A stretch of 64,000 nt of DNA from the NCBI RefSeq assembly GCF_003334335.1, contig NZ_QOWQ01000024.1; one strand, written 5' to 3'. Shown here in pieces: positions 1-64,000 of this stretch (within the stretch, counting starts at the first letter, position 1; the number at the start of each line of letters is the position of its first letter). Source of the stretch: Escherichia coli (GTDB taxonomy: Bacteria; Pseudomonadota; Gammaproteobacteria; Enterobacterales; Enterobacteriaceae). Both the position numbers and the translations under genes were made by a program. The notes beneath the pieces were generated by a model. The model did no database searches and was not told where the DNA came from. It worked only from the letters and a program-made list of their open reading frames with translations.

Positions 1-64
1 ACGCGAGGCATCGTCTTAACGAGGCACCGAGGCGTCGCATTCTTCAGATGGTTCAACCCTTAAG

Positions 65-667
65 TTAGCGCTTATGGGGATCCTCCCCGCCATTGGCAAA
101 CCAGCTTGCGGCAAGGCGCTGTTTTTCTTTCATCTGACGTTGCAGGCTATCACCGGTGATCAGCCGTAACGCCTGATTCGGGCAAGCGCGAACGCAGGCC
201 GGACCTTCTGGCAAGAAATCACACAGGTCGCATTTCACCGCGACGGTCTGGACACCAGGTTCCCAGCGCAGCAAAGCATGTTGTGTTGGCGCGTTTTCTT
301 CGCCGTCTTTGAGTGAGCCTTCAGCCTGAAAAACATATTGCGCATGGGCATTCACCGGACGGCTTCCTGAAGCGCTGATTGCGCCAAATGGGCAGACCAC
401 GGCGCAAAGCTTGCAGCCAATACAGAGGCTTTCGTTGAGTTGGATCGCATCATCCCTCTGAGAGATGGCATTGACCGGGCAGACCTGCAGGCAAGGGGCT
501 TCCTCACAGTGATGACACACGACAGGGGCAGTGATTGTTGACGTCTTCGCCAGGGCCAGGCGCGGGTGTTGCTGTAAACCTTGCGTTTTATGCACGTCCG
601 AACAGGCAGCGAGACAGGTATTACATCCTGTACACCACAGTGGTTCGGCCACCACAAAGCGGTTCAT
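65..667 (-). CDS. hyfA: hydrogenase-4 component A, 4Fe-4S ferredoxin-type subunit
   Basis: ORF-track frame 65..706 with repeated CxxCxxCxxxCP ferredoxin motifs. Start placed at the internal ATG (665-667) because an AAGGAG Shine-Dalgarno lies 6 nt upstream and a sigma-54 -24/-12 motif sits between the two candidate ATGs. Confidence 0.85.
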   Translation of the reverse strand: MNRFVVAEPLWCTGCNTCLAACSDVHKTQGLQQHPRLALAKTSTITAPVVCHHCEEAPCLQVCPVNAISQRDDAIQLNESLCIGCKLCAVVCPFGAISASGSRPVNAHAQYVFQAEGSLKDGEENAPTQHALLRWEPGVQTVAVKCDLCDFLPEGPACVRACPNQALRLITGDSLQRQMKEKQRLAASWFANGGEDPHKR

Positions 668-707
668 GTCGGCTCCTTGAAAATGATATGAAACATTGCA
701 TTTCATA

Positions 708-724
708 TTGCATAAAGGATGCCA
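708..724 (-). promoter_or_regulatory. sigma-54 type -24/-12 promoter element (TGGCAT-N8-TGCA) upstream of hyfA
   Basis: Reverse complement of 708..724 reads TGGCATCCTTTATGCAA, with GG and GC at the canonical sigma-54 spacing, about 40 nt upstream of the hyfA ATG. The hyf operon is reported to be sigma-54 dependent. Confidence 0.55.
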
Positions 725-819
725 TTCTGATTAACTCAATATATTCAATAAGTTATGTATTAACTGGATTCTGAACGGTACAAAAATGATGGTCATTAAC
801 GTTCAGCAAAAAATGGATT

Positions 820-833
820 CGACACCCGTGTCG
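820..833. promoter_or_regulatory. inverted repeat CGACA-N4-TGTCG, candidate enhancer-binding-protein site for the hyf sigma-54 promoter
   Basis: Perfect 5-bp arms read directly, about 100 bp upstream of the -24 element, a typical distance for sigma-54 activator sites. Confidence 0.3.
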
Positions 834-849
834 CAGGGGAAAGCGAGAA

Positions 850-865
850 TGTGATCTTGATCACG
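850..865. promoter_or_regulatory. CRP-like site TGTGA-N6-TCAC
   Basis: Sequence ATGTGATCTTGATCACG matches the CRP consensus TGTGA-N6-TCACA at 9 of 10 core positions. Location is the bcp-hyfA intergenic region. Confidence 0.35.
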
Positions 866-919
866 AGAAGTGAGGTATGCTGGCCGCAAGCGCAGCCAGC
901 ACGGAATGGAGCAAAGTAA

Positions 920-1390
920 TCAGGCGTGTTCTTTCAGCCAGTTCAGCACAACGTCGTGGTGATTGCTGGTTTTGAAATCGTCAAAGACATGTTCGATTTT
1001 GCCATCAGCGTCAATCAGGAAGCTGATGCGATGAATGCCATCGTAGGTTTTGCCCATGAAGGACTTTTCACCCCAGACGCCGAATTGTTCGCACACCTGG
1101 TGGTCCTCATCAGACAGGAGCGTAAAGTTAAGCAGCTCTTTTTCCGCAAAACGGGAGAGTTTTTCGGGTTTATCGGTGCTGATACCCAGCACATCAACGC
1201 CCGCTTTTTTCAACTCATCCATGTTATCGCGTAAGCCGCAGGCCTGTACGGTACAGCCGGGGGTCATGGCTTTCGGGTAGAAATAAACCAGAACACGCTG
1301 TCCCTGGAAGTCGGTCAAATTAACTTGTTCTCCGTCTTGATCCGGCAAGCTAAATTTCGGTGCGATATCACCGGCTTTCAGTGGATTCAT
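920..1390 (-). CDS. bcp: thiol peroxidase / peroxiredoxin Bcp
   Basis: 156-aa ORF with peroxiredoxin motif (PKAMTPGCT) and full-length match to recalled E. coli Bcp. Confidence 0.95.
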   Translation of the reverse strand: MNPLKAGDIAPKFSLPDQDGEQVNLTDFQGQRVLVYFYPKAMTPGCTVQACGLRDNMDELKKAGVDVLGISTDKPEKLSRFAEKELLNFTLLSDEDHQVCEQFGVWGEKSFMGKTYDGIHRISFLIDADGKIEHVFDDFKTSNHHDVVLNWLKEHA

Positions 1391-1962
1391 TACTTAACTC
1401 CATCCTGTTCATCATGTTGGGAATAATTGACGACGTTAATACTGCCTTGTGCATTGAGTTCTGTACATAGGGCTTTGAACGCTTGCTCAATATTTGCTGC
1501 GTCCGCAGATGCGGGGCTGTGGGCGGTTATCTGAATATGCAACTGCGCAGCCCGTTCATTTTCAGCAGGTTGCGTGCGCGACACCAGCTCCGCAATGTTC
1601 ATATGATGCGCGTCGAAAAGTGCTGTGAAGCGTTCAATTAAATGCGGGGAGTCTGCCACATCGACCTGAACCCAGACAGATGCTGGCATTGGCGGACGCG
1701 GACGCGCCGTCGTGCGCTTCATCACGATTAAAAGATCCAGTTCGGCACCTTTCAACGGTAACGTTGATTCAATCAGAGTAATGGCATTCCATGAACCGGA
1801 AAGCAGCATAATAAACGTGAACTCTTCTCCCAGCATCGCCAGGCGACTGTCTTCAATATTACAGCCGCAACTACTGACATGACGGGTGATGGTGTTCACA
1901 ATTCCAGGGCGATCGGCACCCAACGCAGTGATCACCAGATAATGTTGCGATGACAGTGTCAA
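1390..1962 (-). CDS. gcvR: glycine cleavage system transcriptional repressor
   Basis: ORF-track frame 1390..2028. Recalled GcvR (190 aa, begins MTLSSQHY) corresponds to a TTG start at 1962. The stop overlaps the bcp ATG by 1 nt. Confidence 0.85.
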   Translation of the reverse strand: MTLSSQHYLVITALGADRPGIVNTITRHVSSCGCNIEDSRLAMLGEEFTFIMLLSGSWNAITLIESTLPLKGAELDLLIVMKRTTARPRPPMPASVWVQVDVADSPHLIERFTALFDAHHMNIAELVSRTQPAENERAAQLHIQITAHSPASADAANIEQAFKALCTELNAQGSINVVNYSQHDEQDGVK

Positions 1963-2107
1963 ACTGGTTATTCCTTTAAGGGGTGAGTTGTTCTTAAGGA
2001 AAGCATAAAAAAAACATGCATACAACAATCAGAACGGTTCTGTCTGCTTGCTTTTAATGCCATACCAAACGTACCATTGAGACACTTGTTTGCACAGAGG
2101 ATGGCCC

Positions 2108-2986
2108 ATGTTCACGGGAAGTATTGTCGCGATTGTTACTCCGATGGATGAAAAAGGTAATGTCTGTCGGGCTAGCTTGAAAAAACTGATTGATTATCAT
2201 GTCGCCAGCGGTACTTCGGCGATCGTTTCTGTTGGCACCACTGGCGAGTCCGCTACCTTAAATCATGACGAACATGCTGATGTGGTGATGATGACGCTGG
2301 ATCTGGCTGATGGGCGCATTCCGGTAATTGCCGGGACCGGCGCTAACGCTACTGCGGAAGCCATTAGCCTGACGCAGCGCTTCAATGACAGTGGTATCGT
2401 CGGCTGCCTGACGGTAACCCCTTACTACAATCGTCCGTCGCAAGAAGGTTTGTATCAGCATTTCAAAGCCATCGCTGAGCATACTGACCTGCCGCAAATT
2501 CTGTATAATGTGCCGTCCCGTACTGGCTGCGATCTGCTCCCGGAAACGGTGGGCCGTCTGGCGAAAGTAAAAAATATTATCGGAATCAAAGAGGCAACAG
2601 GGAACTTAACGCGTGTAAACCAGATCAAAGAGCTGGTTTCAGATGATTTTGTTCTGCTGAGCGGCGATGATGCGAGCGCGCTGGACTTCATGCAATTGGG
2701 CGGTCATGGGGTTATTTCCGTTACGGCTAACGTCGCAGCGCGTGATATGGCCCAGATGTGCAAACTGGCAGCAGAAGGGCATTTTGCCGAGGCACGCGTT
2801 ATTAATCAGCGTCTGATGCCATTACACAACAAACTATTTGTCGAACCCAATCCAATCCCGGTGAAATGGGCATGTAAGGAACTGGGTCTTGTGGCGACCG
2901 ATACGCTGCGCCTGCCAATGACACCAATCACCGACAGTGGTCGTGAGACGGTCAGAGCGGCGCTTAAGCATGCCGGTTTGCTGTAA
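2108..2986 (+). CDS. dapA: 4-hydroxy-tetrahydrodipicolinate synthase
   Basis: ORF-track frame 2090..2986. Protein from the internal ATG reads [17 protein letters not shown], the recalled DapA N-terminus. Confidence 0.95.
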
Positions 2987-3002
2987 AGTTTAGGGAGATT
3001 TG

Positions 3003-4037
3003 ATGGCTTACTCTGTTCAAAAGTCGCGCCTGGCAAAGGTTGCGGGTGTTTCGCTTGTTTTATTACTCGCTGCCTGTAGTTCTGACTCACGCTATAAGCG
3101 TCAGGTCAGTGGTGATGAAGCCTACCTGGAAGCGGCACCGCTTGCGGAGCTTCATGCCCCGGCTGGAATGATTTTGCCGGTGACCTCCGGTGATTATGCA
3201 ATCCCGGTGACCAACGGTAGTGGTGCTGTCGGTAAGGCGCTGGACATTCGTCCACCAGCCCAGCCGCTGGCACTGGTTTCTGGCGCGCGTACCCAGTTCA
3301 CGGGCGATACCGCTTCATTGCTGGTGGAAAATGGTCGTGGCAATACTCTGTGGCCGCAGGTGGTTAGCGTGCTGCAGGCGAAAAACTACACCATCACCCA
3401 ACGTGATGATGCTGGTCAGACACTGACCACCGATTGGGTACAATGGAACCGTCTGGACGAAGACGAGCAGTATCGTGGTCGTTATCAAATCTCTGTTAAG
3501 CCGCAGGGTTATCAGCAGGCGGTTACGGTTAAACTGCTGAACCTGGAACAGGCGGGCAAACCGGTTGCAGACGCGGCTTCCATGCAGCGTTACAGCACGG
3601 AGATGATGAACGTTATTTCCGCCGGTCTGGATAAATCTGCCACTGACGCCGCGAACGCTGCGCAAAATCGTGCCTCCACCACTATGGACGTACAAAGTGC
3701 AGCTGATGACACCGGTTTACCAATGCTGGTCGTACGCGGGCCGTTCAATGTGGTTTGGCAACGTCTGCCAGCGGCGCTGGAAAAAGTGGGCATGAAAGTG
3801 ACCGACAGCACCCGTTCGCAGGGCAACATGGCCGTAACTTATAAGCCGCTGTCTGACAGCGACTGGCAGGAACTGGGCGCGAGCGATCCAGGCCTGGCAT
3901 CCGGTGACTATAAACTGCAGGTTGGCGATTTAGATAACCGCAGCAGCCTACAGTTCATCGATCCGAAAGGTCATACTCTGACTCAGAGTCAGAACGACGC
4001 GCTGGTAGCTGTCTTCCAGGCTGCGTTTAGCAAGTAA
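3003..4037 (+). CDS. bamC: outer-membrane protein assembly factor lipoprotein BamC (NlpB)
   Basis: 344/345-aa ORF with lipoprotein signal peptide and lipobox LLAAC, 16 nt downstream of dapA. Confidence 0.95.
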
Positions 4038-4043
4038 AAATAC

Positions 4044-4070
4044 AGGGCTGGAATCATCCGGCCCTTTTTT
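4044..4070 (+). terminator. intrinsic terminator after bamC
   Basis: Hairpin AGGGCTGG-AATCAT-CCGGCCCT followed by T6, 7 nt after the bamC stop. Confidence 0.7.
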
Positions 4071-4080
4071 CTGATATGAT

Positions 4081-4096
4081 ACGCAAACGTGTGCGT
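4081..4096. promoter_or_regulatory. PurR operator (PUR box) upstream of purC
   Basis: ACGCAAACGTGTGCGT matches the 16-bp PurR box consensus (ACGCAAACGTTTTCNT class) with one deviation from perfect dyad symmetry. Confidence 0.7.
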
Positions 4097-4149
4097 CTGC
4101 AGGAAAACGCGATTTTAGCGGTAATTCGCACGAAATTTGTTTGTCGGAC

Positions 4150-4186
<37 letters not shown>

Positions 4187-4249
4187 ACATCCGGCACACC
4201 AGACAGCAAAAGATTTTAAAACGTTAATTCACACCCAGGAGTGATAAAG

Positions 4250-4963
4250 ATGCAAAAGCAAGCTGAGTTGTATCGTGGTAAAGCGAAAACCGTATACAGC
4301 ACGGAAAACCCGGACCTGTTGGTGCTCGAATTCCGCAATGATACGTCAGCAGGGGATGGCGCGCGCATTGAGCAGTTTGATCGCAAAGGTATGGTGAACA
4401 ACAAGTTCAACTACTTCATTATGAGCAAACTGGCTGAAGCGGGTATCCCGACTCAAATGGAGCGTCTGCTCTCCGATACCGAATGTCTGGTGAAAAAGCT
4501 GGATATGGTGCCGGTTGAGTGTGTCGTGCGTAACCGTGCTGCTGGCTCTCTGGTGAAACGTCTTGGAATCGAAGAAGGTATTGAGCTGAACCCGCCGCTG
4601 TTCGATCTGTTCCTGAAAAACGACGCCATGCACGATCCGATGGTCAACGAATCTTACTGCGAAACCTTTGGCTGGGTGAGCAAAGAGAACCTGGCGCGTA
4701 TGAAAGAGCTGACCTACAAAGCGAACGACGTGCTGAAAAAACTGTTCGATGATGCTGGTCTGATTCTGGTCGACTTCAAGCTGGAATTTGGTCTGTACAA
4801 AGGCGAAGTGGTACTGGGTGATGAGTTCTCCCCGGACGGTAGCCGCCTGTGGGACAAAGAAACGCTGGAGAAAATGGACAAAGACCGTTTCCGCCAGAGC
4901 CTCGGTGGCCTGATCGAAGCCTATGAAGCCGTCGCCCGCCGCCTGGGTGTACAGCTGGACTGA
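4250..4963 (+). CDS. purC: phosphoribosylaminoimidazole-succinocarboxamide synthase (SAICAR synthetase)
   Basis: ORF-track frame 4241..4963. ATG at 4250 is preceded by an AGGAG Shine-Dalgarno and gives the 237-aa product beginning [16 protein letters not shown]. Confidence 0.95.
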
Positions 4964-5130
4964 TTTTTCTGTTCATCATCTTGCCGTGCAGCTGGCACGG
5001 CAAGACAACCGCTCTCGGAATATATGCATTGAACGCTCATTCCTCCGCCATTTCATCCCGCTTTCCTGTGGTAATCTTCCTCTGAACCACCTACGATCAT
5101 TTCTATAATGAATATATTGTTGAGGTATCT

Positions 5131-5994
5131 ATGCGTTGGCAAGGGCGACGTGAAAGTGACAATGTTGAAGACAGGCGCAACAGCTCTGGTGGTCCATCTA
5201 TGGGCGGTCCCGGTTTTCGCCTGCCAAGCGGTAAAGGCGGGCTGATTTTACTGATAGTCGTGCTGGTTGCAGGCTACTATGGTGTTGATTTAACCGGGTT
5301 GATGACCGGGCAGCCGGTTTCCCAACAACAATCAACGCGGTCAATTAGCCCAAATGAAGACGAAGCCGCAAAATTCACCTCGGTGATTCTGGCAACCACG
5401 GAAGACACCTGGGGACAACAGTTCGAGAAGATGGGTAAGACCTATCAGCAACCGAAGCTGGTCATGTACCGTGGAATGACGCGTACCGGCTGCGGGGCGG
5501 GCCAGTCCATAATGGGGCCGTTCTATTGCCCGGCGGATGGCACGGTTTATATCGATCTCTCCTTCTATGATGACATGAAAGACAAACTTGGCGCGGATGG
5601 CGATTTTGCCCAGGGGTACGTTATCGCCCATGAAGTCGGTCATCATGTGCAGAAACTGTTAGGCATCGAGCCGAAAGTTCGTCAACTGCAACAAAACGCG
5701 ACGCAGGCGGAAGTAAACCGCTTATCTGTGCGTATGGAACTCCAGGCCGACTGTTTTGCCGGTGTCTGGGGGCATAGTATGCAGCAGCAAGGCGTTCTGG
5801 AAACCGGCGATCTGGAAGAGGCGCTGAACGCGGCGCAGGCCATCGGCGATGACCGTTTACAACAGCAAAGTCAGGGGCGAGTAGTACCAGACAGTTTCAC
5901 TCATGGCACTTCTCAGCAACGCTACAGCTGGTTTAAACGTGGTTTCGACAGCGGCGATCCGGCACAATGCAATACTTTTGGTAAAAGCATTTAA
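5131..5994 (+). CDS. ypfJ: putative zinc metallopeptidase-like protein YpfJ
   Basis: 287-aa ORF with HExxH motif (AHEVGHHVQ) and an N-terminal hydrophobic segment. Confidence 0.9.
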
Positions 5995-6008
5995 CTTCCG
6001 GGGCAGGG

Positions 6009-8024
6009 ATGGCTGAACTGACTGCGCTTCACACATTAACAGCGCAAATGAAACGTGAAGGGATCCGCCGCTTGCAGGTGTTGAGCGGGGAAGAGGGTTG
6101 GTGTTTTGAGCATACTCTTAAGTTGCGTGATGCCTTACCTGGCGACTGGCTGTGGATTTCGCCGCGGCCAGATGCTGAAAACCACTGTTCTCCCTCGGCA
6201 CTACAAACTTTACTTGGGCGCGAGTTCCGGCATGCGGTATTCGACGCCCGCCACGGCTTTGATGCCGCTGCCTTTGCCGCACTTAGCGGAACGTTGAAAG
6301 CGGGAAGCTGGCTGGTTTTGTTACTCCCTGTATGGGAAGAGTGGGAAAACCAACCTGATGCCGACTCGCTGCGCTGGAGTGATTGCCCTGACCCTATTGC
6401 GACGCCGCATTTTGTCCAGCATCTCAAACGCGTACTTACGGCGGATAACGAGGCTATCCTCTGGCGGCAAAACCAGCCATTCTCGTTGGCGCATTTTACT
6501 CCCCGTACTGACTGGTACCCCGCGACTGGCGCACCACAACCAGAACAACAGCAACTCTTAAAGCAGCTAATGACCATGCCGCCGGGCGTGGCAGCGGTAA
6601 CGGCTGCGCGTGGGCGCGGTAAGTCGGCGTTGGCAGGGCAACTCATTTCTCGTATTGCGGGCAGAGCGATTGTCACCGCGCCCGCAAAAGCGTCAACGGA
6701 TGTACTGGCACAATTTGCGGGCGAGAAGTTTCGCTTTATTGCGCCGGATGCCTTGTTAGCCAGCGATGAGCAAGCCGACTGGCTGGTGGTCGATGAAGCC
6801 GCAGCCATACCTGCGCCATTGTTGCATCAACTGGTATCGCGTTTTCCTCGAACGTTGTTAACCACTACGGTGCAGGGCTACGAAGGCACCGGACGTGGTT
6901 TTTTGCTGAAATTTTGCGCTCGCTTTCCGCATTTACACCGTTTTGAACTGCAACAGCCGATCCGCTGGGCGCAGGGATGCCCGCTGGAAAAAATGGTCAG
7001 CGAGGCACTGGTTTTTGACGATGAAAACTTCACCCATACACCACAAGGCAATATTGTCATTTCCGCATTTGAACAGACGTTATGGCAAAGCGATCCAGAA
7101 ACGCCGTTAAAGGTTTATCAGCTCTTGTCTGGTGCGCACTATCGGACTTCGCCGCTGGATTTACGCCGGATGATGGATGCACCAGGGCAACATTTTTTAC
7201 AGGCGGCTGGCGAAAACGAGATTGCCGGGGCGCTGTGGCTGGTGGATGAGGGTGGATTATCTCAACAACTCAGTCAGGCGGTATGGGCAGGTTTTCGTCG
7301 CCCGCGGGGTAATCTGGTGGCCCAGTCGCTGGCGGCGCACGGCAACAATCCACTGGCGGCGACATTGCGTGGACGGCGGGTCAGCCGGATAGCAGTTCAT
7401 CCGGCTCGTCAGCGGGAAGGCACAGGGCGGCAACTTATTGCTGGTGCTTTGCAATATACGCAAGACCTCGACTATCTTTCGGTGAGTTTTGGTTACACCG
7501 GGGAGTTATGGCGTTTCTGGCAACGCTGCGGTTTTGTGCTGGTGCGGATGGGTAATCATCGGGAAGCCAGCAGCGGTTGCTATACGGCGATGGCGCTGTT
7601 ACCGATGAGTGATGCGGGTAAACAGCTGGCTGAACGTGAGCATTACCGTTTACGTCGCGATGCGCAAGCTCTCGCGCAGTGGAATGGCGAAACGCTTCCT
7701 GTTGATCCACTAAACGATGCCGTCCTTTCTGACGACGACTGGCTTGAACTGGCCGGTTTTGCTTTCGCTCATCGTCCGCTATTAACGTCGTTAGGTTGCT
7801 TATTGCGTCTGTTACAAACCAGTGAACTGGCATTACCGGCGCTGCGTGGGCGTTTACAGAAAAACGCCAGTGATGCGCAGTTATGTACCACACTTAAACT
7901 TTCAGGCCGCAAGATGTTACTGGTCCGTCAGCGGGAAGAGGCCGCGCAGGCGCTGTTCGCACTTAATGATGTTCGCACTGAGCGTCTGCGCGATCGCATA
8001 ACGCAATGGCAATTATTTCACTGA
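6009..8024 (+). CDS. tmcA: tRNA(Met) cytidine acetyltransferase
   Basis: 671-aa ORF with P-loop (ARGRGKSA) in the helicase-like domain and a C-terminal GNAT-like region. Length matches TmcA (YpfI). Confidence 0.9.
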   Translation: MAELTALHTLTAQMKREGIRRLQVLSGEEGWCFEHTLKLRDALPGDWLWISPRPDAENHCSPSALQTLLGREFRHAVFDARHGFDAAAFAALSGTLKAGSWLVLLLPVWEEWENQPDADSLRWSDCPDPIATPHFVQHLKRVLTADNEAILWRQNQPFSLAHFTPRTDWYPATGAPQPEQQQLLKQLMTMPPGVAAVTAARGRGKSALAGQLISRIAGRAIVTAPAKASTDVLAQFAGEKFRFIAPDALLASDEQADWLVVDEAAAIPAPLLHQLVSRFPRTLLTTTVQGYEGTGRGFLLKFCARFPHLHRFELQQPIRWAQGCPLEKMVSEALVFDDENFTHTPQGNIVISAFEQTLWQSDPETPLKVYQLLSGAHYRTSPLDLRRMMDAPGQHFLQAAGENEIAGALWLVDEGGLSQQLSQAVWAGFRRPRGNLVAQSLAAHGNNPLAATLRGRRVSRIAVHPARQREGTGRQLIAGALQYTQDLDYLSVSFGYTGELWRFWQRCGFVLVRMGNHREASSGCYTAMALLPMSDAGKQLAEREHYRLRRDAQALAQWNGETLPVDPLNDAVLSDDDWLELAGFAFAHRPLLTSLGCLLRLLQTSELALPALRGRLQKNASDAQLCTTLKLSGRKMLLVRQREEAAQALFALNDVRTERLRDRITQWQLFH

Positions 8025-8097
8025 CTCCTTCAATTTTATCTCATGGTCATTGTGAGTCAGCGGCGTAAAATTAATGACATCAGTTAAGGAGTTCGCC

Positions 8098-8796
8098 ATG
8101 AAACATGACCATTTTGTTGTTCAAAGCCCGGATAAACCTGCGCAACAGTTGTTACTGCTTTTCCACGGTGTCGGGGATAACCCGGTGGCAATGGGGGAAA
8201 TAGGCAACTGGTTTGCACCGCTGTTTCCTGATGCGCTGGTGGTGAGTGTCGGTGGCGCGGAGCCGAGCGGTAATCCGGCGGGGCGTCAGTGGTTTTCGGT
8301 GCAGGGTATTACGGAAGATAATCGCCAGGCGCGTGTGGATGCGATCATGCCGACGTTTATTGAAACGGTGCGCTACTGGCAGAAACAGAGCGGAGTAGGG
8401 GCTAACGCCACGGCGCTCATCGGTTTCTCTCAAGGCGCGATTATGGTGCTGGAGAGCATTAAAGCCGAACCGGGCCTTGCTTCACGCGTCATTGCTTTTA
8501 ACGGACGCTATGCGAGCCTGCCGGAAACTGCGTCTACAGCCACGACAATTCACCTGATTCATGGCGGTGAAGATCCGGTTATCGATCTGGCGCATGCGGT
8601 TGCTGCGCAGGAAGCGTTAATCAGTGCCGGTGGTGACGTGACGCTGGATATCGTGGAGGATTTAGGCCATGCGATCGACAATCGCAGTATGCAATTTGCC
8701 CTGGATCACTTGCGTTATACCATTCCGAAACATTATTTCGACGAAGCGCTAAGTGGCGGTAAGCCTGGCGATGATGATGTGATTGAAATGATGTAA
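8098..8796 (+). CDS. ypfH: alpha/beta-hydrolase esterase YpfH
   Basis: ORF-track frame 8074..8796. Nucleophile elbow GFSQG present. Start taken at the internal ATG, giving about 232 aa. Confidence 0.88.
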   Translation: MKHDHFVVQSPDKPAQQLLLLFHGVGDNPVAMGEIGNWFAPLFPDALVVSVGGAEPSGNPAGRQWFSVQGITEDNRQARVDAIMPTFIETVRYWQKQSGVGANATALIGFSQGAIMVLESIKAEPGLASRVIAFNGRYASLPETASTATTIHLIHGGEDPVIDLAHAVAAQEALISAGGDVTLDIVEDLGHAIDNRSMQFALDHLRYTIPKHYFDEALSGGKPGDDDVIEMM

Positions 8797-8810
8797 AAGA
8801 CAGATTACCT

Positions 8811-8890
8811 GGCCTGATAAGACGCGTGAGCGTCGCATCAGGCATCGTTCACCATTGCCGGATGCGGCGTTAACGCCTTATCCGGCCTAC
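8811..8890. repeat. BIME (pair of inverted REP elements)
   Basis: GCCTGATAAGACGCG...CGCATCAGGC and GCCGGATGCGGCG...CTTATCCGGCCTAC REP units between convergent ypfH and ypfN. Confidence 0.8.
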
Positions 8891-8905
8891 GGTTGAGCAC
8901 TCAGC

Positions 8906-9106
8906 TTACTTCTTCGGTTGATCCTTTTTCGGCCAGTCGTCGTCATCGTCCCACTTATCGTTGAAATCACGATGCGGGGGAAGCTCCGGCTTGTTGGCGA
9001 GAAATTTCTTATGGTCGACGCGCTTGAGATCTTTAATCACGTTCAGCAGGACGCCTACCAAAAAGACAATCACCAGAATCCACCAATATTTAGCCAGCCA
9101 GTCCAT
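8906..9106 (-). CDS. ypfN: small membrane protein, UPF0370 family
   Basis: ORF-track frame 8906..9130. The 66-aa product from the internal ATG ([21 protein letters not shown]) has a single transmembrane helix and an acidic C-terminal tail. Confidence 0.85.
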
Positions 9107-9133
9107 GCTTATTTCCTCTTGCAGAACCACTCA

Positions 9134-10261
9134 TCAGGCGACGAGCTGTTCCATGATACGTTGATACATACGGGCAAGTAGCTGCAGGTCGGCAGCGTTC
9201 ACACATTCATTAATTTTATGAATAGTGGCATTGACCGGCCCGAGTTCCACCACCTGCGCCCCCATGCGGGCAATAAAGCGCCCGTCGGACGTTCCGCCTG
9301 TGGTCAGTAGCTGCGGTTTAATTTCATTATAGTGCTCAACCGCGTTAACGACCGCATCCACCAGTTTACCGCGCGCGGTCAAAAATGGCTGCCCGGAAAG
9401 CCACCAATCCACCGTATAGCGCAGTTGATGTTTTTCAAGCAGGGCAAGCACCTGCGCTTTGATCATCTCATCAGTCAGTTCGGTGCTGAAGCGGAAGTTA
9501 AACTGCACAAACAGTTCACCCGGAATAACGTTGTTACTGCCCGTTCCCGCCTGAATATTGGCAATCTGCATACTGGTCGCCGGGAAGAATTCATTGCCCT
9601 GATCCCACTCAATAGCCACTAATTCATTAAGGAAAGGTGCTGCGCGATGTACCGGATTGTCAGCCAGATGTGGGTAGGCAACATGCCCCTGAACGCCATG
9701 AATGGTAAGGTTGCAGGTTAATGATCCGCGACGACCATTTTTCACCACATCACCTACCACTTCGATACTCGACGGTTCGCCAACCAGGCAGTAATCGAGA
9801 CGCTCATTACGTGCCATTAACGCTTCGACGACTTTTACCGTACCGTTGTGGGCACTGGCTTCTTCATCAGAGGTGATCAGAAATGCCAGTCGCCCCGTAT
9901 GGTTGGGATGTTGTGCGACAAAACGTTCTGCCGCCACCACCATCGCCGCCAGCGAGCCTTTCATATCTGCCGCACCGCGCCCGAATAACATGCCGTCACG
10001 AATGGTGGGTTCAAACGGGGGATTGATCCAACGATCGGCGTCGCCAGGCGGCACCACGTCGGTATGCCCGGCAAAGGCTAACGTTTCACCCTGCCCACGC
10101 CATGCCCAAAAATTCTGCGTATCGGCAAAGTCCATGCGTTCAACGGTAAAACCGATCGCCTGCAAACGTTCAATCAACAAAGCCTGGCATCCTGCATCAT
10201 CAGGACTCAGGGAAGGGCGGCGAATAAGCTGTTGTGTCAGCTCAATAACCGGGCACGACAT
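9134..10261 (-). CDS. dapE: succinyl-diaminopimelate desuccinylase
   Basis: 375-aa ORF, M20 peptidase family, full-length match to recalled DapE. Confidence 0.95.
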
Positions 10262-10264
10262 AGA

Positions 10265-10639
<375 letters not shown>

Positions 10640-11000
10640 TTATGAGAATAAATACTCATTTAAGGGTGAAAACATTTTGCCTGCAAATGATTATCAGGAA
10701 ATATAACATTATCGAAGTATTCAAATTAACAACTATTAAATAATATTAAACATTTTTAACGTAAACATTAAGAATATTCATCTTGTTATCTGTCTGTATT
10801 TTAACCAGAATTAAATCAGTATTAGATGCCGTATGAATATCTCGAAATGTTGCTGTGTATCACATACAAATCATCACCGCAGGACCATAGTATTTACATA
10901 AGATTTGTCCCCCGGAGGTAGTCATCGCAGCAATCGAGTAAATTAGCTTCACCACGGTATATTGTTTCCGTAGAATACCCATAATTATAAGAGAGGTTGT

Positions 11001-11060
11001 TATGATTGAACGTGAACTGGGGAACTGGAAAGACTTTATCGAAGTTATGCTTCGTAAGTA
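11001..11060 (+). CDS. ypfM: 19-aa small protein YpfM
   Basis: ATG ATT GAA CGT GAA CTG GGG AAC TGG AAA GAC TTT ATC GAA GTT ATG CTT CGT AAG TAA encodes MIERELGNWKDFIEVMLRK, matching the annotated E. coli small protein. A GAGAGG Shine-Dalgarno lies upstream. Confidence 0.7.
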
Positions 11061-11121
11061 ATTCCTGAGACAAAGTACAAACAGCAAGAACCCGCTGAGC
11101 AGGTTTTTAATCGGAAAGTTG

Positions 11122-11154
11122 AAAAAGGCGACACATTGGCATGTCGCCTTTTTT
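11122..11154. terminator. bidirectional intrinsic terminator shared by ypfM and acrD
   Basis: A5-GGCGACA-CATTGGCA-TGTCGCC-T6, with a perfect 7-bp stem flanked by A-run and T-run, ending 6 nt before the acrD stop. Confidence 0.75.
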
Positions 11155-11159
11155 ATTGC

Positions 11160-14100
11160 TTATTCCGGGCGCGGCTTCAGCGGGAAGCGGCGGCGCACCA
11201 GCACAAAGAACAGCGGCACGAAGTAAATAGCCAGAATAGTGGCCGAAATCATCCCGCCCATTACGCCAGTACCCACCGCATGCTGACCACCGGAACCGGC
11301 ACCCGTGCTGGTTGCCATTGGCAATACGCCGAAGATAAATGCCAGCGAGGTCATCAGAATCGGGCGTAAACGCTGACGGCAGGCGTGGAGCGTCGCTTCA
11401 AACAGGTCGTGGCCTTTTTGGTTCATCTCGTTAGCAAACTCGACGATCAGGATGGCGTTTTTCGCCGATAAACCAATGACCGTTAACAGGCCCACCTGGA
11501 AGTAAACGTCGTTTTCCAGCCCGCGCATCCAGGTTGCCAGCAGCGCGCCGATTACCCCCAGCGGCACGACCAGCATTACCGAGAACGGCACCGACCAGCT
11601 TTCATACAACGCAGCCAGACACAGGAATACCACCAGCAAGGAAATGGCGTACAGCGCCGGAGCCTGCGCGCCGGAAAGCCGCTCCTGATACGACATCGCC
11701 GTCCACTCCAGACCAAAGCCGTTTGGCAGCTGCTTCACTAACGATTCCATAATATCCATCGCCGTACCGGTACTGACCCCCGGTGCGGCTTCCCCAACAA
11801 TCTCAACCGCAGAATAACCGTTATAGCGTTCCAGACGCGGCGAGCCTGTTTCCCAGCGTGAGGTCGCGAAAGCAGAGAAGGGCACCATGCCGCCATCTTT
11901 ATTTCGGACATACCAGAGATTGATGTCATCTGGCAGCATGCGATACGGCGCAGCTGCCTGCACATAGACTTTCTTCACGCGACCGCGATCCATAAAGTCA
12001 TTCACATAGCTCGAACCCCAGGCGGTTTGCAGTGTGTCGTTAATATCGTCGATAGCAACGCCCAGCGCCTGAGCTTTACGCTGGTCGATATCAATCTGCA
12101 ACTGCGGACTGTCGTCGAGGCCGTTATGGCGCACACGGGTTAGCTCCGGGTTTTCCGCCGCCAGCGCCAGCAACTGATTACGTGCTGCCATCAGCGCATC
12201 GTGACCCGCTCCAGCGTGGTCCTGCAACTCCATATCAAAACCTGCAGAACTACCAAGACCGCTAATTGCTGGCGGGCTGCTGGCGATAACGCGAGCTTCT
12301 TTAATTTGGTTAAACGCCTTCGTTGCACGCTCGATAATGGCAAACGAGGTGCCGGTCTTACTGTCGCGTTCGCTCCAGTCTTTCAGGCGGATAAACATTC
12401 GCGCCACGTTTTGCCCGTTACCCCCAGGGCCAGAACCAACGGTGGCAAACACCGACATGATGTTGTCTTTTTCATGGGTGAAGTAGTATTTCTCGATTTG
12501 CTCAACGACTTTCAGGGTCTGTTGTTGCGTTGAACCGCTGGGCAACTGTACCGAGGTAGTAAACATGCCACGGTCTTCCAGCGGTAAGAACGACGTCGGC
12601 AAACGCAGGAACAGGAACACCATGCCGCCAAGCAGCAGGACATAAATCACAATCCAGCGCAGGCTACGGTGGAGAATTTTCGCCACCCCTTTTTCGTAGC
12701 GTTCGGCGTTGCGGTTAAACATCTGGTTAAACCAGGCAAAAAAGCCTTTTTGCCCATGATGCTCACCTTTTTTCAGTGGCTTAAGTAGTGTGGCACACAG
12801 AGCCGGAGTGAGGATCATCGCTACCAGTACTGACAGCACCATCGCCGCAACAATGGTAATAGAGAACTGGCGATAGATGGCACCGGTGGTGCCGCCGAAG
12901 AAGGCCATTGGTACAAATACCGCCGAAAGAACCATCGCAATCCCGACCAGTGCCCCCTGGATCTGCCCCATCGATTTACGTGTGGCTTCGCGAGGAGTGA
13001 GTCCTTCCTCACTCATAATACGTTCGACGTTTTCCACCACCACGATGGCGTCATCCACCAGCAGACCGATCGCCAGCACCATCGCGAACATGGTTAAGGT
13101 GTTGACGCTGTAACCGAAGGCGTAAAGTACGGAGAAGGTTCCCATCAACACCACCGGCACGGCGATAGTGGGTATCAGCGTGGCGCGGAAGTTTTGCAGG
13201 AACAGATACATAACGAGGAAAACCAGAGCGATAGCTTCCAGCAGCGTTTTCACCACGTCTTCAATGGAGGCTTTAACAAACGAGGTGGTTTCATACGCCA
13301 CCTTGTATTCCAGTCCATGCGGGAAATACTGCGCCAGCTCGTCGAGACGATTGAGCACCAGCTCCGCTGTCGCCATTTCGTTAGCGCCGGAGGCCAGTTT
13401 TACCCCCAGCCCGGAGGCTGGCTTACCATTGAAGCGGCTAAGATAATCGTATTTCTCCGCCCCCATTTCGACGGTGGCGACATCGCCCAGCCTTACCTCT
13501 GAGCCGTCCTGATTGACCCGCAAGGTGATATCGCGGAACTGTTCTGGTGTTTGCAGCAGTGACTGGGCGTTAATGGTGGCGTTGAGCGCCTGCTTATCGA
13601 CGGAAGGTGTACCACCAAGTTGCCCAACCGCAATCTGCGCGTTCTGTGACTCAATGGCATCAGTGACATCTTTAGCCGTCATCTGGAAACTGTTGAGTTT
13701 CGCCGGGTCCAGCCAGATACGCATGGAATATTGCGAACCATAGGCATCGATATCCCCGACGCCATTCACGCGGCTTAACGGGTCCTGAATATTACTGGCA
13801 ACATAATCAGCAATATCCTGTTTATCCATCGAACCATCGGTAGAGACGAAGGCAATGGTCAGAATGTTGGTATCGCCGGTTTTACGCACCGTCACGCCCT
13901 GATTTTGCACCGCCTGCGGTAACTTTCGCATGGCTGATTGCAGCTGGTTTTGTACTTGCTGCACGGCTTCGTCCGGATCGGTGCCTGCTTTAAAACTTAA
14001 AGTGACAGATGCCTGACCGGTGCCACTGCTCTGAGATGACATATACATGAGATTATCGAGGCCGGTCATATTATGCTCGATAACCTGGGTCACGGTGTTT

Positions 14101-14273
14101 TCCAGCGTCTGGGCCGATGCGCCGGGATAGTTAGCGGTCACTCGCACATTCGGTGGCGCGAGATCGGGGTATTGTTCAACGGGCAATGAAAAAATCGCCA
14201 GGGTACCTGTCAGACACAACAGGATTGCCAGCACCCAGGCAAAAATGGGGCGATCAATAAAGAAATTCGCCAT
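11160..14273 (-). CDS. acrD: RND-family multidrug/aminoglycoside efflux transporter
   Basis: 1037-aa ORF with 12-TM RND architecture and full-length match to recalled AcrD. Confidence 0.95.
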
Positions 14274-14436
14274 TAAAAGAGGACCTCGTGTTTCTGCGTA
14301 TCGTTGTAGGCTTGACTTGCTTCACTGTAGCGGCAAGGTACGAGCCAATCGTGGAGAAAAAAAGGAGTTAATGTAAATTATCATGCCCTTTTATACTGAA
14401 CCTTAAGTGCAAGTATTCTTTGGTCAGTAGGAGGCA

Positions 14437-16137
14437 TTACATTAACTGACTTTCCTCACCCTCCGCAGAGCGAAAGCTAATACTCACTAACGTGCCGCCG
14501 CCGGAAGGTTGTGAAAAAGTCAGCGTCCCACCTAGCCGTTCCGCGCGTTCGCGCATGATATTCAGACCATAATGACCTTCGGGTTCTTTCGGTTCACCGA
14601 TACCAATCCCGTTATCACGGATATAAACCGTGTGATTGCCGTCCGGCGCGGTGACGCAACTGACGGCGATTTCGCTGGCGTTGGCGTGCTTCATCGCATT
14701 CAGCACCGCTTCGCGAATAATTTGCAACAAATGCACCTGCATTTGCGCATCCAGTGCCAGGGTTGGCAGACGGCAGTCGAGGGTCAGTTTGGCGCTGGTT
14801 TGATTTTGTAACGTATCCAGCATTTCCCTCAATGCGGAGGGGAGATCCGCCTGCTGCAGCGTCAGGCGGAAAGTAGTCAACAGCTCGCGTAACTGCCGAT
14901 AAGCATCATTCAACGCCTGGGAAAAATCGGCCATGATACTTTGTGCGGTGGCGTTATCTTCCGGTATCGAACGCTTCAGTAACGTCAACTGGATACGTAA
15001 GTAAGAAAGTACCTGAGCCAGCGAGTCGTGCAATTCGCGGGCGATGGTCGCACGTTCTTCCATCAACAATAATTGCTGAAAATGCTTCTGCGCCTGATTA
15101 AAGTACAAACCGCGTCCCAGCATCGACGAAACGCTGTTAAGCAGCGGTTCTGATGATGAAACGTGACTATTTTGCCAGTGCAGTTCGCCGTAAACCGTCT
15201 CTTGCATTGTCACCGGTAAAATCTGCATCGGCAATTCCGGGTTTGGTTGCCCTTCGCTAATCCGCCAGTTTTCACCGACATTTAACTCCAGATATTCAGC
15301 CGCTTCATTGTCGCGAACAATCTGCAAAATATGGCGGAAACAATGCACATCAATCTGGCTAGTGTTCAGCGCCTGCGAACACTGATACAACACCTCCAGA
15401 CGACGCTTGGCCTCGTGGAGATCGCGGGTCTTTTCTTCTACTGACGCTTCCAGCGAACGGTACAATTTATGCAGCTCGCTCGACATCTGGTTAAAGGTTT
15501 TTGCAAGCAGACCAAGCTCATTCGGCAGGTTGGTATCCAGCGGCGGCGAGTCGAACTGCCCGTGTTCAATACGCTGACTGGCGGTAACCAGCTGATTCAG
15601 CGGGGCAACCACCTGATGGCGTATGCGGCGCAAAGTAAAAAAGACCAGCGTGAAAATACCGATGCCGCCAGCCAGGGAAATCGCCACCACCAGCAGCATT
15701 TTGCGTTCAGCGTAGTGCTGTAAAGCCAGTACGAACAGGTCTATCTGATTAACATAATTATTAATATTGGCCTGATACCACGGCAAATCGCCCTTGCTGA
15801 GCCGATTATTCATCTCCAGCCAGTTGGCATTCAGATGCGCATAGCGAGTTTTTACTGCTTCTGGCACATACCAGACGTTGAGGTTGGTTAATACCGGTGA
15901 ATGCAGTGCCTGCTGAAATAACTGGCGATGTGCATTGAGTTGTGGACTGCCACTTTGCAAGTCGTAGCCCAGGCGGTAACTCTGCATACGCAGCGATCCG
16001 GCAATATTGATAGCCTCAGCGTCGCGCAAACTGCTCGCCAGAGTTAGCAGAGCGATACCCGTGGAAAGAATCGACAGCAGCACAATGTAAAAAAAGGCCC
16101 GGGCCAGACTGGCCGAGACGGGTCGTTTAACAATCAC
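14437..16137 (-). CDS. narQ: nitrate/nitrite sensor histidine kinase
   Basis: ORF-track frame 14437..16152. Recalled NarQ (566 aa, begins MIVKRPVSASLARAFF) corresponds to a GTG start at 16137. HAMP and histidine-kinase domains present. Confidence 0.9.
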   Translation of the reverse strand: MIVKRPVSASLARAFFYIVLLSILSTGIALLTLASSLRDAEAINIAGSLRMQSYRLGYDLQSGSPQLNAHRQLFQQALHSPVLTNLNVWYVPEAVKTRYAHLNANWLEMNNRLSKGDLPWYQANINNYVNQIDLFVLALQHYAERKMLLVVAISLAGGIGIFTLVFFTLRRIRHQVVAPLNQLVTASQRIEHGQFDSPPLDTNLPNELGLLAKTFNQMSSELHKLYRSLEASVEEKTRDLHEAKRRLEVLYQCSQALNTSQIDVHCFRHILQIVRDNEAAEYLELNVGENWRISEGQPNPELPMQILPVTMQETVYGELHWQNSHVSSSEPLLNSVSSMLGRGLYFNQAQKHFQQLLLMEERATIARELHDSLAQVLSYLRIQLTLLKRSIPEDNATAQSIMADFSQALNDAYRQLRELLTTFRLTLQQADLPSALREMLDTLQNQTSAKLTLDCRLPTLALDAQMQVHLLQIIREAVLNAMKHANASEIAVSCVTAPDGNHTVYIRDNGIGIGEPKEPEGHYGLNIMRERAERLGGTLTFSQPSGGGTLVSISFRSAEGEESQLM

Positions 16138-16342
16138 ACGCGTCTTCTCCACAAAAAATCATTAATGTTCCAGTTCGCTGAAACGCAATTTAGTCAGTGA
16201 TGGGATTATTTGATCTGCCACAGTTTATAGCGAAATAGTTACTTATTCTGGGCACATGAACATTGCCGATTCCCCTGTAAGTCGGGTAATAACAACACTC
16301 ATATAAAGAATAAGGTTTTTACAACCAAAAAAGAAGGTCGTT

Positions 16343-18322
16343 ATGAATCGTTTTATTATGGCCAACAGTCAGCAATGTCTGGGTTGTCATGCTTGTGAAA
16401 TCGCCTGTGTCATGGCTCACAATGATGAGCAACATGTCCTGAGCCAACACCATTTTCATCCCCGAATTACGGTTATCAAACATCAACAGCAACGTAGTGC
16501 AGTGACCTGTCACCATTGTGAAGATGCGCCCTGCGCCCGTAGCTGCCCTAATGGCGCAATCAGCCACGTTGATGACAGCATTCAGGTCAATCAGCAAAAG
16601 TGTATTGGCTGTAAATCCTGCGTGGTGGCCTGTCCTTTTGGTACGATGCAAATCGTCCTGACACCCGTCGCGGCAGGAAAAGTAAAAGCCACGGCGCATA
16701 AATGCGACCTTTGTGCGGGGCGCGAAAACGGTCCTGCCTGTGTTGAGAATTGCCCGGCGGACGCGCTGCAACTGGTCACTGACGTCGCACTCTCCGGCAT
16801 GGCGAAATCCCGCCGCTTGCGCACCGCGCGTCAGGAACATCAACCGTGGCATGCCAGTACCGCGGCGCAAGAAATGCCGGTAATGAGTAAAGTCGAACAA
16901 ATGCAGGCAACGCCCGCGCGTGGCGAGCCGGATAAACTGGCGATTGAAGCGCGCAAAACCGGTTTTGATGAAATTTATCTGCCATTTCGCGCCGACCAGG
17001 CACAACGGGAAGCCTCGCGCTGCCTTAAGTGCGGCGAGCACAGCGTTTGTGAATGGACCTGCCCGCTGCATAACCATATACCGCAGTGGATTGAACTGGT
17101 GAAAGCCGGAAACATCGACGCCGCCGTCGAGCTTTCTCACCAGACCAACACCCTGCCGGAAATTACCGGACGCGTTTGTCCGCAAGACCGTTTGTGTGAA
17201 GGTGCCTGTACTATTCGCGATGAGCACGGCGCGGTAACTATCGGCAACATTGAACGCTACATTTCAGATCAGGCGTTGGCGAAAGGTTGGCGTCCTGACT
17301 TAAGCCATGTCACCAAAGTGGACAAGCGGGTGGCGATTATCGGTGCAGGTCCGGCAGGGCTGGCCTGTGCGGATGTTCTGACCCGCAATGGCGTGGGGGT
17401 GACGGTGTACGATCGCCATCCAGAAATCGGTGGCTTGCTCACTTTCGGCATTCCTTCTTTCAAACTGGATAAATCCCTGCTGGCACGCCGTCGGGAAATC
17501 TTCAGCGCGATGGGGATTCACTTCGAACTCAATTGTGAAGTGGGTAAAGATGTCTCTTTGGATTCGCTTTTGGAACAATACGACGCGGTCTTCGTTGGCG
17601 TAGGCACTTACCGTTCCATGAAAGCGGGTTTACCCAATGAAGATGCGCCGGGCGTTTATGACGCGCTGCCGTTCCTCATTGCCAACACTAAACAGGTGAT
17701 GGGGCTCGAAGAGCTACCGGAAGAGCCGTTTATCAATACCGCCGGACTTAACGTCGTGGTACTGGGCGGCGGCGACACCGCGATGGACTGTGTGCGTACC
17801 GCACTGCGCCACGGCGCGAGTAACGTCACCTGCGCTTATCGTCGTGATGAAGCTAACATGCCAGGCTCGAAGAAAGAAGTGAAGAACGCCCGCGAAGAGG
17901 GGGCCAACTTCGAATTTAACGTCCAGCCGGTGGCGCTTGAGCTGAATGAACAAGGTCACGTCTGCGGGATTCGTTTCCTGCGCACGCGTCTTGGAGAGCC
18001 GGATGCCCAGGGGCGTCGGCGTCCAGTGCCGGTGGAAGGCAGTGAATTTGTCATGCCAGCCGACGCGGTGATTATGGCGTTTGGCTTCAATCCGCACGGG
18101 ATGCCGTGGCTGGAGTCGCACGGTGTAACGGTAGACAAATGGGGCCGCATCATCGCGGATGTGGAAAGCCAGTACCGTTACCAGACCACCAATCCGAAAA
18201 TCTTCGCTGGTGGTGACGCCGTGCGTGGTGCGGATCTGGTGGTTACCGCAATGGCAGAAGGACGTCATGCGGCACAGGGGATTATTGACTGGCTGGGGGT
18301 AAAATCAGTCAAATCTCACTGA
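16343..18322 (+). CDS. aegA: anaerobically expressed Fe-S oxidoreductase, GltD-like
   Basis: 659-aa ORF with N-terminal 4Fe-4S ferredoxin cysteine clusters and a C-terminal FAD/NAD(P)-binding GltD-like domain (GAGPAG). Confidence 0.92.
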   Translation: MNRFIMANSQQCLGCHACEIACVMAHNDEQHVLSQHHFHPRITVIKHQQQRSAVTCHHCEDAPCARSCPNGAISHVDDSIQVNQQKCIGCKSCVVACPFGTMQIVLTPVAAGKVKATAHKCDLCAGRENGPACVENCPADALQLVTDVALSGMAKSRRLRTARQEHQPWHASTAAQEMPVMSKVEQMQATPARGEPDKLAIEARKTGFDEIYLPFRADQAQREASRCLKCGEHSVCEWTCPLHNHIPQWIELVKAGNIDAAVELSHQTNTLPEITGRVCPQDRLCEGACTIRDEHGAVTIGNIERYISDQALAKGWRPDLSHVTKVDKRVAIIGAGPAGLACADVLTRNGVGVTVYDRHPEIGGLLTFGIPSFKLDKSLLARRREIFSAMGIHFELNCEVGKDVSLDSLLEQYDAVFVGVGTYRSMKAGLPNEDAPGVYDALPFLIANTKQVMGLEELPEEPFINTAGLNVVVLGGGDTAMDCVRTALRHGASNVTCAYRRDEANMPGSKKEVKNAREEGANFEFNVQPVALELNEQGHVCGIRFLRTRLGEPDAQGRRRPVPVEGSEFVMPADAVIMAFGFNPHGMPWLESHGVTVDKWGRIIADVESQYRYQTTNPKIFAGGDAVRGADLVVTAMAEGRHAAQGIIDWLGVKSVKSH

Positions 18323-18389
18323 TAGCCTGCGCAGACAAACCCGACTTCACAGCGTAAGATAATTGTTCATTTCGCGCTGTGGAGTCGGT

Positions 18390-18965
18390 ATGACGCAACA
18401 AATCACCCTCATTAAAGACAAAATTCTCTCCGATAACTATTTCACCCTGCACAACATTACTTACGATCTCACGCGCAAAGACGGCGAAGTTATCCGCCAT
18501 AAACGTGAAGTGTACGATCGCGGCAATGGTGCGACGATCCTCCTGTACAACACGAAGAAAAAGACCGTGGTTCTGATTCGTCAGTTCCGTGTCGCTACCT
18601 GGGTTAATGGCAATGAAAGCGGGCAGCTGATTGAAAGCTGCGCCGGGCTGCTGGATAACGACGAACCGGAAGTGTGTATTCGCAAAGAAGCGATTGAAGA
18701 GACGGGCTATGAAGTGGGTGAAGTGCGCAAATTATTTGAACTGTATATGTCGCCAGGCGGTGTGACTGAGCTAATCCACTTTTTTATCGCCGAATACAGT
18801 GACAATCAGCGCGCTAACGCCGGTGGCGGTGTCGAAGATGAAGATATTGAAGTGCTCGAGCTGCCGTTCAGCCAGGCGCTGGAGATGATCAAAACCGGCG
18901 AGATACGTGACGGTAAGACGGTGTTATTGCTTAACTATTTGCAAACGTCACATTTAATGGACTGA
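18390..18965 (+). CDS. nudK: GDP-mannose pyrophosphatase, Nudix hydrolase
   Basis: ORF-track frame 18363..18965. ATG at 18390 gives a 191-aa product beginning [11 protein letters not shown], with a Nudix box region ([10 protein letters not shown]). Confidence 0.9.
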
Positions 18966-19090
18966 AAAATAACAATAATATTTCGTTGTTTATTATTGGC
19001 TCAATCCGACAAATCCGATTGAGCCGCGCTACCTGCGCAACGAAGATACGACTTGTGCTGTTTGTTTGAACTTCTGGGGTCGTACCGTCC

Positions 19091-20134
19091 ATGCGCTATC
19101 GCATTTTCCTTCTCTTTTTTTTCGCTTTGTTGCCGACGTCTTTGGTGTGGGCGGCACCAGCGCAACGGGCGTTTTCCGACTGGCAGGTCACCTGTAATAA
19201 CCAAAATTTCTGCGTGGCGCGTAATACGGGCGATCATAATGGACTGGTGATGACCCTGAGCCGCAGCGCCGGGGCGCATACCGATGCCGTTTTACGTATT
19301 GAGCGCGGCGGATTGAAGTCGCCGGAGGCGTCAGAAGGGGAGATAGCGCCACGGCTGCTGTTAGATGGCGAGCCGTTGGCGTTAAGTGGTGACAAGTGGC
19401 GGATTTCACCATGGTTATTAGTAACCGATGATACGGCAACCATCACCGCGTTTTTGCAGATGATTCAGGAAGGGAAGGCAATCACCTTACGCGATGGCGA
19501 TCAGACCATTTCTCTGAGTGGCTTAAAAGCAGCATTGTTGTTTATTGATGCTCAGCAAAAGCGCGTTGGCAGTGAAACCGCGTGGATCAAGAAAGGGGAC
19601 GAACCGCCGCTCAGCGTACCGCCCGCGCCTGCGCTGAAAGAGGTCGCGGTGGTTAACCCAACGCCGACGCCACTCTCACTCGAAGAACGCAACGATTTGC
19701 TGGATTATGGAAACTGGCGGATGAATGGTCTGCGCTGCTCGCTTGATCCATTGCGTCGTGAGGTGAATGTCACTGCGCTGACTGATGATAAAGCGCTGAT
19801 GATGATTAGCTGTGAGGCAGGGGCCTATAACACCATTGATTTGGCATGGATTGTGTCGCGTAAAAAGCCACTAGCTTCGCGCCCGGTTCGGTTGCGTTTG
19901 CCGTTCAACAACGGTCAGGAGACGAATGAACTGGAACTGATGAACGCAACATTTGATGAGAAATCGCGTGAACTGGTGACCTTAGCGAAAGGGCGCGGAT
20001 TAAGCGATTGTGGCATTCAGGCGCGCTGGCGCTTTGACGGTCAGCGTTTTCGCCTGGTGCGTTACGCCGCAGAACCCACCTGCGATAACTGGCATGGGCC
20101 AGACGCCTGGCCCACGTTGTGGATCACCCGTTAA
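19091..20134 (+). CDS. ypfG: DUF1176-family secreted protein YpfG
   Basis: 347-aa ORF with N-terminal signal peptide (MRYRIFLLFFFALLPTSLVWA). Function unknown. Confidence 0.85.
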   Translation: MRYRIFLLFFFALLPTSLVWAAPAQRAFSDWQVTCNNQNFCVARNTGDHNGLVMTLSRSAGAHTDAVLRIERGGLKSPEASEGEIAPRLLLDGEPLALSGDKWRISPWLLVTDDTATITAFLQMIQEGKAITLRDGDQTISLSGLKAALLFIDAQQKRVGSETAWIKKGDEPPLSVPPAPALKEVAVVNPTPTPLSLEERNDLLDYGNWRMNGLRCSLDPLRREVNVTALTDDKALMMISCEAGAYNTIDLAWIVSRKKPLASRPVRLRLPFNNGQETNELELMNATFDEKSRELVTLAKGRGLSDCGIQARWRFDGQRFRLVRYAAEPTCDNWHGPDAWPTLWITR

Positions 20135-20139
20135 ACAAA

Positions 20140-20228
20140 ATGGCGGGACATGTAGGCCGGATAAGACGCTGTAGGCCGGATAAGACGCGTCAGCGTCGCA
20201 TCCGGCAATCAGCATCCGGCAATCACCA
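20140..20228. repeat. REP cluster with internal tandem duplications
   Basis: TGTAGGCCGGATAAGACGC occurs twice in tandem and CATCCGGCAATCA twice in tandem, abutting the tktB stop codon. Confidence 0.8.
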
Positions 20229-22232
20229 TCAGGCACCTTTCACTCCCAGCACCTTATGCGCTTTTGCCACAATATTCTCGGCGGTAAAGCCAAAGAACGG
20301 GAACAGCTTATCCGCCGGAGCAGATTCCCCGTAACCCGTCATCCCGACAATTGCCCCTTTCAGACCAACATACTTGTACCAGTAATCGGCAATACCTGCT
20401 TCCACCGCCACGCGAGCCGCAACGTTAGAAGGCAACACCGACTCCCGATATTCCTCATCCTGGGCGTCGAAAATATCGGTCGAGGGCAGGGAAACTACGC
20501 GTACATTGCGACCTTCTCCTGCTAATTTCTCTGCCGCTTGCAGGGTAATTTCCATCTCTGAACCGGTGGCAATCAGAATAATATCTGGCTTACCGCCGCT
20601 GTCTTTCAGCACATAACCGCCACGAGCAATCTCTTTAACCTGATCCGGCGTACGTTCCACCTGGGCCAGATTCTGCCTTGAGAGGATCAGTGCCGTCGGT
20701 CCGTTGTGGCGCTCAACCGCCAGCTTCCAGCCCACCGTCGCTTCCACCTGATCGCACGGTCGCCAGGTGCTGAAATTTGGCGTTAAGCGCAGGCTGGCCA
20801 GTTGCTCAACAGCCTGGTGCGTCGGACCATCTTCGCCCAGGCCAATTGAGTCGTGGGTATAAACCATAATCTGCCGCGCTTTCATCAGTGCCGCCATCCG
20901 CGCGGCGTTACGGGCGTATTCAACAAACATCAGGAACGTCGCGGTATACGGCACAAAGCCGCCGTGGTGCGCGATGCCGTTGGCGATAGCGGTCATGCCA
21001 AATTCACGCACCCCGTAGTGAATGTAGTTGCCCGCTGGATCTTCCTTCAGCGAAACAGAACCTTTCCAGATGGTCAGGTTGCTGGGAGCCAGATCCGCCG
21101 AACCGCCGAGCAACTCAGGCAGCATCGGCCCGTAAGCGTTAAGCGTATTTTGCGAAGCCTTACGGGTAGCGATTTTCGCCGGATTTGCCTGTAACTCATT
21201 GATATATTTCTGAGTCGTTTTCTCCCAGTCCTTCGGTAAACCACCGCTCATCCGTCGGGTAAACTCTTCTGCCAGTTGCGGATGAGCCTTTTTATAGGCG
21301 GCAAACTTCTCATTCCAGCTCTGCTGCGCTTTTTCGCCTTTTTCACGGGCATCCCAGGCGTGATAAATCTCTTTAGGGATCTCAAATGGCGGATGGTGCC
21401 AGCCCAGTTTTTGCCGTGCCAGCGCCACTTCTTCTTCCCCCAGTGGTGCGCCGTGCGCCTCTTCCTTACCTGCTTTATTCGGCGAACCAAAGCCAATCAC
21501 CGTACGGCAGATAATCAGCGACGGCTTATCTTTCACGCTTTGCGCTTCAAGGATCGCTTCCTTCACCGCCTGCGGATCGTGACCGTCGATTTCATGGATC
21601 ACATGCCAGTGATAGGCTTCAAAACGTTTTGCCGTATCGTCGGTAAACCAGCCTTCTGTTTCACCGTCGATGGAAATACCGTTGTGATCGTAAAAACCAA
21701 TCAGCTTGCCCAGTCCCAGCGTGCCTGCCAGCGAACAGACTTCGTGGGAAATACCTTCCATCAGGCAGCCGTCGCCCATAAACACATAGGTGAAGTGATC
21801 GACGATCTCATGGTCTGGCTGGTTAAACTGCGCCGCCAGTGTACGCTCTGCTATCGCCAGCCCGACGGCGTTCGCCAAACCTTGTCCAAGCGGGCCGGTG
21901 GTGGTTTCAACGCCTGGCGTATAGCCAATCTCCGGGTGGCCTGGGGTTTTCGAATGCAACTGACGGAAGTTCTTCAGTTCTTCCAGCGGCAGGTCGTAAC
22001 CGGTCAGATGTAGCAAACTGTAGAGCAGCATCGACGCGTGACCGTTGGAAAGAATAAAGCGGTCGCGATCATACCAGGTTGGGTCGGTAGGGTTATGTTT
22101 AAGAAAATCGTTCCACAGCACTTCGGCAATATCAGCCATGCCCATCGGCGCGCCGGGATGACCAGAGTTGGCTTTTTGTACCGCATCCATACTGAGTGCG
22201 CGAATCGCATTGGCAAGGTCTTTTCGGGACAT
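20229..22232 (-). CDS. tktB: transketolase 2
   Basis: ORF-track frame 20229..22295. The 667-aa product from the internal ATG begins [27 protein letters not shown], with a thiamine-diphosphate binding region. Confidence 0.95.
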
Positions 22233-22251
22233 ATAACACTCCGTGGCTGGT

Positions 22252-23202
22252 TTATAGTTTGGCGGCAAGAAGATCTTCCAGTTTGCGTTGATCAACGGCG
22301 AACAGACGAATGCCTTCAGACAGTTTTTCTACCGCCATCGCATCCTGATTGTGCTCCCAACGGAACTCCGCTTCGCTCATGGGAGCTGGGCGTGGGAACG
22401 TCTGAGAAGGTGGGATTAATTTACGTACCACTGGCGAAACTTTTTCCTGCAGCTCCTTCAGTAAATTCGGTGCGATAGTCAGTCGATCGCAGCCGGTTAA
22501 GGCGAGGATTTGTTCGGTGCGACGGAAGCTCGCGCCCATCACAATGGTTTCATAGTGGTGTTGCTTATAGTAGTCGTAGATATTGCGCACCGATTTAACG
22601 CCCGGATCTTCTTCCACCACATACGGGTCCATCGGCTTGCGTGCCTGATACCAGTCATAAATACGCCCGACAAACGGCGAAATCAGAAAAACGCCTGCTT
22701 CCGCACAGGCCCGTGCCTGTGCAAAAGAAAACAGCAGCGTCAGGTTGCAGTTAATACCTTCTTTTTCCAGCTCTTCTGCCGCGCGAATTCCTTCCCAGGT
22801 CGAAGCCAGCTTGATCAGAATGCGTGATTTCTCAACGCCTTGTTGCTGATACAAGTCCACCAGATGGCGCGCCTTCTCAATACTCTTTTCTTTATCAAAA
22901 GAGAGGCGTGCATCAACTTCTGTTGACACGCGACCGGGTACGATTTTGAGGATTTCAGCACCGAAATTGACCGCCAGTTTGTCACACGCTGCGACCACCT
23001 GTTGTTCCTGGGTCTTGCCATTTTTTTTACCCCAGGCGATAGCATCGTCTATTAAATGCTCATATTGTGATAATCCGGCAGCTTTGAGTAACAGCGAAGG
23101 ATTGGTGGTGGCATCCTGGGGATGATAATGGCGAATGGACTCAATATCGCCGCTGTCTGCCACGACAGTGGTGAACTGTTTGATGCCGTCTAACTCGTTC
23201 AT
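22252..23202 (-). CDS. talA: transaldolase A
   Basis: 316-aa ORF, full-length match to recalled TalA, 19 nt upstream of tktB in the same orientation. Confidence 0.95.
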
Positions 23203-23490
23203 AGGAAATACTCCTTGAAAAGTAAAGTGTTAGATGAGTGCGTTAATTCACACTTCTGAGAAATTTCGCTAAACGCATCAAAAAAGCATAGCAGACAGGC
23301 ATGGTATTGCTGGATTAAGCAGGTAACATCAGTGTTATAGGATTATTACCAAAACATTATATTAATGGTGAGAGTTTGGACTTGCTCAAAGTCTGTAGAC
23401 TCCGGCAGGGTAATAATGTGCGCCACGTTGTGGGCAGGGGCTGTTGCCCACACACTTTATTTGTGAACGTTACGTGAAAGGAACAACCAA

Positions 23491-33760: not shown

Positions 33761-34987
33761 ATGGGAATTAACGAAATCATCATGTACATCATGATGTTCT
33801 TTATGCTGATAGCTGCCGTAGACAGGATCCTGTCGCAGTTCGGCGGTTCTGCTCGTTTCCTCGGTAAGTTCGGTAAAAGTATCGAAGGATCAGGCGGTCA
33901 GTTCGAAGAAGGCTTTATGGCAATGGGCGCACTGGGCCTGGCGATGGTCGGTATGACCGCGCTGGCACCGGTACTGGCTCACGTTCTCGGGCCGGTAATT
34001 ATTCCGGTTTACGAAATGCTCGGCGCTAACCCATCGATGTTCGCCGGAACACTGCTGGCGTGCGATATGGGCGGCTTCTTCCTCGCCAAAGAGCTGGCGG
34101 GCGGCGACGTAGCCGCGTGGCTATACTCTGGGTTAATTCTCGGGTCGATGATGGGGCCAACGATTGTGTTTTCCATTCCGGTGGCGCTCGGCATTATCGA
34201 ACCTTCTGACCGTCGTTATCTGGCGCTCGGCGTGCTGGCGGGCATTGTGACCATTCCGATTGGTTGTATCGCTGGTGGTCTGGTTGCTATGTACTCCGGT
34301 GTGCAGATCAACGGCCAGCCGGTGGAATTCACTTTCGCCCTGATCCTGATGAACATGATCCCGGTGATCATTGTTGCGATTCTGGTGGCGCTGGGGCTGA
34401 AATTCATCCCGGAAAAAATGATCAACGGCTTCCAGATCTTCGCCAAATTCCTCGTTGCATTGATCACCCTCGGTCTTGCCGCTGCGGTAGTGAAATTCCT
34501 GCTTGGCTGGGAACTGATCCCCGGTCTGGATCCTATCTTTATGGCCCCTGGCGATAAACCCGGTGAGGTGATGCGCGCCATTGAAGTTATCGGTTCTATC
34601 TCCTGCGTTCTGTTAGGGGCGTATCCGATGGTGCTGCTGCTGACTCGCTGGTTTGAAAAACCGCTGATGAGCGTCGGTAAAGTACTGAATATGAACAACA
34701 TCGCGGCAGCCGGCATGGTGGCAACGCTTGCCAACAACATCCCGATGTTCGGCATGATGAAGCAGATGGATACCCGCGGCAAAGTCATCAACTGCGCCTT
34801 CGCCGTTTCCGCTGCTTTCGCCCTGGGCGACCACTTAGGCTTCGCCGCTGCCAACATGAACGCCATGATCTTCCCGATGATTGTCGGCAAGTTGATCGGC
34901 GGCGTAACGGCGATTGGCGTGGCGATGATGCTGGTGCCAAAAGAAGACGCGACCGCGACTAAAACCGAAGCGGAGGCACAATCGTGA
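33761..34987 (+). CDS. eutH: ethanolamine permease
   Basis: 408-aa polytopic membrane protein ORF. Confidence 0.93.
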   Translation: MGINEIIMYIMMFFMLIAAVDRILSQFGGSARFLGKFGKSIEGSGGQFEEGFMAMGALGLAMVGMTALAPVLAHVLGPVIIPVYEMLGANPSMFAGTLLACDMGGFFLAKELAGGDVAAWLYSGLILGSMMGPTIVFSIPVALGIIEPSDRRYLALGVLAGIVTIPIGCIAGGLVAMYSGVQINGQPVEFTFALILMNMIPVIIVAILVALGLKFIPEKMINGFQIFAKFLVALITLGLAAAVVKFLLGWELIPGLDPIFMAPGDKPGEVMRAIEVIGSISCVLLGAYPMVLLLTRWFEKPLMSVGKVLNMNNIAAAGMVATLANNIPMFGMMKQMDTRGKVINCAFAVSAAFALGDHLGFAAANMNAMIFPMIVGKLIGGVTAIGVAMMLVPKEDATATKTEAEAQS

Positions 34988-36387
34988 ACACTCGCCAGCT
35001 ATTGAGCGTCGGTATCGATATCGGCACCACCACCACCCAGGTGATTTTCTCCCGGCTGGAGCTGGTTAACCGTGCGGCGGTGTCGCAGGTGCCGCGCTAC
35101 GAATTCATTAAACGCGAAATTAGCTGGCAAAGTCCGGTGTTCTTTACCCCTGTCGATAAACAGGGCGGTTTAAAAGAAGCGGAACTGAAAACCTTAATAC
35201 TCGAGCAATATCATGCTGCGGGTATTGAGCCGGAAAGCGTTGATTCTGGTGCCATCATCATCACCGGTGAAAGCGCGAAAACCCGCAATGCTCGCCCGGC
35301 GGTGATGGCGCTCTCTCAGTCGCTGGGCGATTTTGTCGTTGCCAGCGCCGGGCCGCACCTCGAATCCGTGATCGCCGGTCACGGAGCCGGGGCACAAACC
35401 CTTTCTGAACAACGGCTGTGTCGGGTACTGAATATCGACATCGGCGGTGGCACCGCGAACTACGCCCTGTTCGATGCCGGAAAAATCAGCGGCACTGCCT
35501 GCCTCAACGTCGGTGGTCGCCTGCTGGAAACCGACAGCCACGGGCGCGTGGTTTACGCTCATAAACCGGGGCAGATGATTGTGGATGAGTGCTTCGGTGC
35601 AGGCACCGACGCCCGTTCGCTGACCGGCGCGCAGCTGGTGCAGGTGACCCGGCGGATGGCAGAACTGATTGTCGAAGTGATTGACGGAACGCTCTCACCG
35701 CTCGCGCAGGCATTGATGCAAACCGGTTTGCTGCCCGCAGGTGTTACGCCCGAAATCATTACGCTTTCTGGCGGCGTGGGCGAATGTTATCGCCACCAGC
35801 CCGCCGACCCGTTCTGTTTTGCCGATATTGGCCCGCTGCTGGCAACTGCGCTGCATGACCATCCGCGCCTGCGTGAGATGAACGTACAGTTTCCGGCGCA
35901 AACCGTGCGCGCCACGGTGATTGGCGCGGGCGCGCATACCCTTTCGCTCTCTGGCAGCACAATCTGGCTTGAGGGCGTACAACTGCCGCTGCGCAATTTG
36001 CCGGTGGCGATCCCGATTGATGAAACGGATCTGGTGGGGGCCTGGCAACAGGCGCTGATTCAGCTGGATCTTGATCCCAAAACTGACGCGTACGTGCTGG
36101 CGCTTCCCGCCTCGCTGCCTGTGCGTTACGCCGCGGTACTGACGGTCATCAACGCGTTGGTCGATTTCGTCGCGCGTTTTCCGAATCCGCATCCCCTGCT
36201 GGTGGTGGCCGGGCAGGACTTTGGTAAAGCTCTGGGCATGTTGTTGCGCCCACAGCTACAACAACTCCCGTTGGCAGTCATTGACGAAGTGATTGTCCGC
36301 GCGGGGGACTATATCGACATTGGTACGCCTCTTTTTGGCGGATCGGTTGTGCCGGTGACGGTGAAATCACTCGCATTTCCTTCCTGA
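34984..36387 (+). CDS. eutA: ethanolamine ammonia-lyase reactivating factor
   Basis: 467-aa ORF with GTG start and a 4-nt overlap (GTGA) with the eutH stop. Confidence 0.93.
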   Translation: MNTRQLLSVGIDIGTTTTQVIFSRLELVNRAAVSQVPRYEFIKREISWQSPVFFTPVDKQGGLKEAELKTLILEQYHAAGIEPESVDSGAIIITGESAKTRNARPAVMALSQSLGDFVVASAGPHLESVIAGHGAGAQTLSEQRLCRVLNIDIGGGTANYALFDAGKISGTACLNVGGRLLETDSHGRVVYAHKPGQMIVDECFGAGTDARSLTGAQLVQVTRRMAELIVEVIDGTLSPLAQALMQTGLLPAGVTPEIITLSGGVGECYRHQPADPFCFADIGPLLATALHDHPRLREMNVQFPAQTVRATVIGAGAHTLSLSGSTIWLEGVQLPLRNLPVAIPIDETDLVGAWQQALIQLDLDPKTDAYVLALPASLPVRYAAVLTVINALVDFVARFPNPHPLLVVAGQDFGKALGMLLRPQLQQLPLAVIDEVIVRAGDYIDIGTPLFGGSVVPVTVKSLAFPS

Positions 36388-36398
36388 GGGAACGACTT

Positions 36399-37760
36399 AT
36401 GAAACTAAAGACCACATTGTTCGGCAATGTATATCAGTTTAAGGATGTAAAAGAGGTGCTGGCTAAAGCCAACGAACTGCGTTCGGGGGATGTGCTGGCG
36501 GGCGTCGCAGCGGCAAGCTCACAGGAGCGCGTGGCGGCAAAGCAGGTGTTGTCGGAAATGACCGTAGCGGACATCCGCAATAATCCGGTGATTGCCTATG
36601 AAGATGACTGCGTGACGCGGCTGATTCAGGACGATGTTAACGAAACGGCCTACAACCAGATTAAAAACTGGAGCATCAGCGAACTGCGTGAGTATGTGCT
36701 GAGCGATGAAACCAGCGTGGACGACATTGCCTTTACCCGCAAAGGGCTGACCTCGGAAGTGGTCGCGGCGGTAGCGAAGATTTGCTCCAACGCGGACCTG
36801 ATCTACGGCGCGAAGAAAATGCCGGTAATCAAAAAGGCCAATACCACCATCGGTATTCCGGGCACCTTTAGCGCCCGTTTGCAGCCAAATGACACCCGTG
36901 ACGACGTGCAAAGTATCGCCGCGCAAATCTACGAAGGGCTTTCCTTCGGGGTGGGCGATGCGGTGATCGGCGTTAACCCGGTGACTGACGACGTGGAAAA
37001 CTTAAGCCGCGTGTTGGATACCATCTATGGCGTGATCGACAAATTCAACATCCCAACTCAGGGCTGTGTACTGGCGCACGTCACCACCCAGATCGAAGCG
37101 ATCCGTCGTGGCGCACCGGGCGGGCTGATTTTCCAGAGTATCTGTGGCAGCGAAAAAGGGCTGAAAGAGTTTGGCGTGGAGCTGGCGATGCTCGACGAAG
37201 CGCGCGCAGTGGGCGCGGAGTTCAACCGTATCGCCGGGGAAAACTGCCTCTACTTCGAAACCGGACAAGGCTCTGCGCTATCCGCTGGCGCTAACTTCGG
37301 CGCAGACCAGGTAACGATGGAAGCACGTAACTACGGGCTGGCGCGTCATTACGATCCGTTTATCGTCAACACCGTGGTCGGCTTTATTGGGCCGGAGTAT
37401 CTCTACAACGACCGCCAGATTATCCGTGCTGGCTTAGAAGATCACTTTATGGGCAAGCTGAGCGGCATCTCTATGGGCTGTGACTGCTGTTATACCAACC
37501 ACGCTGACGCTGACCAGAACCTCAACGAAAACCTGATGATCCTGCTCGCCACCGCAGGCTGCAACTACATCATGGGGATGCCGCTGGGTGATGACATCAT
37601 GCTCAACTACCAGACCACCGCATTCCACGATACCGCCACTGTGCGTCAGTTACTCAACCTGCGCCCGTCACCGGAGTTTGAACGCTGGCTGGAAAGCATG
37701 GGCATTATGGCAAACGGTCGCCTGACCAAACGGGCGGGCGATCCGTCACTGTTCTTCTGA
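36399..37760 (+). CDS. eutB: ethanolamine ammonia-lyase large subunit
   Basis: 453-aa ORF, 11 nt downstream of eutA. Confidence 0.96.
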   Translation: MKLKTTLFGNVYQFKDVKEVLAKANELRSGDVLAGVAAASSQERVAAKQVLSEMTVADIRNNPVIAYEDDCVTRLIQDDVNETAYNQIKNWSISELREYVLSDETSVDDIAFTRKGLTSEVVAAVAKICSNADLIYGAKKMPVIKKANTTIGIPGTFSARLQPNDTRDDVQSIAAQIYEGLSFGVGDAVIGVNPVTDDVENLSRVLDTIYGVIDKFNIPTQGCVLAHVTTQIEAIRRGAPGGLIFQSICGSEKGLKEFGVELAMLDEARAVGAEFNRIAGENCLYFETGQGSALSAGANFGADQVTMEARNYGLARHYDPFIVNTVVGFIGPEYLYNDRQIIRAGLEDHFMGKLSGISMGCDCCYTNHADADQNLNENLMILLATAGCNYIMGMPLGDDIMLNYQTTAFHDTATVRQLLNLRPSPEFERWLESMGIMANGRLTKRAGDPSLFF

Positions 37761-37780
37761 TGACGCGGAGATAACATATC

Positions 37781-38668
37781 ATGGATCAAAAACAGATTGA
37801 AGAAATTGTACGCAGCGTGATGGCGTCAATGGGACAAGCGGCCCCCGCGCCGTCAGAAGCAAAGTGCGCCACCACCAACTGTGCGGCACCGGTGACCTCG
37901 GAAAGCTGTGCGCTGGATTTAGGTTCCGCTGAAGCAAAAGCGTGGATTGGTGTTGAAAATCCGCATCGCGCAGACGTATTAACAGAACTGCGCCGCAGCA
38001 CCGTGGCCCGCGTTTGTACCGGTCGTGCCGGTCCGCGTCCACGTACGCAGGCGCTGCTGCGTTTCCTGGCCGATCACTCTCGTTCGAAAGATACCGTACT
38101 GAAAGAAGTGCCGGAAGAGTGGGTGAAAGCGCAGGGCTTGCTGGAAGTACGCTCTGAAATTAGCGACAAAAATCTCTACCTGACTCGCCCGGATATGGGC
38201 CGCCGCCTGTGTGCAGAAGCTGTTGAAGCGCTGAAAGCGCAGTGTGTTGCCAATCCGGACGTACAGGTCGTTATTTCTGATGGCCTGTCAACTGATGCGA
38301 TCACCGTGAACTACGAAGAGATCCTGCCACCGCTGATGGCGGGCCTGAAACAGGCCGGGCTGAAAGTCGGTACACCATTCTTTGTTCGTTATGGTCGCGT
38401 GAAGATTGAAGATCAGATCGGTGAGATCCTCGGCGCGAAAGTAGTGATCCTGCTGGTGGGCGAACGTCCGGGGTTGGGTCAGTCAGAAAGCCTCTCCTGC
38501 TACGCCGTTTACTCGCCGCGTATGGCGACCACCGTTGAGGCCGATCGCACCTGTATCTCTAACATTCACCAGGGCGGCACGCCGCCGGTTGAAGCCGCAG
38601 CCGTCATTGTGGATTTGGCGAAACGTATGCTGGAGCAGAAAGCATCCGGCATCAACATGACCCGATAA
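37781..38668 (+). CDS. eutC: ethanolamine ammonia-lyase small subunit
   Basis: 295-aa ORF with an N-terminal amphipathic targeting-type extension ([19 protein letters not shown]). Confidence 0.96.
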
Positions 38669-38677
38669 GGAGGCATC

Positions 38678-39337
38678 ATGCCAGCTTTAGATTTGATTCG
38701 ACCGTCTGTCACCGCTATGCGGGTGATTGCCTCCGTTAACGCCGATTTTGCGCGTGAACTGAAATTGCCGCCGCATATTCGTAGCCTCGGTCTGATTTCT
38801 GCCGACTCCGATGACGTCACCTACATTGCCGCTGATGAAGCGACCAAGCAGGCGATGGTGGAAGTGGTGTATGGCCGCTCGCTATATGCGGGCGCTGCAC
38901 ACGGCCCGTCACCGACTGCCGGTGAAGTGCTGATTATGCTTGGTGGGCCAAACCCGGCGGAAGTGCGTGCAGGTCTGGATGCGATGATTGCGCATATTGA
39001 AAATGGCGCAGCTTTCCAGTGGGCTAATGACGCGCAAGATACGGCATTCCTGGCACATGTAGTTTCGCGTACCGGTTCTTATCTCTCATCAACCGCCGGG
39101 ATCACGCTTGGCGATCCGATGGCGTATCTGGTGGCACCGCCGCTGGAAGCGACCTATGGCATTGATGCAGCCCTGAAGTCTGCCGACGTACAGCTGGCGA
39201 CCTATGTCCCGCCACCGTCTGAAACCAACTACTCGGCAGCATTTTTAACCGGTAGCCAGGCAGCGTGTAAAGCAGCCTGTAACGCCTTTACCGATGCAGT
39301 GCTGGAAATCGCGCGTAATCCAATCCAGCGTGCGTAA
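38678..39337 (+). CDS. eutL: BMC-T tandem-domain shell protein EutL
   Basis: 219-aa ORF. Confidence 0.93.
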
Positions 39338-39349
39338 CGGAGGTTGCCG

Positions 39350-39850
39350 ATGATCAATGCACTGGGATTGCTGGAAGTGGACGGCATGGTCGCCGCGATA
39401 GATGCAGCGGATGCCATGCTCAAAGCAGCTAACGTTCGTCTGCTCAGTCACGAAGTGCTTGACCCTGGTCGCTTAACGCTGGTGGTGGAAGGCGATCTGG
39501 CGGCGTGTCGTGCGGCGCTGGACGCAGGTTGTGCTGCCGCGATGCGTACCGGGCGTGTCATCAGCCGCAAGGAGATCGGTCGGCCAGACGATGACACCCA
39601 GTGGCTGGTTACTGGCTTTAACCGCCAGCCGAAGCAACCCGTAAGGGAACCCGACGCGCCAGTTATCGTCGCGGAATCTGCTGACGAGTTGTTGGCGCTG
39701 TTAACATCAGTACGTCAGGGAATGACGGCAGGAGAAGTGGCTGCCCACTTTGGCTGGCCGCTGGAAAAAGCCAGAAATGCGCTCGAACAGCTCTTTTCTG
39801 CCGGGACGTTACGTAAACGCAGTAGTCGTTATCGTCTCAAGCCCCATTAA
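39350..39850 (+). CDS. eutK: BMC-H shell protein EutK with C-terminal extension
   Basis: ORF-track frame 39344..39850. The second ATG gives a 166-aa product beginning MINALGLLEVDGMVAAIDAADAMLKAA (BMC domain), followed by a basic C-terminal domain. Confidence 0.9.
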   Translation: MINALGLLEVDGMVAAIDAADAMLKAANVRLLSHEVLDPGRLTLVVEGDLAACRAALDAGCAAAMRTGRVISRKEIGRPDDDTQWLVTGFNRQPKQPVREPDAPVIVAESADELLALLTSVRQGMTAGEVAAHFGWPLEKARNALEQLFSAGTLRKRSSRYRLKPH

Positions 39851-39895
39851 CCTGTCGGAGGTGCCGGGTGTCCTACAACACCCGGCATTAACATC

Positions 39896-40948
39896 ATGAA
39901 AAAGACCCGTACAGCCAATTTGCACCATCTTTATCATGAACCCTTACCCGAAAACCTGAAGCTCACGCCGAAGGTCGAAGTGGATAATGTTCATCAACGA
40001 CAGACAACGGATGTCTATGAACATGCTTTAACGATTACCGCCTGGCAGCAGATTTACGATCAGCTGCATCCGGGCAAGTTTCATGGTGAATTTACGGAAA
40101 TTCTACTCGATGATATTCAGGTTTTTCGTGAATACACCGGTCTGGCGCTGCGTCAGTCGTGCCTGGTCTGGCCGAACTCGTTCTGGTTTGGCATTCCGGC
40201 GACGCGCGGTGAGCAGGGATTTAACGGTTCGCAATGTCTGGGAAGCGCGGAAATCGCCACCCGCCCTGGTGGCACTGAATTTGAACTGAGCACGCCGGAT
40301 GATTACACGATCCTGGGCGTGGTGCTTTCTGAAGATGTCATCACCCGGCAGGCTAACTTTTTGCATAACCCGGATCGGGTATTACATATGTTGCGTAACC
40401 AGTCGGCGCTGGAAGTGAAAGAGCAGCATAAAGCCGCGCTGTGGGGCTTTGTCCAACAGGCGCTGGCGACGTTTTGCGAGAATCCGGAAAATCTCCATCA
40501 GCCTGCAGTGCGAAAAGTGCTGGGGGATAATTTGCTAATGGCGATGGGGGCCATGCTGGAAGAAGCGCAACCAATGGTGACGGCGGAAAGCATCAGTCAT
40601 CAGAGTTACCGTCGATTGCTTTCCCGCGCCCGTGAATATGTGCTGGAAAACATGTCCGAACCGGTGACGGTGCTGGATTTGTGTAATCAACTGCATGTCA
40701 GCCGCCGCACGCTACAAAACGCGTTTCACGCTATTTTAGGCATTGGCCCGAACGCGTGGCTGAAACGCATTCGCCTGAACGCCGTACGCCGCGAACTGAT
40801 AAGTCCGTGGTCGCAAAGTATGACGGTAAAAGACGCCGCCATGCAGTGGGGATTCTGGCATCTGGGGCAATTTGCCACGGATTACCAGCAGCTGTTTTCC
40901 GAGAAGCCGTCACTGACGCTGCATCAGCGGATGCGGGAGTGGGGGTGA
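39896..40948 (+). CDS. eutR: AraC-family transcriptional activator of the eut operon
   Basis: 350-aa ORF with a C-terminal AraC-type helix-turn-helix. Last gene of the operon. Confidence 0.93.
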
Positions 40949-40953
40949 GGGAG

Positions 40954-41856
<903 letters not shown>

Positions 41857-42726
41857 TTATCGCTTTTTCGAATGTGCTTTCTGGTTGTCGAACCAGTGGA
41901 AATAACTGATCACGCCTTCAGCAATCGCTGTGGCGATTTTCTGACGAAACGCCGCCGTGCCTAACAGCCGTTCTTCTTCCGGGTTGGTGATAAACGAGGT
42001 TTCCACCAGCACCGAAGGAACCGACGGTGATTTCAACACCACAAATGCCGCTTGTTCGGTGTTGCGGCTGTGCAGTTTATGCACCGGCTTAATCTTCTTC
42101 AGAATATGCGAGCCGAGCGTCAGACTATTTTTAATGGTATCTGTTTGCACCAGATCAAACAGCACTTGTTGCAATAGGTGATCCTTGTCAGTCGCCTTTT
42201 TACCGGCAACTTCATCGGCGCGGTTTTCGCGTTCAGACAGGTATTTCGCCATTGCGCTACTTGCCCCACGGTTAGAGAGGGCAAATACCGAAGCACCGGC
42301 AGCTTTCGGGTTGGTAAAGCCATCGGCATGAATTGACATAAACAGATCTGCGCCATGTTTATGGGCGATTTCAACGCGATCGTAAAGTGGGATAAACGTA
42401 TCGCCAGAACGCGTTAAACGCGCATCAATCCCATGATTACGCAAAATGGAACGGACGTTTTTAGCAATCGCCAGCACCACATGTTTTTCTTTCGAACCGT
42501 TGCGTCCGATCGCTCCGGTATCAATTCCGCCGTGACCTGGATCGAGAACAACGACACGTTTGCCGCCAGATTTTTTGGCTTTCGGCTTGCTGTGTCCGTT
42601 GCTGGTTTTTAAAAGTTCGTCTTTGGCGATGGCTTGCGACATTCCTGACAACGTCAGGGCAGCCAAACCGGCTTTCAGCACCTGGCGGCGCGAAGTGAGT
42701 GTTTTTAGTGGTTTAAAAGTGCTCAT
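41857..42726 (-). CDS. amiA: N-acetylmuramoyl-L-alanine amidase A
   Basis: 289-aa ORF with a Tat-type signal peptide (SRRQVLKAGLAALT) and amidase_3 domain, 3 nt upstream of hemF. Confidence 0.95.
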   Translation of the reverse strand: MSTFKPLKTLTSRRQVLKAGLAALTLSGMSQAIAKDELLKTSNGHSKPKAKKSGGKRVVVLDPGHGGIDTGAIGRNGSKEKHVVLAIAKNVRSILRNHGIDARLTRSGDTFIPLYDRVEIAHKHGADLFMSIHADGFTNPKAAGASVFALSNRGASSAMAKYLSERENRADEVAGKKATDKDHLLQQVLFDLVQTDTIKNSLTLGSHILKKIKPVHKLHSRNTEQAAFVVLKSPSVPSVLVETSFITNPEEERLLGTAAFRQKIATAIAEGVISYFHWFDNQKAHSKKR

Positions 42727-42939
42727 ACGGCCTGAGTTGTAATAATAAAGTTCCAGATGTTATATCGTATCGCGTAATCCGTTACGACGGTTTGCTGTTG
42801 AGAATTGTTTTACTTTTCATTTCAATAGTTGACAACTCCCCATTATGCCACTTTTTCAACCGATTTTCGTCAGATATTGGCTAATTCGACCGTTCACGCC
42901 ATAATCAGCCTTTTAACCCGCAAAAAGGTAACGAATACC

Positions 42940-43365
42940 ATGGAGATACGCGTATTTCGCCAGGAAGATTTCGAAGAGGTCATCACCCTTTGGGAGCGTT
43001 GCGACTTGCTGCGTCCGTGGAACGATCCGGAAATGGACATCGAGCGTAAGATGAACCATGACGTCAGTTTGTTTTTGGTCGCTGAGGTAAACGGTGACGT
43101 GGTCGGAACGGTGATGGGCGGTTATGACGGGCATCGCGGGTCTGCTTATTATCTTGGCGTGCATCCAGAGTTTCGTGGGCGTGGGATTGCCAATGCGTTG
43201 CTTAATCGGCTGGAGAAAAAGCTGATTGCTCGTGGCTGCCCGAAAATTCAGATCAATGTGCCGGAAGATAACGACATGGTGCTCGGAATGTATGAACGCC
43301 TGGGATATGAACACGCCGACGTGCTGAGTCTGGGTAAGCGTTTGATTGAAGATGAAGAGTACTGA
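42940..43365 (+). CDS. ypeA: GNAT-family acetyltransferase YpeA
   Basis: ORF-track frame 42829..43365. ATG at 42940 gives a 141-aa product beginning [19 protein letters not shown] with a GNAT motif ([10 protein letters not shown]). Confidence 0.9.
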
Positions 43366-43801
43366 GTTTCATCCTGTCCATTATGATGCGCACGGTCGCC
43401 TGCGTTTACCCTTGCTCTTCTGGCTTGTGCTATTGCTTCAGGCGCGAACCTGGGTGCTGTTTGTCATTGCCGGTGCGTCGCGCGAGCAGGGTACTGCGCT
43501 GCTAAATCTGTTTTATCCCGATCACGATAATTTCTGGCTGGGGCTGATTCCTGGCATTCCGGCGGTGCTGGCGTTTTTGTTGAGCGGTCGGCGGGCTACG
43601 TTTCCTCGCACCTGGCGTGTACTCTATTTTCTGTTGCTGTTGGCGCAGGTGGTTTTACTTTGCTGGCAACCGTGGCTGTGGCTGAACGGTGAATCCGTTA
43701 GCGGTATCGGTCTGGCGCTGGTAGTGGCGGATATTGTGGCGTTAATCTGGCTGCTGACCAATCGACGTTTACGCGCTTGTTTTAATGAAGTAAAAGAATA
43801 A
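43346..43801 (+). CDS. yfeZ: inner-membrane protein YfeZ
   Basis: About 150-aa hydrophobic ORF overlapping the ypeA 3-prime end. The exact start (43346 or 43352) is uncertain. Confidence 0.85.
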
Positions 43802-43861
43802 CGGCACTTTTTGGTGAATTTGCACTCCAAGCAACGTTATTGAATAACCAAAGGAAGTGAC

Positions 43862-44437
43862 ATGAAATCGCTGCGTTTAATGTTATGCGCTATGCCATTG
43901 ATGCTGACCGGCTGTTCCACGATGTCGTCAGTTAACTGGTCTGCCGCTAACCCGTGGAACTGGTTTGGGTCGTCCACCAAAGTGAGCGAGCAGGGCGTGG
44001 GTGAATTAACGGCGTCCACACCACTGCAAGAACAAGCCATTGCCGATGCGCTTGATGGCGATTATCGCCTGCGCAGCGGAATGAAAACCGCGAACGGCAA
44101 CGTGGTGCGCTTTTTTGAAGTGATGAAGGGCGACAACGTGGCGATGGTGATTAACGGCGATCAAGGCACGATCAGTCGCATTGACGTGCTGGATAGCGAT
44201 ATTCCTGCTGACACCGGTGTTAAAATCGGTACACCGTTTAGCGACCTTTACAGCAAAGCATTTGGCAATTGCCAAAAAGCTGATGGTGATGATAATCGTG
44301 CCGTCGAATGTAAAGCCGAAGGCAGTCAACATATTAGCTACCAGTTCAGCGGGGAATGGCGTGGTCCTGAAGGGTTAATGCCTTCGGACGATACCCTGAA
44401 AAACTGGAAAGTCAGTAAAATTATCTGGCGGCGTTAA
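43862..44437 (+). CDS. yfeY: lipoprotein YfeY
   Basis: 191-aa ORF with signal peptide and lipobox LTGC. Confidence 0.9.
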   Translation: MKSLRLMLCAMPLMLTGCSTMSSVNWSAANPWNWFGSSTKVSEQGVGELTASTPLQEQAIADALDGDYRLRSGMKTANGNVVRFFEVMKGDNVAMVINGDQGTISRIDVLDSDIPADTGVKIGTPFSDLYSKAFGNCQKADGDDNRAVECKAEGSQHISYQFSGEWRGPEGLMPSDDTLKNWKVSKIIWRR

Positions 44438-44448
44438 TTTGCGTCTGA

Positions 44449-45432
<984 letters not shown>

Positions 45433-45489
45433 GCGTTTCTGATTCATTGATTAAAGGCCAGGCAGTAACATTACTGACTGGCCTCAGAT

Positions 45490-45628
45490 TGTTGACCAAG
45501 TGCGCGTTGTACACGCCGGATGCGGCGTGAACGCCTTATCCGGCCTACGAAATCGTGCTAATTCAATATATTGTGGGCTCCACGTAGGCCTGATAAGCGT
45601 AGCGCATCAGGCAGTTTTGCGTTTGTCA
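45490..45628. repeat. RIP-type BIME (REP - IHF-site core - REP)
   Basis: Two inverted REPs flank the AT-rich core AATTCAATATATTG, which fits the IHF consensus WATCAANNNNTTR at 12 of 13 positions. Same element family as 56431..56567. Confidence 0.8.
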
Positions 45629-45671
45629 GCACTCTCAGACCAGCCAGTAACATTACTGACTGGCCTTTTTA

Positions 45672-64000: not shown

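Follow-up and report, generated by a model that had tools for sequence, protein, structure and literature searches.

The region at positions 668..870 of the window (minus strand), between bcp and hyfA, is hyfAp itself, the known promoter and enhancer region of the hyf (hydrogenase 4) operon, and not a relative of it. Here the window means the whole stretch of Escherichia coli DNA that we analysed, 64,000 nucleotides in length. We consider it highly likely that this region is the known hyf sigma-54 promoter and enhancer, combining an FhlA/HyfR activator site with an IHF-like bend and an input from CRP. FhlA/HyfR control is textbook knowledge for the hyf operon, and both the sigma-54 promoter of hyfA and its CRP site have been published before with their exact sequences. 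An earlier note, made from the sequence alone, had proposed a -24/-12 element, an inverted repeat and a CRP-like palindrome upstream of hyfA, and all three occur essentially where it had placed them, at 724..709, 833..820 and 865..850. It had offered these explicit positions as its gain; they are accurate apart from two slips, which we correct below, although two of the three motifs already stand in published tables. The features to which we refer are as follows.

Positions 901..878, minus strand: GC-rich hairpin, GCTGGCTGC..GCGGCCAGC, right after the bcp stop codon (922..920).
Positions 865..850, minus strand: CRP-cAMP site CGTGATCAAGATCACA, a near-consensus palindrome, assigned by ChIP-seq identity and matrix score.
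Positions 833..820, minus strand: inverted repeat CGACACGGGTGTCG, CGACAC-GG-GTGTCG, a probable FhlA/HyfR upstream activating sequence.
Positions 795..780, minus strand: 16-bp block TGACCATCAYTTTTGT, or TGACCATCA(T/C)TTTTGT, invariant in the clade alignment and centred at about -90.
Positions 755..743, minus strand: IHF-like site TAACTTATTGAAT, the reverse complement of WATCAANNNNTTR, agreeing at 8 of 9 consensus positions and centred at about -52.
Positions 724..709, minus strand: sigma-54 -24/-12 element TGGCATCCTTTATGCA (hyfAp), assigned by ChIP-seq motif identity and matrix score.
Positions 697..698, minus strand: predicted transcription start, 30-31 nt 5' of the hyfA ATG; the alternative ATG 706 lies upstream of it.
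Positions 673..678, minus strand: Shine-Dalgarno sequence AAGGAG, read from the sequence, 5 nt before ATG 667.
Positions 65..667, minus strand: hyfA coding sequence, starting at ATG 667, with its 3' end changed by an IS insertion in the present strain.

Read along the minus strand, window positions 1..1500 carry the end of gcvR, then bcp (1390..920), and then the start of hyfA. Positions 76..1500 are 100% identical to E. coli K-12 MG1655, in which bcp and hyfA are annotated as b2480 and b2481, and the promoter sequence shows no difference from the hyfAp of the E. coli hyfABCDEFGHIJR-focB operon in EcoCyc. Of 5426 complete E. coli genomes, 4298 contain a 401-bp stretch spanning the promoter (window 560..960); a sizeable share of the species has no hyfA promoter and, presumably, no hyf operon. 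The present strain also departs from the K-12 operon, in that an IS4-family element breaks the operon right after its promoter-proximal gene. Identity to K-12 hyfA ends at position 76; beyond the junction (75/76), window 1..75 belongs to the end of an IS4-family element that is present in multiple copies. The same element is annotated in strain ML35 as an IS421-family transposase between hyfA and hyfB. Its insertion substitutes the last residues of HyfA, which is 200 aa long here compared to 205 aa in K-12, and cuts off hyfB and the genes after it from the promoter and hyfA; the exact IS/hyfA junction is present in 44 of the 5426 complete genomes. The target sequence, GGGGAGGATCCCC, resembles the GC-rich sites that IS186-type elements prefer. 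In the search with the 401-bp query, the bcp end alone was matched in 1128 genomes, one example being an ST131 strain.

The sigma-54 element reads TGGCAT-N6-TGCA, or canonically TGGCAT-N5-ATGCA, and its GG and GC doublets lie 12 nt apart, the spacing of TGGCAC-N5-TTGCW. This corrects the first of the two slips, since the motif had been written as TGGCAT-N8-TGCA at 708..724, whereas the spacer is N6 and the motif ends at 709. We scored the window with a Barrios-type sigma-54 matrix of 186 promoters (Table 2 of PMC7658346), and 724..709 obtained 12.2 bits, ranking fifth among 127,970 window positions. Occupancy of hyfA by sigma-54 is established by published data that quote the exact sequence: Bonocora et al. 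(2015; PMC4591121) assigned sigma-54 ChIP-seq peak OS23 to hyfA, and the motif of that peak, ATGGCATCCTTTATGCA, is identical to TGGCATCCTTTATGCA at 724..709. The same paper notes that the hyfA sigma-54 promoter is flagged as experimentally confirmed in EcoCyc. In addition, Shimada et al. (2021; PMC8743547) recovered the bcp/hyfA spacer among the strongest genomic SELEX peaks of the RpoN holoenzyme, at 92% for the holoenzyme alone and as the highest peak with NtrC present. The agreement with reported sigma-54 control that the earlier note had asserted is thus borne out by both the ChIP-seq peak and the SELEX peak. We also retrieved 45 loci that encode relatives of HyfA, 41 of which were analysed, and a -24/-12 box lies upstream of hyfA in most of the enterobacterial loci, which extends the conservation of this promoter across genera.

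The best sigma-54 matrix score in the window, 15.7 bits, belongs to another site, TGGCATTACTGTTGCA at 61693..61708 (plus strand), inside an opposite-strand ORF. This site matches the published intragenic antisense sigma-54 ChIP-seq site IA18 in cysK. The distance between the hyfA and cysK motifs (window 717 to 61700) is about 6.8 kb less than in K-12, for which we used the published coordinates 2,599,173 and 2,531,400, and the present strain therefore lacks a K-12 segment that lies in between. A speculative candidate for the missing segment is the CPZ-55 prophage of the eut operon.

With the transcription start set 19 bp past the centre of the motif, as Bonocora et al. did, it falls 31 nt before hyfA (PMC4591121). 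A longer hyfA ORF opens at ATG 706. The earlier note had placed the -24/-12 motif between the two possible hyfA ATGs and had drawn from this its support for ATG 667; the motif is in fact 5' of both ATG 706 and ATG 667, and only the predicted start (698/697) falls between them. Given this position of the start, ATG 706 is excluded and ATG 667 is supported, so that the choice of start codon stands on a corrected argument. Primer extension by Skibinski in 2002 is likewise said to have put the hyfA start 30 bases upstream, and the same study reportedly described sigma-54, FhlA and HyfR dependence of hyf as well as binding of HyfR to the region. Annotation and conservation lead to the same choice. 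ATG 667 is the start of K-12 b2481 and is also the start in the PGAP annotation of other strains, the sequence CAAGGAGCC(G)ACATGAACCGCTTT at its ribosome-binding site is kept in all aligned species, and the other genera of the alignment do not preserve the upstream ATG 706. A consensus scan gave no sigma-70 promoter in the bcp-hyfA spacer. The heptamer ATGCAAT occurs twice, 12 nt apart, at 713..707 and 701..695 (minus strand), and its copies overlap the -12 element and the predicted start; the repetition is not kept in Citrobacter or Kosakonia.

We aligned the spacer from E. coli, Citrobacter amalonaticus, other Citrobacter spp., two Kosakonia species, and one metagenome relative, all of which have bcp upstream. 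Other Escherichia species were absent from the contig scan, and Citrobacter therefore supplied the closest outgroups. The aligned spacers have a mean identity of 57-69%, with discrete invariant islands: the CRP half-sites, the inverted repeat, the TGACCATCAYTTTTGT block, the IHF-like YAANNNNTTGAWW, the sigma-54 element as TGGCA...TT.TGC, and the ribosome-binding site with ATG 667. Within E. coli, none of the 16 SNP columns among four spacers (at most 2.7% divergent) falls in any motif (hypergeometric P = 0.0016).

The inverted repeat CGACACGGGTGTCG can be read as a 6-N2-6 palindrome or as a 5-N4-5 one. It is centred at about -129 relative to the predicted start, 110 bp upstream of the middle of the -24/-12 element. 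This distance falls within the roughly 70-150 bp expected of an upstream activating sequence and compares with 86 bp for fdhF and 76 bp for hydN. The sequence CGWCANNNNTGWCG occurs once in the 64-kb window, compared to 0.27 occurrences expected for the whole window. When we scored the repeat with the published 13-site FhlA matrix, it obtained only 4.64 bits (rank 641 of 127,974) and did not stand out above background, and the CRP palindrome scored higher on this matrix (10.26 bits). Of the three matrix scans that the earlier note had suggested, those for RpoN and CRP (see below) thus came out in favor of the proposed sites, and the one for FhlA did not. The matrix penalises the C at position 1 and the GC-rich spacer of the repeat. 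Since the fdhF repeat also scores just 8.2 on the same matrix, we read the low score as a weakness of the 13-site matrix.

Given the poor matrix score, we compared the repeat directly with the FhlA-dependent promoters of K-12. The repeat has the form CGWCA-N4-TGWCG, as do the K-12 repeats CGTCAAAACTGACG (fdhF) and CGTCACTAGTGTCG (hydN), and from their position we infer that these two are the footprinted FhlA sites; the hyc/hyp spacer carries CGACATCATCGACA. The likeness extends to the architecture of the promoters: the FhlA-dependent fdhF, hycA, hypA and hydN promoters all have a -24/-12 box, as hyf does, and FhlA-dependent promoters, with hyf included, have CGWCA-type pentamers 4 bp apart, with centres 76-110 bp upstream of that of the -24/-12 box. 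The repeat of hyf differs from the other FhlA sites in its GC-rich spacer (CGGG) and its low score on the published FhlA matrix. Unlike the rest of the formate regulon, hyf responds to HyfR too. The C-terminal helix-turn-helix regions of HyfR and FhlA are almost identical, with KRTTLLSRM in both, and given recognition helices so nearly alike, both proteins could use the same site.

The hyfA-homologue loci show that this sequence form belongs to hyf promoters in general. A strict CGWCA-N4-TGWCG lies within 300 nt upstream in 21 of the 41 loci, and the pattern has 25 matches in 12.3 kb of upstream sequence compared to 8 in 255 kb elsewhere, a 61-fold enrichment. Upstream of the hyf sigma-54 promoters of distant species, CGACA/TGTCG is the top enriched pentamer that is not AT-rich and is present in all ten species, where an unbiased count gave 25 occurrences compared to an expected 4.8 (P = 7e-11). 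Closer to E. coli, CGACACnnnTG(T/C)CGA is invariant in the seven aligned species or sequences. The left arm does not vary, while the right arm is TGCCG in the six other sequences, and the perfect repeat is found only in E. coli. Since these relatives have a TGCCG right arm, it is not the palindrome as such that is conserved; the conserved unit is CGACAC-N3-TG(T/C)CGA, and the perfection of the palindrome is an E. coli peculiarity.

It could be argued that the repeat is instead the intrinsic terminator of bcp, acting as an RNA hairpin followed by a T run and not as a protein-binding enhancer, and a consensus scan does mark it as resembling a terminator, with its 5-bp stem, loop of 4 nt and T run downstream. 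However, the T run begins 6 nt past the stem, and the minimum-free-energy fold of the bcp 3' region uses a different strong stem, 901..878, and not the repeat hairpin. The TGCCG right arm of the six relatives is moreover a lost pair without compensation, opposite a left arm that stays invariant, and CGACA/TGTCG is also enriched upstream of hyf promoters that do not have bcp upstream. Based on the distant U tract, the unfavoured fold and the uncompensated pair loss, we rejected 833..820 as an intrinsic terminator and regard this reading as very unlikely. The bcp transcript probably ends instead at the GC-rich hairpin at 901..878, the dominant stem of the minimum-free-energy fold, which is itself without a T run. 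Other genera have different GC-rich hairpins at this position, one of them with a T run. No RNA element in the region had an Rfam match at E <= 1.

The sequence of the repeat at 833..820 and that of its orthologs make it very probable that it serves as the enhancer for FhlA/HyfR. The earlier note had put it forward as a possible FhlA or HyfR site, and it remains a good candidate for one: it has the fdhF/hydN form, it is conserved in orthologs, and the helices of HyfR and FhlA are alike. A full-text literature search with the repeat and the 16-bp block sequences returned only unrelated papers, and other papers on hyf or FhlA contained no site-level map of hyfA.

The palindrome CGTGATCAAGATCACA at 865..850, which reads TGTGATCTTGATCACG on the plus strand, is centred at about -160 relative to the predicted start, and the centre of the enhancer repeat lies 31 bp downstream of its own. 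We built a CRP matrix from the ChIP-seq sites of Haycocks et al. other than that of hyfA (106 sites), and 850..865 obtained 19.1 bits, ranking first of 63,985 positions and above 97% of the training sites. Occupancy by CRP, like that by sigma-54, is established by published data that quote the exact sequence. Haycocks et al. (2015; PMC4287617) listed CGTGATCAAGATCACA as the CRP ChIP-seq site for hyfA in ETEC H10407, and Shimada et al. (2011; PMC3105977) named hyfA among the known CRP targets and also recovered it by genomic SELEX. What had been proposed as a CRP-like site is thus identical to a published CRP ChIP-seq sequence, and it too is conserved across genera: in Citrobacter, Kosakonia and the metagenome relative, the half-sites are conserved and the spacer is variable. 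Its distance from the repeat is also maintained, with 31 bp between the two centres in seven genomes and 30 bp in the metagenome locus L070, while the intervening sequence has diverged. Optimal HyfR-dependent expression of hyf, as Self et al. are said to have reported in 2004, needs CRP-cAMP.

We considered whether this palindrome could mainly be an FNR or FhlA/HyfR site. It contains TGAT-N4-ATCA, which agrees with 8 of 10 positions of the FNR consensus TTGAT-N4-ATCAA, and the left half of the Kosakonia site is TTTGA. Myers et al. (2013) included hyfA among 124 predicted FNR sites that were silent in ChIP-seq, and it is one of only five silent sites with earlier evidence for FNR regulation. 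Within the spacer, the published FhlA matrix also scores the palindrome highest (10.26 bits). Yet the bases that discriminate between CRP and FNR are GTGA/TCAC at this site, the FNR ChIP-seq of Myers et al. found no binding at hyfA, and the mismatches to the FhlA matrix fall on its most informative positions, 4 and 11. Together with a CRP ChIP-seq sequence that is exactly that of 865..850 and a CRP score exceeding 97% of bound sites, these points leave an FNR or FhlA/HyfR identity highly improbable, and we retain the palindrome as a CRP site.

A CRP site upstream of the repeat is a trait that hyf shares with fdhF. In K-12, the ChIP-seq CRP site CGTGATGGCTGTCACG lies 33 bp upstream of the CGTCA-N4-TGACG repeat of fdhF, and a CRP-plus-FhlA module may be common to these two sigma-54 promoters.

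Between the enhancer repeat and the -24 box lies an IHF-like site at 755..743, which we named by its likeness to WATCAANNNNTTR, the IHF consensus. The element is kept in the clade as YAANNNN(T/C)TGAWW and matches at 9 of 9 positions in two Citrobacter. A similar IHF-like element is located just upstream of the -24 box in the hyf promoters of Morganella, Providencia and Dickeya. More broadly, the hyf promoters of Proteus, Morganella, Providencia, Dickeya and Pectobacterium share with that of E. coli the sigma-54 box, the CGWCA-N4-TGWCG repeats and an IHF-like element, and the Proteus mirabilis hyf promoter is FhlA- and RpoN-dependent (PMC7658346). In contrast, the hyf promoters of these five genera have no strong CRP site and no 16-bp block. 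Among the loci compared, no strong CRP site was found in hyf promoters outside the bcp-hyfA clade, and the block was absent from those outside the E. coli, Citrobacter and Kosakonia clade. By this sequence comparison, the CRP site and the 16-bp block are additions peculiar to the bcp-hyfA clade.

The 16-bp block at 795..780 is left unaccounted for by the sigma-54/FhlA/CRP model. Apart from the ribosome-binding site, the spacer has no longer invariant run in E. coli, Citrobacter, Kosakonia and L070, and the block is free of SNPs in divergent E. coli. It is absent from the three K-12 FhlA-dependent promoter regions that we examined. A metagenome scan for the block returned 80 loci, six of which are hyfA promoters (five E. 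coli-like, and one from a new relative, L070). The other 74, with neither a sigma-54 box nor a CGACA word close by, resemble chance matches; one recurrent match lies inside a 658-aa ORF that has no E. coli match. Given that the block occurs only in hyfA promoters and in apparent chance matches, there is no hint of a regulon. We rejected the block as a site for IHF, Fur, ArcA, ModE, NarL, NsrR, FNR or CRP, since by eye their consensuses misfit its conserved part; the resemblance to a Fur box, at 14 of 19 positions, is found in E. coli only. A weak sigma-70 reading of the block, ATGACC-17-CAGAAT, was also rejected, as its -10 element is not conserved in the alignment (by eye). In E. coli, a 10-nt inverted repeat, CTGAACGTTA / TACCGTTCAG (771..780 and 797..806; 90% complementary), flanks the block, and its right arm is not kept in other genera.

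The strong conservation of the block raises the possibility that it, alone or with the repeat, is the true FhlA/HyfR enhancer, and that the repeat at 833..820 plays a secondary part. In the E. coli, Citrobacter and Kosakonia clade, no other element of the spacer is as strongly conserved. The block opens with TGAC and includes CATCA, recalling the CGACATCATCGACA of the hyc/hyp spacer, and in several distant hyf promoters the first CGACA-type element is followed by another one about 35-38 bp further downstream. However, the block is without a second CGWCA/TGWCG pentamer, an overlapping 14-mer scores just 4.97 on the FhlA matrix, and hyf promoters outside the clade have the CGWCA repeat but no block. 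We consider this reading unlikely and keep the repeat as the probable activator site. An alternative that leaves the repeat in place is that the hyf enhancer of this clade has an extra input, with the block serving as a regulator site or a non-canonical HyfR contact, or with CRP and FhlA/HyfR cooperating on one helix face via the 30-31 bp spacing. We regard this as possible but tentatively so, and somewhat doubtful on present evidence.

These observations are consistent with the following model of hyf activation. The sigma-54 RNA polymerase would form a closed complex on TGGCAT-N5-ATGCA (724..709), and formation of the open complex would need a sigma-54 activator ATPase, either the formate-responsive FhlA or its paralogue HyfR. 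The activator would most probably bind CGACAC-GG-GTGTCG (833..820), at about -129 and thus some 110 bp upstream of the middle of the -24/-12 element. The IHF-like site at 755..743 (about -52) probably bends the DNA so that the activator meets the polymerase, and CRP-cAMP on 865..850 (about -160), 31 bp or about three helical turns above the enhancer, would add catabolite control. Transcription is predicted to run from about 698/697 and translation from ATG 667. It is the protein on the repeat, the role of IHF and the manner in which CRP helps that we infer here.

Our analysis yields a coordinate map of the region with a corrected start-codon argument, and comparative evidence that the repeat is a conserved activator site whose palindromic perfection is specific to E. 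coli. It also provides two leads that can be tested, namely the invariant block and the nearly constant distance between the CRP site and the enhancer, both of which bear on the poor expression of hydrogenase 4 in E. coli. If the hyf enhancer of this clade does have an extra input, then the block or the CRP spacing might account in part for the near silence of hyf under laboratory conditions.

Follow-up and report, generated by a model that had tools for sequence, protein, structure and literature searches.

The eutA-eutB junction of the E. coli DNA analyzed here (a stretch of 64,000 nucleotides, hereafter the window) is uninterrupted, and we are highly confident that it is the ordinary junction of an uninterrupted 17-gene EUT1 operon in a strain very close to K-12. 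An uninterrupted eutA-eutB junction is already known and is an ordinary state of this locus. The 8-bp duplication at the site, its prevalence, the eut-minus phenotype of K-12 and the rescue of this phenotype by scarless removal of the prophage have all been published, and beyond correct annotation the finding is of little consequence.

When we inspected the open reading frame listing together with the sequence, we found that eutA stops at 36387 and that eutB starts at 36399, which leaves a spacer of 11 nt (36388-36398, plus strand). The junction reads ...CATTTCCTTCCTGA GGGAACGACTT ATGAAA..., and the 22-nt string covering it (36380-36401) occurs only once in the window. Because a gene junction is read here straight from the sequence, a chance explanation is not at issue, and nothing was found that contradicts the structural reading. 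The upstream gene eutA (34984-36387, 467 aa) encodes the reactivase of ethanolamine ammonia-lyase, begins with GTG and ends with TGA. It matched NF007991 with 1068.7 bits over positions 1-467 of 467 and does not differ from MG1655 at any nucleotide. The downstream gene eutB (36399-37760, 453 aa, ATG start) encodes the large subunit of ethanolamine ammonia-lyase, matched NF011649 with 664.7 bits and is identical to its MG1655 counterpart. A GAGGG motif at 36386-36390 (plus strand), which shares bases with the stop codon of eutA and is separated from the ATG by 8 nt, is likely to be the Shine-Dalgarno sequence of eutB.

The two genes belong to a complete set of 17 eut genes (26063-40948), which are all encoded on the plus strand between maeB and hemF in the canonical order eutSPQTDMNEJGHABCLKR. 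Each open reading frame matched its own NCBIfam profile above the curated cut-off and covered nearly the whole profile. The operon starts with the shell protein gene eutS (26063-26398, 111 aa; NF012012, 1-111/111), which is followed by eutP (26411-26890, 159 aa; NF012011, 1-159/159), eutQ (26865-27566, 233 aa; NF012001, full length), the corrinoid adenosyltransferase gene eutT (27563-28366, 267 aa; NF011595, full length) and the phosphotransacetylase gene eutD (28363-29379, 338 aa; NF007233). Then come the genes of the shell protein EutM (29418-29711, 97 aa; NF012018, 1-97/97), the shell vertex protein EutN (29818-30105, 95 aa; NF011992, full length), the acetaldehyde dehydrogenase EutE (30117-31520, 467 aa; NF011927, full length) and EutJ (31531-32367, 278 aa; NF011660). 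The alcohol dehydrogenase gene eutG (32357-33544, 395 aa; NF011998, 1-395/395) and the ethanolamine permease gene eutH (33761-34987, 408 aa; NF011665, full length) precede eutA. Downstream of eutB, the small subunit of ethanolamine ammonia-lyase is encoded by eutC (37781-38668, 295 aa; NF003971), two further shell proteins by eutL (38678-39337, 219 aa; NF011934) and eutK (39350-39850, 166 aa; NF012010, 1-166/166), and the AraC-family activator of the operon by eutR (39896-40948, 350 aa; NF007522, 1-350/350).

Fifteen of the 17 Eut proteins do not differ from those of K-12, and eutG differs from the MG1655 gene by one synonymous substitution (32809). The exceptions are EutR, which carries an Ile110Asn exchange, and EutP, in which Met124 is replaced by Ile as in NCTC9041. 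Ile124 of EutP is the common non-K-12 allele. All 17 genes have the lengths of their MG1655 counterparts and none contains an internal stop codon, and thus the complete operon that the earlier note had described could be confirmed, as could the contiguous junction with its 11-nt spacer; frameshifts that might have been overlooked by eye were not found in any of the 17 genes. The intergenic gaps range from -26 to 216 nt and foreign DNA does not interrupt the operon at any point. The largest gap, between eutG and eutH (216 nt), contains two REP-type repeats, which are also present in MG1655. Gene number, gene order, full-length reading frames and the lack of interruption are those of the EUT1 type, the type of Salmonella and E. 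coli.

No terminator-like hairpin was detected on the plus strand at the eutA-eutB junction or in its 11-nt spacer, and across the operon the number of terminator-like sites (20) was not in excess of that in shuffled sequence (17.9). An Rfam scan of the whole window at the gathering threshold did not yield any structured RNA at 36300-36450. Elsewhere in the window, the Rfam matches were restricted to REP-type naRNA4 elements and one ES036. The window also holds an inverted repeat pair of about 140 nt, for which an assignment to ERIC/IRU elements was rejected, since the ERIC2 primer sequence was not found even when three mismatches were allowed. A simple consensus scan did not locate the promoter upstream of eutS, as is expected for an activator-dependent promoter.

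In MG1655, the cryptic prophage CPZ-55 is annotated exactly between eutB and eutA (2558691-2565480, 6,790 bp). The locus of BW25113 is organized likewise, and its intZ and yffL-yffS genes are encoded on the opposite strand relative to eut. The position that the earlier note had given for this prophage is therefore correct. Alignment of the window with MG1655 yielded two blocks (76-36387 and 36365-64000, each about 99.97% identical), and the only break between them, which is also the one large gap of the alignment, is located at the eutA-eutB junction. Identity with K-12 extends from the left until 36387 and from the right beginning at 36380, so that an 8-bp core, CTTCCTGA (36380-36387, plus strand), is defined, which forms the very 3' end of eutA and includes its TGA stop. 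A longer direct repeat at CPZ-55 was ruled out: the right BLAST block reaches 36365, where the additional bases are mostly mismatched, and the match is exact only from 36380. A copy of these 8 bp is present at either end of CPZ-55, and the same duplication flanks two other IntZ-type islands; the limits at 36380 and 36387 are common to all three islands (6,782, 10,295 and 12,984 bp). The target-site duplication has been published as TCAGGAAG (PMC6379469). Since three different islands with related integrases have identical boundaries, CTTCCTGA probably serves as attachment site for IntZ-type recombination. At the end of eutA, the window has this core only once; GGGAACGACTT and the ATG of eutB follow without any island, and thus the attachment site is unoccupied. 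The earlier note had taken the 11-nt junction as the approximate prophage attachment position; the neighborhood was right, but the site itself is not the spacer but the core that abuts it.

Comparison with the K-12 locus (MG1655, BW25113) indicated flanks that are 99.97% identical, identical EutA and EutB proteins and the same CTTCCTGA at the eutA stop codon. In contrast to the window, K-12 has 6,782 bp of island DNA, and the 8-bp core is present twice; the island and the additional core together correspond to the annotated 6,790 bp. The putative Shine-Dalgarno motif GAGGG of eutB is regenerated at attR of K-12. CPZ-55 encodes an integrase, a small-terminase-like protein and a weakly replication-initiator-like protein and lacks structural genes, and in this it seems to resemble a phage satellite more closely than a degenerate phage. 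In the literature searched, we found no paper that links CPZ-55 to satellites or PICIs.

When we explored how frequently the site is occupied, we found the contiguous eutA-eutB junction in 4,965 of 5,426 complete E. coli genomes. Most E. coli have an empty site, and K-12 is the exception. Full-length CPZ-55 was present in 213 complete genomes, and all examples listed bear K-12 or laboratory strain names. About 200 further genomes contain a gene for an IntZ-like integrase (80-90% identity); in the two of them that were examined, this gene stands at the head of another island, which occupies the same 8-bp core. The islands of YJ6 (10.3 kb) and BMH-17-0027 (13.0 kb) share with CPZ-55 this core and an integrase gene of 80-90% DNA identity to intZ that adjoins eutB; unlike in the window the site is occupied, and the cargo is different. 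A prevalence of 8% has been published (PMC6379469), and a "novel prophage" of the uropathogenic strain U71 has been reported at the eutA/eutB site (PMC6652756). A family of small IntZ islands recurrently lands at the eutA stop codon.

According to the proposed scenario, IntZ-type tyrosine integrases would insert genomic islands into the last 8 nt of eutA, and K-12 carries one of them at this core, CPZ-55 (6.8 kb), which is oriented against the operon. At the empty site, eutB follows eutA after 11 nt with what appears to be its own ribosome-binding site, so that eutBCLKR could share a transcript with eutS-A. Such co-transcription would be driven by the promoter in front of eutS, a target of activation by EutR when ethanolamine and B12 are present. 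BW25113 neither induces eutB nor forms microcompartments (PMC7617246), and after scarless removal of the prophage it could again grow with ethanolamine as the nitrogen source (PMC11334477). The resulting BW25113 eut+ strain, the proteins of which are near-identical to those of the window, can draw its nitrogen from ethanolamine for growth (PMC11334477), and for the uninterrupted arrangement it has been shown experimentally that it supports ethanolamine use and microcompartment formation (PMC11334477, PMC7617246). Salmonella enterica LT2, E. coli Nissle 1917 and W3110 eut+ share with the window the 17 genes, their order and an insertion-free eutA-eutB junction, and only Asn110 of EutR and Ile124 of EutP distinguish the window from the protein set of W3110/BW25113 eut+. 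We infer that the source strain is Eut+, provided that EutR still works with the Ile110Asn exchange.

This exchange is the reason why the "potentially fully functional" operon of the earlier note has to be qualified: its structure is intact, but a nearly invariant residue of its activator has been replaced, and the replacement is both rare and radical. The Asn codon is AAC (40223-40225, with the A at 40224), and EutR differs at this residue from MG1655, BW25113, YJ6, BMH-17-0027 and NCTC9041. The exchange replaces a hydrophobic by a polar residue; in 40 homologues with identities down to 44%, position 110 is Ile (39 sequences) or Val (one sequence). In the AlphaFold model (mean pLDDT of the block about 86), the residue is predicted to close a beta strand of the N-terminal domain. 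When a 91-nt query was used in megablast, which requires an exact word of 28 nt, matches were obtained in 5,416 complete RefSeq E. coli genomes, none of which carried the Asn110 allele as an exact 91-mer. A sequencing error was excluded since the exact protein is present in several E. coli assemblies at NCBI, one contig of which equals the window over 13 kb. These data are consistent with an operon that is structurally intact but has lost its inducibility or retained it in weakened form, so that the strain would be Eut- or weakly Eut+. We consider this possible, although somewhat improbable: the allele is found on six contigs of draft E. coli assemblies, which suggests that it has persisted, and the other 16 eut genes are intact and do not show the decay that might follow loss of use. 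That our strain and the few draft isolates with Asn110 are natural regulatory mutants, in which a perfect operon is not properly induced, appears unlikely to us.

The relation of the window to K-12 bears on two further explanations. Over about 64 kb, the window and MG1655 are collinear and share 99.97% identity, with 14 substitutions and 4 small indels. It carries neither CPZ-55 nor the K-12 alleles at variable sites over 64 kb: at six positions (23679, 26767, 26782, 43784, 45112, 49999) it agrees with the non-K-12 strain NCTC9041 and not with MG1655, and six further positions differ from both. NCTC9041 is among the closest complete genomes (7 substitutions in 50 kb). The source strain is expected to belong to phylogroup A, near K-12. 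In addition, an end of IS186/IS421 abuts hyfA at positions 75/76, which MG1655 does not have. It might be argued that the window stems from a K-12 derivative from which CPZ-55 has been removed, either by engineering or by excising spontaneously. Excision regenerates a perfect attB, so that precise excision and a never-occupied site yield the same sequence; moreover, K-12-labelled genomes with a contiguous and 100% identical junction do exist (NZ_CP174267.1, the O16:H48 strain PG20180171, AG100), and the W3110 laboratory stock of one study is eut+ (PMC11334477). However, the pattern of substitutions and the IS content led us to reject this origin as highly improbable: neither these alleles nor the IS186/IS421 end at hyfA fit a cured K-12 strain, and 13 kb of the window are identical to a draft contig from GCA_012738575.1. 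The divergence of the window is far above that known among K-12 derivatives.

Equally improbable is the lineage assignment of the earlier note, which had concluded from the intact junction that the strain is non-K-12-like. CPZ-55 is indeed missing from the window and present in MG1655 and BW25113, but the assignment cannot be reconciled with the collinearity and the 99.97% identity with MG1655, with the 15 identical Eut proteins or with closest complete genomes such as NCTC9041, and the empty site says nothing on lineage because it is the majority state of the species and not a distinctive mark.

Taken together, an ordinary uninterrupted EUT1 operon in a close relative of K-12 remains the preferred reading. 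Judged from its sequence, the window strain possesses the genetic equipment for microcompartment-based ethanolamine catabolism, a pathway that is linked to fitness in the gut and in the urinary tract. If EutR should indeed be impaired, the Ile110Asn exchange would constitute a second route to the Eut- state, by point mutation, next to the prophage insertion of K-12. For the species, K-12 is an exception in its ethanolamine use, and metabolic models or conclusions that start from MG1655 or BW25113 give a wrong picture of most E. coli in this respect (PMC7617246, PMC11334477, PMC6379469).

The ORF table assigns a 467-codon frame to eutA (34984-36387, + strand) and a 453-codon frame to eutB (36399-37760, + strand), and the gene products match NCBIfam NF007991 (1068.7 bits, profile 1-467 of 467) and NF011649 (664.7 bits), respectively. 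The junction reads ...TTCCTTCCTGA GGGAACGACTT ATG... with a spacer of 11 nt, and thus the eutA end, the eutB start and the spacer length given in an earlier note on this DNA were exact. Neighboring + strand ORFs match the NCBIfam models of EutS, P, Q, T, D, M, N, E, J, G, H, C, L, K, and R; every score exceeds the curated cut-off, and profile coverage is essentially end to end. When the gene limits were set by anchoring each gene on its MG1655 counterpart, the operon extended from eutS (26063-26398) through eutR (39896-40948), with maeB on one side and hemF on the other, an arrangement shared with other E. coli. Each of the 17 genes is as long as its MG1655 counterpart, none contains an internal stop, and the complete operon claimed previously is therefore confirmed. 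MG1655 has the same protein sequence for fifteen of the 17 genes, the exceptions being EutP (M124I) and EutR (I110N). The 216-nt gap between eutG and eutH is mostly filled by two tandem 88-nt REP-type copies (33543-33630 and 33643-33730; 100-nt period, 97% identical), which are also present in MG1655, and this spacer contains an Rfam naRNA4 (CssrE) match (33599-33680, 71.8 bits).

In the MG1655 annotation (NC_000913.3), a 6,790-bp 'cryptic prophage CPZ-55' (2558691-2565480) separates eutB (b2441) from eutA (b2451) and contains intZ and yffL-yffS. BW25113 shows the same arrangement, with eut and the CPZ-55 genes on opposite strands, and both annotations bear out the position given in the earlier note. 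Alignment of the window against 81 kb of MG1655 yielded two blocks, window 76-36387 (MG1655 2601792-2565481; 10 mismatches) and window 36365-64000 (MG1655 2558709-2531078; 4 mismatches and 4 small indels). A large break occurred solely at the eutA-eutB junction, as predicted for a gap of ~6.8 kb. In MG1655, CPZ-55 (locus L005, 33691-40480) encodes an integrase, a small-terminase-like YffO (phrog_1482, E 5.5e-13) and YffL, a weak match to replication initiators, and there were no capsid or tail genes among its genes. Such a set of genes resembles a phage satellite more than a decayed phage; no paper linking CPZ-55 to satellites or PICIs was found in the literature searched.

Exact identity to K-12 extends from the left up to 36387 and begins from the right at 36380. 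Because these limits overlap at 36380-36387, the 8 nt CTTCCTGA occur on both sides of the K-12 island and once in the window. These 8 nt form the 3' end of eutA, TGA stop included, and the 11-nt spacer lies directly downstream. The spacer, which had been proposed as the approximate attachment position, therefore adjoins the core but is not itself the crossover. Since the core is duplicated, EutA and the eutB leader are unchanged in K-12, and the retained leader includes GAGGG, a putative eutB ribosome-binding site that shares bases with the eutA stop codon and stops 8 nt short of the ATG. The 8-bp target duplication described for CPZ-55, TCAGGAAG (PMC6379469), is the reverse complement of this core, and a UPEC isolate was reported to have another prophage at this site (PMC6652756). 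Everything structural on the window junction is already published. The same 8 nt bound a 10,295-bp island in YJ6 (L003 7082-17376) with IS1, murI, gadC, and a truncated glutamate decarboxylase gene, and a 12,984-bp island in BMH-17-0027 (L004 1666-14649) with an HNH endonuclease and many hypothetical genes, including one for a 726-aa protein. In both strains, an intZ-like integrase gene adjoins eutB. Different islands with identical bounds and related integrase genes suggest that a family of IntZ-type integrases uses the core repeatedly as attB.

A 1-kb probe spanning the junction found it contiguous in 4,965 of 5,426 complete RefSeq E. coli genomes, and full-length CPZ-55 (at least 99% identity) was present in 213, with K-12 or laboratory strain names in every example among the matches listed. 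About 200 further genomes matched the integrase end only (80-90% identity), and both of those examined have this integrase at the head of another island occupying the same site. An empty site is the usual state, from which K-12 departs; a CPZ-55 prevalence of 8% has been reported (PMC6379469). The K-12 strain AG100 (NZ_LN832404.1; L002 1989-2089) lacks CPZ-55 and instead has the eutA 3' end and spacer duplicated in tandem at the junction (90 bp), which RefSeq annotates as a second 'EutA' of 24 aa. This duplication could be an assembly artefact or the scar of an imprecise loss.

The earlier note had assigned the window to a non-K-12-like lineage, but collinearity and 99.97% identity with MG1655 contradict this. 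Although close, the window is not K-12 itself, because it carries NCTC9041-like positions, has an IS end at hyfA and shares sequence with a draft contig. Six variable positions match the non-K-12 strain NCTC9041 and not MG1655, and six more are unlike both. Substitutions differing from both strains were seen at 11106 (intergenic near ypfM), 14073 (acrD Q67H), 19534 (ypfG, synonymous), 20738 (tktB A499T), and 32809 (eutG, synonymous). Window 33896-46948 is identical to a contig of draft assembly GCA_012738575.1. Precise excision and a never-occupied site are indistinguishable by sequence alone; the ancestral empty state is favored since the closest relatives are empty too.

Window 1-75 is not hyfA but the terminal 75 nt of an IS186/IS421 element. 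This sequence is multi-copy (a median of 3 per genome) and in other genomes adjoins an 'IS4-like element IS421 family transposase'; IS421 is a synonym of IS186. The IS end meets MG1655 coordinate 2601792 at window 75/76, at a GGGGATCCTCCCC sequence within the hyfA 3' end, and an insertion there would interrupt the hydrogenase 4 genes at the hyfA/hyfB boundary. Rfam naRNA4 (nucleoid-associated ncRNA 4, REP-derived) matched both strands at 8811-8887 (- strand 92.7 bits, + strand 61.5 bits). Two ~140-nt intergenic repeats in inverted orientation (~89% identical) lie between yfeX and pbp4b (45498-45636) and between cysM and yfeS (56419-56560), with an Rfam ES036 (CssrF) match at 56467-56509 on the - strand. 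A primer-sequence test ruled out ERIC elements.

EutR is an AraC-type activator required for induction of the eut operon. Its residue 110 is Asn in the window (ATC to AAC, codon 40223-40225; A at 40224) and Ile in MG1655, BW25113, YJ6, BMH-17-0027, and NCTC9041, a caveat that the earlier note had missed. None of the 5,416 matching complete genomes carried the exact 91-mer around this site (best match 98.9%), and the 51-mer gave no match in megablast, which needs a 28-nt exact word. The allele is real, since the exact N110 protein is recorded from several NCBI E. coli assemblies (six contigs, draft). Among 40 aligned full-length homologues (as low as 44% identity), 39 have Ile and one has Val at this position, which falls within a conserved G-F/Y-I-G motif. 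In the AlphaFold model (mean pLDDT 83.8), residue 110 ends the beta strand 108-110 of the N-terminal beta-rich domain. The exchange may weaken this activator of the operon; a substantial defect is a real possibility, but less likely than not.

In BW25113, a response to ethanolamine was seen for eutS and eutR but not for eutB, and the strain forms no microcompartments and shows no ethanolamine-dependent growth (PMC7617246). After scarless removal of the prophage, BW25113 again used ethanolamine as nitrogen source and grew as well as a W3110 eut+ stock (PMC11334477). Since the Eut proteins of the window match those of K-12 in all but two residues, BW25113 eut+ is the closest available experiment, and this comparison predicts a working ethanolamine pathway in the window strain.

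Follow-up and report, generated by a model that had tools for sequence, protein, structure and literature searches.

An N-terminal encapsulation peptide on EutC in an Escherichia coli eut operon, its resemblance to the EutE peptide and its probable docking on EutQ

We analyzed a window of 64,000 nucleotides of Escherichia coli DNA (contig NZ_QOWQ01000024.1, assembly GCF_003334335.1) and found that codons 1-19/20 of eutC, the gene for the small subunit of ethanolamine ammonia-lyase, very probably encode the encapsulation peptide (EP) of this enzyme, docking via EutQ to the shell. The peptide is a textbook case, the eut operon is of the standard E. coli kind, and the feature is already known, as are its similarity to the EutE peptide and the structural basis of that similarity. 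Encapsulation peptides decide which enzymes enter bacterial microcompartments, and with these compartments gut bacteria, pathogens among them, can use ethanolamine and keep the toxic acetaldehyde from leaking out. Moreover, EutC1-19 is in standard use in synthetic biology as a tag that brings foreign enzymes into protein shells.

The eutC gene within its operon

The eutC open reading frame spans 37781..38668 on the plus strand (295 codons, 295 aa), with a Shine-Dalgarno GGAG ~10 nt 5' of its ATG. RefSeq labels the same ORF eutC in identical E. coli genomes, and the translated protein belongs to PF05985 / NF003971: its residues 52-294 matched the NCBIfam equivalog NF003971 with 339.6 bits, for a cut-off of 230. 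Besides, EutC is 100% identical to the light chain (chain B) of PDB 5YSN/3ABO.

Three parts were distinguished along the plus strand of the gene. The encapsulation peptide covers residues 1-19 (37781..37837), as delimited by translation, AlphaFold2, conservation, and identity to Salmonella EutC1-19. A flexible, poorly conserved linker of residues 20-45 follows (37838..37915; pLDDT and conservation), and the catalytic and EutB-binding domain takes up residues 46-295 plus the stop codon (37916..38668; NCBIfam and PDB). Codons 1-20 read ATGGATCAAAAACAGATTGAAGAAATTGTACGCAGCGTGATGGCGTCAATGGGACAAGCG (37781..37840), the 19-residue peptide ending at 37837. An Rfam scan found no RNA families overlapping the peptide region. 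We treated an antisense ORF (37779..38042, minus strand, 87 aa) as spurious, as it overlaps the conserved eutC frame and comes without independent evidence.

Around eutC, the window is collinear with E. coli M217, the gene order being maeB, eutS P Q T D(pta) M N E J G H A B C L K R, hemF amiA. The eut operon is intact: all of its 17 ORFs are open, and five of the 17 genes are shell genes. Annotation places these on the plus strand, with eutS at 26063..26398, eutM and eutN at 29418..30105, and eutL and eutK at 38678..39850, directly 3' of eutC; eutB, which encodes the large subunit of ethanolamine ammonia-lyase, was likewise located by annotation (36399..37760, plus strand). The start of eutL lies 10 nt past the end of eutC. 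Thus, the peptide is terminal on an enzyme of a shell-gene locus, as expected of an EP under the criteria of Kinney et al. / Aussignargues et al. 2015. At the DNA level, many complete E. coli genomes, K-12 MG1655 and C600 among them, have an eutB-eutC-eutL stretch 100% identical to ours, and a match was present in 5394/5426 genomes.

In K-12 strains of the MG1655/BW25113 type, the cryptic prophage CPZ-55 splits the eut operon (PMC11334477). Here, eutA adjoins eutB with a gap of 11 nt (junction at 36387/36399 in the region 34984..37760), so the operon is not interrupted by CPZ-55. Since the EUT1 locus is complete and uninterrupted and keeps its cargo tags, its adaptor site, and its shell genes in intact form, the operon is probably functional.

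The Rfam scan also returned small RNA matches elsewhere in the window. The REP-derived nucleoid-associated RNA naRNA4 (RF02564) matched at 33599..33680 (plus strand), which falls in the 216-nt eutG-eutH gap within the operon, and at 8811..8887 on both strands, with scores of 71.8 and 92.7 bits. A match to the sRNA ES036 (CssrF) at 56467..56509 (minus strand) was barely over the gathering score (40.9 bits for 37.6).

The N-terminal peptide, its likeness to EutE and its distribution

In an AlphaFold2 model built from an 18-sequence enterobacterial alignment, EutC residues 3-16 are a predicted helix of moderate pLDDT (~60-69), residues 18-49 are disordered coil with no secondary structure (pLDDT ~30), and the folded domain comes after. 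The preliminary description had made its reading depend on helical propensity, and the predicted helix provides it. On a helical wheel, I6, I9, V10, V13, M14, and M17 fall on one side and the hydrophobic residues cluster at 80-220 degrees. The hydrophobic moment of 0.55-0.61 is the highest among the Eut N-termini, in line with the amphipathic helix of an EP.

Conservation was computed across 12 enterobacterial orthologues (genera or species). The peptide (residues 1-19) presented a mean identity of 88% with no indels, and so did the catalytic core (residues 46-295), with the same mean identity and no indels. Mean identity in the linker (residues 20-45) was 29%, and indels were present. A flexible, poorly conserved linker between helix and catalytic domain is a further mark of encapsulation peptides, and the layout of EutC –terminal amphipathic helix, non-conserved linker, enzyme– is the canonical one for microcompartment EPs.

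The linker has some particularities of its own. In E. coli, the stretch of residues 29-43 (37865..37909) contains three cysteines (C29, C34, and C43); most enterobacterial orthologues retain C43 (in ESC), and the remaining linker varies freely. Among the database EutC entries, P0054, P0059, P0066, P0072, and P0109 (E. coli, Klebsiella) have the N-terminal peptide intact but lack 26-40 residues inside the catalytic domain, and they are probably pseudogenes or assembly artefacts.

EutE, the acetaldehyde dehydrogenase, is translated from 30117..31520 on the plus strand, starting with MNQQDIEQVVKAVLLKMQSSD. Its N-terminal encapsulation peptide, residues 1-20 (MNQQDIEQVVKAVLLKMQSS; 30117..30176, plus strand), was delimited by translation and by alignment with EutC, and general aldehyde dehydrogenase models start matching EutE at residue 32-39. 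The preliminary description had claimed that the EutC peptide resembles this targeting helix and repeats its hydrophobic periodicity, to be checked by a pairwise alignment. When we aligned the EutE N-terminus (MNQQDIEQVVKAVLLKM) with EutC, residues 1-17 ran in register and ungapped, with 7/17 identities and a BLOSUM62 score of 43. IEEIVRSVM in EutC and IEQVVKAVL in EutE both occupy residues 6-14, which bears out the common periodicity, and the hydrophobic faces of the two helices point in the same direction (125 and 141 degrees). A published comparison of EutC1-20 and EutE1-20 gives 40% identity (PMC12487888).

The controls agree with the resemblance. Shuffled EutE peptides scored 17.7 +/- 3.8 against EutC, and the score of 43 was reached in 1/20,000 shuffles. 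When the EutC peptide was compared with the N-termini of the 161 window ORFs of at least 80 aa, EutE scored 41 and the runner-up 18; against 29,113 19-mers from window ORFs in all six frames, EutE was again the top non-self match (36 vs 26). The pattern [ILVMF]xx[ILVMF][ILVMF]xx[ILVMF][ILVMF] occurs in the first 30 residues of only EutC and EutE among the soluble Eut proteins, starting at residue 6 in each, and the membrane protein EutH matches the same hydrophobic pattern trivially. Given the shuffles and the window-wide searches, the EutC-EutE similarity is real and well beyond chance.

It is next to impossible, in our view, that the likeness reflects chance, a recent DNA duplication, or a secretion or membrane signal, despite short amphipathic helices being common and both peptides starting with M-[DN]-Q. 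Chance is excluded by the controls above. The 5' 60 nt of eutC and eutE are identical at only 30/60 positions, so the likeness is at the protein level and a recent duplication between the two 5' ends is ruled out. Finally, charged residues (E7, E8, R11) are spread throughout the EutC peptide and leave no uninterrupted hydrophobic core, which rules out a Sec/Tat signal as well as a transmembrane anchor.

To relate the extension to microcompartments, we compared EutC relatives. Searching 1.84 billion cluster representatives without a profile, we retrieved 1961 EutC relatives, of which 94 full-length ones were analyzed. With an extension of ~45 or more residues ahead of the conserved core as the definition of the long type, 55 were long-type and 39 short-type. 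The strict motif was found in the first 30 residues of 32/55 long-type and 0/39 short-type sequences (Fisher p = 2e-10), with examples such as IEKLVRQVV, IREIVKAVV, and LKSIIAEVL. Since only 32/55 long-type sequences contain the strict nine-residue motif, the real pattern is looser than the regular expression used.

Loci were compared by tblastn against a plasmid/chromid collection together with annotated neighborhoods, looking for shell genes within 10 kb. In this small sample of nine loci, partly phylogenetically clustered and taken from a plasmid/chromid database, an extension with the motif at residue 6 was present in 4/4 loci with shell genes (E. coli, Klebsiella, Listeria, and C. difficile) and absent in 5/5 loci without them (C. 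butyricum, Halalkalicoccus, Serratia proteamaculans, Agrobacterium, and Deinococcus). EutL/EutM/EutN-type shell genes adjoin eutC in Klebsiella, Listeria, and C. difficile. In the five latter loci, no shell homologues were found within 10 kb of the plain eutBC, and the first residue of EutC corresponds to E. coli residue 58-74. The sample includes contrasts within groups, namely the two clostridia and Serratia vs Klebsiella/E. coli.

Both the nine-locus sample and the cluster representatives thus present an extension that is absent from orthologues without shell genes, as expected of an EP. This is in line with a previous survey, where 123/125 EutC proteins from microcompartment loci had the extension, against 22 controls from organisms encoding no shell proteins (PMC4594438), and with the EutC of A. 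baumannii, which has no extension (PMC9426561). Altogether, the predicted helix with its disordered linker, the core-like conservation, and the absence of the extension without nearby shell genes support the encapsulation signal that had been attributed to EutC beforehand.

In the Firmicutes, the EP motif of the EutE-like genes is C-terminal instead of N-terminal: IQSLVEKVL at 474/486 in Listeria (L004 12094..13554) and INLLVQKLV at 477/489 in C. difficile (L005 9145..10614). A C-terminal EP on the EUT2-type aldehyde dehydrogenase is a published difference between EUT1 and EUT2 (PMC4594438). The same motif at the other terminus suggests, from these sequences, that the motif itself is under selection rather than its position or ancestry.

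Targeting activity and docking

Residues 1-19 of EutC in the window are letter-for-letter those of Salmonella EutC1-19, which moves EGFP and beta-galactosidase into Eut compartments, both native and recombinant ones (PMC3299773). Moreover, EutC1-20-GFP forms puncta in E. coli W3110 (PMC11334477). Localization activity, which the preliminary description had left to assays, has therefore been reported for the identical 19-mer. For EutE1-20, GFP targeting is also published, and it binds the same EutQ site as EutC1-20, more weakly (PMC12487888).

We consider it very unlikely that the extension regulates solubility or activity, or is part of the EutB-EutC interface, instead of being a targeting device. 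This reading could draw on the crystallized 3ANY-type constructs, from which residues 1-43 were removed (3ANY, 3AO0, and 7XRM begin at EutC residue 44). Akita et al. 2010 reportedly found the truncated enzyme to be much more soluble without loss of activity. However, poor solubility is what a sticky amphipathic EP would bring about. Between the peptide and the core there is a disordered linker that is not conserved; the peptide is not covered by the family model and is missing in functional EutC orthologues outside microcompartment loci. It also suffices to relocate unrelated proteins (PMC3299773), and this heterologous targeting has already largely refuted a non-targeting role.

The N-terminus of EutB lacks the hydrophobic motif, and the peptide-less EutB is thought to enter bound to EutC, by piggy-backing (PMC4594438). 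EutG does have a short N-terminal amphipathic stretch (residues 1-19, MQNELQTALFQAFDTLNLQ; 32357..32413), for which a signal function had been predicted. The K-12 peptide EutG1-19, identical to it, did not target EGFP (PMC3299773), and EutG is now thought to piggy-back (PMC12487888). In the ORF list, the EutG ORF extends to an upstream GTG at 32330, and the RefSeq start is the ATG at 32357.

For the docking partner, the EutQ ORF (26865..27566, plus strand) matched NCBIfam NF012001 with 501.8 bits. In the published work, EutC1-20 binds EutQ and EutQ1-99 with a Kd of ~6-8 uM (6.35 uM by ITC) and produces NMR shifts; I6, V10, V13, and M14 of EutC contact V93, L89, E64, R67, and Q75 of EutQ, and the EutQ mutations V93A and L89A abolish the binding (PMC12487888). 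The N-terminal H3/H4 helices of EutQ are the docking site of both EutC1-20 and EutE1-20 (PMC12487888). Models of a EutQ-peptide complex have been published as well. By residue spacing, these helices correspond in our operon to EutQ residues 67-103 (27063..27173, plus strand), equivalent to 63-99 in Salmonella and containing VAQLMEKVM. E68, R71, Q79, L93, and V97 of the window EutQ agree in identity and spacing with Salmonella E64, R67, Q75, L89, and V93, the +4 offset being taken from residue spacing and not from an alignment. Since the contact residues are kept with the same spacing, the partner site appears to be intact in this operon. On the EutC side, the EutQ-contacting I6, V10, V13, and M14 (contacts per PMC12487888) are all present on one helix face, and nothing in the window sequence contradicts the EP reading of EutC.

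Taken together, EutC residues ~3-16 would fold as a short amphipathic alpha-helix, which a floppy linker of ~25 residues would keep away from the catalytic domain. This helix would dock on the N-terminal site of EutQ, which in turn binds the shell protein EutM (PMC4827028), so that EutBC would be tethered inside the assembling Eut shell, with peptide-less EutB carried in on EutC. The EutE peptide would use the same EutQ site in the same hydrophobic register and with lower affinity, which would explain why the two peptides resemble each other. The EP helices may also self-associate and help the cargo to coalesce, and the EutC EP is reported to drive cargo condensation (PMC12339742). We infer that the mechanism described in Salmonella works in the same way in this E. 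coli operon, and regard this as safe.

The literature differs on the receptor, with EutS on one side (Choudhary et al., PMC3299773) and the EutQ adaptor of the 2025 work on the other (PMC12487888). We find it unlikely that the peptide acts mainly by direct binding to a shell protein, either EutS or the C-terminal helix of a PduA/EutM-type hexamer, and not through EutQ. EutC1-19-EGFP foci formed in recombinant E. coli with EutS alone, which was also necessary for them, and EutS-G39V abolished them (PMC3299773); in the Pdu model, EPs bind the C-terminal helices of PduA/PduJ (PMC4594438). However, ITC and NMR place EutC1-20 on EutQ1-99, the binding is lost in V93A and L89A, and the deletion of the N-terminal EutQ helices at residues 9-99 disrupts the association of shell and cargo in vivo (PMC12487888). 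EutQ also alters compartment number and cargo behavior (PMC4827028). The EutQ-adaptor and direct shell routes are not mutually exclusive.

Self-association could also be the main role of the peptide, with EutBC and EutE forming a condensate that is then enclosed by the shell and docking being secondary; we see this as a rather improbable reading. Fusing the EutC EP to mNeonGreen gives condensates and fibril-like clusters (PMC12339742), polar aggregates of EutE and EutBC arise even when no shells are present and were ascribed by the authors to the EPs (PMC12487888), and the hydrophobic register common to the EutC and EutE helices here would allow mixed bundles. Against it, the PduD and PduP EPs condense more strongly than that of EutC (PMC12339742), and the Eut compartment is reported to assemble shell-first (PMC12487888). 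Self-association alone also leaves the specific loss of binding in the EutQ point mutants unexplained. We regard direct shell binding and self-association as versions of one and the same function and not as competitors to it.

At the sequence level, EutQ H4 itself contains VAQLMEKVM (residues 90-98; 27132..27158), with the same h-x-x-h-h-x-x-h-h pattern as the EutC and EutE peptides, and H4 includes the published contact residues L93 and V97 (Salmonella L89 and V93). Based on this coincidence of motifs and on the published EutQ mutants (PMC12487888), H4 might be an internal EP-like helix on which like docks with like, and EutC, EutE, and H4 might compete in an exchangeable bundle that sets the cargo stoichiometry. 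We hold this to be doubtful. If it were true, cargo docking would be the same interaction as the self-association of EPs into condensates. That EutQ H4 shares the hydrophobic motif of the peptides it binds is a speculative and only mildly new thought. As a separate observation, EutQ residues 6-92 (26880..27140) weakly match the first 88 positions of the EutA-named NF007991 (E = 1.6e-9, far under the cut-off), which could reflect a common N-terminal module or a fused or mis-started seed sequence.

Comparison with known systems

The closest system is EutC1-19/1-20 of Salmonella enterica LT2 (Choudhary et al. 2012, PMC3299773; Sci Adv 2025, PMC12487888). Residues 1-19 are identical, the EUT1 operon includes eutQ and eutSMNLK in both, and the EutQ contact residues are the same at the +4 offset. 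Only the linker differs, being longer in Salmonella (DVPQPVAPS...) and with indels. The EutC extension of E. coli K-12 (Fan et al. 2010 as cited in PMC4594438; PMC11334477) is the same gene with no difference in the peptide, and the operon of MG1655/BW25113-type strains differs from ours in carrying CPZ-55.

Within the operon, the EutE peptide is at the same terminus as that of EutC, and shares the M-[DN]-Q start, the h-x-x-h-h-x-x-h-h-x-x-h pattern from residue 6, and the EutQ site (PMC12487888). It differs in its hydrophobic moment (0.37 vs 0.55) and lower EutQ affinity, matches EutC at 7/17 residues, and belongs to an unrelated enzyme.

The EPs of PduP, PduD, and PduE, from the 1,2-propanediol microcompartment, are likewise N-terminal amphipathic helices of ~18 residues followed by a linker. 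Jakobson et al. 2015 are said to have found that non-native signal sequences localize to the Pdu compartment via a common hydrophobic motif. Metabolosome EPs have common sequence features (PMC4594438) and all trigger condensation (PMC12339742). Unlike EutC, the Pdu EPs belong to another compartment, and their receptor model is that of the PduA/PduJ C-terminal helices and not the EutQ adaptor; Pdu loci are reported to lack a EutQ homologue (PMC4827028).

Finally, EUT2-type EutC from Listeria and C. difficile resembles that of E. coli in having an N-terminal helix whose motif starts at residue 6 (LKQMIEGIL and LKALVEQLV) and adjacent shell genes. Its core is ~40% identical, and the aldehyde dehydrogenase motif in these loci is C-terminal, unlike that of E. 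coli EutE.

Follow-up and report, generated by a model that had tools for sequence, protein, structure and literature searches.

Organization of the locus

The window analyzed here is a 64,000-nt stretch of Escherichia coli DNA (contig NZ_QOWQ01000024.1 of RefSeq assembly GCF_003334335.1), and positions are those of the window unless MG1655 is named. The eutR coding sequence (39896..40948, + strand) is a 350-aa open reading frame for an AraC-type activator and is the last gene of the eut operon. Its final codons, tgg and ggg, carry a run of five G residues (40941..40945) and are followed by the stop TGA at 40946-40948. Facing it on the minus strand is hemF (40954..41853), a 299-aa open reading frame for the oxygen-dependent coproporphyrinogen III oxidase, whose stop TAA (40956..40954) reads tta on the plus strand. 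Between the two stops lies the 5-nt spacer GGGAG (40949..40953), and 40940-40959 reads tgggggTGAgggagTTAcac in full. Also on the minus strand, amiA (41857..42726) ends 3 nt short of the hemF start, and the two form an amiA-hemF unit. These identities agree with RefSeq, which gives the same gene names to identical or nearly identical DNA and there too places amiA 3 nt ahead of hemF.

By blastn the region matches E. coli K-12 MG1655 at 99.97% identity, in reverse orientation, and for window positions 38078-43578 the MG1655 coordinate is 2595078 minus the window position. In the MG1655 annotation hemF is placed at 2553225..2554124 and eutR at 2554130..2555182, which gives the identical 5-nt gap. 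The separation of the stops by 5 nt, reported in the initial annotation, is therefore supported by the sequence, the open reading frame listing and the MG1655 annotation alike, and the tail-to-tail arrangement is already known, being present in that reference annotation. No nucleotides are shared between the two coding sequences in the window. Given the 5-nt spacer, it is physically impossible for both transcripts to end ahead of the opposing coding sequence.

To place this spacing in context, gaps were taken from the 17 convergent junctions in 150 kb of MG1655 annotation, a small sample. They measure -4, -4, 5, 35, 39, 39, 40, 42, 43, 56, 83, 148, 149, 188, 195, 220 and 239 nt, with three of the 17 at 5 nt or less. 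The eutR/hemF gap is short yet not exceptional.

Terminators, RNA structure and REP elements

The initial annotation had also held that the junction has no room for terminators, and the scans agree with this: none returned a site at the junction, and the RNA there folds no better than shuffled sequence. Between 39000 and 43500 a consensus terminator scan found 6 sites against 6.3 expected from shuffles, none of them at the junction, while a hairpin-plus-U scan of the read-through RNAs of both strands yielded weak candidates with poor U tails, all within coding sequence. An intrinsic bidirectional terminator was defined as a G+C-rich hairpin between an A tract and a T tract, giving a U run on either strand; no such element lies at or near 40949-40953. 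A hairpin at 40855-40888 (+) was considered as a terminator for eutR and excluded, as it precedes the eutR stop. When 120 nt centred on the junction were folded and compared with shuffles, the z-scores were -1.76 (+) and -0.83 (-), and no unusually stable hairpin was present. A search of 39500-43000 against Rfam gave no matches at E ≤ 1.

REP elements were recognized as palindromes with the conserved tail CTTATC(C/A)GGCCTAC. The tail motif occurs 12 times in the whole window, against 0.03 expected, and is absent between 39500 and 43000. Inverted REP pairs lie at other convergent junctions of the window, yfeW/yfeX (45535-45597) and yfeS/cysM (56461-56523). Together with the eutR-hemF spacers of related genera described below, these belong with the REP/BIME convergent junctions of enterobacteria, from which the REP-free eutR/hemF junction of Escherichia differs. 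Further REP/BIME matches in the window are found at 8877, 20152-20184, 33570-33709 and 55436, the pair at 33570-33709 being repeated about 100 nt apart. With neither an intrinsic terminator nor a REP element at the junction, polymerases on both strands are expected to run past their own stops.

A convergent pair that lacks a canonical terminator also invites another reading, namely that transcription stops at the junction itself through head-on collisions of RNA polymerases, at an overlapping bidirectional terminator independent of both Rho and hairpin-U signals. Overlapping bidirectional, collision-driven terminators were reportedly described by Ju et al. in 2019, and hundreds of genes in E. 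coli are reportedly under the control of this class. For such a terminator the nascent RNA must form a stem-loop between the gene boundaries, and its action does not depend on Rho (Wang et al. 2022, bioRxiv 10.1101/2022.10.23.513370). The likeness of eutR/hemF to these systems is confined to its being a convergent pair without a canonical intrinsic terminator: 5 nt cannot hold a stem-loop and the RNA is unstructured relative to shuffles. Both units are moreover weakly expressed in standard media, where collisions would be rare. The transcript ends described next bear on the same reading.

Transcript ends on the hemF strand

Published data place a Rho termination region, assigned to the antisense class with respect to eutR, at MG1655 2554640 (+) (Adams et al. 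2021, eLife, PMC7815308, Supplementary file 2). Reads upstream and downstream of this position numbered 78 and 18 without treatment and 102 and 106 with bicyclomycin, for a Rho score of 4.50 (p = 8.9e-8); the call was made in 800-nt windows from low read counts (78 vs 18) (PMC7815308). Its resolution is thus coarse, and the true stops could fall anywhere in the first ~0.5 kb. The MG1655 plus strand corresponds to the hemF strand, and the coordinate map places the position at about 40438 in the window, inside eutR and 516 nt beyond the hemF stop, with the region as a whole at 40423..40467 (-). A weak hairpin of -14.7 kcal/mol with a poor U tail lies in this region. The terminated transcripts may start at the amiA or hemF promoters.

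Base composition along the read-through RNAs was scored as the C/G ratio in 78-nt windows. On the hemF strand the RNA from 40615 to 40480 has ratios of 1.6-2.5, and its peak of 2.5 exceeds the 99th percentile for the window, 2.21. This C-rich, G-poor tract (40480..40615, -), 338-470 nt beyond the hemF stop and 40-180 nt upstream of the published Rho position, is a candidate rut region. C/G enrichment by itself predicts Rho sites weakly. On this strand two features of a Rho-dependent terminator coincide, an untranslated stretch of about 80 nt upstream that is rich in C and poor in G and, in the published data, read-through that is raised by bicyclomycin. The locus itself appears in the table of Adams et al., as an "antisense" bicyclomycin-sensitive region after a C-rich, G-poor stretch, and on the hemF strand it does not differ from the Rho-suppressed antisense read-through that they describe; the eut strand has no entry there, and its assignment to the same class is by inference (PMC7815308).

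The Adams tables list no sharp Term-seq 3' ends on either strand in MG1655 2552900-2554699 under three growth conditions (PMC7815308). Such an absence fits diffuse ends of the Rho type, low expression, or both. Taken with the bicyclomycin sensitivity of hemF-strand read-through, which marks it as Rho-dependent, and with z-scores of -1.76 and -0.83 that leave no stem-loop at the junction, the lack of sharp ends argues against a collision-type bidirectional terminator. This candidate was rejected, and we regard collision-driven termination here as extremely improbable.

A second and far stronger Rho region lies on the same strand at MG1655 2558053 (+), or about 37025 (-) in the window, antisense to eutB (Adams et al.). 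Its reads are 523 and 24 without treatment and 371 and 399 with bicyclomycin, and its Rho score is 23, pointing to a well-expressed antisense RNA in the distal eut operon.

Transcription from the eut side

A lacZ transcriptional reporter adjoining the eutR stop in E. coli 536 reached 37 ± 2 Miller units when ethanolamine was supplied; under choline conditions its activity was unmeasurable (PMC10710832). Since the reporter is induced at the eutR stop, induced polymerases must cross the 5-nt spacer into hemF antisense. Together with the hemF-strand Rho region inside eutR, this upholds the earlier proposal that the two transcripts overlap or end inside the opposing gene.

Where the eut transcripts end is less directly indicated. 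The Adams tables contain no Rho or 3'-end entry past eutR on the eut strand for MG1655, in which the eut operon is uninduced and split by the CPZ-55 prophage. By blastn the operon of the window strain is not split. Base composition suggests two places at which Rho may act. The untranslated RNA immediately past the eutR stop (40949..41050, +) has C/G ratios of 1.6-1.9, at roughly the 90th-97th percentile, and is a possible early loading site. The strongest C-rich, G-poor tract on the eut strand (41638..41806, +), with ratios up to 3.0, lies within hemF antisense, 690-860 nt beyond the eutR stop, and is likewise a candidate. We infer from composition alone that eut transcripts may undergo Rho-dependent termination within hemF antisense.

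Unlike MG1655, the window lacks the 6.77-kb cryptic prophage CPZ-55, leaving the eut operon uninterrupted in an otherwise K-12-like strain. At the corresponding point, 36365-36387 at the eutA/eutB boundary, the two blastn alignments have 23 bp in common, in what looks like an attachment site.

Antisense RNA and duplexes in hemF and amiA

Perfectly paired 21-nt RNase III products have been captured from MG1655 with p19 (Huang et al. 2020, mBio, PMC7373196). Exact-match mapping of their Table S3 places one 21-nt sense/antisense duplex in hemF at 41533..41553 (both strands), about 590 nt beyond the eutR stop. This duplex implies that an antisense RNA opposite hemF exists and pairs with the mRNA. 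A further p19-captured dsRNA lies in mid-amiA at 42286-42306, in a cluster labelled "New AS" that is 1.3 kb from the eutR stop (PMC7373196). In the same study dsRNA was detected from 87% of genes (PMC7373196).

The source of these antisense RNAs admits of two accounts. Transcripts of the eut operon might run deep into hemF, or they might end through Rho within 100-250 nt of the eutR stop, with the deeper antisense of hemF and amiA coming from separate internal promoters, so that the two operons would barely overlap on the eut side. The C/G ratios directly past the eutR stop are compatible with such an early end, and the dsRNA was recovered from MG1655, with its prophage-split and uninduced eut operon. 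The "New AS" label of the amiA cluster and its distance from the eutR stop point the same way. A weak promoter-like site at about 41450 (+) lies upstream of the 41533-41553 duplex, and the hemF antisense RNA could arise there independently of eut read-through. The promoter-like matches are poor (8/12), however, and none passed the standard scan. We hold the early-stop account to be possible but somewhat doubtful.

A model for the junction

We consider it quite likely that eutR/hemF is an ordinary terminator-less convergent junction at which Rho cuts back the read-through and RNase III deals with the duplex RNA that remains. Polymerases from either side would pass their own stop and enter the antisense strand of the opposing gene. 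Ribosomes would leave at the stop codon, the RNA beyond it would be untranslated, and Rho could then load on C-rich, G-poor stretches and end transcription. For the hemF strand the model would place this event at the published bicyclomycin-sensitive termination about 0.5 kb inside eutR, directly downstream of the C-rich tract. For the eut strand, passage beyond the eutR stop is indicated by the reporter, and a Rho stop in hemF antisense is suggested by base composition. The 3' overlap would produce some sense/antisense duplex, which RNase III would cut as it does at most E. coli genes. The effect of the overlap on expression is probably small.

Such overlap is the usual state of convergent units in E. 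coli. Complementary 3' ends were found in 276 of 370 convergent K-12 operons (75%), the average length of the overlap being 286 nt (Conway et al. 2014, mBio, PMC4161252). The eutR/hemF pair resembles these overlapping convergent operons in being tail to tail, with read-through into the neighbour and complementary 3' ends. Most such pairs, however, have an intergenic spacer, often with a leaky terminator or a REP element, whereas the 5 nt of eutR/hemF make the overlap obligatory rather than a matter of leakiness. The junction is consequently real but ordinary: it is annotated, its hemF-side Rho stop is already published, and overlapping 3' ends occur genome-wide.

The initial annotation went further and took the junction to imply transcriptional interference or antisense pairing between the two operons. 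In its full form this reading would make the terminator-less abutment a selected cis-antisense or transcriptional-interference device: eut induction would drive polymerases and antisense RNA through hemF and amiA and lower the expression of both, by polymerase collision or because RNase III cuts the duplexes, with a corresponding effect in the opposite direction. Some of the observations above are in keeping with this, as polymerases must cross into the opposing gene and dsRNA duplexes are present in hemF and amiA. Overlap and dsRNA are both generic, however, being seen in 75% of convergent operons and 87% of genes, respectively. Rho limits read-through, and the induced transcription reaching the junction is modest, at 37 Miller units. 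A literature search for a link between eut induction and hemF expression found nothing relevant, and the lack of any reported coupling counts against the device. The step from overlap to regulatory interference is unsupported. The variation of the junction in nature provides further evidence on both sides.

Variation within E. coli and Escherichia

A 1-kb probe over the junction (40450-41450) matched 5,425 of 5,426 complete E. coli genomes. Identity was at least 99% in 1,218 of the 5,426 records and 95-99% in 3,960, with many of the matches listed lying near 96.4%. Junction variants were counted with 40- and 41-mer probes, each able to seed on one variant alone. The form with the 5-G run and the 5-nt gap was found in 2,490 genomes as the GAG version and in 2,765 as the GAA version, which puts the 5-nt spacing in no fewer than 5,255 of the 5,426 genomes. 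One G has been lost in 36 of the 5,426, mostly O145; in this 4-G variant eutR gains seven codons (EGVTPNP) and its coding sequence shares 17 nt with that of hemF. An example is E. coli O145 RM9154-C1 (L002 1004-1020). In other Escherichia clades (L007 and L040) the 5-nt spacer is retained despite different stop codons or spacer bases.

Larger changes occur as well. In E. coli 2017-02-2CC (L004 1-3000) the hemF stop is the exact starting point of an island of at least ~3 kb, and eutR is elsewhere in the genome. The island encodes a DUF1963 protein, a hypothetical protein, a T6SS immunity protein of the Tli3 family and a SEL1-repeat protein. Escherichia whittamii carries a 1,784-nt insert between eutR and hemF (L009 3560-5343), with a TacA-like antitoxin (Pfam PF08681, E = 3e-25) beside a 171-aa GNAT acetyltransferase that has weak Pfam matches. 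From their sequences the two look like a TacAT-type toxin-antitoxin pair. The insert also holds an unannotated 223-aa open reading frame, and an NCBIfam search of the insert proteins gave nothing useful. In E. coli 720632 (L001 3447-4499) the annotation marks eutR, which has an internal stop, as a pseudogene, and the junction is 100% identical to that of the window; the eutR open reading frame of the window itself is intact.

The junction in related genera

A EutR query run against one genome per species returned 63 loci. The convergent eutR/hemF arrangement is kept in Escherichia, Citrobacter, the Klebsiella oxytoca group, Salmonella enterica subsp. arizonae, Pseudocitrobacter, Intestinirhabdus and a MAG labelled Pluralibacter, and EutR homologues of 71% identity or less have no hemF within 2.5 kb downstream. 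Wherever the genes are adjacent, EutR has about 350 residues (352 in E. whittamii) and the alignment to HemF runs to residue 299, the last, so that only the spacer differs among the loci. It measures 5 nt in Escherichia, 8 nt in the MAG labelled Pluralibacter, 19 nt in Intestinirhabdus, 54-150 nt in Citrobacter, Klebsiella and Salmonella, and 425-973 nt in three loci (L029, L030 and L032). On these comparisons, tight spacing is characteristic of Escherichia.

The 54-150 nt spacers are filled by REP-type palindromes, one to three in each, that fold with energies of -20 to -70 kcal/mol. In all, the REP motif was found in the orthologous eutR-hemF spacer of 19 related loci, with 1-13 copies in Citrobacter, Klebsiella and Pseudocitrobacter. 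Among the longest spacers, that of Citrobacter sp. NCU1 is 910 nt (L030 3554-4463) at a locus with 13 REP-motif matches, and that of another Citrobacter is 425 nt (L029 3554-3978) at a locus with 4. Arrays of REP evidently grow at the junction.

These comparisons bear on the interference device in two ways. The conservation of 5-nt spacing across Escherichia, even where stop codons differ, would be expected of a selected arrangement, and the REP spacers of the relatives could insulate both units there. On the other hand, natural variants alter the geometry freely, by a 17-nt overlap and by kilobase-scale insertions in one E. coli strain and in E. whittamii, and free variation of the junction through overlap, REP arrays and islands argues against a finely tuned device. 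In our judgment a selected interference device is highly unlikely. A more specific proposal is that Escherichia, without the REP spacer of its relatives (whether lost or absent), is left with obligatory antisense co-transcription of eutR and hemF, such that strong eut induction by ethanolamine plus B12 in the gut would lower hemF and amiA through colliding polymerases and cleavage by RNase III, and the reverse; we rate this as very improbable. Were such coupling true, it would link the catabolism of ethanolamine to the oxygen-dependent branch of haem synthesis.

The 5-nt spacer of Escherichia and the REP-filled spacer of its relatives form a clean natural pair for asking whether REP insulates convergent operons. 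The eutR/hemF site serves as a neutral insertion point for eut reporters, with the inserts being transcribed from both sides, and in nature it accepts REP arrays and small islands.

A few of the retrieved loci come from assemblies of doubtful composition. The MAG HRGM_Genome_0066, labelled "Citrobacter sp.", is probably a mixed bin: one of its contigs has an eutR of E. coli type (99% identity, 5-nt junction) and another is of Citrobacter type (91%, 54-nt spacer; L006 and L037). Tiny contigs in "Bacillus hominis" and "Prolixibacteraceae" assemblies (L062-L064) carry pieces of EutR with 94-99% identity to the query and are probably contamination.

Follow-up and report, generated by a model that had tools for sequence, protein, structure and literature searches.

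Features of the yfeX-yfeW spacer

The DNA analysed here is a 64,000-nt stretch from Escherichia coli, which is called the window throughout. Within it, the convergent genes yfeX and yfeW are separated by a spacer of 239 nt that contains a REP-IHF-REP element (RIP) between two copies of a hairpin-forming palindrome, termed H1 and H2. The window is identical to E. coli K-12 across the 461 bases compared, and the gene order fits the K-12 annotation. The genes, the hairpin copies, and the adjoining tracts are listed below.

44533..45432, + strand: yfeX (porphyrinogen peroxidase) CDS, K-12 annotation b2431; stop codon 45430-45432
45453..45455, unstranded: A-tract (AAA) left of H1; it is the U-tract UUUAAU for yfeW-sense transcripts, and aaa also precedes the single hairpin of Citrobacter
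45456..45483, unstranded: H1, first hairpin copy, a 28-bp near-palindrome, GGCCAGGCAGTAACATTACTGACTGGCC; 30-nt repeat at 45455-45484
45456..45637, unstranded: 182-bp repeat unit, hairpin plus RIP; one copy in the window
45638..45665, unstranded: H2, second hairpin copy, direct, GACCAGCCAGTAACATTACTGACTGGCC; 30-nt repeat at 45637-45666; G2>A and C at position 7
45666..45673, + strand: T-tract TTTTTATT, transcribed as the U-tract in the yfeX sense; it runs into the yfeW stop codon and also follows the single hairpin in RIP-less E. coli alleles and in Citrobacter
45672..46976, - strand: yfeW (pbp4B, penicillin-binding protein 4B) CDS, convergent with yfeX; annotated length 1305 nt, stop codon 45672-45674

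H1 and H2 are direct repeats with 26 of 28 positions identical. When the flanking A and T are included, the repeat measures 30 nt with 93% identity, and the spacing is 182 nt start to start. Each copy is itself a near-palindrome with 14-nt arms that are 93% complementary. The 22-nt hairpin core was searched with up to three mismatches; two sites, H1 and H2, were found in the whole 64-kb window, and 0 of 100 shuffles contained any match. Such palindromic 26/28 direct repeats around a RIP had been described in the original prediction and are borne out by reading of the sequence and by the repeat search. The T-tract that it placed after H2 at the yfeW stop is likewise present, its last letters (45672-45673) lying within the stop codon.

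The element between H1 and H2 is composed of the following parts.

45485..45514, + strand: left outer motif of the RIP (long form), CAGATTGTTGACCAAGTGCGCGTTGTACAC; part of it is repeated, inverted, in the right outer motif
45515..45548, + strand: Y-type REP (palindromic unit) of the RIP/BIME-1; six copies in the window with up to three mismatches; sub-threshold naRNA4 match
45549-45583: L linker, carrying the IHF-consensus-like site
45561..45573, + strand: predicted IHF-consensus-like site, ATTCAATATATTG, matching the consensus WATCAANNNNTTR at 12 of 13 positions; the same motif occurs in RIP1 and the RIP at 56.4 kb
45584..45612, + strand: Z1-type REP, GTAG at its 5' side, in the orientation opposite to the Y REP
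45613..45636, + strand: right outer motif of the RIP (long form), AGTTTTGCGTTTGTCAGCACTCTC; common to the RIP at 56.4 kb

The REP arms at 45535-45549 and 45583-45597 are inverted and 93% complementary, and the GTAG 5' of Z1 starts at 45584. Two other K-12 RIPs have nearly the same L linker, and the present RIP aligns end to end with a second RIP of the window at about 56.4-56.57 kb. An Rfam scan returned only sub-threshold REP-derived matches (naRNA4 and ES036) and no curated RNA family. Judged by its sequence, the element is a genuine and ordinary RIP/BIME-1. The hairpins had been predicted to bracket a REP-IHF-REP element at 45490..45628; the bracketing holds, and the extent is better given as about 45485-45636, which takes in the outer motifs shared with the 56.4-kb RIP. 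The outer 47 nt on each side of the hairpin-RIP-hairpin (H-RIP-H) segment form an inverted repeat (81%). The whole segment of 216 nt is one long imperfect palindrome and is predicted to fold as a single hairpin in which H1 pairs with H2 (-98.8 / -105.6 kcal/mol, z -6.0 / -8.9).

Alleles of the locus in Escherichia and Citrobacter

The allele survey in E. coli covered 5,426 complete genomes, and detailed alleles were read from 40 evenly spaced sampled rows. Alleles are denoted by n, the number of hairpin-RIP units. A 45-nt query centred on H1 was found at 6,842 places in the 5,426 genomes, with a median of one per genome; two places per genome occurred only in approximately 1,400 K-12-like genomes. 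The full K-12 arrangement (n=1) was present in 1,400 genomes and the hairpin/RIP junctions in 1,411 (26%), all belonging to one K-12-like haplotype. This haplotype is narrow, with at least 99.6% identity among the sampled rows. About 74% of E. coli have an allele that is shorter by exactly 182 bp (a span of 279 rather than 461 bp across the same flanks), with one hairpin and no RIP (n=0), in the form attaaa-hairpin-tttttatta. The n=0 alleles are found on many haplotypes (91-99% identity). Two single-hairpin forms are common in E. coli: one equals H1 of K-12, and the other has C at position 7 and the loop ACACAA; the pair matches H1 of K-12 and H1 of E. whittamii. Comparison of strain EC93 (n=0) with K-12 (n=1) gave 0/290 differences in the left flank and 4/290 in the right flank. 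Nine of the 40 sampled rows, ST131 strain EC958 among them, have lost yfeW as well, and murP comes next after their single hairpin. No complete E. coli genome with n of at least 2, that is, a hairpin with a RIP on both sides, was found; the window and each of the 1,411 E. coli genomes with a RIP at the locus have just one. In strain 98227, a copy of IS200C lies 5 nt beyond the yfeX/yfeW hairpin, which shows that a transposase of IS200C's family, to which TnpAREP also belongs, has used the hairpin spot.

The locus in other species was fetched via YfeX, with one genome per species. The arrangements are given below (H, hairpin).

E. whittamii: H-RIP-H; 1 unit
Escherichia sp. E1V33: H-RIP-H-RIP-H; 2 units; Tandem Repeats Finder, 2.2 copies x 181 bp
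Escherichia sp. MOD1-EC7003: eight hairpins and seven RIPs; about 7 units; Tandem Repeats Finder, 7.2 copies x 182 bp
E. albertii type strain: H-RIP, beyond which a deletion reaches into yfeW
L005 (a very divergent genome deposited as E. coli): both hairpin and yfeW missing; a diverged RIP alone lies between yfeX and murP

The arrays of E1V33 and MOD1-EC7003 come from draft assemblies of unclassified Escherichia, one of them short-read, in which a 1.3-kb array could be mis-sized. The arrays always have the form (H-RIP)n-H and are head-to-tail with a period of 181-182 bp. E. coli has n=0 or n=1, and values of 1, 2, and about 7 occur in the other Escherichia. The locus thus has the constant period and the number varying among genomes that mark a variable-number tandem repeat. 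In a scan of metagenome contigs for an internal hairpin flanked by RIPs, no further array was found.

The hairpin/RIP junctions are identical to those of K-12 across five Escherichia lineages, with the RIP between direct, not inverted, copies of the palindrome. Every sampled non-coli Escherichia that has the hairpin at the locus also carries the RIP. The units of other Escherichia differ from the K-12 unit at 4-9 of 182 positions (only 4-5 for the MOD1-EC7003 and E1V33 units), compared with 20 of 150 for a paralogous K-12 RIP. The shared junctions and this low divergence argue that the RIP is orthologous, stemming from one insertion that predates the split of these Escherichia lineages. The MOD1-EC7003 units have lineage-specific changes in common, which points to expansion inside that lineage.

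Citrobacter sp. R56, Awk 4, and NCU1 each have one homologous hairpin just after yfeX, with no RIP, reading gaaaGGCCAG(T/C)CAGTGAT(G/A)TCACTGACTGGCCtttttg. Because single RIP-less copies exist in Citrobacter, the hairpin with its A- and T-tracts is an old, bidirectional-terminator-like element of the locus. At one stem position, A-U in one genus is replaced by G-C in the other between Escherichia and Citrobacter; the covariation test was not significant against shuffles, and this compensatory pair is a weak but consistent sign of a conserved hairpin stem.

The hairpin is confined to the yfeX/yfeW locus. It was not found outside this locus in any of the 5,426 complete E. coli genomes, nor at the other RIPs examined (the 56.4-kb RIP of the window, RIP1, and the yfeZ-yfeY RIP). 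The genome-wide search for the 28-bp palindrome beside other RIPs, which had been proposed with the original prediction, therefore places it at this locus only, and membership of the hairpin in the RIP consensus is ruled out. Neither of the two findings said to be fatal to an insertion-duplication, namely both hairpins in all E. coli genomes, RIP-less ones included, or a hairpin in every RIP, was obtained; alleles with one hairpin and no RIP exist. The proposal that a terminator-like palindrome pre-existed at this locus agrees with the median of one copy in E. coli and the single homologous copy in the three Citrobacter species. The hairpin is older than the RIP at yfeX/yfeW.

History of the array and origin of the hairpin duplication

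We consider it likely that the locus in the window is the n=1 allele of a variable-number tandem repeat. The unit would be the terminator hairpin (28-30 nt) plus the long-form RIP/BIME-1 (approximately 152 nt), with one early insertion and later recombinational gain and loss. In this reading, a single RIP insertion in an early Escherichia ancestor would have been accompanied by a doubling of the whole palindrome resembling a target-site duplication. Unequal recombination or slippage between the hairpins would then remove or add 182-bp units, and could act between whole units once two exist; one exchange between H1 and H2 would yield n=0 and n=2 products. Unequal exchange or slippage of this kind is expected to yield arrays of the form (H-RIP)n-H. 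Most single-hairpin alleles of E. coli would then be secondary losses, which we infer from the presence of the RIP in all hairpin-bearing non-coli Escherichia, the near-identity of the EC93 and K-12 flanks, and the match of the single-hairpin variants to H1 of K-12 and of E. whittamii. Alleles with one hairpin and no RIP had been anticipated as empty sites. They were found, exactly 182 bp shorter, but for the reasons just given they are probably not sites that were never occupied. The suggestion of a composite repeat unit larger than the RIP also survives in part: a 182-bp hairpin-RIP tandem unit exists in other Escherichia, and the hairpin is nowhere outside the locus.

The n=0 state of E. 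coli could instead be original and never occupied, in which case one lineage, probably phylogroup A, would have acquired H-RIP-H from a different Escherichia species through homologous recombination. The single near-uniform haplotype of the 1,411 RIP-bearing genomes, set against the diverse haplotypes of n=0, would fit such an import, as would the single hairpin as the deeper ancestral state in Citrobacter and the small distance between the K-12 unit and those of MOD1-EC7003 and E1V33. However, the flanks of K-12 are typical of E. coli and match those of the n=0 strain EC93 right up to the hairpins, so any imported tract must be very short. The RIP is also present in every sampled non-coli Escherichia that retains the hairpin, and direct repeats of 30 bp at a spacing of 182 bp make loss an easy and recurring event. 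Import is therefore improbable, and it keeps a real minority chance because n=1 is confined to one narrow haplotype. A lower chance is given to maintenance by selection, for example through IHF or gyrase binding between the convergent genes, stabilisation by the REPs of both genes' 3' UTRs, or a tuned level of read-through, in place of a neutral length polymorphism. The RIP has persisted at one site in several Escherichia species with its REPs and IHF-like site intact, and published work ascribes to REPs effects on 3' UTRs and IHF binding; against this, 74% of E. coli lack the RIP here, the copy number ranges from 0 to about 7, and about a fifth of the sampled genomes have no yfeW at all. Selection for the arrangement thus seems quite unlikely to us.

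The doubling of the hairpin itself admits several origins. A plain tandem duplication of H+RIP or RIP+H is ruled out; a hairpin adjoins the original A-tract at one end of every array and the original T-tract at the other, which requires that the hairpin alone was doubled in the first event. H2 might be an inverted copy of H1, made by intra-strand template switching that extended the quasi-palindrome of the RIP, and the 216-nt palindrome with its strong predicted folding is what such an event would leave. The hairpin, however, is not fully symmetrical. Its central CA (GTAACATTAC) and position 7, which is unpaired and faces A22, have the same orientation in all copies of all species, and an inverted copy would read GTAATGTTAC. 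The orientation of these asymmetric positions rules out an inverted origin, to which we give hardly any weight. Equally little weight falls on the hairpin as part of a mobile element, with H-RIP-H or H plus RIP transposing as a composite. The inverted repeat of the outer 47 nt per side resembles terminal inverted repeats, and hairpin and RIP have been amplified together in tandem arrays. Yet the hairpin is nowhere else in the E. coli genomes surveyed, other RIPs lack it, and Citrobacter and the n=0 alleles have it by itself between its A- and T-tracts; its uniqueness and these solitary copies effectively refute a composite mobile unit. With tandem and inverted origins excluded, the hairpin doubling behaves like a target-site duplication of the entire palindrome.

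The hairpin/RIP junctions read GGCC^T on the strand in which the hairpin is 5' of the RIP, with the exception of H2 in K-12, where GGTC^T is found (GGCC^T in other species). TnpAREP, the REP-associated transposase (RAYT), is reported to cleave single-stranded DNA at C^T in the neighbourhood of a REP tagged with GTAG, and the GGCC^T context is stronger than GACC^T in vitro (Ton-Hoang et al., 2012; PMC3333891). The match of the junctions to this cleavage context is suggestive only. A possible route starts from the 3' foot of the palindrome, which reads GGCC^T on both strands, the preferred in-vitro context of TnpAREP. Nicks at both feet would leave 28-nt 3' overhangs; joining of the two 5' ends of the RIP, which both begin T(C/G)AGA..., to the 3'-OH ends, followed by gap filling, would duplicate the whole palindrome exactly. 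The GGCC^T sites would then phase a rolling-circle-type amplification into 182-bp units. That the 28-30-bp duplication is the natural footprint of a RAYT-mobilised REP-doublet insertion is, in our estimate, doubtful. If true, palindromic terminators would be preferred landing pads for REPs, and insertion would leave variable-length duplications set by the local hairpin geometry, a hallmark not currently recognised.

Two other RIPs were compared for flanking repeats. The yfeZ-yfeY spacer is empty in E. coli (about position 43797 of the window), has one RIP in E. whittamii and E1V33, and has 3 x 130 bp in MOD1-EC7003. In E. whittamii and MOD1-EC7003, a repeat of only 5 bp, TAACG, flanks the insert, and the junctions of this yfeZ-yfeY RIP lack C^T. 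No flanking repeat was evident at the 56.4-kb RIP. With 28-30 bp, 5 bp, and none at the three loci, which are all that were compared, the duplication length of RIPs does not appear to be fixed. At the cysM-yfeS RIP (56.4 kb), the whole yfeS gene is variable, and the site is uninformative as a filled/empty comparison. RIP flanks were heterogeneous in this small sample from one 50-kb stretch of K-12.

Termination at the locus and comparison with known systems

RNA folding energies were computed for each hairpin in both orientations. The single-hairpin allele folds at -20.2 kcal/mol in the yfeX sense and -20.7 kcal/mol in the other; its stem leads into U5 on one strand and into UUUAAU on the opposite one. 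In K-12, H1 folds at -20.4 (+ strand) and -19.7 kcal/mol (- strand), with UUUAAU following on the - strand. H2 folds at -11.3 (+ strand) and -22.8 kcal/mol (- strand), with UUUUUAUU following on the + strand; the yfeX-sense stem reaches only -11.3 kcal/mol owing to two mismatches. For both yfeX and yfeW transcripts, the gene-proximal hairpin of the K-12 arrangement has no U-tract.

A consensus promoter/terminator scanner called no terminator site in the region, probably an artefact of the internal mismatch that interrupts the stem. No mapped RNA 3' end was found at the U-tract, as no curated Term-seq end is present in MG1655 2549300-2549699 (Adams et al., 2021, Supplementary file 1), which may reflect low expression. 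The same study reports a Rho termination region at MG1655 2549195(-), antisense inside yfeW. Its position fits read-through of yfeX-sense transcription. A role of H2 as a working terminator, as originally suggested, is at most plausible. The RIP would have split a compact A-tract/hairpin/T-tract terminator, the two tracts now lying on separate hairpin copies. The convergent transcripts would have to cross the RIP to reach the hairpin with the U-tract, which would give longer, REP-containing, mutually overlapping 3' UTRs. Termination in the modelled K-12 arrangement thus looks leakier than in the single-hairpin allele.

To our knowledge, REP/BIME (REPIN) insertion has never been caught in the act, and ordered tandem arrays are without explanation. 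The yfeX/yfeW locus offers a natural series, from the ancestral single hairpin through hairpin-RIP-hairpin to 2 and about 7 units, with frequent precise loss. Such a series is tractable for the study of REP insertion, amplification, and loss, and the position of its junctions on the TnpAREP motif makes specific experiments possible. A REP insertion that splits a compact bidirectional terminator into two one-sided halves would also be a concrete case for the effects of REPs on convergent 3' UTRs. For practical use, the 182-bp length difference is a simple marker by which K-12-like E. coli can be told from most other lineages. As a clue to the insertion and multiplication of REP elements, the series is modest but real.

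RIP, RIB, and BIME-1 are names for the REP-IHF-REP elements of E. coli (Boccard and Prentki, 1993; Bachellier et al., 1994; both as summarised in Ton-Hoang et al., 2012, PMC3333891). The yfeX/yfeW element agrees with this class in its Y REP and inverted Z1 REP, its conserved long linker with an IHF-consensus site, its place at the 3' ends of convergent genes, and the outer motifs that it shares with another K-12 RIP. According to Ton-Hoang et al. (2012, PMC3333891), BIME-1 elements occur singly and without duplication of the target. In contrast, a direct duplication of 28-30 bp of host sequence encloses the yfeX/yfeW RIP, and although this RIP is a single copy in E. coli, it is amplified together with host sequence in E1V33 (2 copies) and MOD1-EC7003 (about 7). 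What is unusual here, as far as the compared alleles can be read, is the long host-sequence duplication around a BIME-1 and the joint tandem amplification; the RIP itself is ordinary.

Tandem arrays are known for other REP doublets. Pseudomonas fluorescens SBW25 has ordered tandem REPIN clusters that include flanking sequences, for which no mechanism was proposed (Bertels and Rainey, 2011, PMC3116915), and BIME-2 (z2/y) of E. coli forms tandem arrays of variable copy number. The yfeX/yfeW arrays resemble both in having ordered units of a REP doublet and a non-REP flank, with a number that varies between strains. Unlike them, the unit here is a BIME-1 plus a complete, functional-looking terminator palindrome, which bounds the array on both sides. 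The yfeZ-yfeY array (3 x 130 bp) is a second tandem case, and its unit contains only 9 nt of flank.

The single-hairpin allele is built like a bidirectional intrinsic terminator, with an A-tract, a 13-bp stem with one mismatch, and a T-tract, and it is conserved into Citrobacter. The K-12 allele departs from this design, since its tracts lie on hairpin copies 182 bp apart and the copy with the yfeX U-tract has a weakened stem. As with the target-site duplications of transposons and MITEs, direct repeats of host sequence flank the insert, and element-free alleles have one copy. The duplicated 28-30 bp, however, are a whole palindrome, and the length is not constant (5 bp at yfeZ-yfeY and none evident at 56.4 kb); members of the IS200/IS605 family, the relatives of RAYTs, make no sizeable duplications.

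Sequence changes at the yfeX-yfeW hairpins

In E. coli strain 98227 (compared sequence L086, 345-1076), a copy of IS200C was located within the T-tract, 5 nt past the single terminator hairpin, and the insertion point reads GGCCTTTTT on one side and GTGCACAG... on the other. The same hairpin foot was therefore targeted by a Y1 transposase belonging to the family to which RAYTs, the REP-associated transposases, are related. A smaller change was found in strain PD007 (H82; NZ_CP120910.1, 2549588-2549644), in which position 7 of H1, one of the two directly repeated 28-bp hairpins, is C instead of G and matches H2 at this position. The genome lengths of PD007 and MG1655 differ by no more than 14 bp. 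The substitution could be a point mutation or the product of gene conversion between H1 and H2. In SCPM-O-B-8794, deposited as E. coli (L005, 3398-3580), the hairpin and yfeW are both absent downstream of yfeX; only a diverged RIP is present, which adjoins murP and shows 50/149 mismatches against the K-12 RIP.

A Rho termination region was reported at MG1655 2549195 on the minus strand (Adams et al., 2021, Supplementary file 2). This position corresponds to approximately 45880 of the window, on the antisense strand within yfeW, which implies that yfeX-sense transcription extends past the intergenic hairpins.

Loss of yfeW and anomalous database records

Repeated loss of yfeW/pbp4B was observed across the compared genomes. 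EC958 (ST131; L003, 1027-1180) and PK8276 (L004, 1027-1182) retain approximately 40 nt of the 3' end and 87 nt of the 5' end of yfeW, a remnant annotated as a pseudogene. Because yfeW is reduced to these short ends, murP lies almost directly after the hairpin in both strains. A separate deletion in the E. albertii type strain (L010, 1098-1500) eliminated H2 together with the 3' portion of yfeW, and its junction shows an ACTCT microhomology. The yfeW-less pattern occurred in approximately 9/40 evenly sampled E. coli genomes.

Two records carried unexpected yfeX loci. In L006, a MAG contig labelled 'Citrobacter sp.', the yfeX locus is of the E. coli type: YfeX identity is 100%, and the hairpin is in the n=0 state, single and without the RIP. 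L042, a contig labelled Chryseobacterium sp. 18061, encodes a YfeX of the Enterobacteriaceae type (91% identity). Errors of binning or contamination in the public records probably account for both.

RIP and BIME elements at other sites

The yfeZ-yfeY spacer harbors a second RIP presence/absence polymorphism (window 43790-43810). The site is empty in E. coli, where the sequence on the two sides of the insertion point is AGAATAACG and GCAC. One RIP is present upstream of yfeY in E. whittamii and in E1V33 (L007 and L008), and MOD1-EC7003 (L009, 1357-1746) carries a tandem RIP array of 3.0 × 130 bp. A direct repeat of 5 bp, TAACG, borders the RIP insert on both sides. The unit that is amplified includes 9 nt of the left flank and lacks the RIP right outer motif.

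A further RIP lies downstream in the window:

56250-56750, cysM-yfeS spacer, with the RIP at approximately 56400-56570

The K-12 arrangement with yfeS was found in only 1,382 of 5,426 genomes; in the others, yfeK comes after cysM. This count nearly equals that of the yfeX hairpin-RIP-hairpin allele, suggesting that a haplotype block of the K-12 type spans this region.

In Citrobacter amalonaticus ku-bf3 (L017, 3399-3715), a tandem BIME array (109 bp × 2.9) starts inside the yfeX stop codon, and its repeated unit includes approximately 24 nt of non-REP sequence from the stop codon onward. This array is a further example of flanking sequence carried along in REP amplification. The window itself contains an ordinary array:

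33546-33730, BIME tandem array of a different REP pair, 100 bp × 1.9

This array represents the usual type of REP array in the window and serves as a contrast.
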